Source of the DNA: Mogibacterium sp.
GTDB taxonomy: Bacteria > Bacillota > Clostridia > Peptostreptococcales > Anaerovoracaceae
DNA: 64,000 bases
Strand: one strand, 5' to 3'
Assembly (NCBI RefSeq): GCF_016775335.1
Contig: NZ_JAEUGJ010000010.1
This document shows, piece after piece, positions 1 through 64,000 of the stretch (positions are counted from its first letter, which is position 1; the number at the start of each line of letters is the position of its first letter). A program made the translations under genes and the position numbers. Under the pieces are notes generated by a model. That model was given only the letters and a program-made list of their open reading frames with translations. It searched no databases and had not been told where the DNA came from.

Positions 1-117
1 CGCTTCTCCAGCTTCACCGTCAGCGTTGATGATGCCCTTTACGGTCTCGATCATCTGGTTTCTTGCAGCTTCATCCATAGCCGGATCAAGAATGAACAAT
101 AATTCATAATTTCTCAT
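1..117 (-). CDS. rpsF: 30S ribosomal protein S6, N-terminal part (runs off the window edge)
   Basis: Manual translation from ATG at 117: MRNYELLFILDPAMDEAARNQMIETVKGII..., the typical S6 N-terminus (M-R-x-YE); GGAGGTG RBS upstream. Confidence 0.9.
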   Translation of the reverse strand, partial: MRNYELLFILDPAMDEAARNQMIETVKGIINADGEAGEA

Positions 118-123
118 TGTTTT

Positions 124-162
124 CACCTCCTATGGCCTAATGACATCTTGCGATGTAGGATT
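124..162 (-). promoter_or_regulatory. Probable S6:S18 autoregulatory leader in the rpsF 5' UTR
   Basis: On the minus strand: CCU-ACAUC-GCAA-GAUGU...GGCCAUAGGAGGUG, a hairpin with a GNRA loop and a CCA just before the RBS, resembling the known rpsF leader layout. Confidence 0.5.
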
Positions 163-192
163 CTGGCCTGCTTATTCAGACCATACCCAATT

Positions 193-220
193 ATTATACA
201 GAAAAATAGCCGGATTGCAA
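193..220 (-). promoter_or_regulatory. sigma-A type promoter for rpsF
   Basis: TTGCAA (220-215), 16 nt, TATAAT (198-193) on the minus strand. Confidence 0.6.
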
Positions 221-268
221 GCTTTTATTTCCGAAATTCCTTGAAAATCCGGTGAATTCTTCCGTTTT

Positions 269-721
269 CTACCCGCAAATCTGCTCCGAATCCAGAATTA
301 CGGTAAATGGGCCGTCGTTCAGCAGCTCTACCTTCATTTCCGCGCCGAATTCTCCCTGTTCCACCACGTCCACGCGCTCTTTGCACTTCTCGATGATGTA
401 TTCATAGAGGGCATTGGCATGGTCCGGAGATCCCGCTTCGATAAAAGAAGGTCGGTTTCCTTTCTTGCAGTTTGCGTACAGGGTGAACTGTGAGATTAGT
501 AAAAGTTCTCCCCCCACATCTGCCAAGGAAAGATTGGTCTTTCCGTTCTCATCTTCAAATATCCGAAGCTTAATCATCTTATCCAGCATTTTGTCGGCGA
601 TTTCTTTCGTGTCCGTATCGGATACTCCGATCAGAACCATGTATCCCTTGCCGATTTTTCCAATGACATTGTTATCCACGGTGACGCTTGCGTGGGTGAC
701 TCTCTGTATTACCAGTTTCAT
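269..721 (-). CDS. dtd: D-aminoacyl-tRNA deacylase
   Basis: MKLVIQRV start, SQFTL motif, NDGPFT motif. Confidence 0.96.
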
Positions 722-847
722 TCTCGTAATCCCTTCCTTGCTTTTTTTATGGCGTTATTTTACAATAGATTCTAACCTATTGTATGAACGCCTGCAAGCC
801 CGCGGTGAAGTCGGAAACGCAGGAGGGACGGAGGATATTTTTACGAG

Positions 848-1582
848 ATGATGAATCCATTTAAAAGCATCCCGGCGGGACTGGCGATCCTGTCGGAAAT
901 AAATCGTTTTAATAAGATGGCGCCGCAGTTCGAGGCCCTTCGGAAGGAAGGAAAGTTAGAGGAGGAGCGGGCGCTGATTCTGGAAGGCACCAGCCGATTC
1001 GCGGACACCGTGTCCCGGAAGATTGGAATTACCTTCGATATTCACGGGGAAGAGAACATTCCGGATCACGGACCGATGCTGATTGTGGCCAACCACCAGA
1101 GCTATGCGGATATTCTGGCGATGATCTACGTGATTCGGAAGTTTCAGATCGGCTTCATTGCCAAATCGGAGTTCACCGGTTTCAAGCCGCTGGCGAAGGC
1201 GATTAACTATACTCGCTCGCTGTTTCTGAAGAGGGGAGATGCCCGGGCGGCCATTCAGACGTTGAATGAGGCGGCGACCCTGATGAAGGAAGGGTTTTCT
1301 CTGGTGATTTTCCCGGAGGGGACGCGGAGCCAGTGCAGCGAGATGGGGGAATTCAAGGCGGGCAGCTTCAAGTTCGCGCAGAAGGCGAAGGTGCCGATTC
1401 TTCCGATTACCCTGGAGGGGGGCTACCACTTCTGGGAGGAGAAGGGGACGGTTCAGCCGTGCACCGTTCATGTGAAGATTCATCCGCTGGTTCATTTTGA
1501 GGAGATGGATCGGAAAACGCAGAACGAAGCCCACGTGGAAATTGAGAAGACCATCCGCGAAGGGCTGAAGGAATTCGTTTAG
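848..1582 (+). CDS. plsC: 1-acyl-sn-glycerol-3-phosphate acyltransferase
   Basis: NHQSxxD and FPEGTRS acyltransferase motifs. Confidence 0.9.
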   Translation: MMNPFKSIPAGLAILSEINRFNKMAPQFEALRKEGKLEEERALILEGTSRFADTVSRKIGITFDIHGEENIPDHGPMLIVANHQSYADILAMIYVIRKFQIGFIAKSEFTGFKPLAKAINYTRSLFLKRGDARAAIQTLNEAATLMKEGFSLVIFPEGTRSQCSEMGEFKAGSFKFAQKAKVPILPITLEGGYHFWEEKGTVQPCTVHVKIHPLVHFEEMDRKTQNEAHVEIEKTIREGLKEFV

Positions 1583-1610
1583 TATTTTTTTGAATACGGA
1601 AGCTTTAGGA

Positions 1611-1641
1611 AGGGAACCCGAATTACCGGGTTCCTTTTTTT
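1611..1641 (+). terminator. Intrinsic terminator after plsC
   Basis: GGAACCCG-aattac-CGGGTTCC followed by a T run. Confidence 0.8.
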
Positions 1642-1826
1642 ATAGTTTTTTTCTTTTCTGCCTACCAAAGTAATAGAGTTTTTCTATTGGAAAATCTCTC
1701 TTCCTGTTTTTACTATAATTATTAATAGGTATATTATGCCTGTTCACAAAATCGTCGGACTCGATCGGGCGCGTTCGACGATTGTAAATTGTTTTTACAG
1801 AGATTATAAGAGTAAAGAGGAGGAAA

Positions 1827-3962
1827 ATGTTTATGAATCGAGCAGTTCGCAGCATAAGCGCCTGGCTTCTCGCTTTGGCGATGATCGTCAGCGGATTCAG
1901 TGTGTTCGGCTCCTTCGGTCCGGCTTCCGCAAATGCGGCGGTAGACCAAAGCAAACTGGTCATCAAGGTTACCAACCAGTACGATCAGCCGGTAAAGGGT
2001 GCTGAATTCACATTTACCATGGGAAATGTAACCAAACCGATTGGAGTAGCGTCGGATGAAAATGGTGTTATCGAAACATCCACACTGGATAAAGATGGAT
2101 GGATTGATAACATGGATTTGAAACTGGTTTCCGGAAGTCCATATACCATGACTTCCAATATCACCGTTTCTTTCACCGATAATGATGATTTCCAGCCGAT
2201 TATCGAATACGTCAACGATGAAGATTACACCGGTGAAATTGCCGTAAAGGTCAACGACCCGAATGCGGTAGCTCCAGGAACAGCAACCGCCGACGAGGTG
2301 AAGGCATATATGTCCGACTCCGACAGCAGCACCGTTCTGATGGATGCCAGAAGTGTGGACGCGTACAACGGCTGGGCCATCGGAAACGCAAAGAGAGGCG
2401 GTCACCTGAAGAATGCGGTAAGCTTCCCGGCAGACGCCATCCGCAACGCCGTAACGCCGAACAAGAAGGAAGGCAAGACCATCGAAGATTACCACAAGCA
2501 GATGATGGAAGATGCCGGCATTACCAAGGATTCTAAAATCATCATCTACGATGTGAACGATTCCGATGCGGAATACGTGCACAACTGGCTCAAGGATCAG
2601 GGATATTCTGCTGACAACATGAAGGTTTTCAATGGAACCGACCTGATTAACAGCGGCAAAGCCAAGGTTGTGAAGTACAAGAATTACGATATGTACGTTC
2701 CGGAAGATGTGGTTAAAAACATCTCCGACAACCTCACCGGGAAGTCTGATGAATACACCAGAAACGCAAAGCAGGTTGTCAACGGTGACGACGTGGTAAT
2801 CCTGGACGTAAGCTGGGGAGATGAAACCAGCGATCCGAACAACGGTTCCGGTTACGATGCCGGTCACATCCCGGGCGCCGTTCACGTAAACACCGACGAG
2901 TACGAAACTCCGAAGGTTTACGTAAAGACCAAACCGGAGCAATACAGAACCGAGTGGAGATTGAACAGCGACAAAGAACTGATTCAGCTGGCACAGAAAA
3001 AGGGCATCACCCTGAACTCCTGCGTAATCATCGCCGGTCCGGAACCGATGGCAACCACCAGAATGGCGGTTATCCTGAAGTACCTGGGTGTGGAAAACGT
3101 TCACGTAATGAGCAACGCTATGACCGGTTGGAATGCAGCCGGATATTCCATGGAAAAGGGAATCAACACCAATAAGACCACTAACATGGGCATCACCAAG
3201 CCGCAGAATCCGGATGTCATCGACACCATTTCCGAGGTAAAGAGCGAGCTGAAGAATTCCAAGTACGCAGTCATCGATACCAGAACCAAAGCGGAGTGGG
3301 ACGGAAAGGATACCGGATACGGTTATCACGACCTCGCCGGAAGAATCCCTGGAACCATCTATTCCAACTGCGGATACGGCTACAGCAGCAGCGTGTTCCG
3401 TTACAGAAATGCGGATAAATCCATGAGATCCGGTGAAGCGATTAAAAAGATGTGGGAAGAAGACGGCATCGACTACCAGAACAAGCACATGGTATTCTTC
3501 TGCGGCTCCGGCTGGAGAGCAGCGGAGACCACTTGGGAAGCATGGCTCATGGGCTACGATGCATCTCTGTACAGCGATGGCTGGATTGGCTGGTCCAACG
3601 GTGGATACAACTACTACCGCGATGGCAAGACTTTTGCAATGGACAAGAAAACCGGCAAGGAAGTCAATATTTCCGCAATTAAGGCGGCAACGGTTTCCAA
3701 GGTAAAAGCAAAAGCCGGAAAGAAGAAGGCGACCGTAACCTACGGAAAGACCACGGGTGTGACCACTTACAAGGTATACTACAAGCTCAAGAAGAAGGGC
3801 GCGAAGTATAAGCTGGCAAAGACCACAACCTCCAGAAAGGTCACCATTAAGAAGCTGAAGTCCAAGAAAACCTACTACGTAAAGGTTCGCGCTTACAAGA
3901 ACATCAACGGCACAAACGTTTACACAAAGTACAGCAAGACCGTAAAGGTTAAGGCAAAATAA
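1827..3962 (+). CDS. Secreted triple-rhodanese sulfurtransferase (YnjE-like) with an N-terminal beta-rich domain and a Lys-rich FN3-like C-terminus
   Basis: Signal peptide ending ...SANA; three rhodanese repeats (DAR...GGHLKNA; LDVSW...AGHIPGA; IDTR...AGRIPG); active-site loop FFCGSGWRA; C-terminus KLKSKKTYYVKVRAY typical of clostridial FN3-like domains. Confidence 0.8.
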   Translation: MFMNRAVRSISAWLLALAMIVSGFSVFGSFGPASANAAVDQSKLVIKVTNQYDQPVKGAEFTFTMGNVTKPIGVASDENGVIETSTLDKDGWIDNMDLKLVSGSPYTMTSNITVSFTDNDDFQPIIEYVNDEDYTGEIAVKVNDPNAVAPGTATADEVKAYMSDSDSSTVLMDARSVDAYNGWAIGNAKRGGHLKNAVSFPADAIRNAVTPNKKEGKTIEDYHKQMMEDAGITKDSKIIIYDVNDSDAEYVHNWLKDQGYSADNMKVFNGTDLINSGKAKVVKYKNYDMYVPEDVVKNISDNLTGKSDEYTRNAKQVVNGDDVVILDVSWGDETSDPNNGSGYDAGHIPGAVHVNTDEYETPKVYVKTKPEQYRTEWRLNSDKELIQLAQKKGITLNSCVIIAGPEPMATTRMAVILKYLGVENVHVMSNAMTGWNAAGYSMEKGINTNKTTNMGITKPQNPDVIDTISEVKSELKNSKYAVIDTRTKAEWDGKDTGYGYHDLAGRIPGTIYSNCGYGYSSSVFRYRNADKSMRSGEAIKKMWEEDGIDYQNKHMVFFCGSGWRAAETTWEAWLMGYDASLYSDGWIGWSNGGYNYYRDGKTFAMDKKTGKEVNISAIKAATVSKVKAKAGKKKATVTYGKTTGVTTYKVYYKLKKKGAKYKLAKTTTSRKVTIKKLKSKKTYYVKVRAYKNINGTNVYTKYSKTVKVKAK

Positions 3963-3995
3963 GATTTTTAATCACGGGTTCCCGATTATCCGAAG

Positions 3996-4022
3996 AAGAG
4001 GCGTCACTGCGGCGCCTCTTTT
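3996..4022 (+). terminator. Intrinsic terminator after the rhodanese gene
   Basis: AAGAGGCGTC-actgc-GGCGCCTCTT plus TT. Confidence 0.75.
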
Positions 4023-4037
4023 GTCTTATAATCACAG

Positions 4038-4149
4038 TTTTCCATAATTTGTTAAAATCTCTGTGCATAATTATTCATTCGCATCCGCATATCGCTTATA
4101 TTTCAACCGCTTCAGCACATTCCAACATACTGTTGATAACTGTGGAAAA
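4038..4149. promoter_or_regulatory. Small DnaA-box cluster outside oriC
   Basis: TTTTCCATA 4038-4046, TGTGCATAA 4062-4070, TGTTGATAA 4131-4139, TGTGGAAAA 4141-4149; all within one mismatch of TT(A/T)TNCACA. Confidence 0.55.
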
Positions 4150-4263
4150 CTTTTCTATTTTGTGTTTTTGACAAGTTTATAAACATATTTATTTGACATA
4201 CGCCAAATAGATTACTATCATTATGTAAAAAATAGGATATGAGAAACTTTTAGGAGGTGTACC

Positions 4264-4845
4264 ATGCTGAAAGATTATATCAAAGAGAACCGCACCGTAC
4301 GGGGATTCGACCAAAGCGAAAAAGTTTCCACCGAGGAACTGACGGACATGATTGACTGTGCCCGCCTGGCCTCCTCCGGCATGAACCTGCAACCGCTGAA
4401 ATATTTTATCGCCAACCGGGATTCCGCCGCAGCCATTCTGCAAAAAGCAACCAAGATGGGCGGACGCCTTCCGGAACGCCACCTGCCGGATGCCGGAAAG
4501 GAGCCAGAATCCTACATCGTCATCCTTCAGGATCCGGATATCAGCACCAGCGACACCTTTACCAATATCGACCTGGGCATCGCGGCGCAAAGCATCACTC
4601 TGGCGGCGGTGGAGAAGGGATACCGCTGCTGCATGCTGGGAGGCGGCTATGACCCGAAGGAACTTCGGGACGAGCTGGGAATTCCGGAAAAATACATCCT
4701 CAAGCTGGTCATCGCCGTCGGCAAATCCGCAGAGGAAATTCACCTGGTGGAAGTCGAGGATGGGGGAGACACCGGCTACTACCGGGATGCCAACGACGTT
4801 CATTACGTCCCAAAAAGAAAACTGCAGGACATCATCATCCGTTAG
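4264..4845 (+). CDS. Nitroreductase family protein
   Basis: NRTVRGF, ARLASSGMNLQP, DLGIAAQSITLAAVEKG motifs; GGAGGT RBS. Confidence 0.9.
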   Translation: MLKDYIKENRTVRGFDQSEKVSTEELTDMIDCARLASSGMNLQPLKYFIANRDSAAAILQKATKMGGRLPERHLPDAGKEPESYIVILQDPDISTSDTFTNIDLGIAAQSITLAAVEKGYRCCMLGGGYDPKELRDELGIPEKYILKLVIAVGKSAEEIHLVEVEDGGDTGYYRDANDVHYVPKRKLQDIIIR

Positions 4846-4924
4846 TTTTCCGCAGATTTATAAATCCACAAAAAATGACGCAGAGCCGGACGTTTCCGAC
4901 TTTGCGCCATTCTTTTTTTATTCA

Positions 4925-7432
4925 TTAATCCAAAAGAGAAATCTGTTCGCCTTCGGATTTCTTTTTTTCTGAAACCTTCGGCTTCTGTGCGTTCTCTTCA
5001 TCGTCCACAACCTTGGCCAAAGATACGATGTGGCTGTCTTCCTCCACCTTCATAATCTTTACGCCCTGGGTGGTTCTTCCGGACTTGGAGATTTCCTCTG
5101 CCCGAATTCGGATGATTACGCCGTTGGAGTTGATCAGCATCACTTCGTTCTCGTCCCGAACCAGCATTCCGCCCACCAGCGTGCCGGTCTTGCTGAACTT
5201 GGACTTGTCGTAGGTGGCGATACCCTTGCCACCTCGGGTCTGGAGGCGATACTCATCCAATGATGTTCTCTTACCGAATCCGTTCTCGGACACCACCAGC
5301 ATCTCCCGGGTTCCGTCGGTATCCAGCTCCATGGAAACGACTTCGTCACCGTAATCCAGGTTGATGGCGCGAACGCCGGCCGCATTTCGGCCCATGCTTC
5401 GAACGTCATTTTCGTTGAAGGCAATGGCTTTACCCAGCTTGGTGATGACGTAAATATTCTCGTCGCCGTTGGACTGGCTGACGGAAATCAGCTTGTCGCC
5501 GTCCTTCAGGTTGATGGCGATGAGACCGTTCTTCCGAATGCTGTCGAATTCCGACATCGGCGTCTTCTTAATGGTTCCGCTTCGGGTGATCATTACCAGG
5601 TAGTTGTCCTGGGAGAATTCCTTCACCGGAATCACCGCGCTGACCTTCTCACCCGAATTCAGGTTCAGGAAGTTGATGACCGGAGTACCCTTTGCGGTTC
5701 TGGATGCTTCCGGAACCTCGTATCCCTTCATCTTGTACACCTTACCCATATCGGTGAAGAACAGCAGGTCGTCGTGGGTGGAGGTGATGATCAGATCTTT
5801 GACAAAATCCGAATCCCGAGTGGTCAGTCCCAGAATTCCCTTGCCGCCGCGGCGCTGTGCCTTGTAGGTATTCTCCGGAACTCGCTTGATGTAACCCATG
5901 TGGGTAAGGGTGATTGCCACATCCTCTTCATCGATCAGGGCCTCTTCATCCAGCTCTCCGTCGCCGTTCACCAGCTTGGTTCTTCTCTTATCTCCGTACT
6001 TCTTCTTGATTTCCAGAAGTTCGTCCTTGATTACACCCATCAGCTTCTTCTCATCTGCCAGAAGTTCCTTAAAGTATGCGATTCTCTTCCGCAGCTCCGC
6101 CAATTCTTCCTCGATTTTCTCACGTTCCAAACCCTGGAGTCTGGCCAGTCTCATATCAAGAATTGCCTGCGCCTGTGCTTCTGACAAGCTGAACCGAATC
6201 ATCAGCTTTTCTTTCGCATCGTTATAAGCGGAACGGATCACCTTAATCACTTCGTCGATATTATCCAGCGCGATTACGTAACCCTCTAAAATATGTGCTC
6301 TTTCCTCTGCTTTTCTCAGGTCGAACCGGGTTCTCCGCGTTACCACTTCCTTCTGGTGCTTCAGGTATTCGTCCAGAATCTGATACAGGTTCAGAATCTT
6401 CGGCTCGCCGTTTACCAGCGCCAGCATAATCATGCTGTAGGAAGTCTGCAGCTGGGTATGCTTGTACAGTCTGTTCAGGATGACATTCGGATTCACGTCC
6501 TTCTTCAGGTCGATGACAATCCGCAGATTTCCTCGAGCGGACTCATCCTGAATGTTGGAAATGCCTTCTATCTTCTTGTCCTTTACCAGCGCTGCCATGG
6601 ACTCAATCAGCCGCGCCTTATTCACCTGGTACGGAATGGAACTTATCACGATTCGGGTACGTCCCCGGCTGCCTTCCTCAATTTCGCACTCCGAGCGCAC
6701 CAGCACCTTGCCGGTACCGGTACGATAGGCTTCCCTGGCACCTTCTTTTCCGATAATCTGCGCACCGGTCGGGAAGTCCGGCGCCTTGATGATTTTAATC
6801 AGGTCGTCCACCGTGCACTCATCGTCGTCAATCATCTTGACGCACGCATCGATGGTCTCGCCCAAATTGTGCGGCGGAATGGATGTAGCCATACCAACCG
6901 CGATACCGTTGGATCCGTTGATTAGCAGATTCGGCACACGGGAAGGCAGAACCACCGGTTCCTGTTCCTCGCCGTCGTAGTTATCCGCAAAATCCACGGT
7001 TTCCTTTCCGATATCCCGAACCATCTGCAGGGAGAACGGGGACATTCTGGCCTCGGTGTAACGGGAAGCCGCTGCACCGTCGCCGTCCACGGAACCGAAG
7101 TTACCGTGACCGTCCACCAGCGGATATCTGGTGGAGAAAACCTGTGCCATCTTAACCATGGCATCGTAGATAGAACTGTCACCGTGAGGGTGATATTTAC
7201 CCATTACTTCACCGACGATACGGGCGGACTTCTTGTGCGGCTTGTCCGGCGTAATTTCCAAAGCGCTCAGGCCGTAGAGAATTCTTCTATTAACCGGCTT
7301 CAAACCGTCTCGAACATCCGGAAGGGCACGTCCTACAATAACACTCATGGCGTAGTCGATATAGGAAGTCTTCATTTCCTCCGACATCTCATGGGTGATT
7401 ATTTTGCTGTCTTCCAATAAATTCGTTGACAT
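4925..7432 (-). CDS. gyrA: DNA gyrase subunit A
   Basis: [33 protein letters not shown], catalytic RYTE, GyrA-box QRRGGKG. Confidence 0.98.
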
Positions 7433-7518
7433 TCAATCTCCTTTATCTATACTTCTTCAATATCTCAAGCTCTTCGCGATTTCCCATAAAAAGAATTTCG
7501 CAGTTCACCGGATACCGA

Positions 7519-9462
7519 CTACAAATCCAATGTGGCGTAACGCGCGTTTTCCTCAATGAACTTCTTCCGCGGCGGAACCTTGTCACCCATCAATGTGGTA
7601 ATCATCTCATCCGCCTTCTCCGCATCGTCCAAAGAAATCCGAATCAGGGTACGATGGTTGTAGTCCATGGTGGTTTCCCACAGCTGGGTGTAGTCCATCT
7701 CTCCAAGACCCTTGTATCTCTGGATTTCTACCTTTGTCTTGCTGTCCTTCTCCCGAAGTTCGGCCAAGAGGTCTTCCTGCTCCTTGTCGGAATAGGTGTA
7801 CCAGGTCTCTTTTCCTCTCTTCACCCGGAACAGCGGCGGCTGTGCGGCATATACATAACCTTCCTCAATCAGCGGTCTCATGAAACGATAGAAGAAGGTG
7901 AGGAGCAGCGTCCGAATATGAGCGCCGTCCACATCCGCATCGGTCATGATGATGATTTTGTGGTAGCGCAGTTTCGAAATATCGAAGTTGTCGTCGATTC
8001 CACAGCCGAAAGCGGTGATCATATTCCGAATTTCCTGAGAATCCAACGCTCTCGCACGGGTTGCCTTCTCTACGTTCAGAATTTTACCTCTCAGCGGAAG
8101 TACCGCCTGGCGCGCTCTGTCTCTTCCTTCCTGGGCACTACCGCCGGCGGAGTCTCCCTCTACCAGGAAAATCTCGCAGATTTCCGGATCTTTCTCGGAA
8201 CAATCCTTCAGCTTGCCCGGAAGCGATGTGCTCTCCAGTACATTGGTTTTACGCGAGGTCTCTCGAGCCTTTCTTGCCGCTTCTCTGGCGTTGGCCGCGT
8301 TGATGCACTTTGTGACGATTTTCTTGGCCTGGGCCGGATGCTCCTCCAGATAGAAGTTGAAGTACTCGTTCATGCTGCTTTCCACGAAACCACGAACTTC
8401 ACTGTTTCCAAGCTTTGCCTTGGTCTGTCCTTCGAACTGAGGATCCGTCAGCTTCACGCTGACGATTGCGGTAACGCCTTCCCGGCAATCATCGCCAGTG
8501 AGGGAATCGTCCTTCTCCTTCAGCTGCTTGGTACGGCGCGCGTAGTCGTTCAGCGTTCTGGTAATCGCCGCCTTCAGTCCCTGGAGGTGGAAACCACCTT
8601 CGATGGTGTTGATGTTGTTGGCGTAGGACATTACCGTTTCGTTGTAGTTTCCGGTGTACTGCAGTGCCACTTCCACTTCGTACTCTTTGCCGGTGGCTTC
8701 GTCCTTCTTGTGGTTCTCGAAATAGAACACATCTTCGTTGATGACCTTCTTGTTTCGATTCATAAAAGTGACGAATTCCCGAATTCCGCCTTCGTAGCAG
8801 AAGCTTTCCTTCTTCTTCCGTCCCTCTCTTTTATCTTCGATGGTAATCCGAAGGCCCTTATTCAGAAATGCCATCTCTCTCATTCTATTCTGCAGGATAT
8901 CGTAGTCATAGATGGTTTCGTCGAAGATTTCCGGATCCGGCCAGAAGGTGGTCTTGGAACCGGAACCCTCGGCATCTCCCAGAACTTTCAATTCAGTGGA
9001 TCTCTTTCCCTGGAAATATTCCTGCTCGTACAGCTTTCCGCCTCTTTTTACCTCAACAATCATGTGCGTGGAGAGGGCGTTTACTACCGATGCACCTACA
9101 CCGTGAAGACCGCCGGACACCTTGTATCCGCCGCCGCCGAACTTACCGCCCGCATGGAGCTGTGTATGAATAACTTCAACCGTCGGTTTATGCTCCGTCG
9201 GATGCATATCCACCGGCATTCCACGGCCGTCATCGCACACCGTGATGGAATTATCTTCATTAATGGACAGCTCGATGTGTTTACAGAATCCGGCCAGTGC
9301 CTCGTCCACACTGTTATCCACGATTTCGTATACGAGATGATGCAAACCCTGAGATCCGGTACTGCCGATGTACATACCCGGTCTGACACGAACCGCTTCC
9401 AGTCCGTGAAGTACCTGAATCTGTTGGCCTGTATAGTCGCTTTTCTTTTTTTCTGCGCTCAT
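7519..9462 (-). CDS. gyrB: DNA gyrase subunit B
   Basis: [46 protein letters not shown]. Confidence 0.98.
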
Positions 9463-9521
9463 TCAAACCTTCCTTTTATGATTAAAACAAACAAAAAATC
9501 GGTTATTTACATAACCGATTT

Positions 9522-9550
9522 ATTTTACCATATTCGCGTCTTTTATTCAA
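9522..9550 (-). promoter_or_regulatory. sigma-A type promoter for gyrBA
   Basis: TTGAAT (9550-9545), 17 nt, TAAAAT (9527-9522) with an extended -10 TG. Confidence 0.6.
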
Positions 9551-9605
9551 GAATACCAAAATCATCGTAAAGCACAATTTCGTCCTGTTTTGGCTTGATT
9601 TTAAA

Positions 9606-10700
9606 TCATTTCAAGGTATTTTTAAACACAGTACCACTCTTCACAGAATAAACATTTCCCTTTGGCATTTTCTTCAGAATCCGATTATTCACATCCGTGG
9701 TGGTAATGAAGAGCTGCACATCCTCGATTTCCTGAAAAAGAAAGGTCTGTCGTTCTTCATCCAATTCCGACAATACATCGTCCAGGAGGAGCACCGGGTT
9801 TTCGCCGATTACATCCCGGGCGATTCCGATTTCCGCCAGCTTCAGTGCCAAAGCGATGGTGCGATGCTGTCCCTGAGATCCGTACTTCTTGGCATCCTTT
9901 CCGTTGATCAGAAATTCCATATCGTCCCGCTGCGGACCTAAGCTGCTGTGCCCGCTGTACAGATCTCGGTCCCTCGCCGCCACCAGCGCGTCGTACTGAT
10001 TCTCTTCCGAAAGGGAACACAGATACCGGATTTCCAGATCTTCTCTTCCGCCGGAAATGCTCTTCTGTATTTCTGCCGCTCTTTCCGAAAGCATGCGAAT
10101 GAAATTTCTCCGGTACTTCACGATTTCCGTTCCGTACTTCGCCAGCTGCAGGTCGTAGATGTCCAGCATGTTTTCGTCGATTTTTGAATTCTTCAGATTG
10201 TCCTTCAGCATGCTGTTCTTCTGGCGCAAGGCTTCGCTGTAGAGGCGAAGGCATTCGTAATAGCGGGGCCGAATCTGGGACAGTTCCTTATTAATAAAGT
10301 TTCTCCGCTTCTCCGGACTGTCTTTGATGATGCGAAGGTCTTCCGGCGAAAAAACCATCACCACCAGATTGTTCAGCAGCTCTGCGGTTTTGCGGATGAC
10401 CTTGCCGTCCTTTTTAATCATCTTTTTGCCGGTACGGTCCAGAATCACGGAAATGCTTTTATCCATATCCTCGCTCACCAGGTCCACCGTCACGCTGGCT
10501 CGCGGTCGGTCCAGCATGATCATGTTGGCGGAATTCTGGGTGCGGAAAGAGCGGGCGAAAGCGCAGAGATAGATGCCTTCGATGAGATTGGTTTTTCCCT
10601 GAGCATTCTCCCCAATAAAAACATTTCTAGAGCTGTCAAAGGACAGCTCTAGATTTTCGTAATTTCTGAAGTTGTGGAGTTCTACTTTTTTGACTATCAT
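9606..10700 (-). CDS. recF: DNA replication/repair protein RecF
   Basis: NFRNY, GENAQGKTN Walker A, SQGQ, LLLDDVLSELD. Confidence 0.97.
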   Translation of the reverse strand: MIVKKVELHNFRNYENLELSFDSSRNVFIGENAQGKTNLIEGIYLCAFARSFRTQNSANMIMLDRPRASVTVDLVSEDMDKSISVILDRTGKKMIKKDGKVIRKTAELLNNLVVMVFSPEDLRIIKDSPEKRRNFINKELSQIRPRYYECLRLYSEALRQKNSMLKDNLKNSKIDENMLDIYDLQLAKYGTEIVKYRRNFIRMLSERAAEIQKSISGGREDLEIRYLCSLSEENQYDALVAARDRDLYSGHSSLGPQRDDMEFLINGKDAKKYGSQGQHRTIALALKLAEIGIARDVIGENPVLLLDDVLSELDEERQTFLFQEIEDVQLFITTTDVNNRILKKMPKGNVYSVKSGTVFKNTLK

Positions 10701-10709
10701 AAATTCTCA

Positions 10710-11816
10710 CTAGTTGATTCGAATCGGCAGTGCCAGGTACAAATAGCGCTCTCCCTGAAGCGGGCGGAAGATGCATGGACTCACATTATCTCTCATGTAG
10801 AGAACCACTTCTTCATCATCGATGTTCCGGAGAATGTCGATCATGTAGCGGGAATTGAATCCGATTTTCAGATCCTCTCCCTTCTGGATAATCTCAATCT
10901 TCTCGCTCATGTTTCCCTGATTGTCCAGTGCCGAGATTTCAAGGAGATCGTCCTGGATGTCGAACTTAATCATATTATTGTTTTCTTTTTGGGTCAGGAT
11001 AGATGCACGGTCGATGCTTCGAATCAATTCATCTTTCTGGATTCGAATTTCGGTGGTGCTGTCCACCTTGATGATTCGCTTGTAATCGATGTACCTTCCG
11101 TTCATGGTATTCAGCGTAACCTTGGTTCCGTCAAAAGAAAATACCGCTTTCTCGTCTACCAGCTCCATGCGAATGGTTTCATCTCCGTCGTCGGAAATAA
11201 TTTTTGAAATTTTGTTGAGCTGCTTTGCCGGGATGACCACCTTAAATGCATCGATGGAATCCTCCAGCGGTTCGTTGTAAATTGCCATTCGAAAGGCATC
11301 TACCGCAACCATGCGAAAATTGCCGTCGCCGATTTCACAGAGAACGCCGGTGAGAATTCCGTTGATTTCATCGGCGCTGGCAGAGAAAGCGGTTTTCCGA
11401 ATCAGTTTTCGAACGGATTCCTTGTTCAGCGTGATGCTCTTCTGCGGTTCCTTCATCTGTACTTTCGGAAACTCTGCGGAATCGAAACAGATGACTTCCG
11501 ACCGGTAGCGTCCGCTCTGAATCGAAAGAACTCTTTTTACGGAATCGTATTCCATCATCACATCTTCTGCCGGAAGTTTTCCGATGATATTTGAAAAGAG
11601 TGCGGCCGGTGCCACGAAATCCGCAACGCCGTCGCACTTTGCGGATAATTTGGATTCCACCACCATGAAGGTGTCGGTACCGGTGATAATCATTTCATCT
11701 TCTCTTGTTTCAATCAGTACGCCTTCCAGAATTTTTGAAGTGGACCGAGACGGAACTGCCTGGATGGCGTTGTTCAGTGCACGATAAAGTTCGGATTTAT
11801 TGCAATAGATTTTCAT
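10710..11816 (-). CDS. dnaN: DNA polymerase III beta clamp
   Basis: 368 aa directly downstream of dnaA; VAVDAFRMA, GFNSRYM, C-terminal LPIR. Confidence 0.95.
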   Translation of the reverse strand: MKIYCNKSELYRALNNAIQAVPSRSTSKILEGVLIETREDEMIITGTDTFMVVESKLSAKCDGVADFVAPAALFSNIIGKLPAEDVMMEYDSVKRVLSIQSGRYRSEVICFDSAEFPKVQMKEPQKSITLNKESVRKLIRKTAFSASADEINGILTGVLCEIGDGNFRMVAVDAFRMAIYNEPLEDSIDAFKVVIPAKQLNKISKIISDDGDETIRMELVDEKAVFSFDGTKVTLNTMNGRYIDYKRIIKVDSTTEIRIQKDELIRSIDRASILTQKENNNMIKFDIQDDLLEISALDNQGNMSEKIEIIQKGEDLKIGFNSRYMIDILRNIDDEEVVLYMRDNVSPCIFRPLQGERYLYLALPIRIN

Positions 11817-11837
11817 AACGATTCCTTTCGCGAGAGC

Positions 11838-11990
11838 ATTATTATTAATATAAATTAATATAGTTATAGTAGTAGGGGGTGTCGATACTGTGGAAAACTC
11901 CCCGGATTCCTAAATGCGTGTGAGTAACGGACTTTTTGGCTGAGGAAAAACCCGTACAAAAACTCTGTTATCCGAATGTGTATAACTTTT
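11838..11990. other. oriC unwinding region (dnaA-dnaN intergenic): tandem DnaA boxes, GC spacer, DnaA-trios, AT-rich DUE
   Basis: Minus strand reads TTTTCCACA-GTATCGACA-CCCC-CTACTACTATAACTA-TATTAATTTATATTAATAAT (11897 to 11838), the order known for the Bacillus subtilis basal unwinding system; further degenerate boxes toward dnaA. Confidence 0.88.
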
Positions 11991-12011
11991 CGGTCGCTGT
12001 CAAAAATGCTT

Positions 12012-13361
12012 TTATCGGTGTTCCTTGATTTTTTTCTTCAGGGCATCGATATCCTTCCGGGTCTCTTCGTCGTTTTCATACTGTGCGGTAATCTTGTTCA
12101 CCGAATGAATGACGGTGGAATGGTGTTTTCCGCCGAAGAGCTCGCCGATTTCCGGCAGGGAAAGCTCGGTGTTCTCCCGACAAAGGTACATGGCCACCTG
12201 CCGAGGGTAGGCAATTTCCTTGTTTCTCTTGGTGGAATCCATATCGGAAACCTTGATTTTGTAGTATTTTGCCACGATGGACCGAATGCGTTCCGGTGCG
12301 ATGCCGCCGTCGGAATCCTTGATGATGTTCCGCAGTGTTCTTTTTGCAAAAGCCACGTCGATGTGTTCATCCAGAAGGTTGGAATAGCCGGTGATATTGT
12401 TGAAGGCGCCTTCCAGCTCTCGAATGTTGTCGGTGAATTTCTCCGCAATGAGGCAGCACACTTCGTACAGGTCGTCGTCCCATTCCAGCTGGGCGTTCTC
12501 CGCCTTCTTCTTCAGAATGGCGACGCGAGTTTCGAAGTCTGCCGGCGTGATATCTGCAATCAGGTTCCAAGCAAAACGGGTACGCAGCCGCTCTTCCAGG
12601 TTTACCAGCTGGTTCGGCGGGCGGTCGCTGGAGATGACAATCTGTTTCTCGTCCTCGTACAGCGCATTGAATGTATGGAAGAATTCTTCCTGAGTTTTAT
12701 CCTTGTTCTCCAGGAACTGGATGTCATCGATGAGGAGAACGTCGGCTTTTCTATACTTATTTTTGAAAGCACGCATTTTGTTTTCGGAAATCGCCTTGAT
12801 CAATTCATTGGTGAAGGTTTCCGAGGATACGTACACTACGCGGGATTCCGGATCATTTTTAATAATATGAATACCGATGGCCTGCATCAGATGGGTTTTT
12901 CCCAGGCCGGATCCGCCGTATATAAAAAGAGGATTGTATGCTTCCGCCGGGGATTCCGCAACGGCCAGGGCAGCGGCGTGGGCGTATTTATTATTATTGC
13001 CCACCACAAAATTGTCGAAGTTCAGCCGCGGATTGAACAGCTTATTGGTATCTTCGAATTTTTGAATTCTTTTCCGGGCAGCCAAAGCCGGCCGGCTCTC
13101 TTCCTGATATTCTTCTTCCAACTTTACCAGTACGCGGTAGCTCTGGCCGGTGACGTTTTCAAAACCCTGTTCAATCAGGTGCATATAACGCTTTTTGATC
13201 AGATTGACTGCGATATCGTTTTTTGTTGCAAGATAAATAATGTTCACATCTTCATCAATGCGGTAGATGGAGAGGGATGTGAACCAGGTGTTGTAGCTGA
13301 CCTCAGTGGTATTTGCTTTAATGAATTGCAGGAATTGCTCCCATATCTTGTTAGTATCCAA
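12012..13361 (-). CDS. dnaA: Chromosomal replication initiator DnaA (probable TTG start at 13361)
   Basis: [49 protein letters not shown] lies upstream of TTG 13361, not of ATG 13388. Confidence 0.97.
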
Positions 13362-13376
13362 AATGCTCTTTCTCCT

Positions 13377-13530
13377 TGTTGATAACATATTTTACATAAA
13401 ATTTTCCACAATGACAAGTGGTCAGAAACGCCAAAAATCTAAATATTCGGGGGTACAAAAAGAATGTTATACACATGTTGTGGAAAAAATTATGCATAAC
13501 TTTTTCAAAACACTAAATGTTGTGGTAATA
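13377..13530. promoter_or_regulatory. DnaA-box array upstream of dnaA (second half of a bipartite oriC, autoregulation)
   Basis: TGTTGATAA 13377-13385, TTTTCCACA 13402-13410, TTATACACA 13467-13475, TGTGGAAAA 13479-13487, TATGCATAA 13491-13499. Confidence 0.85.
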
Positions 13531-13592
13531 AACATTTTTGACACTTTTTTGAAAGAAAAAGATTCCATTTTTCGATATAATTCAGACTTTCA

Positions 13593-13621
13593 TTGACTTT
13601 GAAGGCAGAAATCAGTATAAT
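13593..13621 (+). promoter_or_regulatory. sigma-A type promoter for the rpmH operon
   Basis: TTGACT, 17 nt, TATAAT. Confidence 0.75.
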
Positions 13622-13709
13622 ATTTTGATGTATGTACCCTTGGAATTTAGAAGGTACGGAATTTTATATCAACTTAGAGATATTGTAATATCGGAAGGAG
13701 AAAAGGAAG

Positions 13710-13844
13710 ATGAAGAGAACATATCAGCCTAAGAAGAGACAGAGAATGAAGGAACACGGATTCAGAAAGAGAATGGCTACTGCAAACGGCAGAAAGATTC
13801 TGAAGAACAGAAGAGCAAGAGGCAGAAAGAAGCTGACTGCTTAA
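13710..13844 (+). CDS. rpmH: 50S ribosomal protein L34 (not in the ORF track)
   Basis: Manual translation [44 protein letters not shown], 44 aa. Confidence 0.98.
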
Positions 13845-13881
13845 TTCCCTTGAATGCTTGAAGCGGTTATTCGAGAACAAA

Positions 13882-14226
13882 ATGAAGTGCAGAAAAGAAA
13901 TTCTTAGTAATCAGAGAAATTTCAACAATGTCTATCGGAAAGGTTCTTCCAGAGGAGGCCGATACGTAGTCGTTCTGTATAAGAAGAACCGACTGCCGGT
14001 TTCTCGGATTGCATTTGTTGCCAGTAAGAAGGTGGGCAACAGCGTATGCAGAAACAGAGCCAGAAGGTTGATGCGAGAATCCATCCGTACGATGGGACTG
14101 GCAATCCGGCCGGGATATGACATCATTTTCGTTGCACGAAATTCAATTAACGGAAAGAAGTGTCCGGAAGTACAGCGAACTTTAGTGAAGTCGCTGAAGT
14201 CTTGCGGATTAATTGAAGAGAAGTGA
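13882..14226 (+). CDS. rnpA: RNase P protein component
   Basis: [15 protein letters not shown] (RNR motif); follows rpmH. Start placed at ATG 13882. Confidence 0.95.
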
Positions 14227-14465
14227 TTACCGCGATGAAAGCAATCAGCAATTTTATCAAGAAAATTTTAATTTTAATGGTAAGAGGATATCAGCTGTTT
14301 ATATCTCCGCTGTTCCCGCCGGCATGTCGGTTTACTCCTACCTGCAGTACTTATTTTATACAGGCGCTGGAGAAGTACGGTCCGATTAAAGGAAGCTGGC
14401 TGGGAATCAAGAGAATTCTGCGGTGTCATCCGGGAAATCCCGGCGGATACGATCCTCTTCCATAG
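14223..14465 (+). CDS. yidD: Membrane protein insertion efficiency factor
   Basis: [22 protein letters not shown]. Confidence 0.95.
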
Positions 14466-14479
14466 ACAGGGAGAATTAT

Positions 14480-15241
14480 ATGGGAGTAATAGCGGTACCT
14501 CTTGGATACCTACTTACACTGATTTATAATTTCGTGGGAAATTATGGTATTTCACTGATTATTCTGACTGCAATCGTTAAGTTTGCGCTGTTCCCGCTGT
14601 ATGTAAAGCAGATTAAATCCACTGCCAACATGCAGGAACTGCAGCCAAAGATGCAGGAGATTCAGCAGAAGTATGCACACGATCAGCAGAAAATGAACGA
14701 AGCGATGCAGGAGCTCTACACTAAGGAGAAATTCAATCCGCTGGGTGGATGCCTGCCGATGCTCATTCAGTTTCCGATTATCATGGGTCTGTTTGCACTG
14801 CTGAGAAATCCGATGCAGTACCTTAAGAGCGAAGATATGCTGTTCGCTGTACACGAATCTTTTCTTTGGATCAAGGATCTGGCTCAGCCGGACCTTTGGA
14901 TTCTCCCAATTGCGGCAGCAGTAGCGACATACTTCTCGTTCACCATGACTCAGCAGCTCACCACTGCTGCAGGTGCTGAGAATGCACAGATGAAGTCCAT
15001 GAACATGATGATGAAGTATGTATTCCCGCTCAGTATCCTGGTCATCGCCAGATCTTACCCGGCAGGTCTTGCAATCTACTGGGCCGGCGGTCAGACCATT
15101 CAGATTTTCCTGAACATTCGTATGAATAAGGTTCGGAAGGATCTGAAGGAGAAGGCGGATCACGAAAAGCTCGTTGCCCGTGCGGAAAAAGAATTGAAGA
15201 GAAGACTGAATGCAACTTCTAAATTGAAAGGAAATCGTTAG
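14480..15241 (+). CDS. yidC: Membrane protein insertase YidC/SpoIIIJ
   Basis: GCLPMLIQFPI, FLWIKDL, GLAIYW; ATG 14480 follows a GGGAG RBS. Confidence 0.93.
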   Translation: MGVIAVPLGYLLTLIYNFVGNYGISLIILTAIVKFALFPLYVKQIKSTANMQELQPKMQEIQQKYAHDQQKMNEAMQELYTKEKFNPLGGCLPMLIQFPIIMGLFALLRNPMQYLKSEDMLFAVHESFLWIKDLAQPDLWILPIAAAVATYFSFTMTQQLTTAAGAENAQMKSMNMMMKYVFPLSILVIARSYPAGLAIYWAGGQTIQIFLNIRMNKVRKDLKEKADHEKLVARAEKELKRRLNATSKLKGNR

Positions 15242-15244
15242 AAA

Positions 15245-16132
15245 ATGAGAGTTTCAGAAAAATGGGGAGGAGATGTTGACGCAGCGGTAGAGCTTGCGCT
15301 CAAGGAACTCAAACTCACCATCGATGAAGTCGATGTAGAAGTTCTGGAAGAATCCTCCAAAGGTTTCCTCGGCATAGGTTCCAAACTGGCAAAGGTCAGA
15401 GTTACAGCAAGGGAAGAGAAGTCGAATAAGAAGGAGAAGAGTTCCTTTGATGATATCGACAGAATCCTGGCTTCTTTACCTGAAAATCAGAAAGTAGAAG
15501 TTCCTGAGGAAATCAGAGAAGATTATGATAAGTTCGAGCAGGAAGAGATGGAAGATGCTCGAGCAAGTGCAAAAGCAAAGAAGAAAGACAGACATAGATC
15601 CAGAAACAACCGGGGTAATCGGAGAAAAGAGCACAAGGAACATCGCGCTGAAAGTTCCATGTTTGCCGATCTGAAGAACCTGGAGCCGGCAGAAGGTCAT
15701 CCGGTGGAAACATTCCTTCGGGATGTAACCGCAGAGATGGGCATCGATCTGGATTTCACCGTGAAGAGCGGAAATGGAATTGTCTATGTAAACATCACCG
15801 GTAAGGATACCGGAACCATCATTGGAAAAAGGGGGCAGACCCTGGATGCGATTCAGTATCTTGCCAGCATCGTTGCCAATAAGGAAAGCGATGAATACGT
15901 GAGAGTTATTCTGGACGCAGAGAATTACCGTTCCAAGCGGGAGCGTACGCTGATGAATCTGGCAAACAGACTTGCCGGAAAGGTGGAGCGTTCCGGAAGA
16001 AGCATTACGCTGGAACCGATGAATCCTTATGAGCGTAAAGTAATCCATTCCACATTGCAGGATCATCCGTATGTGACGACCCGCAGTGAAGGAAAGGAAC
16101 CGTATCGCCGGGTAATCATCGAGAAAAAGTAA
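15245..16132 (+). CDS. jag: Jag/EloR (KhpB) RNA-binding protein
   Basis: Jag N-domain (KGFLGIG), KH motif IIGKRGQTLDAIQ, R3H motif ERKVIH. Confidence 0.93.
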   Translation: MRVSEKWGGDVDAAVELALKELKLTIDEVDVEVLEESSKGFLGIGSKLAKVRVTAREEKSNKKEKSSFDDIDRILASLPENQKVEVPEEIREDYDKFEQEEMEDARASAKAKKKDRHRSRNNRGNRRKEHKEHRAESSMFADLKNLEPAEGHPVETFLRDVTAEMGIDLDFTVKSGNGIVYVNITGKDTGTIIGKRGQTLDAIQYLASIVANKESDEYVRVILDAENYRSKRERTLMNLANRLAGKVERSGRSITLEPMNPYERKVIHSTLQDHPYVTTRSEGKEPYRRVIIEKK

Positions 16133-16189
16133 AATGAAGGAATCTCGGTCCATCTCCGGATGACCGAGATTTTTTTTAAAGGAGAGAAA

Positions 16190-17557
16190 ATGGGAGACAC
16201 AATTGCAGCAATCGCCACGCCGCAAGGTGAAGGCGGAATCGGCATCGTTCGAATCAGCGGAGATGAATCACTGAATATCATGAAAAAAATTCTCCGTCCC
16301 TGCCCGGCGGAGGTGAAGCCTCGGTATGCCTATTACGGAAACATCGTCGATCCGAATAGCGAGAATGCAATCGACGAAGCTATTTGTCTGTATATGAAGG
16401 CCCCTCATTCTTATACTTGTGAGGATGTGGTGGAAATTCAGGCCCACGGCGGCATCGTCTCCATTCGGTTGATTTTGCGGACGGTGCTGGATTGCGGCGC
16501 TCGCATGGCGGAGCCGGGAGAATTCACAAAGCTGGCATTTCTCAACGGCCGGATGGATCTCGCTCAGGCGGAAGCGGTCATCGATGTGATAAAAGCAAAG
16601 AGCGAAATGCCTCTGCAGATTGCCGAGCGTCAACTGAAGGGGCGTCTCGGTACGGAGATTTCCGAAATTCGGGAAAGTTTGAGGGACGTGCTGGCTCAGA
16701 TGGCCGTGAACATTGATTTTCCGGACGAGGATATCGAGCAGGTGGAATCCCAGAGATTCTGTGAAGATTTGAGCAAGGTGAAAGAAAAGGTTCAAAATCT
16801 TCTGGATACATGCGATAACGGTCGAATTGCGAAAGAAGGAATTCGCGTGGCCATTGTGGGAAAGCCGAATGTGGGGAAATCTTCCCTGATGAATGCGCTA
16901 CTGGGAGAAAACAGGGCTATCGTGACGAACATTCCGGGAACTACCCGGGATACCATTGAGGAGAGTGCCACCATTCACGGTCTTCCTCTGGTATTGACGG
17001 ATACTGCGGGAATCCGAGAAACGGATGATGTGATTGAGCAGATGGGAATTCAGAAATCCCATGAAGAGATGGAAGCGGCGGATCTGGTGGTTTTGGTTCT
17101 GGACGGAAGCAGGGCACTGTCTCCGGAGGATGTGGAAATTCTGAAGCAGAATGAAGGACAGCGAGTTCTTGTTGTTTTGAATAAGAACGATCTGGGGGAG
17201 GCGGTCTCTCAAGATGAAGTGAAAGATATTCTTCCGGAAGCGGAAATTGTGCAGACATCTCTTCTTCGCTTGAGCGGTGCGGATGCGGTAACTCATCGAA
17301 TTCAGGAGATGTTCCTGCAAGGCATTCAGAATATGCAGGAACGAAATATCGTTACCAGCGAAAGACATCGGGATGCCTTGAACCGGGGAATGGAATCCAT
17401 CGCAGATGGGATGAATCTCCTGGAAATGGGGGAATCTATTGAAATCTGTGAGCTTCAAGTTCATAATGCATATGAGGCACTGGGTGAAATCATCGGAGAA
17501 ACAGCCGGTGATGAGATTTTGGACACGGTGTTCTCCAAATTCTGTCTGGGTAAGTAA
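16190..17557 (+). CDS. mnmE: tRNA modification GTPase MnmE
   Basis: DTIAAIAT, GKPNVGKSS, GTTRD, DTAG, NKND, C-terminal FCLGK; start at ATG 16190. Confidence 0.97.
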   Translation: MGDTIAAIATPQGEGGIGIVRISGDESLNIMKKILRPCPAEVKPRYAYYGNIVDPNSENAIDEAICLYMKAPHSYTCEDVVEIQAHGGIVSIRLILRTVLDCGARMAEPGEFTKLAFLNGRMDLAQAEAVIDVIKAKSEMPLQIAERQLKGRLGTEISEIRESLRDVLAQMAVNIDFPDEDIEQVESQRFCEDLSKVKEKVQNLLDTCDNGRIAKEGIRVAIVGKPNVGKSSLMNALLGENRAIVTNIPGTTRDTIEESATIHGLPLVLTDTAGIRETDDVIEQMGIQKSHEEMEAADLVVLVLDGSRALSPEDVEILKQNEGQRVLVVLNKNDLGEAVSQDEVKDILPEAEIVQTSLLRLSGADAVTHRIQEMFLQGIQNMQERNIVTSERHRDALNRGMESIADGMNLLEMGESIEICELQVHNAYEALGEIIGETAGDEILDTVFSKFCLGK

Positions 17558-17569
17558 CAGGAGTTTTAA

Positions 17570-19492
17570 ATGACATCAAAAGAGATTAATAAAGATACCA
17601 TTCCGGTAATGGGAGAATACGATGTAATCGTGGTAGGTGCCGGACATGCCGGCTGCGAGGCGGGCTTGATTTCCGCGCGTATGGGAATGAACACCTTGCT
17701 GCTGTGCATCAACCTGGAATCCGTGGCCATGATGCCGTGCAACCCGTCCATCGGCGGAACGGGAAAAGGTCATTTGGTGTGTGAAATCGATGCTTTGGGC
17801 GGCGAGATGGGACTGAACATCGACAAAACCTTCCTGCAGAGCAAGATGCTGAATACTTCCAAAGGACCGGCGGTGCATTCCCTTCGGGCACAGGCGGACA
17901 AAACAAAGTATCATCTGGAGATGAAGAAGACCATCGAAAAGGAGCCGAACTTGCATCTGAAGCAGGCGGAGGTCATCGACCTTGTCATTGAGAACGGAAA
18001 TGTTCAGGGTGTCATCACCCGCACGTTCACGCGTTACAATGCGAAAGCGGTGATTCTCTGCACCGGAACATTTCTGGGCGGAAAAATATTTATCGGCGAT
18101 TCCGCATTCCAAAGCGGCCCTAACGGCTTGGCTGCTTCCACGGATTTGGCGGAAAAACTCTACGAATACGGATTTCCGATGCGGCGGTTTAAAACCGGCA
18201 CGCCGGCCAGAATGCTGGGAAAAACTCTGCATTACGATCGCATGAAGGAACAATCGGGAGATGAAGAAATCGTACCGTTTTCTTTTATGAATGAAGGGAA
18301 GGATATCGGAACGAATCAAATTTCTTGCTGGCTCTCCTATACAAATGAGGAGACGCACCGGATTATTCTGGATAATCTGGATAAGTCGGCCATGTATTCC
18401 GGCAACATCGTTGGGGTGGGGCCGCGGTACTGTCCTTCCATCGAGGATAAGGTGTCTCGTTTCCGGGATCGGGAGCGGCATCAGCTTTTCGTGGAGCCGG
18501 AGGGCTTGGATACGGACGAGATGTACATTCAGGGAATGTCGTCCAGCTTGCCGGAGGATATTCAGCGTGAGTTCTACCATTCCATCCCGGGGCTGGAGGA
18601 CGGTGAAATCGTTCGGCCGGCCTATGCCATTGAGTACGACTGCATCGACCCTCAGAGTTTGAAGCCGTCTTTGGAGAGCAAGGTGGTGAAGAATTTGTTT
18701 TGCGCCGGACAGTTTAACGGAAGTTCCGGCTACGAGGAAGCGGCAGCCCAGGGACTGATGGCCGGAATCAATGCGGTTCGGAAGCTTCAGGAGAAGGAGC
18801 CGCTGGTGCTGGGCCGGGATCAGGCGTACATCGGTGTGCTGATTGACGATCTGGTGACCAAGGGCACCAACGAGCCGTATCGTATTATGACTTCTCGGGC
18901 GGAATACCGTCTGCTGCTGCGTCAGGACAATGCGGACCGGCGGCTTACGGCGCTGGGTTATGAATACGGTTCCGTCAGCGAGGAGCGCTATCAGAAATTC
19001 TTGAAAAAGAAGGCGAACGTGGATGCGGAGCTTGCACGCATCGAGAAAAAAACAGTTCCCAATAAGATTCAGAATGAATTTCTTTCCAGACACGGAAGTG
19101 CCGAATGCGACCGGGGGCTCTCCTTCGGTGAAATGATGCGGCGTCCGGAAATTCATTATGCCGATACGGCGGAAATTGACGATGAAACCAGACCGGATCT
19201 GACTCGAAACGAGCGGTATGAGGTAGAAGTAAGAATTAAGTACGATGGATATATTCAGAAGCAGGTTGCTCAGGTAGAAAAGATGAAGAAGCTGGAAAGT
19301 AAGCGATTGGATGATTCCATCGATTACAACAGCATCGGTGGACTGAGACTGGAAGCGCGCCAGAAGCTGACAGAGATTCGTCCGATTAATCTGGGACAGG
19401 CCAGCCGTATTTCCGGCGTGTCCCCGGCGGATATTAATGTGCTTCTGGTATATCTGGAGAAAGAGAATAGAAAGAGGTCGACAAATGAGTAA
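17570..19492 (+). CDS. mnmG: tRNA uridine modification enzyme MnmG (GidA)
   Basis: [36 protein letters not shown]. Confidence 0.98.
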
Positions 19493-20186
19493 AGCCTATG
19501 AGCGGCTGGAGCAGCAGGTAGGGGAAGCAAAAGCGGAGTTGATGATTCACTATATGGATGAGATTTTGCGGATGAATGAGCATATTAACCTTACCGCCGT
19601 TCGGGATCCGGAAGAATTCATCGTAAAGCATTTGCTGGATTCTCTGGGATGTGTGGGCTCCCCGGAATGGGAAAAGGCCGATGCGATTGCCGATGTGGGT
19701 ACCGGTGCCGGATTTCCCGGAGTTCCGTTGGCCATCATGGCGCCGGAGAAAAAAATCTCTCTTATCGATTCCCTTCAGAAAAGACTGCGGGTAATTGACG
19801 ATATTACCCGATCTCTGGATATTCAGAATACCACGACATTCCATCTTCGTGCTGAAGAGGCGGGACAGAGTAAAGAGCATCGGGAACGATACGACCTGTG
19901 CGTATCCCGAGCGGTTGCTTCCATGAATGTTTTGGTAGAGTGGTGCCTGCCCTTGGTGAAAGTAGGGGGGACCTTTGTGGCATACAAGGGGGAAAAGGCA
20001 GAAGAGGAAATTAAAGAGGCGGAAAAAGCAATCCGTCTTCTGGGCGGAAAGATTGACCGAATCGAAACGGTGAATCTGGAAGATGAATCTGCGGAGAATC
20101 ACGCGTTGGTGTATGTAAAGAAAATTAAAAAGACACCGGCGAAGTTCCCGAGAAAATCCGGAACCGCGCGGAAAGAACCGCTGTAG
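19485..20186 (+). CDS. rsmG: 16S rRNA m7G527 methyltransferase RsmG (GidB)
   Basis: [25 protein letters not shown]; start ATG 19485 overlaps the mnmG stop. Confidence 0.96.
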
Positions 20187-20200
20187 CAAAAGAGGGAGTG

Positions 20201-20216
20201 TGTTTCACGTGAAACA
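20201..20216. promoter_or_regulatory. parS centromere site 1, embedded in a longer inverted repeat (20192-20225) that may terminate the rsmG operon
   Basis: Perfect TGTTTCACGTGAAACA flanked by GAGGGAGT/ACTCCCTC. Confidence 0.93.
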
Positions 20217-20253
20217 TACTCCCTCCTTGCTTTATGTTTTGGTTTAAATATGA

Positions 20254-20628
20254 CTATACTATTTTAGAAGGATTGTATTTTTCAAATGCAATCCTTCTTG
20301 CGGCCATCATGTATTTCTCTTCAATTCCAGATTTAAAAGCGAGGTTTCTGTCGGTTATTTCGAACACTTGAGAAAAAATGTTGGGAGACGACATCAATTC
20401 TGTTAGTGACTTACACCATGAATAGGTAGATAAAAGACGGAGTGGTTTCAAAGAGATATGTCTGCCTTCTTTTACCCATAAAGTACGTTTGTACTCCAGT
20501 TTAAGCCAGGAAAGAATCTCAATAGCTATAACATTTAAATCTTCGTTGCTTATATTCAGATTAGTGTATCCCAGAAGGGTAATGTCTTGCGTTTTCCTAA
20601 ATTCTATTAAAGTATCTGAAATGTTCAT
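20254..20628 (-). CDS. Hypothetical protein, 124 aa (last gene of the AT-rich islet; possible immunity or partner protein)
   Basis: ORF with GGAGGAG RBS, starting 2 nt after the upstream stop; no recognisable motif. Confidence 0.65.
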   Translation of the reverse strand: MNISDTLIEFRKTQDITLLGYTNLNISNEDLNVIAIEILSWLKLEYKRTLWVKEGRHISLKPLRLLSTYSWCKSLTELMSSPNIFSQVFEITDRNLAFKSGIEEKYMMAARRIAFEKYNPSKIV

Positions 20629-20630
20629 AA

Positions 20631-21128
20631 TTAACTCCTCCTATAGTTTGCCCAAACATGTACAAGCATATCATTTTCATCTAAGAAATCAACATGTTCG
20701 CCCTTTGCAATTTGAAATTTAAGTTCAGCAGAATAAGCTTTCATTTCTCCGGTCCAAGATAAAATAACTTGTTCTTCAATACCTCTAACATAGTCTAATG
20801 CATGTGTTCCTTCGTGAACCATATCACTGTAAATGCTAATACTACTATTTCGTAGATATATTTGATTACCTACAGCCATAGCTACTGTGTTTGATGATGC
20901 CCCAAGATAACTTTCAAAAAGTTTATCGCCAGGGACATTCACTTTAATAGTTCCATTTTTTATTCCGGTAGCAATCATCGTTGATTCTTCTGTTATGCCG
21001 TCAATATAGTTAATCAAGTCATCTTTTGTGTAGTTCTTGTAACCTTCTCCCTTAGACCCTAATTTATAGAAAACTTTCACATCCGAGCCGAATGTTTTTC
21101 CAAAGTTTCCATGATATCCTGCACCCAT
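20631..21128 (-). CDS. Hypothetical protein, 165 aa, with a Gly-rich N-terminus and an HExxH zincin-like motif
   Basis: MGAGYHGNFGKTFGS N-terminus; VHEGTHALDY followed by a downstream E (GEMKAY); AAGGAGGT RBS; abuts the DUF4417 stop. Confidence 0.7.
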   Translation of the reverse strand: MGAGYHGNFGKTFGSDVKVFYKLGSKGEGYKNYTKDDLINYIDGITEESTMIATGIKNGTIKVNVPGDKLFESYLGASSNTVAMAVGNQIYLRNSSISIYSDMVHEGTHALDYVRGIEEQVILSWTGEMKAYSAELKFQIAKGEHVDFLDENDMLVHVWANYRRS

Positions 21129-21791
21129 TTATTCAACCTCCTTATGAGAGGTATAAATATCGCTTTCAAACTGTATTAGTCGTATACCTTTCAACGTTGA
21201 TCTATTGAAAATCTTTTCCGGAGTACGTCCATATGCTACAATAATAGTTGGTTGAAGAGTTTGGATAACTGCATCGAGACCATTGATAAAATTATTCCTG
21301 TCTGCTCGATTTTTTAAAGTTCCGTGTGTACCGATGGCAATTATACTGTTTTTACTAATACCATCACATGCACATCCATAAGTCCTTTTATCTCCGTATC
21401 TAATGTTTGGAATTACATTTATTCCATTTGTTTGCAAATAATTTCCTATTGCTCGACTTCTAAAAATGTTCCATATTTGCTGAGCATAGGGCATGTCTCG
21501 GTAGATACTGAAATCCGGTAATATTACACCATTATATTTTTTTATGATTTTAAGATACCTTGTTGGATTATTCCATATGCGTTCTATTAAATAATCATCT
21601 TCGTAAAAATGAATCCATTGGTTGTGATTTGTACACGAAATTGATTTTGAAAAAGGTATTAACTTGTTCGGAATTTCTTTACATGGATGGATACGTGGAA
21701 ACTCAAAATAACCATTATACGTAGCATTTTCTACAAGAAATGATTTAAATACATCCTTACAGTTTTTTCTAAGACAATTTTTTTTGTTCAT
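21129..21791 (-). CDS. DUF4417 domain-containing protein
   Basis: WIHFYEDDYLIERIWNNP, PDFSIY, WNIFRSR, VIPNIRYG, IAIGTHG, motifs I recognise from DUF4417. Confidence 0.8.
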   Translation of the reverse strand: MNKKNCLRKNCKDVFKSFLVENATYNGYFEFPRIHPCKEIPNKLIPFSKSISCTNHNQWIHFYEDDYLIERIWNNPTRYLKIIKKYNGVILPDFSIYRDMPYAQQIWNIFRSRAIGNYLQTNGINVIPNIRYGDKRTYGCACDGISKNSIIAIGTHGTLKNRADRNNFINGLDAVIQTLQPTIIVAYGRTPEKIFNRSTLKGIRLIQFESDIYTSHKEVE

Positions 21792-21936
21792 TATTAAACT
21801 CCTTTATACGATTACCACTTATCAACTCGAAGCTTAAAATGAATTGTTCAGGTTCGAGCTTATACACTCGAGTGGCATCACGTGTAGTTTCTTCTATATG
21901 TGGTGCTTTTTTTATCTTATCTTGAAGTATGCACAT
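21769..21936 (-). CDS. Small hypothetical protein, 55 aa (below the ORF-track cutoff), first gene of the islet
   Basis: Manual translation MCILQDKIKKAPHIEETTRDATRVYKLEPEQFILSFELISGNRIKEFNNEQKKLS; very strong RBS GGGGAGGTGA; overlaps the DUF4417 start by 23 nt. Confidence 0.55.
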   Translation of the reverse strand: MCILQDKIKKAPHIEETTRDATRVYKLEPEQFILSFELISGNRIKEFNNEQKKLS

Positions 21937-22102
21937 GGTAATCACCTCCCCTTTATAAGTGATTCGTGCTGCATTGACCTGTAATGAAGACAGCTATAAA
22001 TATGTATGATTTAATTATACATATCAAAGTTCAATCGCTGTATTTTTATGATACAATAAACATGTGTTCTATTTTAAGTCGGCCAAAATACAGAAGATAT
22101 TG

Positions 22103-22118
22103 TGTTTCACGTGAAACA
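22103..22118. promoter_or_regulatory. parS centromere site 2 (core of a 34-bp perfect palindrome, 22094-22127)
   Basis: AAGATATTG-TGTTTCACGTGAAACA-CAATATCTT. Confidence 0.93.
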
Positions 22119-22169
22119 CAATATCTTATTTCGTAACTTGTGGCATTGGGAAGAAAAAATACAATATAT

Positions 22170-22185
22170 TGTTTCACGTGAAACA
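22170..22185. promoter_or_regulatory. parS centromere site 3
   Basis: Perfect TGTTTCACGTGAAACA upstream of parA. Confidence 0.93.
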
Positions 22186-22308
22186 AAGAAAGAAAAAAGC
22201 GTGAAGATTCGGTGATATATGGCAATAGCGGGGGCTTAAAACTGGAAATAAAAGTGCTTTTATTATATAATAAACAGATGATTTTAATTACAGAAGGAAG
22301 GAAAATGA

Positions 22309-23079
22309 ATGGGAAAATCATACGCAATCTTTAATCAAAAGGGCGGTGTCGGGAAGACAACAACGAACATTAATCTGGGGGCCTGCCTGGCACGCAAAGG
22401 AAAGCGTGTGTTACTGGTGGATATCGATCCCCAGGGAAATACAACCAGCGGATTGGGACTGGTGAAAAGAGAACTTCGCGATACGCTTTATGAGGCGCTG
22501 ACCATGGAAGAGTACGACGTCCACAAGGCGGTGTACCATACCGAAACGAAAAACCTGGATATCATCCCGGCAAGTGTGGACTTGTCCGGTGCGGAGGTGG
22601 AACTGATTCAGATTTTCGGCAGAGAAATTTTGCTTCGGAATGTATTGGCGCAAGTGAAAGACGAATACGATTTTATTTTTATTGACTGCCCGCCATCTCT
22701 GGGACTGCTCACCGTGAACGCATTGGTGGCAGCGGATGGAGTAATCATTCCGATTCAGTGTGAATTCTACGCTTTGGAGGGCGTAAGTCAGCTGATGAAA
22801 ACGGTGGAATTGGTTCGCCGGGAGATGAACAGAAATCTTCAGATTACCGGGGTCATCCTCAGCATGTTCGACGGACGGACGAATCTGGGACTGCAGGTGG
22901 TGCAGGAGGTAAAAAGATTCTTTGGCAACAAGGTATTCAAGACCGTGATTCCGAAGAATGTTCGTCTGGCGGAGGCTCCGAGTTACGGACTTTCCATTGT
23001 GGATTATGACCCTTCGTCGAAGGGGGCCAAGGCATACAAGAAACTGGCCGATGAATTTGTACAGCGAGAAGGGAGATAA
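22309..23079 (+). CDS. parA: ParA/Soj chromosome partitioning ATPase
   Basis: NQKGGVGKTTT, DIDPQGN, IDCPPSLG. Confidence 0.97.
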   Translation: MGKSYAIFNQKGGVGKTTTNINLGACLARKGKRVLLVDIDPQGNTTSGLGLVKRELRDTLYEALTMEEYDVHKAVYHTETKNLDIIPASVDLSGAEVELIQIFGREILLRNVLAQVKDEYDFIFIDCPPSLGLLTVNALVAADGVIIPIQCEFYALEGVSQLMKTVELVRREMNRNLQITGVILSMFDGRTNLGLQVVQEVKRFFGNKVFKTVIPKNVRLAEAPSYGLSIVDYDPSSKGAKAYKKLADEFVQREGR

Positions 23080-23082
23080 TGA

Positions 23083-24003
23083 ATGGCATCAAAGAAAAGA
23101 GGACTGGGAAGAGGACTGGATGCACTCTTTGCAGATGCAGCACCGGTATTGGAAGAAGAGAATACCGCGGTGATAGATGAAGTGGTTGAGAAGGAAGAAG
23201 AAGCGGATTCCGGAGACCGGGTGCATTACATCGATATCGATGATATTAAACCAAACCCAAATCAGCCGAGAAAGAAATTCAACGTAAAGAGACTGGAGGA
23301 ACTGTCCCAATCCATTCAGGACAATGGCGTAATTCAGCCGCTGGTAGTACAGCGCAAGGGATCCAGCTACGAGCTGGTGGCCGGTGAACGGCGATGGAGA
23401 GCTTCCAGACTGGCAGGACTGAAGAAAGTTCCTTGCTTGATTCGGGAGTTCGACGAAAAGCAGAACTTGATTGTAACCATCATCGAGAATATGCAGCGAG
23501 AGGATTTGGACCCGATTGAAGAGGCTAACGGACTGCAGCAGATGATTCATAAATTCGGATTTACCCAGGAACAGGTATCCGAATCCCTGGGCAAGAGCCG
23601 GGCATATATCGCAAACTCCGTACGTCTTCTGAAGCTTCCGGAAGATGTTCAGAAAAAGGTGAGCGAAGGAAAGATTTCCGCGGCTCACGGAAGAACGCTT
23701 CTGTCGTTGGAGGATTCGAGAAAACAGCGGATGCTGGCGGAGCGAATTGAAAAGGAAGAACTTTCGGTGCGTACGGTGGAGGAAATCGTAAAGAAACTGA
23801 AAGAGGGCGGAAAGAAGGAACCGAAGAAGCCGGAAAAGACGAAGTCTTCTGAAATAATTACGGTAGAAAACGACCTGAGAGACTTAATCGGTACAAAGGT
23901 CTCCATCGTTCAGGGTAAGAAAAAGGGAAAAATCGAACTGGAATATTACAGCGTCGATGAATTGAACCGACTGATCGATCTTTTGAGAACGGTTGGGAAA
24001 TAG
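23083..24003 (+). CDS. parB: ParB/Spo0J partitioning protein
   Basis: GLGRGLDAL, PNPNQPR, AGERRWRA, ENMQREDL, HTH. Confidence 0.97.
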   Translation: MASKKRGLGRGLDALFADAAPVLEEENTAVIDEVVEKEEEADSGDRVHYIDIDDIKPNPNQPRKKFNVKRLEELSQSIQDNGVIQPLVVQRKGSSYELVAGERRWRASRLAGLKKVPCLIREFDEKQNLIVTIIENMQREDLDPIEEANGLQQMIHKFGFTQEQVSESLGKSRAYIANSVRLLKLPEDVQKKVSEGKISAAHGRTLLSLEDSRKQRMLAERIEKEELSVRTVEEIVKKLKEGGKKEPKKPEKTKSSEIITVENDLRDLIGTKVSIVQGKKKGKIELEYYSVDELNRLIDLLRTVGK

Positions 24004-24047
24004 TTTAAAGAAGAATTAAGGATAGAACAATAGACTGCGAGAATAAT

Positions 24048-25847
24048 ATGGAACAGATACAAGGAACAGAAAATTCAAGCGCAAACGAGTACTTGGCGGA
24101 TATCCCACTCCCCGCTTGCATACTGGCACCGGATGGATGTATCAAAGCAGCAAATGCACTGATGAAGGATGTATTTGCTTATGAAGGCATTGCGGAGCAG
24201 AATTTCTTTGCTCTGACCGGTGTAAAGAGAAAAGCATTGGTGGCCGCTGCTCGGGATGAAGAAGCCGACGAGATTGAAATTGAACGAAATTCTCAGTCCT
24301 TTGTCCTTCGGACGAACAACGACCCAAAGGACGATGAAGATATTTACGTGTACTTCATCAATGTGACGGAAAGGGATACCCTGCGGGAAGAGAGAAAGCA
24401 GGAGCAGGTGTGCATCCTGTACATTAGCATCGACAACTACGATGAGATGATGTCCAGCACAACGGAGGACAGCCGGCTGGCGGTTCCGACGGAAGTGGAT
24501 CGAATCGTTCGGAAATGGGCGGCGCAGTACGATGCTTCCATCGATTCCATCGAAGCGGATTCCTATATGATGACCGTGTATCGAAGAGATGCGGATCGGA
24601 TTATCGAAAGCCGTTTCTCCGTACTGGACGACGTGCGAAAAATCGATACGAAGGTGGATTTTCCGGTTAGCTTGAGCATCGGCATGGCTTTGGGAATGAA
24701 GTCCTTAAAGAATGCGAAGGAACTGGCCGAGGCTGCGTTGGAGTTGGCGCTGGGTCGTGGGGGAGACCAAGCGGTTGTAAAGAACGGGGACCGCACCCAT
24801 TACTACGGCGGAAAGCTGCAGTCTTTGGAGAAAAATAACAAGGGAAAATCCAGAATTATCGCTCATGCGTTGAAGCAACTGATTCTGGAGAGTTCGAAAA
24901 TCGTTATTATGGGCCATCGCTGGCCGGATATGGACTGCTTCGGTTCGGCCATCGGCGCATACAAGATTTGCCGGTATTACGAGCGAGATGCCTATATCGT
25001 AATCGACAATTACAACGAAGCCCTTCAAACCGTGTACACCCAGGCGGTGGAAACGGAGAACTACAATATCATTAACAGCGATAAGGCGAAGGAAATTCTG
25101 GATGAGAAAACCCTGGTCATCGTCGTGGATGCCAATCGCCCGAGCATGGTGGAGTGCAACGATATCCTGGAGAAAAACCTTCGGGTGGTTGTGGTGGATC
25201 ACCACCGCCTGTCCGACGATTCCATCGCCAATCCGACGCTGGCGTACATCGAATCCTACGCTTCTTCCGCCAGCGAATTGATGACGGAAATCATTCAGTA
25301 TACGGCAACCCGACGGATTGTGAACAAGTTCGAAGCGGAGACGCTGCTGGCCGGAATTACCGTGGACACCAACAGTTTTTCCAGCAAAACCGGCGTGCGG
25401 ACCTTCGAAGCGGCTGCATGGCTGCGGAGAGCCGGTGCGGACACATCGGAAGTAAAGCGGTTCTTCCAGAGCGAAGCCACCACCTTCCAGTCCAAAGCGG
25501 ATGCCATTGCCAATGCGGAGTACCTGGATAACGGCGTGGTAATCGCTACGTCCCAGGGCTATTCCACAGAAGCCCAGATCATCAATGCGCAAGTTGCGGA
25601 TTCGCTGCTTTCCGTAAAGGGTGTGCGTGCTGCAATCGCATTGGGCAAAAACGATATGAACAAGACCGTCATCAGTGCCCGGTCGCTGGGAGATGTGAAC
25701 GTGCAGATGTTGATGGAGCGCTTCGGTGGGGGAGGACATCACACGTCCGCCGGCGCACAAGTGGAGGAAAATCCGGAAGAAGTCATTGAACAGCTCAAAG
25801 AGATTTTACCGGAATTTACCGATGAAGATAACACAGAGGAGGAATAA
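24048..25847 (+). CDS. gdpP: GdpP-like c-di-AMP phosphodiesterase (PAS, degenerate GGDEF, DHH/DHHA1) without N-terminal TM helices
   Basis: ALGRGGDQAVVK, MGHRWPDMD, VDHHR, GGGGH; lies before rplI. Confidence 0.88.
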   Translation: MEQIQGTENSSANEYLADIPLPACILAPDGCIKAANALMKDVFAYEGIAEQNFFALTGVKRKALVAAARDEEADEIEIERNSQSFVLRTNNDPKDDEDIYVYFINVTERDTLREERKQEQVCILYISIDNYDEMMSSTTEDSRLAVPTEVDRIVRKWAAQYDASIDSIEADSYMMTVYRRDADRIIESRFSVLDDVRKIDTKVDFPVSLSIGMALGMKSLKNAKELAEAALELALGRGGDQAVVKNGDRTHYYGGKLQSLEKNNKGKSRIIAHALKQLILESSKIVIMGHRWPDMDCFGSAIGAYKICRYYERDAYIVIDNYNEALQTVYTQAVETENYNIINSDKAKEILDEKTLVIVVDANRPSMVECNDILEKNLRVVVVDHHRLSDDSIANPTLAYIESYASSASELMTEIIQYTATRRIVNKFEAETLLAGITVDTNSFSSKTGVRTFEAAAWLRRAGADTSEVKRFFQSEATTFQSKADAIANAEYLDNGVVIATSQGYSTEAQIINAQVADSLLSVKGVRAAIALGKNDMNKTVISARSLGDVNVQMLMERFGGGGHHTSAGAQVEENPEEVIEQLKEILPEFTDEDNTEEE

Positions 25848-25850
25848 GAC

Positions 25851-26297
25851 ATGTTAGTAATTCTGAAGAAAAACGTAAAAGGTACCGGAAAGGCCGGAGA
25901 TATTGTAAAAGTAAGTGACGGTTTTGCCAACAACCGGTTGATTCCGGCAGGCCTGGCAGTTCCGGCAACCAATCAGAACGTAAAGAGTGCGGAGAAGCAG
26001 AAGGCCTTCATCGAGAAGAAGAACGCGGAAGAAAAGGCTGCGGCAGAAGCAACGGCAAAGAAGCTGGAATCCAAGACGGTAACCATTAAGACCCGCGTGG
26101 GAGACAACGGCAAGCTGTTCGGTTCCATCACTTCCATGGACATCGCCGATGCCATCCAGAAGCAGGTTGGAAACAAAATCGACAAGAAGAAAATCGTTCT
26201 TTCCAAGCCGATTAAGGAAATTGGCGAACACACCGTAGAGGTGAAGCTGTATCCGGAAGTATCCGCAACCGTTAAGGTCGTTATTGCCGAAGAATAG
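25851..26297 (+). CDS. rplI: 50S ribosomal protein L9
   Basis: GKAGDIVKVSDGFANN, GKLFGSIT. Confidence 0.97.
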   Translation: MLVILKKNVKGTGKAGDIVKVSDGFANNRLIPAGLAVPATNQNVKSAEKQKAFIEKKNAEEKAAAEATAKKLESKTVTIKTRVGDNGKLFGSITSMDIADAIQKQVGNKIDKKKIVLSKPIKEIGEHTVEVKLYPEVSATVKVVIAEE

Positions 26298-26354
26298 AAT
26301 TATGCGGAAGTCTATATCGCGGAACTGTATATATAAGGATAGAAGAGACGAGAA

Positions 26355-27719
26355 ATGGCAGAAGAAAGGGAGATAACCACCAGTCTGGAACCGCCCCAGG
26401 ATATCGAGGCGGAAAAAGCCGTCCTGGGATCCATGCTTCAATCGGAAGATGCGGTGATGGACGTGACAGATCGGCTTCGCGCCGAGGATTTCTACCTGCG
26501 GGAACACCAGGAAATCTACAAGGCGTTTCAGGATCTGTGCCGAAGAAATGTTAATATCGATTTGAACACCACATACTCTCAGCTGCGGAGTCGTCACACG
26601 GCGGATTTCGTGGGAGGAATGGTGTACCTGAGCCGCCTATCGGATAATGCAATCGTTCCGGGAAATGCAAAGTACTATGCGGAAACCGTATTGGCAAAGT
26701 CCAACATGCGTCAGCTGATTAAAGAAGCGGACGAGATGCGGGCGCAGGCGTATGACGGGCAGAACTCTGCGGATATTATTTTGGATCACGCAGAGCAGCG
26801 CATTTTCGAAATCGCCCACAAAACCCAGAAAAGAAATTACACGGACATCAATGAGGTGCTGGTGGAAAACATCAAGCAGATTCAGGAGCTGGAACGGAAC
26901 AAGGGACAGCTCCCGGGAATTCCTACCGGATTCACGGATTTGGATAAGCTGCTGGGCGGTCTCCACAAGACGGATCTGATTATTCTGGCAGCCCGTCCGG
27001 GTATGGGTAAGACGGCTTTTGCGCTGAACCTGGCCGGAAATGCAGCGGCGGAGGGTGCCTCCGTCATTATTTTCAGCATGGAGATGTCCAAGGAACAGCT
27101 GGGCGAGCGTATGTTCGCAACGGCTGCTTCCGTAGAGATGGAGCATCTGAAGAGGGGAAACCTGACCCAGGATGAATGGATGAGCCTCAGCGAGGCCCAG
27201 GACAGCTTTGAAAACTGCAAAATCGTTATCGACGACACCTCGGATATTTCGGTTTTGGAAATTAAGAACAAATGCCGCCGACGGAAGGCGGAAGCGGGAC
27301 TGGACCTGATTGTCATCGACTATCTGCAGCTCATGAGCCAGCAGGGATTCAAGTCCGGCGACCGTGTAAACGAAATCAGTGCAATCACCCGTCAGATTAA
27401 GATTCTAGCGAAGGAACTGGATTGCGCGGTGATTCTGCTGTCTCAGTTATCTCGAGACATTGAAAAAAGACCGAATCACAAACCACAGCTTTCCGACTTG
27501 AGAGAATCCGGATCCATCGAGCAAGATGCGGATATCGTCATTTTTCTAAAGCGTGAAGATTACTATGCGGAAGACGACGATGAAGTGGATCTGAGCCGAC
27601 AGAGCAATACCTGCGAGGTGCATGTGGCAAAGCACAGAAGCGGATCCACGGGCGTCGTGGAGCTGGCATGGATTGGAAAATACACCAAGTTCGGAAATTT
27701 AGAAAGAAGCATACTGTAG
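26355..27719 (+). CDS. dnaB: Replicative DNA helicase (DnaB family; DnaC in Bacillus naming)
   Basis: AARPGMGKT, IDYLQLM, LSQLSR, SDLRESGSIEQDAD, AKHRSG. Confidence 0.97.
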   Translation: MAEEREITTSLEPPQDIEAEKAVLGSMLQSEDAVMDVTDRLRAEDFYLREHQEIYKAFQDLCRRNVNIDLNTTYSQLRSRHTADFVGGMVYLSRLSDNAIVPGNAKYYAETVLAKSNMRQLIKEADEMRAQAYDGQNSADIILDHAEQRIFEIAHKTQKRNYTDINEVLVENIKQIQELERNKGQLPGIPTGFTDLDKLLGGLHKTDLIILAARPGMGKTAFALNLAGNAAAEGASVIIFSMEMSKEQLGERMFATAASVEMEHLKRGNLTQDEWMSLSEAQDSFENCKIVIDDTSDISVLEIKNKCRRRKAEAGLDLIVIDYLQLMSQQGFKSGDRVNEISAITRQIKILAKELDCAVILLSQLSRDIEKRPNHKPQLSDLRESGSIEQDADIVIFLKREDYYAEDDDEVDLSRQSNTCEVHVAKHRSGSTGVVELAWIGKYTKFGNLERSIL

Positions 27720-27750
27720 GATTACAATATCAACACATAACAGGAGTACA

Positions 27751-29133
27751 ATGGCGAAGATAAGATTTAAAAAAATTAACACTCGAAATCCGCTGCTGTT
27801 CAGCACCAGCGTGGAGAACTTGTTCATCAGCGAACTGCTTCCGGCAGCTCCGGGAGAATACGTGAAGGTATACCTCTTTGGTCTGATGAATGCGGGTTTT
27901 GGCGGTGCGGAAGATATAAAAGTAACTTCCAACGTGCTGAATATGCCGGTGGAGGATATCGAAAAGGCGTGGGCCTACTGGGAAGATAAAGGCGCAGTGC
28001 AGCAGGTATACGACCCGGAAACCCGGTCCTATCGAATTGATTTTATCAGCCAGATCGAAGAGATATTCGGAACGCCGATGGAAGAGGCGAAGCCGGCAAA
28101 GGCAGCTTCGGTATCTCCGGAAGCAGCGCCGCAGGCCGCACCGGAAGCATCGGCCGAAAAGACGCCGGAGCAACTGATGGCGGAAGAAGTGGCGCGGCTG
28201 GAAGACCTGGAAATTCGGGCATTGTACACCAATTTGGAGGAGGCGAAGGGAAAGCCGATTTCCACGCAGGAAGCGAACAAAATCCGGGATACCATCAATA
28301 TTTACGGGGTGACACCGGATGTCTATTCCTATGCGATTCAATACTGCAGCGAGCTGGACAAGTACAGCGTGGACTATATTTCTAAGGTGGCAATCCGCTG
28401 GACGGAAGAGGGATGTCACGATATCGCTCAAGTAAAGGCTCTGCTGGATAGCCAGAGTAAAAGAAATTCCGAATACCACCGGATTTTCCAAGAGGTAGGT
28501 TTCAAGCGAAGCCCGAGTCCGGCCGACCGGGAGATGATGGATACCTGGCTGGATAGTTGGGGTTTTAAGATGAGCGAAATTTTAGATGCTTGTCGGACCA
28601 CCGCCGGAATGCGGGAACCATCCCTGCGCTATGTGAATCGCGTTTTGGAAAATAAGATGAAGGAAGCGGGGGGGATCGACACAAAGAAATCCTCGAAAGC
28701 TTCCGCAAACAACAGCGAAAAAGGGGACAGCTATCAGAAGACGGTCAGTCGGAGAGTGCTGGGCGCCTATTACGATTATATTCGAAACCAATCCGAGCTG
28801 GAGTACCAGGAGCATCTGGATGAAGCCCGGAAAATTCCGCAGATGGCCGATATTTTGACACTGGAAAGCGAGCTGAATAAGGCCATGATGACCTTTGAGT
28901 TCGGATCAAATATAAAAGAAAAGAAAAAGATTCAGATGGAGAAACGGAATAAACTGGAAAAGAAGAAGCGGGAATTGCTTCTTCAAAGCGGATATCCGGA
29001 AGACTATCTGGAGAAGAAGTATCGGTGCGAGAAGTGCAGGGATACCGGGATTACCGATGACGGACAGTTTTGCTCCTGCAAGAGACAGCGGATTGAAGAG
29101 GCATATGAATGGAATTTGAAAAGAAACCGATAG
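27751..29133 (+). CDS. DnaD-domain protein with a C-terminal Zn-binding region resembling the N-terminus of the clostridial helicase loader
   Basis: TSVENLFISELLPAAPGEYVKVYL N-terminus; two DnaB_2-like repeats (YISKVAIRW, YVNRVLEN); C-terminal GYPEDYL...YRCEKCRDTG...CSC. Confidence 0.8.
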   Translation: MAKIRFKKINTRNPLLFSTSVENLFISELLPAAPGEYVKVYLFGLMNAGFGGAEDIKVTSNVLNMPVEDIEKAWAYWEDKGAVQQVYDPETRSYRIDFISQIEEIFGTPMEEAKPAKAASVSPEAAPQAAPEASAEKTPEQLMAEEVARLEDLEIRALYTNLEEAKGKPISTQEANKIRDTINIYGVTPDVYSYAIQYCSELDKYSVDYISKVAIRWTEEGCHDIAQVKALLDSQSKRNSEYHRIFQEVGFKRSPSPADREMMDTWLDSWGFKMSEILDACRTTAGMREPSLRYVNRVLENKMKEAGGIDTKKSSKASANNSEKGDSYQKTVSRRVLGAYYDYIRNQSELEYQEHLDEARKIPQMADILTLESELNKAMMTFEFGSNIKEKKKIQMEKRNKLEKKKRELLLQSGYPEDYLEKKYRCEKCRDTGITDDGQFCSCKRQRIEEAYEWNLKRNR

Positions 29134-30983
29134 ACAACATGAATGAGAATAACCGAATGCCGGAAACGGTGAATCCGGAGGAGAATATAGAGGAAGAAAA
29201 ATCCTCAAAAGAAAAAAAGAGAGAAGAAAAGAACGCGAAGAAAGAAGCGGCTGCCAGAAAAAAGGCGGAAGCGAAAGCGAAGAAAGCGGCGGAAGCGGAG
29301 GCAAAGGCTGCGGAGAAGAGAAAGAAAAAGGCGGCAAAGAAGGCGACAAAAGAAGGAAAAATCACTCTGGGAAAAATCATCGTGGATGAAGCTGCGGATG
29401 TGATTTCCACCCATGACCGCATTCAGGCTTCCGTGGATCGTTTTTTCGCCGCCATGAAGTACAGCTTGGTTTATGAGATGAATGACGCCCGGATCCGCTA
29501 TAAACACAACGCCACCGGAATGCTTACCGCATTCTTTGGCACTATCGTCATCATTTGCTCTATGCTTCTTGTTTTTGACCATGAAACATCCTATCAATAT
29601 TCCTATAACGGTAGAATTCTTGGATACGTCGATGACCAGGAGCAGGTGTACAATATTTTGAATATCGCCGGGGAGAAACTGTCCAAGGTAAACGATGCAA
29701 AGATTCGTTTCAAGGTGGGACAGAATATTACCTTTAAGAAGGTGTCCAGCTCCAACAAAGATATCAATACCGCCGACCAGGCGCTGAACAAGCTCACCTA
29801 TATGACGGAAATTGACGTGGTGGGCTACGGAATCTACGAAAAAGACCGCCTGTTGGCTGTGGTGGAATCCAAGAGCGTTGCCGACAAGGTGCTGGATGAC
29901 GTGGTAAATTACTACCGGACGCCGGATAAAGGAATGCAGCTTCAGAAAATCGGATTTAAGCATCACGTCGAGGTGAAGCCGGTGAACGTCATGCTCACCA
30001 GCGTGATGACTCGAAATGAAGCGGAGGACATTCTGGAAAACGGCGGAAAGATGTCCTTGCAGCACATCGTGATGGAAGATGAGGATACCGAGAAGCTGAA
30101 GGAAATCTACAGTGCGGACAATCAAGAAATTCGGGTCATCGGTCAGAGCGATTCCAATCGAGACGAGGAAGAAGCGGACACCACGGAAAAGGGCGACAAG
30201 AATGTCAGCAAGGGTGAAAAAACAGATGCGGCTACCGCACTGTCTGCCGTTACGGCTTCCATTCGAACACCGGAGTCGGGAGACAAAATCGAAATCGACC
30301 GAAAGGTGGAACCGATTACCGTAGAGATGACGGAAGACGGCACCATGTCGGAGGTCATCAAATACAAGACCATCGAAAAGAAGACCAAGGAAATGTACCG
30401 AGGCGACCGAGAAGTTACCCAGAAGGGTGTGAACGGAAGACAGATTATCACCGGTACCGTGGTATATCAGAACGGCAAGGAAGTAAAACGAGACATTCGA
30501 GACCAGGAAGTGCTCAAGAAGTCTGTGGACAAAGTGGTTCTGGTGGGTACCAACGACAAGCCGAAGTGGTATCCGACCGGTCATTACATTATTCCGGTGA
30601 AGAATGAAGTCATTACTTCTTACTTCGGATCCAGATGGGGAAGAATCCACGGCGGACTGGACTTCGGTATGCCGATCGGAACGCCAATCTACGCTTCCGA
30701 CGGCGGAACCGTCACCCGGGCAAGTTACTTTGCGGGCTACGGTCTGTGCGTAGAGGTGACCCACAACAACGGCACCTTCACCCGGTACGGACACTGCAGT
30801 GCTGTGAAGTGCAAGGTGGGCGATAAGGTTGCCCAGGGTCAGAAGATTGCTCTGGTAGGAAATACCGGAAACAGTACCGGACCGCACCTGCACTTTGAGA
30901 TTCACCCGCACGGCGGCGAATATGTGGATCCATATCCGTATCTGTACGGCAGTAATAAGGGAAATCAGCTGAATAACGAGTAG
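29109..30983 (+). CDS. Membrane-anchored M23 peptidase with G5 domain
   Basis: K/A/E-rich N-terminus, one TM segment, G5-like QKGVNG...VVLVGT, M23 motifs HGGLD and STGPHLHFE. Exact start uncertain. Confidence 0.88.
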   Translation: MEFEKKPIDNMNENNRMPETVNPEENIEEEKSSKEKKREEKNAKKEAAARKKAEAKAKKAAEAEAKAAEKRKKKAAKKATKEGKITLGKIIVDEAADVISTHDRIQASVDRFFAAMKYSLVYEMNDARIRYKHNATGMLTAFFGTIVIICSMLLVFDHETSYQYSYNGRILGYVDDQEQVYNILNIAGEKLSKVNDAKIRFKVGQNITFKKVSSSNKDINTADQALNKLTYMTEIDVVGYGIYEKDRLLAVVESKSVADKVLDDVVNYYRTPDKGMQLQKIGFKHHVEVKPVNVMLTSVMTRNEAEDILENGGKMSLQHIVMEDEDTEKLKEIYSADNQEIRVIGQSDSNRDEEEADTTEKGDKNVSKGEKTDAATALSAVTASIRTPESGDKIEIDRKVEPITVEMTEDGTMSEVIKYKTIEKKTKEMYRGDREVTQKGVNGRQIITGTVVYQNGKEVKRDIRDQEVLKKSVDKVVLVGTNDKPKWYPTGHYIIPVKNEVITSYFGSRWGRIHGGLDFGMPIGTPIYASDGGTVTRASYFAGYGLCVEVTHNNGTFTRYGHCSAVKCKVGDKVAQGQKIALVGNTGNSTGPHLHFEIHPHGGEYVDPYPYLYGSNKGNQLNNE

Positions 30984-30998
30984 AGAGGTGTTTTCTGA

Positions 30999-31418
30999 AT
31001 GGAAAGAAACCCATACGAGGAGTTCCTCGACCCTTCCGTGGAAGAATTGAATCGGACACGGAAGGATCGGGTGGCTGCCCGAAAGAAACAGAAGAAAGCG
31101 CAGAAGCGGGCCAACCGCCGAAAAGCGATGGCCTCCGGAAAGAAGCGGCGACGGAAACCCAACAAAGTGGTTTTGGTTCTGGTGGTTGTAATTGCAATCG
31201 GCCTGTTTGCTTCTGTACGGAACATCACCAAGCTTCAATCGGAGAATAAGCGATTGAAGAAGCAGAACCTGAAGCTTTCGGAAAAGCGGGACGACCTAAA
31301 AAAAGAATTGAAAAACGTGAACAGCCGGGAATATATTGAGAAGAGGGCCCGGGAGCAGCTTCGGCTGGTGAATCCCGGCGAGATTATTTTTACCTTCCCG
31401 GATGAAGACAAGGAATAG
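30999..31418 (+). CDS. Septum formation initiator (DivIC/FtsB family)
   Basis: Basic N-terminus, TM, coiled coil, EYIEKRAREQLRLVNPGE. Confidence 0.85.
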   Translation: MERNPYEEFLDPSVEELNRTRKDRVAARKKQKKAQKRANRRKAMASGKKRRRKPNKVVLVLVVVIAIGLFASVRNITKLQSENKRLKKQNLKLSEKRDDLKKELKNVNSREYIEKRAREQLRLVNPGEIIFTFPDEDKE

Positions 31419-31419
31419 A

Positions 31420-31977
31420 ATGAAGAAAATAGCGATAGACGAAGCCATAGTAGTAGAAGGAAGAGACGATGAGATTGCCCTGCTGAAAGCAGTGGATGCG
31501 TTGATCATAAAAACCCACGGATTCGGGATTCGGCAGGAAACCTGGACGCTGATGGAGAAGGCCTATCGGGAGAAGGGAATCATCGTATTTACGGATCCGG
31601 ATTTCTCCGGTGAGGAGATTCGGCGGAAGATTACCGCCCGCTTCCCGGAGGCGAAGCAGGCCTATCTGCCGTTGGAGGAAGCAACTCGGGACGGAGATAT
31701 CGGGGTGGAAAACGCATCCCCGGAAGCCATCATCCGGGCCCTGCAGAAGGTGCATTCCGGAACGGCGAAGAAGAATACGGAACCCATTACCATGGAGGAA
31801 CTGGAGCAGATGGGTTTATCGGGCGATGAAGGTTCCGCCGCACGCAGAGAAAAAGCGGCAGCGGTTCTCGGAATCGGCTATGGAAACAGCAAGACATTTC
31901 TGAAGAAGGTCAATGCTTTCGGCATTGATCGAGCTGCGCTGTTGGAGGCGCTGAACAAAGAGGGCAGAGTTGAGTAA
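31420..31977 (+). CDS. rnmV: Ribonuclease M5
   Basis: IVVEGRDD and FTDPDFSGEEIR Toprim motifs; precedes rsmA; start ATG 31420. Confidence 0.93.
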   Translation: MKKIAIDEAIVVEGRDDEIALLKAVDALIIKTHGFGIRQETWTLMEKAYREKGIIVFTDPDFSGEEIRRKITARFPEAKQAYLPLEEATRDGDIGVENASPEAIIRALQKVHSGTAKKNTEPITMEELEQMGLSGDEGSAARREKAAAVLGIGYGNSKTFLKKVNAFGIDRAALLEALNKEGRVE

Positions 31978-32833
31978 GAGTAAAAAGAAAAGTACAGGAT
32001 TTCATCATTCCAAGAAGCTGGGACAGAATTTTCTGACGGACCACGGAGTGGTGGAGGACATTGCCATTGGAAGTCTGGCAGATGAGGATACTTTGGTCAT
32101 CGAAATCGGCCCGGGGCAGGGCGTGCTGACCGACGAATTGATGAATTACGCCGGTGCGCTGATTGCGGTGGAACTGGATGACCGATTGATTCCGTATTTG
32201 AGAACCCGGTTTGCATTGAACGATCGGGTGGAAATCGTTCACGGGGATATTCTGGAAATCGACCTGGAAGAAATGGTTCGGGAAGGAAAGGAGAAGTTCG
32301 GTGTCTCCAAGGTGCAGGTGGTGGGAAACCTGCCGTACTACATCACCACTCCGATTATCATGAAGCTTCTGGAATCCGGAATTCCATTTGAAAACATCAC
32401 CATCATGATGCAGAAGGAAGTGGCGGAGCGGCTGATTGCCGAACCGGGAACCAAGAACACCGGGGCCATCACTTACGGTGTTCAATATCGATGCACCGTG
32501 GATAAGATCTGCGACGCCGATCGGAACTGCTTCGATCCGGCGCCGAAGGTGGATTCCGTCGTTCTGCGCTTGAACTTGCGGAAGGAACCGCCGGTCACCC
32601 CGGCCAGTGAAAAATTCTTTTTTCAGTGCATCAAGGCCGGTTTCATGATGCGCCGAAAAACATTGTTGAATTCGTTAACCGCACTGAATTCGCTGGATGC
32701 GTCCTATCATTTTGGGAAGGAAGGAATTCAGAAGGCTTTGGAGGAATGCGGGATTGACCCGAAACGCCGGGCGGAGAGCCTGACCATGGAGGAATTTTCC
32801 GAATTATCCGATGCAATTTGGAGGCAGAGATAG
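31970..32833 (+). CDS. rsmA: 16S rRNA dimethyladenosine transferase
   Basis: KKLGQNFL, EIGPGQG, NLPYYIT, MQKEVAER. Confidence 0.97.
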   Translation: MSKSKKKSTGFHHSKKLGQNFLTDHGVVEDIAIGSLADEDTLVIEIGPGQGVLTDELMNYAGALIAVELDDRLIPYLRTRFALNDRVEIVHGDILEIDLEEMVREGKEKFGVSKVQVVGNLPYYITTPIIMKLLESGIPFENITIMMQKEVAERLIAEPGTKNTGAITYGVQYRCTVDKICDADRNCFDPAPKVDSVVLRLNLRKEPPVTPASEKFFFQCIKAGFMMRRKTLLNSLTALNSLDASYHFGKEGIQKALEECGIDPKRRAESLTMEEFSELSDAIWRQR

Positions 32834-34954
32834 TTGATTAAGAATAAGTTGTTCAAGAAAAATCGTAAAGAGAAAAAGAATCCGGGGAAAATTCTTTCCA
32901 AGCTGATTGCGGCGAAGGACAAGATTCAGGCAAAGTTCCGGGAGAAATTCCCGAAGAAAAAGCCGAGATTCCACGATGCGGATATCCATGAGACGCGCTA
33001 CATCCTTCGGCTGGCAGCGATGTCCTTTCTTATGTATCTCTACATTGAGACTTTTGCAAGAGCCACCGACGGAATTTTCAACGGCGTGATGATGCTTTGG
33101 AAGCAGCCGGTGGTGTTCCTGTACAACTGGCTGATTATTTTCTCCACGCTGACACTGACGCTTCTGTTCCGGAAGCGGGGATTCGTCACGCTCCTCATCA
33201 TGATCATATGGGGCGCCTTGGGTACGGTGAACGGATGCATTCTGATTAAGCGAATGACTCCTTTTACCCTGTACGACATGCAGAACCTGGGCGACGGACT
33301 GACCCTGCTCACCACCTACTATTCGAAACTGCAGATTATTCTCGGATTTGCGGCATTGGCAGTCGGCGCTGCAATTATCATATTGTATTACATCAGCAGT
33401 TACCGATGGGACAATGTGAATTACAAAAGGAGTTTCGCTGTAGTCTTGGTTTCCGTAGCGGCAGCGATGGGAAGCACCTTCGGCCTAATCCGGCTGGGCA
33501 CCCTGTCCACCTTCTTCGGTAACTTGAACTATGCGTACACCGACTACGGATTCCCGTACTGCTTCATCAACACGTCCATCAACAAGGGCATTTCCAAGCC
33601 GACGGATTATTCCAAGAGCTCCATTCAGAAGATTTTGAAAAAGACGAAGAACGGAACAGATACCACGCCGACGAAGAAAGAGACGGACAATACCAAGCCG
33701 AACATCATCGTGCTTCAGATGGAATCCTTCGCTTATGCCCAGGATTTCCACAATATTAAGGTGTCCAACGACCCGACGCCGAATTTCACAAAATTAATGA
33801 AAGACTACACTTCCGGTTGGTTTGAGGTGCCGGCCTGCGGTGCAGGTACTGCCAATACGGAATTCGAAGTGCTGACGGGAATCAGTGCGAAGTTCTTCGG
33901 TCCGGGAGAATATCCGTACAAGGGTGAGCTCCGGAAGAAAACCCTGGAAAGCATGGCCTACGTATTGAAGAACAACGGTTATTCCACCTATGCGATGCAC
34001 GATCACCGGGCGCTGTTCTATAACCGAAACGAGGTATATGCGAACCTGGGATTCGACAGCTTCACCTCGGTGGAATACATGAACAACATCGAACTGACGC
34101 CAACCGGATGGGCACAGGATAAAACCATGACCGGTGACATCATGGACATCCTGACCAACACGAAAAATCCTTCTTTTATGCATATCATTTCCGTACAGGG
34201 ACACGGAAGTTACCCGACGGAGCAGGTATTTAAGGATCCGTACACCACGGTAACGGCGGATGACGAAGAGACCAAGTGGAAGTACGAATACTACGTAAAC
34301 GAAACGCATCAGATGGATACTTTTATCGGAGACCTTCTGAGCAAAATCAAGAAAAGCGGCGAGCCGACCATCGTGCTGATTTACGGCGATCATATTCCGG
34401 CGCTGGATGTGAAGAGTGGAGATTATGCAGACGGCAACCTGTATCAGACCCGGTATGTAATCTGGGACAACATCGGACTGTCGGAAAAAGATCGGAAGCT
34501 CTACTCGTATCAGGCCGGTGCCAAGCTCCTTCAGGATGCGGGGCTGTCCCACCAGGGTGTGCTCTTCGATTATCAGCAGAGCAATTCCCAGAAGTCGTCT
34601 GACTACCTGAGCGACCAGAAGGCACTGGCGTACGACATGCTGTACGGAAAGGATTACGTTTTCGGCGGAAAGAATCCGTACAAGCAGACCAAGATGCGCA
34701 TGGGATACAAGGATATTGAGATCGATAAGATCGTAAAAATCGGCGACGATTATTACATCAAAGGAAAGAACTTCACGGAGCGAAGCAAGATCAGCATGGA
34801 TGGGGAGACATTGAAAACCATCTACCTGAGTCCGACCTTGCTGGGACTTCAGGAGAAGATTGATCCGGAGGATGTGGACAAGCTGGAAGTGAGCCAGACG
34901 GACAAGAAGGACGATACCATTCTGTCCACCATCACCTCCCAGGAAGAGTTATAG
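32834..34954 (+). CDS. LTA synthase family (sulfatase-fold) membrane protein
   Basis: Several N-terminal TMs; [29 protein letters not shown]. Confidence 0.88.
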
Positions 34955-34974
34955 TTTGCAGTAAAAGGATTATC

Positions 34975-36192
34975 ATGAGAGAAAATAACACAGAAGAAAA
35001 AGAAATATCGCAGGAGACGTCCGCAGGGAATAGCGAGAATCGTGATGCAGGGGAGAAAACCTACAGTCCGGAAGAACGACCGGAGATGGAGGGAATTCTG
35101 GAAATCGCAGAAGGGGGCTTCGGCTTCCTTCGGTTCAACAATTTCCTGTCCTCAGAGAAGGACATCTACGTGTCGCCAACCCAAATTCGGCGCTTCGGCC
35201 TTCGGACCGGAGACAAGATTCGGGGAATTACCCGTCTGCCGAATGAAGGGGAACGGAACGGTGCCCTGCTGTACGTGCTGACGGTAAACGGAAATCGCCC
35301 GGTGAACACCAGACGGCGTCCCCACTTCGATCAGCTGACGCCGATATTCCCGAACGAGCGGATTTCGCTGGAGGATTCCAGCATCGAGATTTCCACCCGG
35401 ATTATCGATTTGGTGGCTCCGATCGGAAAAGGACAGAGAGCACTGATTGTGGCACAGCCAAAGGCGGGAAAAACCGTGCTCCTGAAGAAGATTGCTCAGA
35501 CCATCGAAAAGAAATATCCGAAGATGGAGCAGATTGTGCTTCTGGTGGACGAACGGCCGGAGGAAGTAACGGATATGAAGGAATCTCTGGAGCGTTCCGA
35601 GGTCATCTATTCCACCTTCGATGAGTTGCCGGCCCATCACATCAAGGTGGCGGAGATGGTCATCCAGAGAGCGAAGCGATTGGCGGAGGAAGGTCAGGAT
35701 GTGGTAATCTTGCTGGACAGCATCACCCGACTGGCAAGAGCCTATAACATGGAAGTACCGTCCTCCGGAAGAACGCTTTCCGGTGGACTGGATCCGGGAG
35801 CGCTGCATCCGCCGAAGAAATTTTTCGGTGCGGCTCGAAACATCAAAGAGGGCGGAAGCATCACCATCCTGGCGACCGCACTGGTGGAAACGGGAAGCCG
35901 GATGGACGATGTCATCTACGAGGAGTTCAAGGGTACCGGCAACATGGAACTTCACCTGGATCGAAAGCTGAGTGAGCGAAGAATTTTCCCGGCTATCGAT
36001 TTGTACAAATCCGGAACGCGGCGGGAGGATCTGCTGCTGACACCGGAGGAGTTCACTGCCATGTACATGATTCGTCGGGAAATGTCCAACGGCAGCGTGG
36101 CGGAGATTACGGAAGATATCATCGACGATATGACCCACACGAAGAACAATCACGACTTCGTAGAGCTGGTTACCCGGAAACTGTACCGATAA
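34975..36192 (+). CDS. rho: Transcription termination factor Rho
   Basis: [44 protein letters not shown]. Confidence 0.97.
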
Positions 36193-36226
36193 ATTCTTCA
36201 AGAAATAGGAAAGAGAAGCACAACAA

Positions 36227-38197
36227 TTGGACTATAAGAAGATATTCATTAAAGAAGCCTGCCCTACATCCATCGGAGGACAGGCGATTATGGAAGGCGT
36301 TATGATGCGGGGGGCAGATCGCACGGCGATTGCCATGCGGCTTCCCGGAGATGAAATCTATCTGCGGACAAAGAAGCTGAAGCCGGCGGGAAAGCTTCGG
36401 AAAATTCCGATTCTCCGGGGCATAATTTCCTTCGCGGATTCCCTGTTTACGGGAATGGGCACCTTGATGGAATCGGCGGACATTCTGGAAGAGAACTTCC
36501 CGGAAGAGGATTGGGGAGAACCCTCGGCGCTGGAACAGAAAATCAACAACCGCTTCGGGGAGAAGGCAGCATGGAATGCGATGCTGTTCCTTTCGGTACT
36601 CTTTGCGGTGGTACTCTCCATCGGTATTTTCGTCATCTTTCCCACCATTGCCATCAACTGGCTGGGGAAGTGGATTTCCAACAGCATCGTGTTGAATCTG
36701 TGCGAAGGAATATTTCGAATTATATTGTTCGTTCTGTACATCTATTTGATATCGCGGATGAAAGACATCCAGACCCTGTTTCAATACCACGGGTCGGAAC
36801 ACAAAACCATCCACTGCTTCGAAAACGGCCTGGAACTGACGCCGGCCAATGCCCAACAGTTCTACACGCTGCATCCTCGCTGCGGAACCAGCTTCCTGAT
36901 TTTCGTCATGATTATCAGTCTGCTGTTGTTCTCATTCTTGGGGTGGCCTAACGTGTGGATGCGCATCGCCTCTCGAATCCTTCTGATTCCGGTCATTGCG
37001 GGACTGAGCTATGAGGTGCTGCGGCTGGCGGGAAAGAGCGACAACGTCGTAGTTCGGGTGCTGAGCTATCCGGGCTTGATGATGCAGAAGCTCACCACAA
37101 AGGAGCCGACGGATCACCAGTTGGAAATCGCCATCGTGGCCCTGAAGGCGGTGCTGGTGGATGCCGATGCGCCGGTAATCGACGGTGTGGTGGATACGGA
37201 TGCCAAACTGATTGTGAAGGAAAACGAGGAATCGAAAGAATCGGAAGGGTCAGATGAGCCGGAAACGAACGACGTGCCTGAAAAAGAAGAGGACAACGAA
37301 ACCTACGTTCCCGGAATTCGGTATGATTCCGACGATGCTACGCTGGGGAATCTGCTGCACTGGGGCAAGAGCTGTCTCTCCATGGTGGAGAACGGCGCCA
37401 ACGAAGCGCAGGAAATTCTACAGTATATTCTGGGATATACCCGGACGGATTTGATTCTGCGGGACAAAGAGGTGCTGCGGGAGGATGACCGGAAGGAGTA
37501 CGAGCGGCGCATCGAGATGCGGCTCAGCGGGACTCCGCTGCAGTACATCACCGGCGTGCAGGAATTTATGGGATTGATGTTCCGGGTGAACCCGGACGTG
37601 CTGATTCCAAGGCTGGATACCGAGGTGCTGGTGGATCAGGCTATCGGAATTCTGAAGGCGAAGGAATGGGAGAATCCTTTTATTCTGGATATGTGCACCG
37701 GAAGCGGTGCCATTGGCGTGACCATGGCCCATGAATTTCCGGATGCGGAAGTGACGATGACGGATGTGAGCCCGAAGGCGCTGAGTACGGCAATGGGGAA
37801 TGCGCAGATCAACGATGTGTTCTCCCGGTGTATTTTCCTACAGGGAGATATGTTCGATGCGATTCCGGAGCAGAAGCGCTTCGATATGATTCTCAGCAAT
37901 CCGCCGTATATTGAAAGCGATGTCATCGAGACGTTGTCCACGGAGGTGAAGGACCATGAGCCGAGACTGGCGCTGGACGGCGGAGCGGACGGATTGACGT
38001 TCTACCGCATCCTGGCGGAAAATGCGGAGAAGCATCTGGCGGACGGTGGATACCTGATGATGGAAATCGGCTGCGATCAGGGCGAGGCGGTTCGTCAATT
38101 ATTGGAAGAAAATGAAAATTACAGCACGGCAGTGGTGCTGCAGGATCTAAATCATTTGGATCGAATTGTGATAGCGGAAAGGAAGGGACGAGAATGA
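36227..38197 (+). CDS. prmC: DUF1385 (YqhQ-like) membrane domain fused to release-factor glutamine methyltransferase PrmC
   Basis: N-half IGGQAIMEGVMMR, YHGSEHK, HPRCGTSF; acidic linker; C-half PLQYITG, LIPRLDTE, LDMCTGSG, SNPPYI, ALDGGADGL. One uninterrupted frame. Confidence 0.88.
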   Translation: MDYKKIFIKEACPTSIGGQAIMEGVMMRGADRTAIAMRLPGDEIYLRTKKLKPAGKLRKIPILRGIISFADSLFTGMGTLMESADILEENFPEEDWGEPSALEQKINNRFGEKAAWNAMLFLSVLFAVVLSIGIFVIFPTIAINWLGKWISNSIVLNLCEGIFRIILFVLYIYLISRMKDIQTLFQYHGSEHKTIHCFENGLELTPANAQQFYTLHPRCGTSFLIFVMIISLLLFSFLGWPNVWMRIASRILLIPVIAGLSYEVLRLAGKSDNVVVRVLSYPGLMMQKLTTKEPTDHQLEIAIVALKAVLVDADAPVIDGVVDTDAKLIVKENEESKESEGSDEPETNDVPEKEEDNETYVPGIRYDSDDATLGNLLHWGKSCLSMVENGANEAQEILQYILGYTRTDLILRDKEVLREDDRKEYERRIEMRLSGTPLQYITGVQEFMGLMFRVNPDVLIPRLDTEVLVDQAIGILKAKEWENPFILDMCTGSGAIGVTMAHEFPDAEVTMTDVSPKALSTAMGNAQINDVFSRCIFLQGDMFDAIPEQKRFDMILSNPPYIESDVIETLSTEVKDHEPRLALDGGADGLTFYRILAENAEKHLADGGYLMMEIGCDQGEAVRQLLEENENYSTAVVLQDLNHLDRIVIAERKGRE

Positions 38198-39267
38198 ATC
38201 TAGCAGTTATTTTTGGGGGAAAATCTGATGAGCATGAGGTGTCCAGAAACTCGGCGGTCAATGTGCTGACGGCTTTGGAGGAGAGCGGCCACGATGTACT
38301 GGTGGTCGGAATTACCAAGGCGGGACGCTGGTACGCGACCAAGGCTTCCCATGAAGAAATCGCCAATGGGGATTGGGAAAAAAGAACGGATAACCGTCAG
38401 GCGGTCATTCCGGCGGACCCGGTAGCTCACGGTTTCCTGATTTTTGACGAAGCCGACCACGCTGAGCTTCACCGAATCGACTGCATCATTCCGGTGCTCC
38501 ACGGCGACCACGGAGAGGACGGAGATATTCAGGGCCTGTTCGAGCTGGCGGAGATTCCGTACTGCGGACCGGGCGTTCGTGCATCGGCCAATGCCATGGA
38601 CAAATCCGTGACCAAGAAGCTAGCCGCGGTGACCGGTGTGGATATGGCCAAGTATTGTGTACTGAAGAAATATGAATACGACAAGAATCCGGAGGAACAG
38701 ATTGCCCGCGCTCTGGCAGTGGACGACGGAAACTTCCCGCTTTTCGTAAAACCTTCTTCTGCCGGATCCTCTGTGGGTGCCCACAAGGTGAAGAAGGCGG
38801 AAGACCTTCGCCCGGCCATTGAGGATGCGTTCCTGTATGACGACAAGGTTCTGGTGGAAGAGATGATTGCCGGCCGGGAAATCGAGGTGGCACTTCTGGG
38901 CAACGAGGAGCCGAAGGCTTCCTGCGTGGGAGAGATTCTGTCCGCCGACGAATTCTACGATTACGATGCGAAGTACAACAATCCGGAATCCCGGACACGG
39001 GTCATCGACGATCTTCCGGAGGAAACCCTGAATCAGGTTCGGAACTACGCGGTGGAGATTTTCAAAGCACTGGACTGCAGAGGCCTGTCCCGCTGCGATT
39101 TCTTCTACAGCAACGACGGAAGAATCGTGTTCAACGAGATCAACACCCTTCCGGGCTTCACCAACATCAGCATGTATCCGCAGCTCTGGGCAGCCATGGG
39201 CAAACCGGCACCGCAGCTGCTGGAGGAATTGATTCAGCTGGCTTTGGAAGAGCATCAGTGGAACTAA
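38194..39267 (+). CDS. ddl: D-alanine--D-alanine ligase
   Basis: FGGKSDEHEVS, LHGDHGEDG, GSSVG, FYDYDAKY omega loop, NEINTLPGFT. Confidence 0.94.
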   Translation: MNLAVIFGGKSDEHEVSRNSAVNVLTALEESGHDVLVVGITKAGRWYATKASHEEIANGDWEKRTDNRQAVIPADPVAHGFLIFDEADHAELHRIDCIIPVLHGDHGEDGDIQGLFELAEIPYCGPGVRASANAMDKSVTKKLAAVTGVDMAKYCVLKKYEYDKNPEEQIARALAVDDGNFPLFVKPSSAGSSVGAHKVKKAEDLRPAIEDAFLYDDKVLVEEMIAGREIEVALLGNEEPKASCVGEILSADEFYDYDAKYNNPESRTRVIDDLPEETLNQVRNYAVEIFKALDCRGLSRCDFFYSNDGRIVFNEINTLPGFTNISMYPQLWAAMGKPAPQLLEELIQLALEEHQWN

Positions 39268-39363
39268 TAAAAAAAGAGCACGCAAACCCGCAGTTGTCCG
39301 ACGCGGCGCTGCGTGCTTTTGCATAGATATATCGTTTTCATTGCATAAAATGGGGGATGCAAG

Positions 39364-40275
39364 ATGGGAGTAAATAGAAGATTTGTGGATTTGCACATGC
39401 ATTCCACGGCGTCCGACGGAACGACGCCGCCGGAAAAGCTGATTGAAATTGCCCGGGCGGAAGTGACCCTAGGTCTGTCGGAGGGGTGGATTTCAGAAGA
39501 ACCGCAGGAATACATTATGGCTCTGACGGACCACGACACGCTGGCGGGAATTCCGGCATTGGAGAAAGCGGCACGGGAATTCGAAAACGTACGAATCATT
39601 CCCGGTGTAGAGATTTCCTCGGATTACCAAGGACATGAAATTCACATCCTAGGTTACAATGTGGATTCGGAGAATGATGAACTGCAGTCCGGACTGGAAT
39701 ATTACCGAGGCGAACGGCAGCGCAGGAACTGGCGGATTCTGGGGAAATTTCGAGATATGGGAATTTCGATTCCGGAAGAGGAGCTGAGCACGCGGGAAAA
39801 CGAAGCGGTGGGCAGGCCCCACATTGCTCGGTGGCTGGTTCGGCACCGTTATGCCGCATCCATTCGGGATGCTTTTGACCGATTCCTGAATCCGGGAGAG
39901 CCCTGCTACGTTAACCGGGAGAAGGCGCCGGCGAAGGAGTGCATACAGCTGATTCGAAACGCCGGCGGTATTCCGGTATTAGCCCACCCGGTGCGGTATC
40001 GCTTCCTGAGCCATCCGGAACTGGAGACAATGATTCGCCGGTTCACGGAAGATGGTCTGCAAGGGGTAGAGACTTACTACACGGAAAACCGACCGGCGGA
40101 TACTCGGTACCTGGAAGCGCTGTCCGAAAAGTACCGTCTGATTCGCACCGGCGGTTCGGATTACCACGGCAAGAATAAGCCGAATCACCATATGGGCTAC
40201 GGCCATGGAAACTTGGGGGAAACTATGGAGCGGATTCAGGTGAAAGCAGTTTTTAATAAAAGTCAGTGCGATTAA
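39364..40275 (+). CDS. PHP domain phosphoesterase
   Basis: DLHMHSTASDG, LTDHD, GVEIS, LAHP, GGSDYHG. Confidence 0.9.
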   Translation: MGVNRRFVDLHMHSTASDGTTPPEKLIEIARAEVTLGLSEGWISEEPQEYIMALTDHDTLAGIPALEKAAREFENVRIIPGVEISSDYQGHEIHILGYNVDSENDELQSGLEYYRGERQRRNWRILGKFRDMGISIPEEELSTRENEAVGRPHIARWLVRHRYAASIRDAFDRFLNPGEPCYVNREKAPAKECIQLIRNAGGIPVLAHPVRYRFLSHPELETMIRRFTEDGLQGVETYYTENRPADTRYLEALSEKYRLIRTGGSDYHGKNKPNHHMGYGHGNLGETMERIQVKAVFNKSQCD

Positions 40276-40295
40276 ACGGAGTCATAAGGAAAGTA

Positions 40296-40712
40296 ATGAA
40301 TGAATTAATTATTGAGACAATTCATAAATATGAAAAACCGGGAGATTTTACACATGCGGAGGTTACTGACGAAATGATTGCAAACGCCGAGGCAATTCTA
40401 AATATTAAACTTCCCGAACAGTATATCACTTTTTTAAAAATGTATGGTCATGGTGGTATTGGCGGTCTGGAAGTGATGGGATTTGGTTTAACCGGTCGTA
40501 TGATTTTTGTTGATGCTACATTGGACTATCGAGAAGATGATTTACCGGAAAATCTGGTTGTTATTGAAAATGTAGATGAATGGTTGACATGCATTGATTG
40601 TGATACCGGAAAAATTGTATCCTGGGATTTCAGCGGGTATATAAAAGAAGATTTTGACGATTTTGATGAGTATCTAATTAGTCAAATGAATGACGTTATA
40701 GAAAATATGTAG
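40296..40712 (+). CDS. SMI1/KNR4 (SUKH) family immunity-type protein
   Basis: IANAEAILNIKLPEQYITFLKMYG, CIDCDTGKIVSWD, FDEYL; AT-rich relative to neighbours; start ATG 40296. Confidence 0.82.
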   Translation: MNELIIETIHKYEKPGDFTHAEVTDEMIANAEAILNIKLPEQYITFLKMYGHGGIGGLEVMGFGLTGRMIFVDATLDYREDDLPENLVVIENVDEWLTCIDCDTGKIVSWDFSGYIKEDFDDFDEYLISQMNDVIENM

Positions 40713-40819
40713 TTCAAGTATAATGGCGCTATTCTAGGAGTATGAAATCTCATGCACCTAGAATAATGAAGGCGATTCACGCCTTTTCAAAGGGCATGTT
40801 TATGTCAATCATACCTATT

Positions 40820-40860
40820 AATATCTCCATCATTTCAAGTAAAATGATGGAGATATTTTT
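40820..40860. terminator. Terminator hairpin between the SMI1 gene and the convergent folate operon
   Basis: AATATCTCCATCATTT-caagta-AAATGATGGAGATATT plus T run. Confidence 0.75.
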
Positions 40861-40911
40861 ATTTTGATGGAGATTCAGGAACAGAAAAAACTGAAGTACC
40901 CTTAATTCAGA

Positions 40912-41718
40912 TTACAGTTCCACCATTCGCTTCTTCAGCACCGGATGCATCTTGTACGGAGCCAGTTCCTTCATGGGTTCGATGACGAAAGAGCGGTTGT
41001 GCATGTCCACGTGGGGGATACACAGATCGTCGTCGGACATCACCAGGTCATCGTAGAAGATGATGTCCAGATCCAGAGTTCTCGGGCCCCAATGAATGAT
41101 TCGCTCCCGTCCGGCTTCCGCCTCGATGCGGTGAAGCTCATCCAGAAGTTCGTGTGGGGTGAGCAGGGTGGTGATTCGAGCGGCGCCGTTCAGGAAGGAC
41201 GGCTGGTCCGTTACGCCGTACGGTTCCGTCTCGATCAAGGTAGAAACCGCTTCCACCTGAATGCCGGCCGTGGCATCCATTTTGGCCACCGCATCTTCAA
41301 TCAGCGCCCGGGAGTCGCCCAGGTTGGAACCCAGTGCGACGAACACCTCGTGGCGTCTGCGTTCGCAGCTCACCGCAACGGTGCGGAGAGGCAGGCCCAC
41401 CGGCGCCCAGGGTTTACTGATTTCAATCCACACGCCGCGGATGCGTTCATCCATCTCCAGCACGGCTTTGGCAACGTGCTCGGCGCAGGCTTCAATCAGG
41501 TTAAAAGTATTCTCGGTCATGACCTGCTTAATCCGCTGGGAGACTTCCGCGTAGTTGACGGAATCCTCGATGCGGTCGGAAAGACCGGCCGGCCGGATGT
41601 CCACCTCCATCTCGCAGGATACGAGGAACTTCTGTCCCAGAACGTTCTCCTCCGGGAGCACCCCGTGATTGGCGAAAATCTCCAGCCCTTCGATTCGAAT
41701 AGTATCTTTTCTGTGCAT
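40912..41718 (-). CDS. folK: Bifunctional dihydroneopterin aldolase / HPPK (FolB-FolK)
   Basis: ANHGVLPEE and SVNYA (FolB); ALGSNLG, FLNGA, WGPRTLDLDI (FolK). Confidence 0.94.
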   Translation of the reverse strand: MHRKDTIRIEGLEIFANHGVLPEENVLGQKFLVSCEMEVDIRPAGLSDRIEDSVNYAEVSQRIKQVMTENTFNLIEACAEHVAKAVLEMDERIRGVWIEISKPWAPVGLPLRTVAVSCERRRHEVFVALGSNLGDSRALIEDAVAKMDATAGIQVEAVSTLIETEPYGVTDQPSFLNGAARITTLLTPHELLDELHRIEAEAGRERIIHWGPRTLDLDIIFYDDLVMSDDDLCIPHVDMHNRSFVIEPMKELAPYKMHPVLKKRMVEL

Positions 41719-41719
41719 T

Positions 41720-42529
41720 TTATTTTACCCCGTTAATCGCTTCCATCATCTTGATGGCTCTTACATTCTTTTCCACATCGTGTACCCGAACGAAACCGCA
41801 GTGGGTCTGCGCGGCGAGAACCGTGGTCACCAGCGTTCCTTCCTCCCGCTGATCCTTCGGCAGATCTAGCGTCAGGCCGATGACGGATTTTCTGGAGGTG
41901 CCCAGCAGAATCGGATACTCCAGCCGGGTGAACTCATCCAGATGCTTCAGGATGGTGAGGTTCTCCTCATAGCTCTTGGCAAAACCCACGCCCGGATCCA
42001 GGATGATGGCATCCTTCCGTACGCCGGCCTGCAGCGCAATCCGGGCGCTCTTGGTCAGGTCGCCGATCACATCCGTCACCAGATTCTCATATACCGGAAC
42101 CTCGCGGTTGTGGGAGAGGCAGCACGCCGCATCGTATTTTGCGGTCACCGCAGCAATCTTCTCGTCGTACAGGAACCCCCAGATATCGTTTACCAGATCG
42201 GCACCGGCGGAAAGAGCCGCATCTGCCACGGTGCTTTTGTAGGTATCGATGGAAATCGGAAGGTCAATTTCCTTTTTCAGTGCTTCGATCACCGGAACCA
42301 CTCGTTGAATTTCCTCTTCATCGCTGATCTGAGTGTATCCCGGACGGGTGGATTCGCCGCCCACGTCGATGATAGCCGCACCTTCTTCTTTCATTTTCTC
42401 CGCATGGGCGAGGGCGCGGTCCAGGTTGTTCCAACAGCCGCCGTCGGAGAAGGAATCCGGTGTCACGTTGAGGATTCCCATTACATAAGTTCTATTCTTA
42501 AGATCAAATTCTTTGTTTCCGATAATCAT
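41720..42529 (-). CDS. folP: Dihydropteroate synthase
   Basis: MGILNVTPDSFSDGG, GGESTRPG, DPGVGFAK, SRKS, RVHDV. Confidence 0.97.
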   Translation of the reverse strand: MIIGNKEFDLKNRTYVMGILNVTPDSFSDGGCWNNLDRALAHAEKMKEEGAAIIDVGGESTRPGYTQISDEEEIQRVVPVIEALKKEIDLPISIDTYKSTVADAALSAGADLVNDIWGFLYDEKIAAVTAKYDAACCLSHNREVPVYENLVTDVIGDLTKSARIALQAGVRKDAIILDPGVGFAKSYEENLTILKHLDEFTRLEYPILLGTSRKSVIGLTLDLPKDQREEGTLVTTVLAAQTHCGFVRVHDVEKNVRAIKMMEAINGVK

Positions 42530-42996
42530 TTTTCTATCCCTTCGTTCTTAACTTTCCATTTGCACGTATCTGCAGCCTTGCAGCGAAAACACATTCGGGA
42601 AGCCTTGTCCGAACGGTGGAGTAGGGCGCCCAGCCCCGAGCCTCCTTCTTCCCCGTGACCTCGAATGGCCTCCTGAATCAATCTGATTTCCGGTTCCGAA
42701 TATCCGCAGTCCCGAAGAATTCTTTCCGCTATTATCGCACCGGCTTCATCGTGGGAACCGACCCCTCGGTACTCGGCGACCCGTCCGATATCGTGGAGGA
42801 GTGCGGCGGCATAGAGGATGCTTTTGTCGTAATCCAATCCGTCTTCCAGCACCTGAATGTAGGAAATCCGCGCCACGTCCAGCAGGTGTTCCAGCCCGTG
42901 CCGGCAGTAAATGCGGTCCGCCTCCAGCGCCTCGATCTCGTCCAGCAGCCGATTAAATTCTTCGTTCCGTATAATTCGATTATATCTGTCGCCCAT
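42526..42996 (-). CDS. HD-domain phosphohydrolase inside the folate operon
   Basis: HGLEHLLDVAR, AALLHDIG, IRGH, SDK; overlaps the folP start. Confidence 0.85.
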   Translation of the reverse strand: MGDRYNRIIRNEEFNRLLDEIEALEADRIYCRHGLEHLLDVARISYIQVLEDGLDYDKSILYAAALLHDIGRVAEYRGVGSHDEAGAIIAERILRDCGYSEPEIRLIQEAIRGHGEEGGSGLGALLHRSDKASRMCFRCKAADTCKWKVKNEGIEK

Positions 42997-43005
42997 AGCT
43001 TCGTC

Positions 43006-43587
43006 CTAACGGATGCTCAGCAGGTTGAAAAAACTATTTTGCAGGCTGTCGTTCCCGGAGAACACGCCGCGGGTCACCACGTTCACCGTCTTCGTGCCCG
43101 GCTTTTTCACGCCCCGCATGGTCATGCACAGGTGCTCCGCCTCGCACACTACCATCACGCCCGCCGGCTCCAGGCAATCCATAATCGCATCCGCAATCTG
43201 CGCCGTCATGCGTTCCTGCAGCTGCAGCCTTCTGGCATATACCTCCACGGTTCGGGCCAGCTTGGACAGCCCCACAACCTCGCCCTTCGGAATGTAGGCG
43301 ATGTGCACCTTCCCGAAGAACGGCAGCATATGATGCTCGCACATGGAATAGAAATGAATATCCCTTTCCACCACCATCTCGTCGCTGTCAACTGTGAAAA
43401 CCTTCGACAGATGCTCCTTGGCATCCACCGTCATTCCGCCGCAAATCTCCTCGTACATCTTCGCAATTCGATCCGGCGTCTCCACCAGCCCCTCCCGAGA
43501 AGGGTCCTCCCCGATTCCTTCGAGTAGCATAACAACTGCTTTTTTAATTTTTTCTGTATCCACTTCCGTGCTCCTCTCTTCATTCAC
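43006..43587 (-). CDS. folE: GTP cyclohydrolase I
   Basis: [33 protein letters not shown]. Confidence 0.97.
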
Positions 43588-43605
43588 AGTTTTCGCAATA
43601 ATTTC

Positions 43606-44874
43606 CTAAAAATAAAATTTCTCAATCCCATCCTTAGCCGATCCAAGCAGGGAGAGCGAGCCGGTCACCAGTACCGCGTCGCTTGTCGCTTCTTTTATGG
43701 CGGTCTCAATAGAATCCGATACGTCCGATTTCACACCCACCTTCTCGTACACTGCGGCCAGTTCCTCCTTCGGAAGGCTGCGTCCGCCGTCCGGCAGGTC
43801 GATGCAGATCGCATGGTTCAGCACGCTGCTGAGAATTGCGGCGATTTTCGAATATTCCTTGTCCCTAAAAACACCGGTAACGGCGGTGAATTTCGTGCCC
43901 GGCCAGCATTCCCGGAGCGTTTCCGCCAGGCATTCCGCCGCCGCTTCGTTGTGGGCGCCGTCCAGAATCCAGATTTTGGAGTCCTTTCGGATGATTTCCA
44001 GCCGGCCCGGCCAGCGGGTGGCCGCAAGGCCGTTTCGAATGTTCTCCTCCGTGATTGCCGCGCCGGTTTGCTGAAGGGCAGAGGCAACCTCAATGGCCAC
44101 CGCCGCATTTCGGAGCTGATGACGTCCCAGTAATGTGATGAAATATTCTCTTCCTTTATATAGGAAGGTCTGCCCCTCCGGCGAATTTTCTTCTCGGATG
44201 CATTCCGCGGTATGGGTGATACGGCAGCCCATGTTTTTGACCGCCTCTTCCAGAACATCCATGGCCTCCGGATCCTGAGGCCCGGTCACCACAGCAGCCC
44301 CCGGCTTGATGATGCCGCTCTTGCAGGTGGCGATCTCCCGAAGGGTGCTTCCCAGGATGCCGATGTGATCCATGCTGATGGACGCAAAGGCGCATACCAG
44401 CGGACTCTTAATGACATTGGTGGAATCCAGGTCCCCGCCCATGCCGGTTTCCAGCATCACGTAGTCGCAGCTTCGCTCCTTGAAATATTCAAAGGCGATG
44501 GCAGTCTCCAGTTCGAAAACCGTGGGATGGTTCAGGCCTTTGGCCGTCATTCGGTCCGCCGCATCCTTTACTTTCTGTACCAGTTCCGGAAATTCCGACT
44601 CTGCCATCCATTCGCCGTCAATTTGAAAGCGTTCCAGATAGCCGAAGACGGAAGGGGAGCAGTAGCAGCCCACTCGGTATCCGGCATCCATGAGTATGTT
44701 TTTAGTGTAGGAAAGGATGGACCCCTTTCCGTTGGTGCCCGCAATGTGGACAATTCGAAGATCGTCCTGCGGGTTATCCAGCTCCTCCATAAGCACTCGT
44801 ATGGAGTCCAGGCCCAGGATAATCCCGGACGCGGACACGTTATCCAGGTATTCCCTGGCTTCGATATAATTCAC
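43606..44874 (-). CDS. folC: Dihydrofolate synthase / folylpolyglutamate synthase (probable GTG start 44874)
   Basis: HIAGTNGKGS, ETGMGGDLDSTN, WPGRLE, LDGAHN; GAGGAG RBS before GTG 44874. Confidence 0.94.
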   Translation of the reverse strand: MNYIEAREYLDNVSASGIILGLDSIRVLMEELDNPQDDLRIVHIAGTNGKGSILSYTKNILMDAGYRVGCYCSPSVFGYLERFQIDGEWMAESEFPELVQKVKDAADRMTAKGLNHPTVFELETAIAFEYFKERSCDYVMLETGMGGDLDSTNVIKSPLVCAFASISMDHIGILGSTLREIATCKSGIIKPGAAVVTGPQDPEAMDVLEEAVKNMGCRITHTAECIREENSPEGQTFLYKGREYFITLLGRHQLRNAAVAIEVASALQQTGAAITEENIRNGLAATRWPGRLEIIRKDSKIWILDGAHNEAAAECLAETLRECWPGTKFTAVTGVFRDKEYSKIAAILSSVLNHAICIDLPDGGRSLPKEELAAVYEKVGVKSDVSDSIETAIKEATSDAVLVTGSLSLLGSAKDGIEKFYF

Positions 44875-45116
44875 TTTTCCACTCCTCGCTGTGTATATCT
44901 GTCTTTTTGAAAGCCCCAACCGCTTGAAAAACAGGGCTCATTTCAAAAACCATAACCTTTAAAATAATATCATAGAACCATTGGAATTTAAACATAAACG
45001 GGGAAACAAATGAGAAAATGTGATGGTTTGATAACCGATGAAAAATATCCTTGCAAAGTGAAAAACCCCTTGGTAGACTTCAAAGGAAGAAACAAAAAGA
45101 GAGGACATTATAGGTA

Positions 45117-46046
45117 ATGATTGGTTTTATTCTAGGTATTGTGGTAGGCTGCGCCCAGCCCATCATGACGAGTCTGAACACGAAGCTCAGCCAGCGTCTG
45201 CGGTCGCCGCTTCTGCCGAGTTGTACGACATTCATACTGGCGATGATTCTCACCGGCTGCGTTCTGTTGGTGCTTCAGGGCAATCTGTACATTCCCCTGG
45301 GGACAATTGCCAAGGAACCTTGGTGGATTTGGACGGGCGGGATCTGCGGAGATATCATCGTCATCTTCAGCATTTTGTGCCTGCCGAAGCTGGGAAGCGT
45401 AGAGACTGTGGTTTTCCTGGTGCTGGGACAAATTGTATCCGGACTGTACATCGACCATTTCGGTGTGTTTGAATCTGCGGTAATCCCTATGACCCTCCTG
45501 AGAGCGGTGGGGGCGGTCCTTGTTTTTGCCAGCGTGGTAGCGGTTTCCGGAAACATCAAATCGGACGCACCGGAGAAAGCCAAGGGCGTGAACTTCTACC
45601 GATTCCTGGACTTCATCGCGGGCGTGGCCTGTTCCGTGCAGATTGCGGTGAACGGACGATTGGGCATCGTGGCGGGACTCAGCTTCCGAGCCACCATCAT
45701 CTCCATGATTATGGGATTGCTGGGGGCACTGGCGGTGATTCTCGTCCTCCGGCTGACCAAGGGTCCGGGCAGCATCATCGATCCGAGCCTCCCGAAAATC
45801 AAGGGACATTGGTGGATGTGGACCGGCGGACTGTGTTCTTTTACCATTGTGGGCGGAAACGTCATCCTGCAGCTGCTCATGGGCACGGGACTGGCGACCA
45901 TCCTCAATATTTTGGGGCAGACACTCGCCGGCGTGGTGATCGATGCCACCGGATTCCTGGGGATTCCGAAGAAGCCGGTGACCCCGCGCAAAATCATCGG
46001 ACTGGCGGTCATGGTTGCGGGCACGGCATTGATCAGTTATTTTTAG
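45117..46046 (+). CDS. DMT family transporter (two YdcZ-like repeats)
   Basis: About 10 TMs with internal duplication (WWIWTGG / WWMWTGG; GQ...IDHFG / GQ...IDATG). Confidence 0.82.
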   Translation: MIGFILGIVVGCAQPIMTSLNTKLSQRLRSPLLPSCTTFILAMILTGCVLLVLQGNLYIPLGTIAKEPWWIWTGGICGDIIVIFSILCLPKLGSVETVVFLVLGQIVSGLYIDHFGVFESAVIPMTLLRAVGAVLVFASVVAVSGNIKSDAPEKAKGVNFYRFLDFIAGVACSVQIAVNGRLGIVAGLSFRATIISMIMGLLGALAVILVLRLTKGPGSIIDPSLPKIKGHWWMWTGGLCSFTIVGGNVILQLLMGTGLATILNILGQTLAGVVIDATGFLGIPKKPVTPRKIIGLAVMVAGTALISYF

Positions 46047-46066
46047 TTTCGTAAAAGGAGGTTGTC

Positions 46067-46891
46067 ATGAAGATGAAGGTTGCGGTGCTGCAGACCAAAG
46101 TGTTTGCGGACAAGAACGAGAATCTGGAGCAGGTGAAAGCGCTGATGGCGCGGGAGGATGTGGCCGCTTGTGACCTGGTGACCCTTCCGGAAATGTGGAA
46201 CTGTCCGTATCAGACGGAGAACTTCCCCATCTATGCGGAGAGAGAGGACAGCGAGTTCGTCCGGGCCCTCGCGGAACTGGCCAAGAAGCACCACGTGTAT
46301 TTCCAGGCGGGGTCGATTCCGGAGGTGGACGATGCCGGACACGTGTACAACACCGCCTATACGTTTGACCGGGAGGGAACGCGCATCGGAAAATATCGGA
46401 AGGTGCATCTCTTTGATATTTTCGTAAAAGGAGGGCAGGTGTTCAAGGAGTCCGACACCCTGACGGCGGGGGATGCCTTCCAAGTATTCGATACGGAATT
46501 TGGAAAAATGGGCGTGAATATCTGTTTCGACATCCGTTTCCCGGAAAGTGCGCGAATCCCAACCCTCAACGGGGCGCGAATCCTCATGAATCCGGGGGCC
46601 TTTAACATGACTACCGGACCGGCCCACTGGGAGCTGGCCTTCCGTCAGCGGGCGGTGGAGAACCAGGTGTACATAATCGGGGCGGCGCCGGCCCGGGATC
46701 CGGAGGCGGGGTACACCTCCTGGGGCCATTCCATCATCACGGATCCGTGGGGACACGTGGTGGTGCAGTTGGACGAGAAGGAAGGCGTGGCCATCGCCGA
46801 GCTGGATCTGGATGAGATCGACCGCACCCGAGAAAACCTGCCGTTCCTGAGCGCCAGGAGAACGGACCTGTACCGGCTGGAGGAAGTGTAG
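46067..46891 (+). CDS. Carbon-nitrogen hydrolase (Nit2/omega-amidase-like)
   Basis: LPEMWN, KYRKVHLFD, ICFDIRFPE catalytic triad; AFNMTTGPAHW. Confidence 0.9.
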   Translation: MKMKVAVLQTKVFADKNENLEQVKALMAREDVAACDLVTLPEMWNCPYQTENFPIYAEREDSEFVRALAELAKKHHVYFQAGSIPEVDDAGHVYNTAYTFDREGTRIGKYRKVHLFDIFVKGGQVFKESDTLTAGDAFQVFDTEFGKMGVNICFDIRFPESARIPTLNGARILMNPGAFNMTTGPAHWELAFRQRAVENQVYIIGAAPARDPEAGYTSWGHSIITDPWGHVVVQLDEKEGVAIAELDLDEIDRTRENLPFLSARRTDLYRLEEV

Positions 46892-46920
46892 ATCGGAGTG
46901 CAGAGTGAATAGCGATGAAA

Positions 46921-46949
46921 AGAGCCCCGGGCAAATCGCTCGGGGCTCT
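46921..46949. terminator. Bidirectional terminator hairpin
   Basis: AGAGCCCCGGGC-aaatc-GCTCGGGGCTCT between convergent genes. Confidence 0.75.
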
Positions 46950-46965
46950 CTTAATTCACTTTGCA

Positions 46966-47334
46966 TTATGCTTTCCAAAGTCCGTGCAAGTTGCAGTACG
47001 CGTATACCGCAACGACGGAATCGTCCTCCGTCAGCGCGAATTCCAGCGTCGGCTTGTCGCCCGGCTGAAGGGTTTTCCGCTGAGCCCCTTTCTCCGTTTC
47101 CACGGCAATCCATTCGATATAGTGATTTTCTACCATTGGATGTTCCACTGAACCGACAGTTACCTTCACCTTGTTTCCATCAACCACATAGGAAGGCACG
47201 TGCTTTTCCGCTGCGCCGTCCGAAGTTCCCGGAATCAGTTCCGTCATCTTCTGTCCGCAGCATACCATCGGAACACCGCTATCGCGGATCATGCCAATCA
47301 AATTGCCGCAGTGTTCACATACTAAGAATTTCAT
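46966..47334 (-). CDS. Desulfoferrodoxin / superoxide reductase
   Basis: CEHCGN...CCG, EKHVP, HPM...HYIEWI, CNLHGLW. Confidence 0.95.
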   Translation of the reverse strand: MKFLVCEHCGNLIGMIRDSGVPMVCCGQKMTELIPGTSDGAAEKHVPSYVVDGNKVKVTVGSVEHPMVENHYIEWIAVETEKGAQRKTLQPGDKPTLEFALTEDDSVVAVYAYCNLHGLWKA

Positions 47335-47477
47335 TTGCTTTACCTCCTTTGATTAATTTCCCATCGTTACCGATGCATTTGCAGAACCATGTGCCAATGG
47401 GGCATATGGTTCATATATAATATCACGTTTTCGGAGAGAATTCTCATTTTTAGAGAAAATAGATTATCCACTTTTTT

Positions 47478-47599
47478 CGCCACGCCAACACCGGCGCCTT
47501 TTCCTCGGCGCGCGGCTGTCCATGTTGGCGTTGGCCTCACTGCAAAGCCTTTGTCTTTCGCCACGCCACGCCAACACCGGAGCCTTTTCCTCGGCGCGC
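47478..47599. repeat. Two 36-bp GC-rich direct repeats (1 mismatch) separated by 50 bp
   Basis: CGCCACGCCAACACCGG(C/A)GCCTTTTCCTCGGCGCGC at 47478-47513 and 47564-47599. Confidence 0.85.
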
Positions 47600-47791
47600 C
47601 CTCCACGAGCCCGGCCTCCGCGCCGTCGGTTTTATATACTGTTTTGTACAGAATATTATGCTGTATTTAATTAGATACTTTAAATATATTCATAAAATAT
47701 AATAAAAGGTAAAGCTACATGGTATAATGTCATAAAAATAACGTGCACCCGAACATGGAAAACTGTGCAAACCAACAAAGGAGGAAAGGGT

Positions 47792-48265
47792 ATGCTAGAC
47801 GCACAATATTATGAGAAGACAGATGAAATCATCGCCAACCATACAAGAGAAGAACGTTCACTGATTCCGATTATTCAGGATATTCAGGAAGAATATCGGT
47901 ATCTTCCGCCGGAGCTGCTGACGTATGTGGCGAAGGAGATTGGAATTACCGAAGCCAAGGCATTCAGTGTGGCCAGCTTCTACGAGAATTTTTCCTTTGA
48001 GCCAAAAGGAAAATACGTAATCAAGGTCTGTGACGGGACGGCCTGTCACGTGCGGAAGTCCATTCCGATTCTGAATGCGCTGAACAAAGAATTGGGACTG
48101 AACGAGCATAAACATACCTCGGACGATATGCTTTTCACCGTAGAAACGGTTTCCTGCCTGGGCGCCTGCGGACTGGCGCCGGCGATTACCGTGAACGATG
48201 AAGTGCACCCGAAGATGTCGCCGGAGAAAGCAATGGATCTGCTGGAAGAACTGAGAGGTGAATAG
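47792..48265 (+). CDS. hydC: [FeFe]-hydrogenase gamma subunit (NuoE-like, 2Fe-2S)
   Basis: VCDGTACH, SCLGACGLAP; AGGAGG RBS; start ATG 47792. Confidence 0.9.
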   Translation: MLDAQYYEKTDEIIANHTREERSLIPIIQDIQEEYRYLPPELLTYVAKEIGITEAKAFSVASFYENFSFEPKGKYVIKVCDGTACHVRKSIPILNALNKELGLNEHKHTSDDMLFTVETVSCLGACGLAPAITVNDEVHPKMSPEKAMDLLEELRGE

Positions 48266-50156
48266 GATGAAGCTTGAAAACAGAACGGAACTGAAAGAGT
48301 ATCGGGCGGAATGTCAGAAGAAGCAAAGCGCCGACTGCAGGGTGCTGGTGTGCGGCGGAACCGGATGCCTGGCCAGCGGATCCGATAAAATCTACGAAAA
48401 GCTCAAGGAGCTGACCAAAGAAAATGCCGGTGTCGAAGTAAAAATCGGGGAAGAGATTGCCCATGCCGGTACCGAGTACGTGCATACAACGGTGATGAAG
48501 AGCGGTTGCCACGGTTTCTGCGAAATGGGCCCGTTGGTACGAATCGAGCCGTACAATTATTTATACATCAAAGTAAAGCTGGAAGACTGTGAAGAAATCT
48601 ACCGGGAGACCGTTCTGGGAGGAAGACCGATTGAGCGCCTGATGTACAAGATGGACGGCGTAACCTATCCGTCCCAGGAAGAGATTCCGTTCTATGCAAA
48701 GCAGACGAGACTGGTGCTGAAGCATTGCGGACACATCGATGCGGAGCATATCGAAGGCGCTTTGGCCGTGGGCGGATACAAAGGAATCGAAAAAGCTATT
48801 TTTGAAATGACGCCGGAAGCGGTCATTCAGTGCATTTACGATTCCAAGTTGCGGGGCCGCGGCGGTGCAGGCTTCCAGACCGGAAAGAAATGGAAGCAGG
48901 TGGCATCCCAGGAAGAAAAGATTCGCTACGTGGTATGTAACGGTGATGAAGGCGATCCGGGTGCATTTATGGATCGAAGCATCATGGAAGGCGACCCGCA
49001 CCGCATGATCGAAGGCATGATGATTGCGGCATACGCGGTTCAGGCACAGGAAGGATATATCTACGTGCGTGCAGAATATCCGCTGGCCATCGAAAGACTG
49101 AAGACCGCCATTCAACAGGCAGAGGCGATTGGGCTGCTGGGCGACAATATTCTGGGAACGGATTTCAGCTTCCACCTCCACATCAATCGAGGCGCCGGTG
49201 CTTTCGTATGCGGCGAAGGAAGTGCTCTGACCGCATCCATTGAAGGTCGGAGAGGCATGCCGAGGGTCAAGCCGCCGCGTACCGTTGCACAGGGACTTTG
49301 GGCAAAACCGACGGTCCTGAACAACGTGGAAACCTACGCCAATGTACCGATGATTTTACTGAACGGTGCGGATTGGTACAGGGGAATCGGTACGCCGGAC
49401 AGCCCAGGCACCAAGGCGTTTGCCCTGACCGGCAACGTAAGAAACACGGGCCTCATCGAAGTTCCGATGGGAATTACGCTGCGGGAAGTCATTTACGACA
49501 TTGGCGGCGGATTGCAGAACGATAAAGAATTCAAGGCCGTACAGATTGGCGGACCGTCCGGCGGCTGTCTGACAAAGGATCAGCTGGACAGCAAAATGGA
49601 TTTCGATTCCCTGGCAAAGATCGGTGCCATGATCGGATCCGGCGGCCTTGTTATCATGGACGAGGACACCTGCATGGTAGAGGTTGCACGATTCTTCATG
49701 AGCTTCACTCAAAGAGAGAGCTGCGGAAAGTGCGTGCCGTGCCGAGAAGGAACGAAGCGAATGCTGGAAATCCTGGAACGAATTGTTGCGGGAAAAGGAA
49801 AGCCGTCGGATATGGACGAACTCCGGGAGCTGGCGGACATGATTGAATGCACCGCCCTTTGCGGACTGGGCAAGAGCGCACCGAAGCCGGTCATCAGTAC
49901 CATGAATGCATTTGAAGACGAGTATCTGGAACACATCAACGAGAAAAAATGCAGAACGGGAATCTGCTCCAACTTGCGGAGATTCCGAATTGATCCGGAG
50001 AAATGCAAGGGATGCTCGAAGTGCGCACGGAACTGTCCGGCAGGCGCAATTGAAGGCGAGCTGAAATCGCCGTATCACATCAATCAGGAAAAATGTATCA
50101 AGTGCGGTGCTTGTATGGAACAATGTCCGTTCAAGGCCATTCATATCGAAAAGTAG
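48258..50156 (+). CDS. hydB: [FeFe]-hydrogenase beta subunit (NuoF-like, FMN/NADH binding)
   Basis: LRGRGGAGF, CNGDEGDPGAFMDR, GAGAFVCGE, ESCGKCVPCREG, two C-terminal 4Fe-4S motifs. Start may be ATG 48267. Confidence 0.92.
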   Translation: MNRMKLENRTELKEYRAECQKKQSADCRVLVCGGTGCLASGSDKIYEKLKELTKENAGVEVKIGEEIAHAGTEYVHTTVMKSGCHGFCEMGPLVRIEPYNYLYIKVKLEDCEEIYRETVLGGRPIERLMYKMDGVTYPSQEEIPFYAKQTRLVLKHCGHIDAEHIEGALAVGGYKGIEKAIFEMTPEAVIQCIYDSKLRGRGGAGFQTGKKWKQVASQEEKIRYVVCNGDEGDPGAFMDRSIMEGDPHRMIEGMMIAAYAVQAQEGYIYVRAEYPLAIERLKTAIQQAEAIGLLGDNILGTDFSFHLHINRGAGAFVCGEGSALTASIEGRRGMPRVKPPRTVAQGLWAKPTVLNNVETYANVPMILLNGADWYRGIGTPDSPGTKAFALTGNVRNTGLIEVPMGITLREVIYDIGGGLQNDKEFKAVQIGGPSGGCLTKDQLDSKMDFDSLAKIGAMIGSGGLVIMDEDTCMVEVARFFMSFTQRESCGKCVPCREGTKRMLEILERIVAGKGKPSDMDELRELADMIECTALCGLGKSAPKPVISTMNAFEDEYLEHINEKKCRTGICSNLRRFRIDPEKCKGCSKCARNCPAGAIEGELKSPYHINQEKCIKCGACMEQCPFKAIHIEK

Positions 50157-50167
50157 GAGGGACGATT

Positions 50168-51868
50168 ATGGGATATATGACAATTGATGGGAGAACGGTA
50201 GAATTTACCGATGAGCCGAATGTGCTCGCCGTCATTCGCAAGGCAGGCATCGATATACCAACACTTTGCTATCATTCGGAGCTGTCCGTGTACGGCGCCT
50301 GTCGTCTGTGCACGGTGGAAAATGAGCGAGGAAAGACCTTCGCCTCCTGCTCCGAGCCGCCGAGAGACGGAATGATCGTCTACACCAATACGCCGCGCCT
50401 GATGAAGTATCGGAAGCTCATCCTGGAGCTTTTGCTGGCAGCGCATTGCAGAGACTGTACCACCTGCATCAAGAGCGGCGAGTGTCAGCTGCAGGCACTG
50501 GCGCACCGCATGGGCGTGGAGACCATTCGATTTGAAAATACCAAAGAGCAGCATCCGTTGGATTTCAGTTCTCCGTCCATCGTGCGGGATCCGAATAAGT
50601 GCATTCTCTGCGGAGACTGCGTCCGCATGTGCGACAACGTGCAGTCAGTGAACGCCATCGACTTTGCGTATCGGGGCACCCGGGCGCTGGTAACACCTGC
50701 TTTTAACAAGAAAATTGCTGAGACAGACTGCGTCAACTGCGGACAGTGCCGCGTGGTATGTCCCACCGGCGCCATCAGTATTCACACGAATACGGACACC
50801 GTTTGGGATCTTCTGGCGGATAAAAACACGAAGGTCGTGGCGCAGATTGCTCCGGCAGTACGCGTTGCGGTAGGAGATCGGTTCGGTCTGCCAAAGGGTG
50901 AAAACGTGATGGGCAAACTGGTAAACGTGCTGCACCGGCTGGGCTTCGATGAAGTATATGATACCTCCTACGGTGCAGACCTGACGGTCATCGAGGAATC
51001 CGAAGAGCTGTTGAACCGTCTGGAAGCCGGCGAGAACCTTCCGCTGTTCACCTCCTGCTGTCCGGCATGGGTGAAATTCTGCGAGGAACGTTATCCGGAC
51101 CTGGCAAAGAATCTGTCCACTTGCCGCTCGCCGCAGCAGATGTTCGGCGCGGTAGTGCGGGAATACTATAAGGATCCGGAGAAGAGCGGCGGCAAGAGAA
51201 TCGTTTCGGTTTCCATCATGCCGTGTACCGCTAAAAAAGAAGAAATTCTGAGACCGGAGTCCACCACCAACGGAAAACAGGATATCGATTATGTTCTGAC
51301 CACAACGGAACTGATCGGCATGATTCGAAAAGCCGGAATCCGTTTCGAAGATTTGGAGATTGAGGCAACGGATATGCCGTTCGGCATCGGATCCGGAGCC
51401 GGCGTCATCTTCGGTGTTACCGGCGGTGTGACGGAAGCGGTTCTGAGACGCCTCCGGGAAGGCCACAACCGTGCGGATATGGAGAAGATTAAATTCAGCG
51501 GCGTTCGCGGCGAAGACGGACTCAAAGAAGTGGCGTTCGATTACAACGGACGCACCATCCGTGCCGCGGTTGTAAACGGTCTGGGCAATGCGAACAGCCT
51601 GATGAAGAGAATTCAGAGCGGCGAAGTGCAGTACGATTTCGTGGAAGTCATGGCCTGCCGACGAGGATGCATCATGGGCGGCGGACAGCCGGTACCGGTG
51701 GATCCGGAAAGCCGAATTGCGAGAAGCAAGGGCATCTACAACACGGACATCAACACGCAGATCAAGAAGTCCAATGAGAACCCGTTGGTTCAGTCGCTGT
51801 ACGACGGCCTGCTGAAGGGAAAGACCCACGAACTGCTGCACCGAAATTTTGAAGCGGCAGAGAAATAA
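50168..51868 (+). CDS. hydA: [FeFe]-hydrogenase catalytic subunit (group A, trimeric electron-bifurcating type)
   Basis: H-cluster motifs TSCCPAW, MPCTAKKEE, EVMACRRGCIMGGGQP; N-terminal Fe-S motifs; AGGAGG RBS before ATG 50168. Confidence 0.93.
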   Translation: MGYMTIDGRTVEFTDEPNVLAVIRKAGIDIPTLCYHSELSVYGACRLCTVENERGKTFASCSEPPRDGMIVYTNTPRLMKYRKLILELLLAAHCRDCTTCIKSGECQLQALAHRMGVETIRFENTKEQHPLDFSSPSIVRDPNKCILCGDCVRMCDNVQSVNAIDFAYRGTRALVTPAFNKKIAETDCVNCGQCRVVCPTGAISIHTNTDTVWDLLADKNTKVVAQIAPAVRVAVGDRFGLPKGENVMGKLVNVLHRLGFDEVYDTSYGADLTVIEESEELLNRLEAGENLPLFTSCCPAWVKFCEERYPDLAKNLSTCRSPQQMFGAVVREYYKDPEKSGGKRIVSVSIMPCTAKKEEILRPESTTNGKQDIDYVLTTTELIGMIRKAGIRFEDLEIEATDMPFGIGSGAGVIFGVTGGVTEAVLRRLREGHNRADMEKIKFSGVRGEDGLKEVAFDYNGRTIRAAVVNGLGNANSLMKRIQSGEVQYDFVEVMACRRGCIMGGGQPVPVDPESRIARSKGIYNTDINTQIKKSNENPLVQSLYDGLLKGKTHELLHRNFEAAEK

Positions 51869-51898
51869 GCGAGCTTTAGTAAAATGATGTAGATAGCG

Positions 51899-51940
51899 AA
51901 AATCCCCACCTTGACGGATACTCCGATGGGTGGGGATTTT
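51899..51940. terminator. Bidirectional terminator between hydA and proC
   Basis: AAAATCCCCACC ... GGTGGGGATTTT. Confidence 0.7.
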
Positions 51941-51942
51941 GC

Positions 51943-52731
51943 TCATTTCATAATATCCACAATCGCTTGAATCAGCGTGCCGCGAAGGCCGTTTGTCTCC
52001 AGCGTGGCCACGCCCTTGATGGTGGCACCGCCTGGGGAGCAGACGCCGTCCTTCAGTGCGGCCGGATGGGAGCCGGTCTCCATGGCATAGGCCGCAGAAC
52101 CCTCCATCATCTTTTCTACCAGACGGTATGCGGTGGCCCGAGGCATTCCGTGGAGAACCGCTGCATCGGCCAAAGACTCGATGACGATGTCCATAAAGGC
52201 CGGCGTGCTTCCCGCCACGATGCCGCCCAGGTCCAGCAGCTCCGGCGGCAGCAGTTCAATCAGGGCAATACTGCCGAACAGTGCGCTGAAAATCTCCAGC
52301 TGTTCTTCCGTCAGAGAATGATCGTTGGAACATACCAGGACGCCCTTGCCTACCTCAATCGGTGTGTTCGGCACCACGCAGATTACGTGACAGCCCTCCG
52401 GAAGAAGTTCCATATAGCGATGATGGGAAACCCCGTAGGCGATGGAAACGATGATTTTGCCCGGGAGCAGATCCCGCACTTCCCGGAGAACGTTCTCCAC
52501 CTGCGTCGGAATGACGCCCACGATCACGATGTCGGAATTCTTCACCACCTCAGCGGTAGTCCCCGGGTGGATGCCCAACGCCGCGCAGTTGATCTCCAGC
52601 CGCGCCCGGTTCCGCGCGCTGGCGGTAATCCGGGTCGGATCGATTCCGCCATAGGAAATAAAACCCTTCACGATGGCAGAGGACATGCTGCCCAGTCCGA
52701 TGATACCGATTCTTGCGTTTTCTGTGCTCAT
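51943..52731 (-). CDS. proC: Pyrroline-5-carboxylate reductase
   Basis: IGIIGLGSM, VPNTP, GSTPAF, LKDGVCSPGGATIKG; start ATG 52731. Confidence 0.93.
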   Translation of the reverse strand: MSTENARIGIIGLGSMSSAIVKGFISYGGIDPTRITASARNRARLEINCAALGIHPGTTAEVVKNSDIVIVGVIPTQVENVLREVRDLLPGKIIVSIAYGVSHHRYMELLPEGCHVICVVPNTPIEVGKGVLVCSNDHSLTEEQLEIFSALFGSIALIELLPPELLDLGGIVAGSTPAFMDIVIESLADAAVLHGMPRATAYRLVEKMMEGSAAYAMETGSHPAALKDGVCSPGGATIKGVATLETNGLRGTLIQAIVDIMK

Positions 52732-52772
52732 AACGATAATTCCTTTCCATAAAAACAATTTCGCGGAAGTCT

Positions 52773-53096
52773 TCAGTGTCCGACTTCCTCGTCGTCTTTG
52801 GCGGGGAGCAGTCCATCCACCTCAAAACAAGTGAGCCAGGGATGCTCTTCGTACCGCACCGTAATCTCCCCGTCGATGATGACTCCCTCCGCCGGATAAT
52901 ATACATTTCCCAGCTCACTGGGTTCCCAGGTGTATCCCTGTGCCAGCAGGGACTCCTTCTCATCATCGGTAAACCTTACCGATATCTCCAATCGTGGAGG
53001 CGCACATCAGCTGGTGATGGTTTCCACCGAAAGGAGAACGTGGCGAAAGCCCCGCTTGTTCATATATGCAATTGTATTTTCATTTAAATGTGCCAT
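52773..53096 (-). CDS. Putative small selenoprotein, 107 aa, in-frame UGA at codon 30 (TS-U-CAPP)
   Basis: ATG 53096 with GGAGGT RBS is in frame with the 72-aa track ORF starting at TTG 52991; the only interruption is TGA at 53009-53007, next to a Cys codon and followed by a SECIS-like hairpin. Confidence 0.7.
52986..52999 (-). promoter_or_regulatory. Candidate bacterial SECIS hairpin
   Basis: CUCCA-CGAU-UGGAG starting 8 nt after the UGA; G at the second loop position. Confidence 0.55.
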
Positions 53097-53119
53097 GATA
53101 TACCTCCGTGTATGAAGGG

Positions 53120-53149
53120 ATTGTAACACAAAGGAAAAAGACGGTGCAA
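53120..53149 (-). promoter_or_regulatory. sigma-A type promoter for the selenoprotein-proC unit
   Basis: TTGCAC, 18 nt, TACAAT with an extended -10 TG. Confidence 0.6.
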
Positions 53150-53241
53150 GGGGGTGGCTTAAGAATCGGACTGAGGTATAATTAGTCCAAGGGGGATTTC
53201 ATAAATCCGCATAATCAGGCGGAATGGAAAGGATAAGAGAG

Positions 53242-54003
53242 ATGAATACTGTTAAGGTTAGAAATACGGTAATCGGTGAGGGCATGCCGAAGATCTGCGT
53301 GCCAATCGTGGGTGTCACCAAAGAAGCCATCTTGGAGGAGGCGAAAGCCATCACCCGGCTTCCGGCAGACGTGGTGGAATGGCGGATCGACTGGTTCGAG
53401 AATGTGTTCGACTTCGCGGCACTGGAGGACGTGATGAAGGATCTTCGCAAGGTGCTGGGCGATATGCCGATTCTGATGACCTTCCGGACTTCCAAGGAAG
53501 GCGGCGAGAAGGCTATCGAGAATGAAGTGTATGCGGATATCAACATCAAAGCGGCCCGGACCGGTTACGTAGATATGATTGACGTGGAAGCCTTCACCGG
53601 CGATGACATCGTCCGGAAAATCATCCAGGGGGCACATGCTGCCGGCGTGAAGGTTGTGGCGTCCAACCATGACTTCTTCAAGACGCCGGATAAGGACGAG
53701 ATTGTCCGCCGTCTCTGCAAGATGCAGGATCTGGGCGCAGACATTCCGAAAATTGCGGTAATGCCGCAGAACAAGAAGGACGTGCTGACCCTCCTGGCAG
53801 CCACGGAAGAGATGGCATCGATTCATGCGGACCGTCCGATCATCACCATGTCGATGGCTGGCACCGGCGTCATTAGCCGTCTGTGCGGCGAGGTGTTCGG
53901 ATCCACCCTCACATTCGGTGCAGCCGCAAAAGCATCCGCTCCGGGTCAGATGGGTGTGGAAGAGCTGAAGCAGGTTCTCACACTTCTTCACGGAGCCCTG
54001 TAA
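53242..54003 (+). CDS. aroD: Type I 3-dehydroquinate dehydratase
   Basis: PKICVPI, EWRID, TFRTSKEGG, SNHDF, PKIAVMP, SAPGQ; start ATG 53242. Confidence 0.96.
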   Translation: MNTVKVRNTVIGEGMPKICVPIVGVTKEAILEEAKAITRLPADVVEWRIDWFENVFDFAALEDVMKDLRKVLGDMPILMTFRTSKEGGEKAIENEVYADINIKAARTGYVDMIDVEAFTGDDIVRKIIQGAHAAGVKVVASNHDFFKTPDKDEIVRRLCKMQDLGADIPKIAVMPQNKKDVLTLLAATEEMASIHADRPIITMSMAGTGVISRLCGEVFGSTLTFGAAAKASAPGQMGVEELKQVLTLLHGAL

Positions 54004-54172
54004 AAACAAATTCCGCGTGCAAGCTCCTTCGTAAAATTTCATTCGTAATTTTCAGTTTTATAGAAATCCTAGATTTTATCAGTTGTATCTTATGGTTTTT
54101 GCAATATGCAATTGAGTTTCAGCCGTAAATGTGTTACGCTATGTTCAACCACAGGCAAGGAGGCTTATGATT

Positions 54173-55387
54173 ATGATTAAACGTGAAATGTATATGAAAC
54201 GCATCCGTCCGTTTATCGGAACGGAGCTGATAAAGGTCATGACCGGTATCCGCCGGTGCGGTAAATCGGTCATGCTGGAGCTTATAAAACAGGAGCTTGT
54301 GGAGTCCGGTATCAGCTCTGCTCAGTTCATCTCTATCAACTTTGAGGATTTGAACTTCTCTCATCTGCAAACCGCAAAGTCACTGCATGATGAGATTACC
54401 AAGAGAGCCGCAGAGATCAATGGCAAGGTCTATCTGTTTTTTGATGAGATCCAGGAGGTAAAAGACTGGGAGAAGTGTGTCAATTCCCTCCGTGTATCCC
54501 TTGACTGCGACATCTATATCACCGGTTCAAACGCAAAACTTTTGTCCGGTGAGCTTTCCACCTATCTCGGCGGACGCTTTGTGGAGTTCGTTATTTACCC
54601 ATTCTCCTTCGCAGAATTTCTGGAACTGTACCGTCCCATCGCACCGGATGAGCCGATTCAGAAATGCTTTCAGAAGTATCTATTATCCGGAGGTATGCCA
54701 TACCTTGCGAACATCCGCTACGAGGATGCTCCTTCCAAACTCTATCTTCATGACCTGTTCAACTCTGTCCAGCTCAAGGACATTGTGAAGCGGAACAAGA
54801 TTCGTGACGTAGACTTGCTGGAACGCATCATCGCTTATGTGATTGCGAATGTGGGTACGACCTTTTCCGCAACCTCTCTGGCGAAGTTCTTCAAAAACGA
54901 GAAGCGAACCGTTGCACCGGAGACCATCCTGAACTACATTAAATACTGCTGCGACGCATATTTGTTCTATCAGGTCAAACGCGAGGACTTGCAGGGGAAG
55001 CAGATCCTTGCCTCCAATGAGAAGTATTACATTGCCGACCACGGCATCCGGGAGGCTGTTTTCGGCGGCAATATGCGTGATATCAACCTCATTTTGGAGA
55101 ACATCGTGTATCTGGAGCTGCTGCGCCGGGACTACAAAGTGACAGTCGGTAGAACCGGAGACAAGGAAATCGACTTTGTATGCGACAAGAGTGGAGAAAA
55201 ACTATATGTTCAGGTTGCCTATCTGCTGGCATCCGATGAGACCGTCCGGCGTGAGTTCGGCGCGTATGACAATATCCGCGACAACTACCCGAAATATGTT
55301 GTCTCTCTGGATGAGTTCGACATGAGCAGAAACGGAATCAAGCACCGCAACATCTGCGATTTCCTGTTGGCAGAGGAATGGAATTAA
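54173..55387 (+). CDS. AAA+ ATPase (AAA_14 plus DUF4143-type C-terminus)
   Basis: GIRRCGKS Walker A, FFDEIQ Walker B, TGSNA, GGMP, KYYIADHG, LENIVYLEL, EIDF...YVQV; AAGGAGG RBS. Confidence 0.88.
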   Translation: MIKREMYMKRIRPFIGTELIKVMTGIRRCGKSVMLELIKQELVESGISSAQFISINFEDLNFSHLQTAKSLHDEITKRAAEINGKVYLFFDEIQEVKDWEKCVNSLRVSLDCDIYITGSNAKLLSGELSTYLGGRFVEFVIYPFSFAEFLELYRPIAPDEPIQKCFQKYLLSGGMPYLANIRYEDAPSKLYLHDLFNSVQLKDIVKRNKIRDVDLLERIIAYVIANVGTTFSATSLAKFFKNEKRTVAPETILNYIKYCCDAYLFYQVKREDLQGKQILASNEKYYIADHGIREAVFGGNMRDINLILENIVYLELLRRDYKVTVGRTGDKEIDFVCDKSGEKLYVQVAYLLASDETVRREFGAYDNIRDNYPKYVVSLDEFDMSRNGIKHRNICDFLLAEEWN

Positions 55388-55419
55388 AATAAAAAAACGA
55401 TTGTTTTCTTCTAAAATAA

Positions 55420-55449
55420 GAGCGACGTTGGCTGCAGCCAACGTCGCTC
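55420..55449. terminator. 30-bp perfect palindrome, probable bidirectional terminator
   Basis: GAGCGACGTTGGCTGCAGCCAACGTCGCTC between the convergent ATPase gene and tRNA. Confidence 0.65.
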
Positions 55450-55483
55450 AATTTGTTAGGAACTTTCTTGCAGCTCCTTTTTA

Positions 55484-55559
55484 TGGTGTCCCAGAGAGGA
55501 TTCGAACCTCCGACACCCGCTTTAGGAGAGCGGTGCTCTGTCCCCTGAGCTACTGAGAC
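55484..55559 (-). tRNA. tRNA-Arg (anticodon CCT)
   Basis: 76-nt cloverleaf: acceptor GTCTCAG/CTGGGAC, anticodon arm CCGCT-CTCCTAA-AGCGG, GTTCGAATC T-loop, encoded CCA. Confidence 0.95.
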
Positions 55560-55615
55560 AAATCGGGGCGACACCAACGGTGAATCGGTATCGCCCGAAC
55601 AGAATTCATTTGTTT

Positions 55616-56491
55616 TTACAGTTCCTTGCCGGTCAGGAGCGTGTACGCTTCCTTGTACTTCGCGATGGTCTTGTCGATGACATCCTGCGGCAGCTTGTAG
55701 TCGCTGTCCGGATTTGCCTTGAGCCAGTCACGAACGAACTGCTTGTCGTAAGACGGCTGGGACTTGCCCACTTCGTAGCCTTCCAGCGGCCAGAAACGGG
55801 AGCTGTCCGGTGTCAGCACTTCGTCGGCCAGAACAATCTCGCCGTTCTCGTCCAGACCGAACTCGAACTTGGTGTCGGCGATGATGATGCCGTGTTCCCG
55901 TGCGTAGTCCGCACACTTCTTGTATACGGCGATGGTGAGATCCCGAACTTTGGATGCATACTCTTCGCCGTGTCCCGGATAATCTCTCTCCAGAACCTCG
56001 ATGCTCTTCTCATAAGAAATGTTCTCGTCGTGATCGCCGATTTCCGCCTTGGTGCTCGGAGTAAAAATCGGCTCCGGCAGCTGCTGGGATTCCTGCAGAC
56101 CTTCCGGCAGTTTAATTCCGCATACCTCGCCGCATTCCTGATAGCTTGCCCATCCGCTTCCGGTGATGTATCCGCGAACGATGCACTCCAGCGGGAGCAT
56201 CTCCAGCTTGCGGCACATCATGCTGCGGCCTTCGAACTTCTCGTTCCGGAAGAATTCCGGCATATCATTTACATCTGTGGAAATCATGTGATTCGGAACC
56301 ACGTCGCTGGTGAAATCAAACCAGAACTTGGACATCTGGGTCAGAACCACGCCCTTGTCTACGATATCGTTCTGCAGAATATGGTCGAACGCAGAAATGC
56401 GGTCGGTGGCAACCATAATCAGGCTGTCATCTGCATCGTAGAGCTCACGAACTTTACCTTCTTTAACCGGGGTATATTCCTTCATTTTCAT
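55616..56491 (-). CDS. purC: SAICAR synthetase
   Basis: EGKVRELY, DRISAFD, ECIVRGYITGS, ADTKFEFG, DEVLTPDSSRFW; start ATG 56491 or 56485. Confidence 0.96.
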   Translation of the reverse strand: MKMKEYTPVKEGKVRELYDADDSLIMVATDRISAFDHILQNDIVDKGVVLTQMSKFWFDFTSDVVPNHMISTDVNDMPEFFRNEKFEGRSMMCRKLEMLPLECIVRGYITGSGWASYQECGEVCGIKLPEGLQESQQLPEPIFTPSTKAEIGDHDENISYEKSIEVLERDYPGHGEEYASKVRDLTIAVYKKCADYAREHGIIIADTKFEFGLDENGEIVLADEVLTPDSSRFWPLEGYEVGKSQPSYDKQFVRDWLKANPDSDYKLPQDVIDKTIAKYKEAYTLLTGKEL

Positions 56492-56823
56492 AACTCCATT
56501 CTTTGCTATGCATAATAAGACTTGACTCAATAAATATACCACCTGGCGGGGAATTGTTCAAGAAATAAGCCCATAAAAATAAGATTCTTCCGGCAGAGGC
56601 GACCGGGAAGAGAATCCCCGAAAGCCTTGCATTGCACAGGAAATTGTTATACAATGACCTGTGTATGTGGCTCGGGGATTCGCCTTTTTTGGAGGAGAGC
56701 CGGAAGCCCATGCGATTCAAAAAAGCTATTTTTACAACGGTAATTGGGCGATGCAGAAGGTCATTCATTGGACGAGGTCACAAAGCCTTTATGAGAGCAG
56801 AGTGCTGCATTAAAGGAGGAAAT

Positions 56824-58101
56824 ATGATTACAGCAGTTGTAGGAGCAAATTGGGGCGATGAAGGTAAGGGGAAGATCACTGATCGCCTGGCACAGGACGC
56901 AGATTATGTGGTTCGTTTTCAGGGAGGCAGCAATGCCGGCCACACCATCAAGAATGAGTGGGGCAAGTTCGCACTGCACCTTCTGCCATCGGGAATTTTC
57001 AGCAAGGACGCAGTCAGCGTAATCGGCAACGGCGTAGCGGTAAATGCGAAGATTCTGGCAGAGGAGCTGAAGACGCTGGAAGATGCCGGCGTAGAGCACA
57101 GCAAGCTGATTGTTTCGGACCGCGCGCACGTGGTAATGTCCTATCACATGCTTTTGGATGCGTACGAAGAGGAGAGATTGGCGGGCAAATCCTTCGGTTC
57201 CACCAAGGCCGGAATGGCGCCGTGCTACTCGGATAAATATGCGAAGATCGGATTCCAGGTGGGTGAGCTGTACGCGGACAGAGAGACCCTGATGCCGAGA
57301 ATCGAGAACGTATGCCGGATTAAGAACACGCTGATGGAACATCTGTACCACAAGCCGCTGTTGGATCCGGAAGAAATTTACAAGGAAATCAAAGAGAATG
57401 CGGAAATCCTGAGACCGTACGTGGCGCACACATCCGCTGTGCTGCACCAGGCGCTGAAGGACGACAAGAAGATTCTACTGGAAGGTCAGCTGGGCGCGCT
57501 GAAGGATACGGATCACGGAATTTATCCGATGGTAACCTCTTCCTCCACACTGGCAGGCTTCGGTGCAATCGGTGCGGGCGTTCCGCCGTATGAAATTCAG
57601 CAGATTATCTGCGTGGTAAAAGCATATTCGTCTGCCGTCGGTGCCGGCGCATTCGTCTCCGAGCTGTTCGGAGAGGAAGCGGATGAGCTGAGAAGACGCG
57701 GCGGTGACGGCGGAGAGTTTGGTGCTACTACCGGACGTCCGAGAAGAGTGGGCAACTTCGATGCCGTGGCAACACGGTACGGTTGCATGATGCAGGGCGC
57801 AACCGAAGTGGCACTCACCGTTGTGGATGTACTGGGATATCTGGACGAGCTGAAGATCTGCGTGGGCTACGACGTGGACGGAGAGATCACCACCGACTTC
57901 CCGAACACCATTCAGCTGGAGAAGGCAAAGCCGGTATACGAGACCATGCCGGGCTGGAAGTGCGACATCACCGGTATTACGAAGTACGAAGATCTGCCGA
58001 AGGAATGCAGAGACTATGTGGAGCGCATCGAAGAGCTGATCGGCGTTCCGGTTACCATGGTTTCCAACGGTCCGGCAAGAGACGAACTGATTTTCCGGTA
58101 A
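56824..58101 (+). CDS. purA: Adenylosuccinate synthetase
   Basis: GANWGDEGKGK, QGGSNAGHT, EFGATTGRPRR; AAGGAGG RBS before ATG 56824. Confidence 0.97.
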   Translation: MITAVVGANWGDEGKGKITDRLAQDADYVVRFQGGSNAGHTIKNEWGKFALHLLPSGIFSKDAVSVIGNGVAVNAKILAEELKTLEDAGVEHSKLIVSDRAHVVMSYHMLLDAYEEERLAGKSFGSTKAGMAPCYSDKYAKIGFQVGELYADRETLMPRIENVCRIKNTLMEHLYHKPLLDPEEIYKEIKENAEILRPYVAHTSAVLHQALKDDKKILLEGQLGALKDTDHGIYPMVTSSSTLAGFGAIGAGVPPYEIQQIICVVKAYSSAVGAGAFVSELFGEEADELRRRGGDGGEFGATTGRPRRVGNFDAVATRYGCMMQGATEVALTVVDVLGYLDELKICVGYDVDGEITTDFPNTIQLEKAKPVYETMPGWKCDITGITKYEDLPKECRDYVERIEELIGVPVTMVSNGPARDELIFR

Positions 58102-58250
58102 AAAATACAGAACATTCATACAAAGACTCCATTCATCGTATATAATATGGAATAGAGCGGAGAGCCTGCGGCCTGGCCGCAGGCTTTTATCGTTGAAAAG
58201 ATTCGAAGGAAGAGGAAGGTCGCCCGGGGCGGCTTGGAAACGGAGGAAGA

Positions 58251-58796
58251 ATGGGCAGCGCAATCACCCAATGGGACGGAAATCTGCTGATGGAGATTCA
58301 GCATTTTGTCATACACGAGGGGCTGACGCCTTTGGTGAAATTCATCACTCACCTGGGGGATGCCGGGCAGATTTGGATTGCCCTGATTCTGCTGATGCTG
58401 TGCTTCAAGAGGACCCGGAGAGTGGGGGTCATCGCAGCGACGGCGCTGATCATCTCCTTCGTGATAAATAACCTGATGCTGAAGAACCTGGTGGGCCGAA
58501 TCCGGCCTTACGAAATGTTCGCCGGAGTTCAGCGGCTGGTGGGAAAACCTTCGGATTGGTCCTTCCCCTCCGGTCACTCGGCGGCGTCTTTTGTGACGGC
58601 AGTGGTGATGTTCCGGGAGCTTCCACGGAAGTACGGCGTGCCGGCGCTGACTCTGGCATTCCTCATCGCCCTGTCCAGACTGTACGTGGGCGTGCACTAT
58701 CCGCTGGACGTGCTTTGCGGAGCCCTCAGCGGAACCATCATCGCACTGCTGGTATGCCGATTCTATGAACGAAAGGATGTGCTTTCAAAATGGTAA
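58251..58796 (+). CDS. PAP2 family membrane phosphatase
   Basis: K-x6-[20 protein letters not shown]. Confidence 0.92.
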
Positions 58797-59488
58797 ATAT
58801 TGGAAATGATTGGGACGACGTGCTCCGGGAGGAGTTCCGCAAGGGATACTATCTGAACCTGCGGCAGTTCCTGAAGAAGGAATATTCTCAGGGCACGGTA
58901 TATCCGCCGATGAACGATATCTTCAACGCTTTTCGGTACACCCCGTATCAGGATGTGAAGGTGGTCATCCTGGGACAGGATCCGTACCATGAACCGGGAC
59001 AGGCTCACGGACTGGCCTTCTCCGTTCAGCCGGGCGTTCCGGAACCCCCGTCCCTCCAGAATATTTTCAAGGAGCTTCACGAGGATATCGGGTTTGAAAT
59101 TCCGCCGAAGGGAAACGGCTGTCTGGTTCCCTGGGCGAAGTCCGGGGTGCTGCTTCTGAATACAGCGCTGACGGTGCGGGCGCACCAGGCCAACTCCCAT
59201 CGGGGAAAGGGCTGGGAACAGCTGACGGACCGGGTGATCGAACTGCTGAATGAGCGGGAGAAGCCCATCGTGTTCATCCTTTGGGGCAGCAACGCCAAGT
59301 CCAAAGTGCCGCTGATCACCGGGAAGCAGCATCTCATCATCACATCGGTACATCCCAGTCCGCTGTCGGCCTATCGGGGCTTTTTCGGGGGAAAATATTT
59401 CTCCCGGGCCAACGCATTCCTGGAGGAACACGGCGAAGCACCGGTGGATTGGACCCTGGCGGGAAGAAATGGGTCGTTGGAAGGATAA
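58790..59488 (+). CDS. ung: Uracil-DNA glycosylase
   Basis: [18 protein letters not shown]. Confidence 0.97.
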
Positions 59489-59503
59489 GGAAAGGGTTGT
59501 AAA

Positions 59504-59896
59504 ATGAAATATCGTTATAACGAAACGCTTCCGGCGGATTTCGCGGCACTGGCGCAGACGTGCGGCGCGAGAATCCCGCTGAAGTCGGCCCATGAAGCGA
59601 TACGAAACAGTCTTTTTACCGTGGGAATCTTTGAAGAGGAGCAGCTGGTGGCGTTTGGCCGCATCTGCGGAGACGGGGTGCTGTACTACCTGGTGTGCGA
59701 CGTCATGGTGGCGGAGGAATTCCGGGAACGGCATCTGGAGGAGAACCTCCTTCGGGAATTGGGCGACTACCTGCGGGAGCATCGGCGGCGTGAGAGCCGG
59801 GTGATGATTCGGACGGACCGGGCGTACGCCGAGGTCTGCCGGAAGCACGGTTTCAAATATGTGGATGAGGATTACGAAGTCATCATGAAGGGGTAG
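59504..59896 (+). CDS. GNAT-fold protein (degenerate acetyl-CoA motif)
   Basis: QLVAFGRICGDG...DVMVAEEFRERHL...KHGF pattern. Confidence 0.7.
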   Translation: MKYRYNETLPADFAALAQTCGARIPLKSAHEAIRNSLFTVGIFEEEQLVAFGRICGDGVLYYLVCDVMVAEEFRERHLEENLLRELGDYLREHRRRESRVMIRTDRAYAEVCRKHGFKYVDEDYEVIMKG

Positions 59897-59898
59897 CA

Positions 59899-61245
59899 AT
59901 GAATTTACGGGAACAGATATATACGGATTACATTCGCGAGATTACGGAGCATTACGAAGAAAACCGGGCGGCGGCAGAGGTGATGAAAGAGGAGCTGCAG
60001 CACACCCCGCTGATTTCCCGCGGCCGCCTGATTGACAAGCCGCTGGCGATACAGAAGGTGTACACCCGGGAGGACGACCGGCGGTTTCGGGAAATCGTGG
60101 AGATGACTCACCGAATCTGCTGCAAGGTGATCGATCGCTATGTGGCGGATCCGGAATACCGGAAGGGCTTCGGCTTTTCCGAGAAGCTGGAGGAGCTGAT
60201 TCTGGCGGATCCGGGATACCCGGACGAACTGCCCATGGCCCGCTTCGACATTTTCTATCACGAGGATACCGGGGACTTTAAGTTCTGCGAGATTAACACG
60301 GACGGAACCAGCGCCATGAACGAGGATTTCCATCTGGACAAGCTGAACCTGCGGAACCCGGCCCACCAGGCTATCTGCCGGAAGTACCGGCTCCGGAGCT
60401 ACGAGCTGTTCGACAGCTGGGTGGAGACCTTCCTGGAGCTGTACACCCACTACCGGAAAAAACATCCGGAGATGCCGCTGGTGCCGACGGTGGCCATCGT
60501 GGATTTTCTGGATAAGGGGAACGTGCCGGAGTTCTACGAGTTCGCCACACGATTTCGGCAAAAAGGAATTTACGCCCAGGTCATTGACATCCGGTCGCTC
60601 CGTTACGAAGATGGCCGGCTGCTGGCACCGGAGGGCTACGAGATTCACGGAATCTACCGCCGGGCGGTGACGGCGGATGTGATGGAGGAGTACGATTCGG
60701 TAACGGCGCTGCTGGATGCCTATCGGGATGGAAACATTTTCCTGTGCGGATCCTTCCGAACCCAGGTGGCCCATGCCAAAACCTTCTTCACCATGCTGCA
60801 TCGGGAAGAAACCCGGGAAATTCTCACGGCAGAGGAGAACCGGTTCGTGCGGGAGCATGTCCCGTACACCTGCGACTTCGGGGACGAAGGCATCGCCTTG
60901 GAGAAAGTGATTCAGAATAAGGATAAGTACATTCTCAAACCCAACGATTCCTACGGATCCAACAGCGTGGCGGACGGAAAGGGCCGGTCATCGGAGGAAT
61001 GGCGGAAGCTGTGCGAGGCATATTACAACAAGGGGTTTATCTGCCAGGAATATGCGGAGCAGTACGCCACTCCAAATGTGGATTTCATGTTCGGAGATGG
61101 AAGAACTTGGGATTATATCAATATGAACGGGCTGTATTCCTATAACGGAATTTTTGCCGGGGTGTTCACCCGGCAGGCGCGGGGGACGATTATCACCTCC
61201 CATGGAAGCGAGCGAAACGTGGCCAGCTACCTGGTGACGGAGTAA
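59899..61245 (+). CDS. Circularly permuted ATP-grasp ligase (glutathionylspermidine synthase-like)
   Basis: ARFDIF...FKFCEINTDG, IYRR, ILKPNDSYGS, ICQEY. Confidence 0.78.
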   Translation: MNLREQIYTDYIREITEHYEENRAAAEVMKEELQHTPLISRGRLIDKPLAIQKVYTREDDRRFREIVEMTHRICCKVIDRYVADPEYRKGFGFSEKLEELILADPGYPDELPMARFDIFYHEDTGDFKFCEINTDGTSAMNEDFHLDKLNLRNPAHQAICRKYRLRSYELFDSWVETFLELYTHYRKKHPEMPLVPTVAIVDFLDKGNVPEFYEFATRFRQKGIYAQVIDIRSLRYEDGRLLAPEGYEIHGIYRRAVTADVMEEYDSVTALLDAYRDGNIFLCGSFRTQVAHAKTFFTMLHREETREILTAEENRFVREHVPYTCDFGDEGIALEKVIQNKDKYILKPNDSYGSNSVADGKGRSSEEWRKLCEAYYNKGFICQEYAEQYATPNVDFMFGDGRTWDYINMNGLYSYNGIFAGVFTRQARGTIITSHGSERNVASYLVTE

Positions 61246-61268
61246 GGCGGTGCGCCGGAAGGGCGCGG

Positions 61269-61314
61269 AAAAAACGGTGAAATCTTAAGGAATCTTAAGA
61301 TTTCACCGCTTTTT
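61269..61314 (+). terminator. Intrinsic terminator after the ATP-grasp gene
   Basis: CGGTGAAATCTTAAG-gaat-CTTAAGATTTCACCG plus T run. Confidence 0.8.
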
Positions 61315-61333
61315 CTTATGGTACAATAATTGT

Positions 61334-61427
61334 AAATTGCGGATGCCGAAGATGCAGGCGGGTGTTCTTCTCCCCCCGATTCGAGCGCTCGGTCAACCTG
61401 CACGGTGGGATTCGCAATTTTATTTTT
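61334..61427 (+). ncRNA. Candidate structured RNA (sRNA or attenuator leader)
   Basis: Nested stems spanning 61334-61420, just after a TGnTACAAT -10 (61319-61327) and followed by a T tract; family not recognised. Confidence 0.4.
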
Positions 61428-61461
61428 ACAGAACTTATCGAAACAGACAGGGGTAAGAGCA

Positions 61462-64000
61462 ATGAAGAAAAAGACTCACCGAATGAAGACCGCAGGGAAA
61501 AAGCTGACGGTACTGGCGCTGGCTTGCGGAATGACGATTAGCATGATGCCGTTCCAAGCCGCAGCGGCGACGGAATCGGAACTGCCGAACCTGGCCGCCT
61601 CCGCCAAGGGGAGCCGCCTCACCGGATCCGTCAATTCCGGGAAGAAGTATCCGGAATGCGTACCGAATCAGGTGGTAGTGCAGTACAAGGAAGGCGCCGT
61701 TACCACGGATGCGCCGACGGCCAAGGAGAAGAAGATGGCCCGCCGGGCAGCCACGGCGGAATCCTTCGGTAGCGCCATGAAGGAGAAGTCCGGCGATCGG
61801 CAGAAGAAGGCGGAGAACACGTTGGGACAGCAGGCGGCAATTCTGGAGAAATCCCTGGATAAATATGAGATTCAGGATACGATTGCCCTGACCCCGACGA
61901 AATCCTCGGAGGACGAGACGGTCATCAGTATCGTTTCCTCGAAGGACGGCAGCGCCAAGACTTTGGCAAAGGAACTGGAGAAGAACCCGGAAATCGAGAA
62001 CGCGGAACCGAACTATATTTTTGAGGCGAAGGACACGGCATCTCAGACGGGATGGAACGACGAGTACCTCCGCACCGCATGGCAGCTGGACGGCATTCAC
62101 GCCTCCGCCGGCTGGGATGCCTATGACAAAACCCCGGAGAAATCCGCAAAGGACGTGGTGGTTGCGGTAATGGATACGGGAATCGATTACGAACACGAGG
62201 AACTGAAGAGCCATATGTGGAAGGCCCCGAAGGGCTTTAAGCTTACCGGTACCTACGGACACGATTTTGTAGAGGAAGAGGCGGACTTCTGGGACATCCT
62301 CCTGGGCGGCAATACTTCCGATGATCCGGACGGCATCGATCCTATGGACCAGAACGGCCACGGCACCCACTGCGCCGGCATCATCGCGGCACAGGCCAAC
62401 AACGGCACCGGCACCGCCGGCGTATTCGGCAGCGACAAATCCGGCGACAGCAGCGGCATCCGGCTGATGGGCGTTCGGGTGCTGGACAGCGACGGCAGCG
62501 GCACCCTGAGCGGAATCCTCAAAGGTTTCTACTATACTATCCGGGCCAAGCAGCTGGGCGTGAACCTGAAAGCCATCAACTGCTCCTTTGGCGGGGAAGT
62601 GGATTCCGACATTTACGACTCCGTCATCGACGAAGCGGGCAAAGCGGGCATTCTCACCATCTGCGCCGCCGGAAACGAGGCGTCGGACAACGACGTAACC
62701 GCCAGTGCTCCGGCCAACACCGGCTCCGATTACGGCGTTTCGGTGGCGGCCTCCGGCGAGGACGGCACCCTGGCATCCTACTCCAACTACGGAAAGCGGA
62801 ACGTGGACGTGATGGCGCCGGGCACCAACATCCTCTCCTCAGTGAGCTATTCGAACTACACCCCGTGGCTGTACTCCGCCGATAAGGTGAAACAGCTGTC
62901 GGAGTATTACGGAGAATTCAATAAGGATTCCATAAAAGAAAACGGCATCACCCCGGTAACCGGTACGGACGCTTCCGGCAAATCCATCGACGGCATGAAG
63001 GAGTTCGGCGCCGCGGTGACCGGAAAGAAGCTGAGCAAGGGCAGCAAGGGAAAAGCGGAGCTGTCCATCGACGAATCCGAAGACGCTAATTTCCGCGCCT
63101 CCGGCGACAAAACCGCGCTGAAGTGGAAGATCACCGGCGCAAAGAACGGGGACATGTTCCTGCTGTACTTCCCGTATGAAAAGAGCGGGGAATCGGATGG
63201 ATCCAACACCTATTGCAACATCGCATACCGGACCATCACCCGGGGCGGTGCCTCCGGATTCTTTATCGCGGGCGACATTGCGGCGGACGTATCGGATCAG
63301 GGAACCATCCAGTCCCTGAACGTGGCCTCCGAGGATATCAACCAGACGGATTCCGGCATGAACGACGTGTGGAGAGCCGAAGGAAATACGGATTTGTTCT
63401 CCGCCGCAAATGCGAAGGGTCAGAACTTCGGCCTGGGATTCATCTATCAGGTGGGAGAAGAGGGGGATGCCACCATCGAAATCAGCTCCCTGGGAATTTC
63501 CAAAGCCGGTGCGGATGCGGATCGATTCGGCAAATACGCTCTGTACTCCGGAACCTCCATGGCTACTCCGGTGGTTACCGGTTCCGTGGCCCTGATTGCG
63601 GCGATGAACCCGACTGCGGATGCGAAGCAGCTGAAATCCATCCTGTATCAGACCACCAACAATCAGTATAAGAACGAAGTATCCACCGGCGGCGGAATCG
63701 ATTTCGACGAATACACCGCCGACAGCGTTTCCGCCAAACCGGCCGTCCGGTCGGCCAAGGTGGATCCGAAGAAGAATCAGGTGATTCTGGAGGGCGCCGG
63801 ATTCGGAACCAATCCGGAAATCACGGTGACCAATACGGTTCAGGACACCAAGCGGGATATCGCTTCCAAGGATGTGGCCTCCGACGGCAGCAAAATCACC
63901 ATTTCCAATGCATCCTCGTACAATCTGGCGGGAAGCAGTATTGCTTTTAGCATAAAGAACGGAGAGAAGACGGGCAGAGGCACCTTCTACCTGGTAAAAG
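61462..64000 (+). CDS. Secreted S8 (subtilisin-like) serine protease, partial (runs off the window; not in the ORF track)
   Basis: Manual translation MKKKTHRMKTAGKKLTVLALACGMTISMMPFQAAA signal peptide; VAVMDTGID, HGTHCAG, AAGN and SGTSMATP catalytic motifs. Confidence 0.92.
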   Translation, partial: MKKKTHRMKTAGKKLTVLALACGMTISMMPFQAAAATESELPNLAASAKGSRLTGSVNSGKKYPECVPNQVVVQYKEGAVTTDAPTAKEKKMARRAATAESFGSAMKEKSGDRQKKAENTLGQQAAILEKSLDKYEIQDTIALTPTKSSEDETVISIVSSKDGSAKTLAKELEKNPEIENAEPNYIFEAKDTASQTGWNDEYLRTAWQLDGIHASAGWDAYDKTPEKSAKDVVVAVMDTGIDYEHEELKSHMWKAPKGFKLTGTYGHDFVEEEADFWDILLGGNTSDDPDGIDPMDQNGHGTHCAGIIAAQANNGTGTAGVFGSDKSGDSSGIRLMGVRVLDSDGSGTLSGILKGFYYTIRAKQLGVNLKAINCSFGGEVDSDIYDSVIDEAGKAGILTICAAGNEASDNDVTASAPANTGSDYGVSVAASGEDGTLASYSNYGKRNVDVMAPGTNILSSVSYSNYTPWLYSADKVKQLSEYYGEFNKDSIKENGITPVTGTDASGKSIDGMKEFGAAVTGKKLSKGSKGKAELSIDESEDANFRASGDKTALKWKITGAKNGDMFLLYFPYEKSGESDGSNTYCNIAYRTITRGGASGFFIAGDIAADVSDQGTIQSLNVASEDINQTDSGMNDVWRAEGNTDLFSAANAKGQNFGLGFIYQVGEEGDATIEISSLGISKAGADADRFGKYALYSGTSMATPVVTGSVALIAAMNPTADAKQLKSILYQTTNNQYKNEVSTGGGIDFDEYTADSVSAKPAVRSAKVDPKKNQVILEGAGFGTNPEITVTNTVQDTKRDIASKDVASDGSKITISNASSYNLAGSSIAFSIKNGEKTGRGTFYLVK

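Follow-up and report, generated by a model that had tools for sequence, protein, structure and literature searches.

On the minus strand of the window, the 64,000-nucleotide stretch of Mogibacterium sp. DNA analysed here, positions 52773..53096 hold a predicted selenoprotein gene for a protein of 107 amino acids. Translation yields a single 107-codon frame that starts with ATG at 53096, ends with TGA at 52775-52773 and contains one internal TGA at codon 30 (53007..53009), followed directly by a TGT codon for Cys31 (53004..53006). This is the readthrough frame that the sequence-only reading had described, with the UGA beside a cysteine codon; a plain ORF caller reports just a 72-aa ORF from TTG 52991. 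The ribosome-binding site GGAGGT, also part of that description, is present 5 nt upstream of the ATG (53102..53107), and of the 66 homologues for which a start was found, 53 have an RBS-like word ahead of the ATG. The promoter proposed for the gene (53120..53149) held up in part. Its TTGCAC at 53149 and TACAAT at 53125 are separated by an 18-nt spacer and form a weak -35 box and an extended -10 box (TG-n-TACAAT), but a promoter consensus scan called no site at TTGCAC/TACAAT because the -35 box matches at only three of six positions. In a subgroup of related loci (L083, L088, L090, and L106), 6-9 nt separate the end of the extended -10 box from the ATG and contain no RBS, which suggests leaderless transcripts in this subgroup. 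The closest named protein belongs to Mogibacterium kristiansenii (98% across 101 columns). At a distance of 41 nt from the stop codon, proC begins with ATG at 52731 (51943..52731, minus strand; TIGR00112 above cut-off). A scan of the minus strand between the two genes found no terminator-like site, and the terminator-free 41-nt gap is as originally claimed. Three plus-strand ORFs at 47765-51868, which by eye resemble an electron-bifurcating [FeFe]-hydrogenase operon, converge on proC.

TGA terminates proC and 157 of the 958 ORFs of at least 350 aa in the host genome. The code is therefore standard, as the earlier reading had assumed, and code reassignment was rejected. The host genome has two further in-frame TGAs, located at Trp-like positions, which served as an internal control, and both are private. 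The first lies in an HD-domain-like gene (named by eye; plus strand, G000:C2:110162-110743, equal to L150:363-944), the relatives of which have open frames at 96-97% identity; judged from these relatives, the TGA is a private nonsense change or an assembly error. The second is in a zinc alcohol-dehydrogenase-like gene (also named by eye; minus strand, G000:C25:4899-5735, equal to L151:400-1236), of which a 97% identical open copy exists in genome G155.

The TGA at codon 30 behaves differently from these private codons. A search of 201 genomes of the host's family returned 19 matches, distributed over 18 genomes, and each match carries one TGA that aligns to query position 30 or 31. For a GTDB-wide DNA scan, the flanking residues including Cys31 were fixed and codon 30 was left free, a pattern that is blind to members with altered flanks. 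It matched 71 stretches. Against the clade profile, 68 of them scored above 40 bits, and TGA stands at codon 30 in every one; the three rows that were dropped are unrelated and carry other codons at this position. The carriers are Lachnospiraceae (Dorea, Extibacter, Merdimonas, Faecalicatena, Bariatricus, Claveliimonas, and Sporofaciens) and Anaerovoracaceae (Mogibacterium, Baileyella, Mobilibacterium, and Crickella), with a few further records under other or loose labels. Most of the 68 proteins, that of the window included, are stand-alone and 95-135 aa long. The 29 codons 5' of the UGA are stop-free and conserved, as seen at residues outside the search pattern (Y11 in 67/68, N5 in 64/68, and L22 in 61/68). 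The check that had been proposed for this locus, namely the identity of codon 30 in homologues together with the conservation of its flanks, thus gave TGA throughout and conservation on both sides. Cysteine homologues do exist (GSCCGG in P0054, EGCCS in P0076, MCQSC in the selA-negative genome G556, and others in G165, G034, and G130), as do distant relatives with CxxU or CU motifs. All of these Cys forms fall outside the clade, which we name after its U-C-A-P-P motif, and the GTDB scan found none among its 68 homologues.

Many database proteins carry tryptophan at the UGA site. Together with the other host TGAs at Trp-like positions, this would favour a reading of the UGA as a genuine stop, as a nonsense mutation or as a Trp codon, and of the locus as a pseudogene or two small ORFs. 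In the two clusters in which full-length Trp forms are listed, however, these lie on contigs shorter than 2 kb, while the truncated 29-aa form of one of these clusters occurs on 219 contigs of up to 1.2 Mb. None of the 17 GTDB matches to a Cys/Trp peptide pattern was a relative, and the pattern's sole metagenome match was discarded as a chance match. We infer that the Trp readthroughs in the databases are code-4 gene calls. Phenylalanine or arginine stands at the site in two database proteins (P0003 and P0049), the former on a single 567-base contig. The other host TGAs are private, and TGA is a common stop. This alternative is contradicted by the conserved sequence that flanks the UGA on either side, by the SECIS-type hairpin and, as described below, by the association with selA. 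We rejected a nonsense pseudogene, as the UGA is kept in 68 of 68 homologues with conserved flanks on both sides, and consider a non-selenoprotein explanation of the UGA hardly tenable.

The wider family shows further variation at the motif. Locus L061 (G183:C88:7500-11150) is a tandem array of six paralogues, the last two of which contain TGA (C-U-S and R-U-C), while the other four have lost Cys and Sec at the motif. Two or three Sec paralogues occur in G073 (L026/L031), G459, G501, G546, G604, and G496, for example, a U-C-A-P-P copy and a CxxU copy in the same genome. In the selA-negative genomes of loci L055, L058, and L168-L171, the motif reads H-S-D/E-I/L-E/D-V-T-E, with neither Sec nor a Cys pair; by their sequences, these homologues constitute a subfamily that appears to have retained the fold and dropped the redox pair.

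The host genome is equipped for selenocysteine insertion. Genes for selA, selB, and a Sec-type, TGA-containing selD were detected above their cut-offs on contig C12, which also carries tRNA-Sec, so that all of the machinery (selA, selB, selC, and selD) for which the sequence-only reading had advised a search is present. A phage portal-fragment-like ORF (named by eye; 89058-89699) lies between tRNA-Sec and selA (G000:C12:88050-91900) and is possibly the remnant of an element integrated at selC. Contig C3 encodes a D-proline reductase operon, the prdB gene of which contains a TGA. SelD and PrdB are the two selenoproteins confirmed in the host genome besides the window gene. A de novo SECIS scan of the genome passed 66 of 1417 TGA sites through one filter and 153 through another, and missed prdB. 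The scan is unspecific, and our listing of the host selenoproteome is therefore incomplete. The earlier reading had named three findings that would speak against it: a non-Cys residue at codon 30 of homologues, a lack of conservation in the upstream 29 codons, and a genome devoid of Sec machinery. None of the three was observed.

The occurrence of the UGA also follows the Sec trait. A broader profile of 20 rows matches 35 of the 201 family genomes, 29 of them with TGA at the motif; selA is present in 28 of these 29 genomes versus 62 of 201 overall, and the exception, G137, is an 86% complete genome in which no selA was found. Among 261 genomes of Lachnospiraceae, selA occurs in 14 of 14 TGA-bearing genomes versus 41 overall, and the five genomes with only non-TGA homologues, one of which has a CxxC Cys form, all lack selA. 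The tie between UGA and selA is thereby seen in the sequences of two families, in which related genomes are not independent. In G058 and G161 (loci L068 and L069, one genus), a G-U-G-G relative directly follows selD-selA-selB (G058:C49 and G161:C2), and genes that by eye resemble iscS and iscU lie beyond selD on the other strand.

Two hairpins follow the UGA. Hairpin 1 (CUCCA-CGAU-UGGAG; 52986..52999, minus strand) spans +8 to +21 and has a CUCC/GGAG stem and a variable loop. Hairpin 2 (52964..52984, minus strand) spans +23 to +43 and has a stem of 8-9 bp and an R-G-N-U-U loop. The bacterial SECIS consensus, as given in PMC13188914, comprises a stem of 4-16 bp, a loop of 3-9 nt with a G as its first or second nucleotide, a distance of 16-37 nt from the UGA and an energy of -7.5 kcal/mol or lower. 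Hairpin 1, with its loop 12 nt from the UGA and an energy of -4.5 kcal/mol, lies outside this consensus in spacing and energy. Hairpin 2, with a loop 30-31 nt from the UGA and -8.2 kcal/mol, agrees with it in loop, stem, position of the G, spacing and energy. In an alignment of 19 sequences, 97.7% of the cells of hairpin 2 are paired, compensatory changes occur at five of seven pairs, and RNAalifold predicted this helix only.

Both hairpins are under selection in the U-C-A-P-P clade. Across 63 distinct clade sequences, 482 of 504 pairs of hairpin 2 are kept compared to approximately 342 after synonymous randomisation, and a G stands within the first two loop positions in all 63. For hairpin 1, 287 of 315 pairs are kept in the clade compared to 163-172 after synonymous randomisation, and its four core pairs are intact in 63 of 63 sequences. 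As a consequence, two codons are fixed, CCT for Pro33 and GAG for Glu37, which downstream account for 18% of Pro and 46% of Glu codons, respectively. The loop of hairpin 1 varies freely, with an early G in 27 of 63 sequences. In 32 more distant TGA relatives, 188 of 256 pairs of hairpin 2 are kept versus approximately 140 (two out-of-register rows counted), whereas hairpin 1 is patchy, with 78 of 128 versus approximately 62 pairs and a randomised maximum of 76-78. From the fit to the consensus and the conservation pattern of both elements, we conclude that hairpin 2 is likely the SelB site, i.e. the SECIS, and that hairpin 1 is probably an accessory element. The hairpin on which attention had originally been drawn is hairpin 1: it is present and selected in the clade, but probably not the SelB-binding SECIS, and we rejected it as the main SECIS on account of its loop distance, its energy and its inconstant early G. 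The prdB hairpin of the host genome lacks an early loop G, and the early-G rule is therefore not absolute in this genome. The folding energy of the 73-nt region is unremarkable (z = -1.0), and the case for the hairpins consequently rests on conservation. The window gene departs from the consensus arrangement in that a second conserved hairpin occupies the spacer between UGA and SECIS; selD and prdB of the host have single hairpins with loops at approximately +17 and +22, respectively.

The conserved UGA, the Sec machinery, the hairpin and the tie to selA bear out the selenoprotein reading, and the T-S-U-C sequence of the clade its vicinal Sec-Cys motif. Taking these sequence data together, the gene almost certainly encodes a selenoprotein with Sec at position 30.

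To place the protein structurally, an AlphaFold2 model was computed from a 20-row alignment with Cys in place of Sec. The model has a pLDDT of 90.4 and puts residues 28-34, Cys31 among them, in a loop between strands 19-27 and 35-43. The top ten Foldseek rows are IscA, SufA, and their relatives (best E = 1.2e-4, 1s98). VIA-align gave Z = 8.0 with an rmsd of 2.6 over 85 residues to IscA 1r94, and Z = 4.6-8.0 for seven IscA/SufA-type chains versus 2.3 for a single unrelated row. The protein is thus predicted to adopt the HesB/IscA fold with T-S-U-C-A-P-P at a hairpin tip. At the sequence level, the window protein has no match in searches of Pfam and NCBIfam, including NF041239, TIGR01911, and PF01521, and a PDB sequence search returned chance matches alone when run with the profile and none at all when run with a Cys relative. 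The connection runs through bridging relatives with CxxU, CU or GU motifs, which match NF041239 over the whole model (best 31.3 bits, E = 1.6e-7, cut-off 40). Within the U-C-A-P-P clade, 3 of 17 members match this model (best E = 0.032), and of 15 additional members, two score 14.8-16.3 bits. These sequence matches argue for shared ancestry with the CC/Se motif family NF041239. The kinship with HesB-like and CC/Se proteins that had been surmised was supported in this sense, by the predicted fold and by the matches of the bridging relatives. A tree without an outgroup was built from 68 rows, made up of the window protein, alternate members of the clade, the TGA relatives, and a pair of Cys proteins. 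In it, the U-C-A-P-P proteins lie on one side of a long branch (support 100/99, length 1.63), as a divergent, monophyletic group related to the CC/Se motif family.

The protein nevertheless differs from each of its known relatives. Members of NF041239 (Moor_selen_rel) resemble it in length (~95-100 aa) and in having Sec near residue 30, but the window protein has no match to this model, and the best clade member reaches 16.3 bits against the cut-off of 40. Their motif is given as CxxU in Table 1 of PMC13188914, in contrast to T-S-U-C-A-P-P, and CxxU was found only in more distant relatives outside the clade. The HesB-like selenoproteins (TIGR01911, and the IscA/HesB family NF038090) share the predicted fold and the Sec region; their motif, however, is UxGP, and at a TIGR01911 cut-off of 66.35 bits neither the window protein nor the clade matches. 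One distant relative matches TIGR01911 and NF038090 weakly (E = 0.04-0.07). According to PMC11097638, the HesB-like protein was experimentally identified as a selenoprotein in Methanococcus, and its function is not clear even there. An inventory of 119 selenoprotein families (PMC13188914) lists, in its Table 1, CC/Se as CxxU, HesB-like as UxGP, and no HesB-fold U-C entry. Our search of the literature found no paper on the U-C-A-P-P clade; its members could be filed in BSepDB or RefSeq under CC/Se by BLAST. Judged from sequence and predicted structure, the window protein appears to work like the CC/Se-HesB group and to descend from it, while matching neither NF041239 nor TIGR01911 nor the domain of the A-type carriers.

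The A-type Fe-S carriers IscA and SufA (PF01521) share the fold of the window protein at 8-17% identity, which raises the alternative that the protein, like IscA, carries a metal or an Fe-S cluster, for which U30 and C31 (and Cys90) of one or two subunits would serve as ligands. A-type carriers have a C-terminal CxC ligand motif, and this motif is absent from the window protein. Cys90, which might contribute a ligand, is present in 31 of 66 homologues and hence missing in about half of the clade. Carriers of this type are defined by a complete PF01521 domain in PMC2682760, and the window protein has no Pfam match at all; one Cys relative scores 19.7 bits against the PF01521 cut-off of 26.3, over residues 1-71. 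In the host genome (93% complete), no match to NF041239 or PF01521 was found, and none to grdA, for which the control matched nowhere either. That no standard A-type carrier was found in the host speaks for such a function, as does the G-U-G-G relative in G058 and G161, which has the iscS/iscU-like genes nearby, with the sel genes in between. Among the neighbours of the 68 loci, however, no conserved isc or suf link was seen. We rank this explanation first among the rivals, ahead of the sensor-domain, ProC-partner and pseudogene readings, and regard it as rather unlikely.

The second rival is a selenium or redox sensor, in which Sec insertion or the state of the U-C pair controls an attached or separate DNA-binding domain. 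In Mogibacterium pumilum, M. diversum, Baileyella, and Mobilibacterium, a tail of ~70 aa is fused downstream of the UGA and would be made only upon Sec insertion. It has weak winged-helix matches with E = 0.017-0.042, below the Pfam cut-offs. Most of the 68 members, however, stand alone, as does the window protein, and other members have a different tail. The winged-helix-like C-terminal tail follows the Sec domain in L075, L108, L127, L140, and L142, and in L072, L074, L077, L083, L091, and L106 the tail is helical, bears the motif G-F-x-E-N-x-W and matches DUF7674 weakly. A sensor function of the family is, in our estimation, improbable.

A third rival, in line with the co-transcription that the sequence-only reading had suggested, is that the protein is a functional partner of ProC. 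The 41-nt gap with no terminator-like site would fit this idea, and one metatranscriptome contig (X3) covers 52673-53025 across the junction of the two genes, although the contig shows neither a strand nor a single transcript. In public RNA runs, only minor portions of the stretch are covered, by contigs that carry no strand information, and the runs are silent on expression level and co-transcription. Yet proC adjoins the gene in only 3 of the 68 loci, all of them close kin of the host genome. Co-transcription is plausible here, but the adjacency is lineage-specific and outside the conserved unit; a conserved proC operon was rejected on these counts, and a partnership with ProC seems to us very improbable. 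Among the neighbours of the 68 loci, no family occurs at more than eight, apart from a broad ABC-ATPase cluster.

A link to proline or Stickland metabolism had been proposed on the basis of the proC adjacency, which does not sustain it; some support comes instead from co-occurrence with PrdB. The window gene lies outside the prd operon in the host genome. PrdB was detected in 57 of the 68 GTDB carriers (40/49 and 17/19), and many of the 11 carriers with no detected PrdB are incomplete assemblies. In the host's own family, PrdB occurs in 13 of 201 genomes overall, and in 10 of 11 clade genomes versus 2 of 51 other selA-positive genomes, carriers that may represent one lineage. In Lachnospiraceae, 9 of 10 carriers versus 16 of 31 other selA-positive genomes have PrdB (Fisher two-sided p = 0.059, with related genomes not independent and the centre genome included). 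The weaker contrast in this family arises because PrdB is a main Sec user there. The co-distribution in these genome sequences is suggestive of a link between the gene and PrdB, confounded by kinship and by the Sec trait.

The selenoprotein reading can be extended to a mechanism. SelB would bind hairpin 2 (+23 to +43) and direct the insertion of Sec at the UGA. Sec30 and Cys31 would be exposed at the tip of the beta-hairpin, held by the Ala-Pro-Pro segment. In keeping with general selenoprotein chemistry, the pair may cycle between a selenol/thiol and a vicinal selenenylsulfide, or carry a persulfide or perselenide in transit. Enzymes of these anaerobes that depend on selenium would be the most likely partners, with D-proline reductase (PrdB) as the foremost candidate. 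The best overall explanation, which from sequence and model we hold to be probable, is a HesB/IscA-fold selenoprotein of 107 aa that acts as a small selenol-thiol redox protein through Sec30-Cys31. Redox or chalcogen-transfer chemistry at the U-C pair is about equally probable. A specific service to proline reductase is a possibility that we put forward as tentative and doubtful. A broader combination of proposals appears unlikely when taken as a whole: that the uncatalogued, Sec-only IscA-fold clade supplies a missing accessory component for the D-proline reductase of Stickland fermenters in the gut (Dorea, Extibacter, Merdimonas, Faecalicatena, and Mogibacterium), its reversed Sec-Cys pair reactivating PrdB or supplying selenium; that it is additionally a selenium-gated sensor where fused to the winged helix; and that the two hairpins form a tandem SECIS, in which hairpin 1 compacts the long spacer or adjusts readthrough.

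HesB-fold selenoproteins as such are already known. What seems to be new, as far as the sequences indicate, is a Sec-only U-C-A-P-P clade with a tandem-hairpin recoding signal in gut anaerobes. Protein databases hold the gene as fragments of 29 aa and 50-75 aa or as Trp readthroughs. The NCBIfam and Pfam models searched do not capture the clade, although at least 68 GTDB species representatives carry it, cultured gut commensals among them. Within the host genome, the protein would be the third selenoprotein, in addition to SelD and PrdB. The tandem hairpin offers a clean test case for the distance from the UGA at which the SelB of Firmicutes can act. Because the distribution of the clade points to proline reductase, the protein may also provide a handle on the role of HesB-fold selenoproteins, with one candidate partner in culturable hosts.
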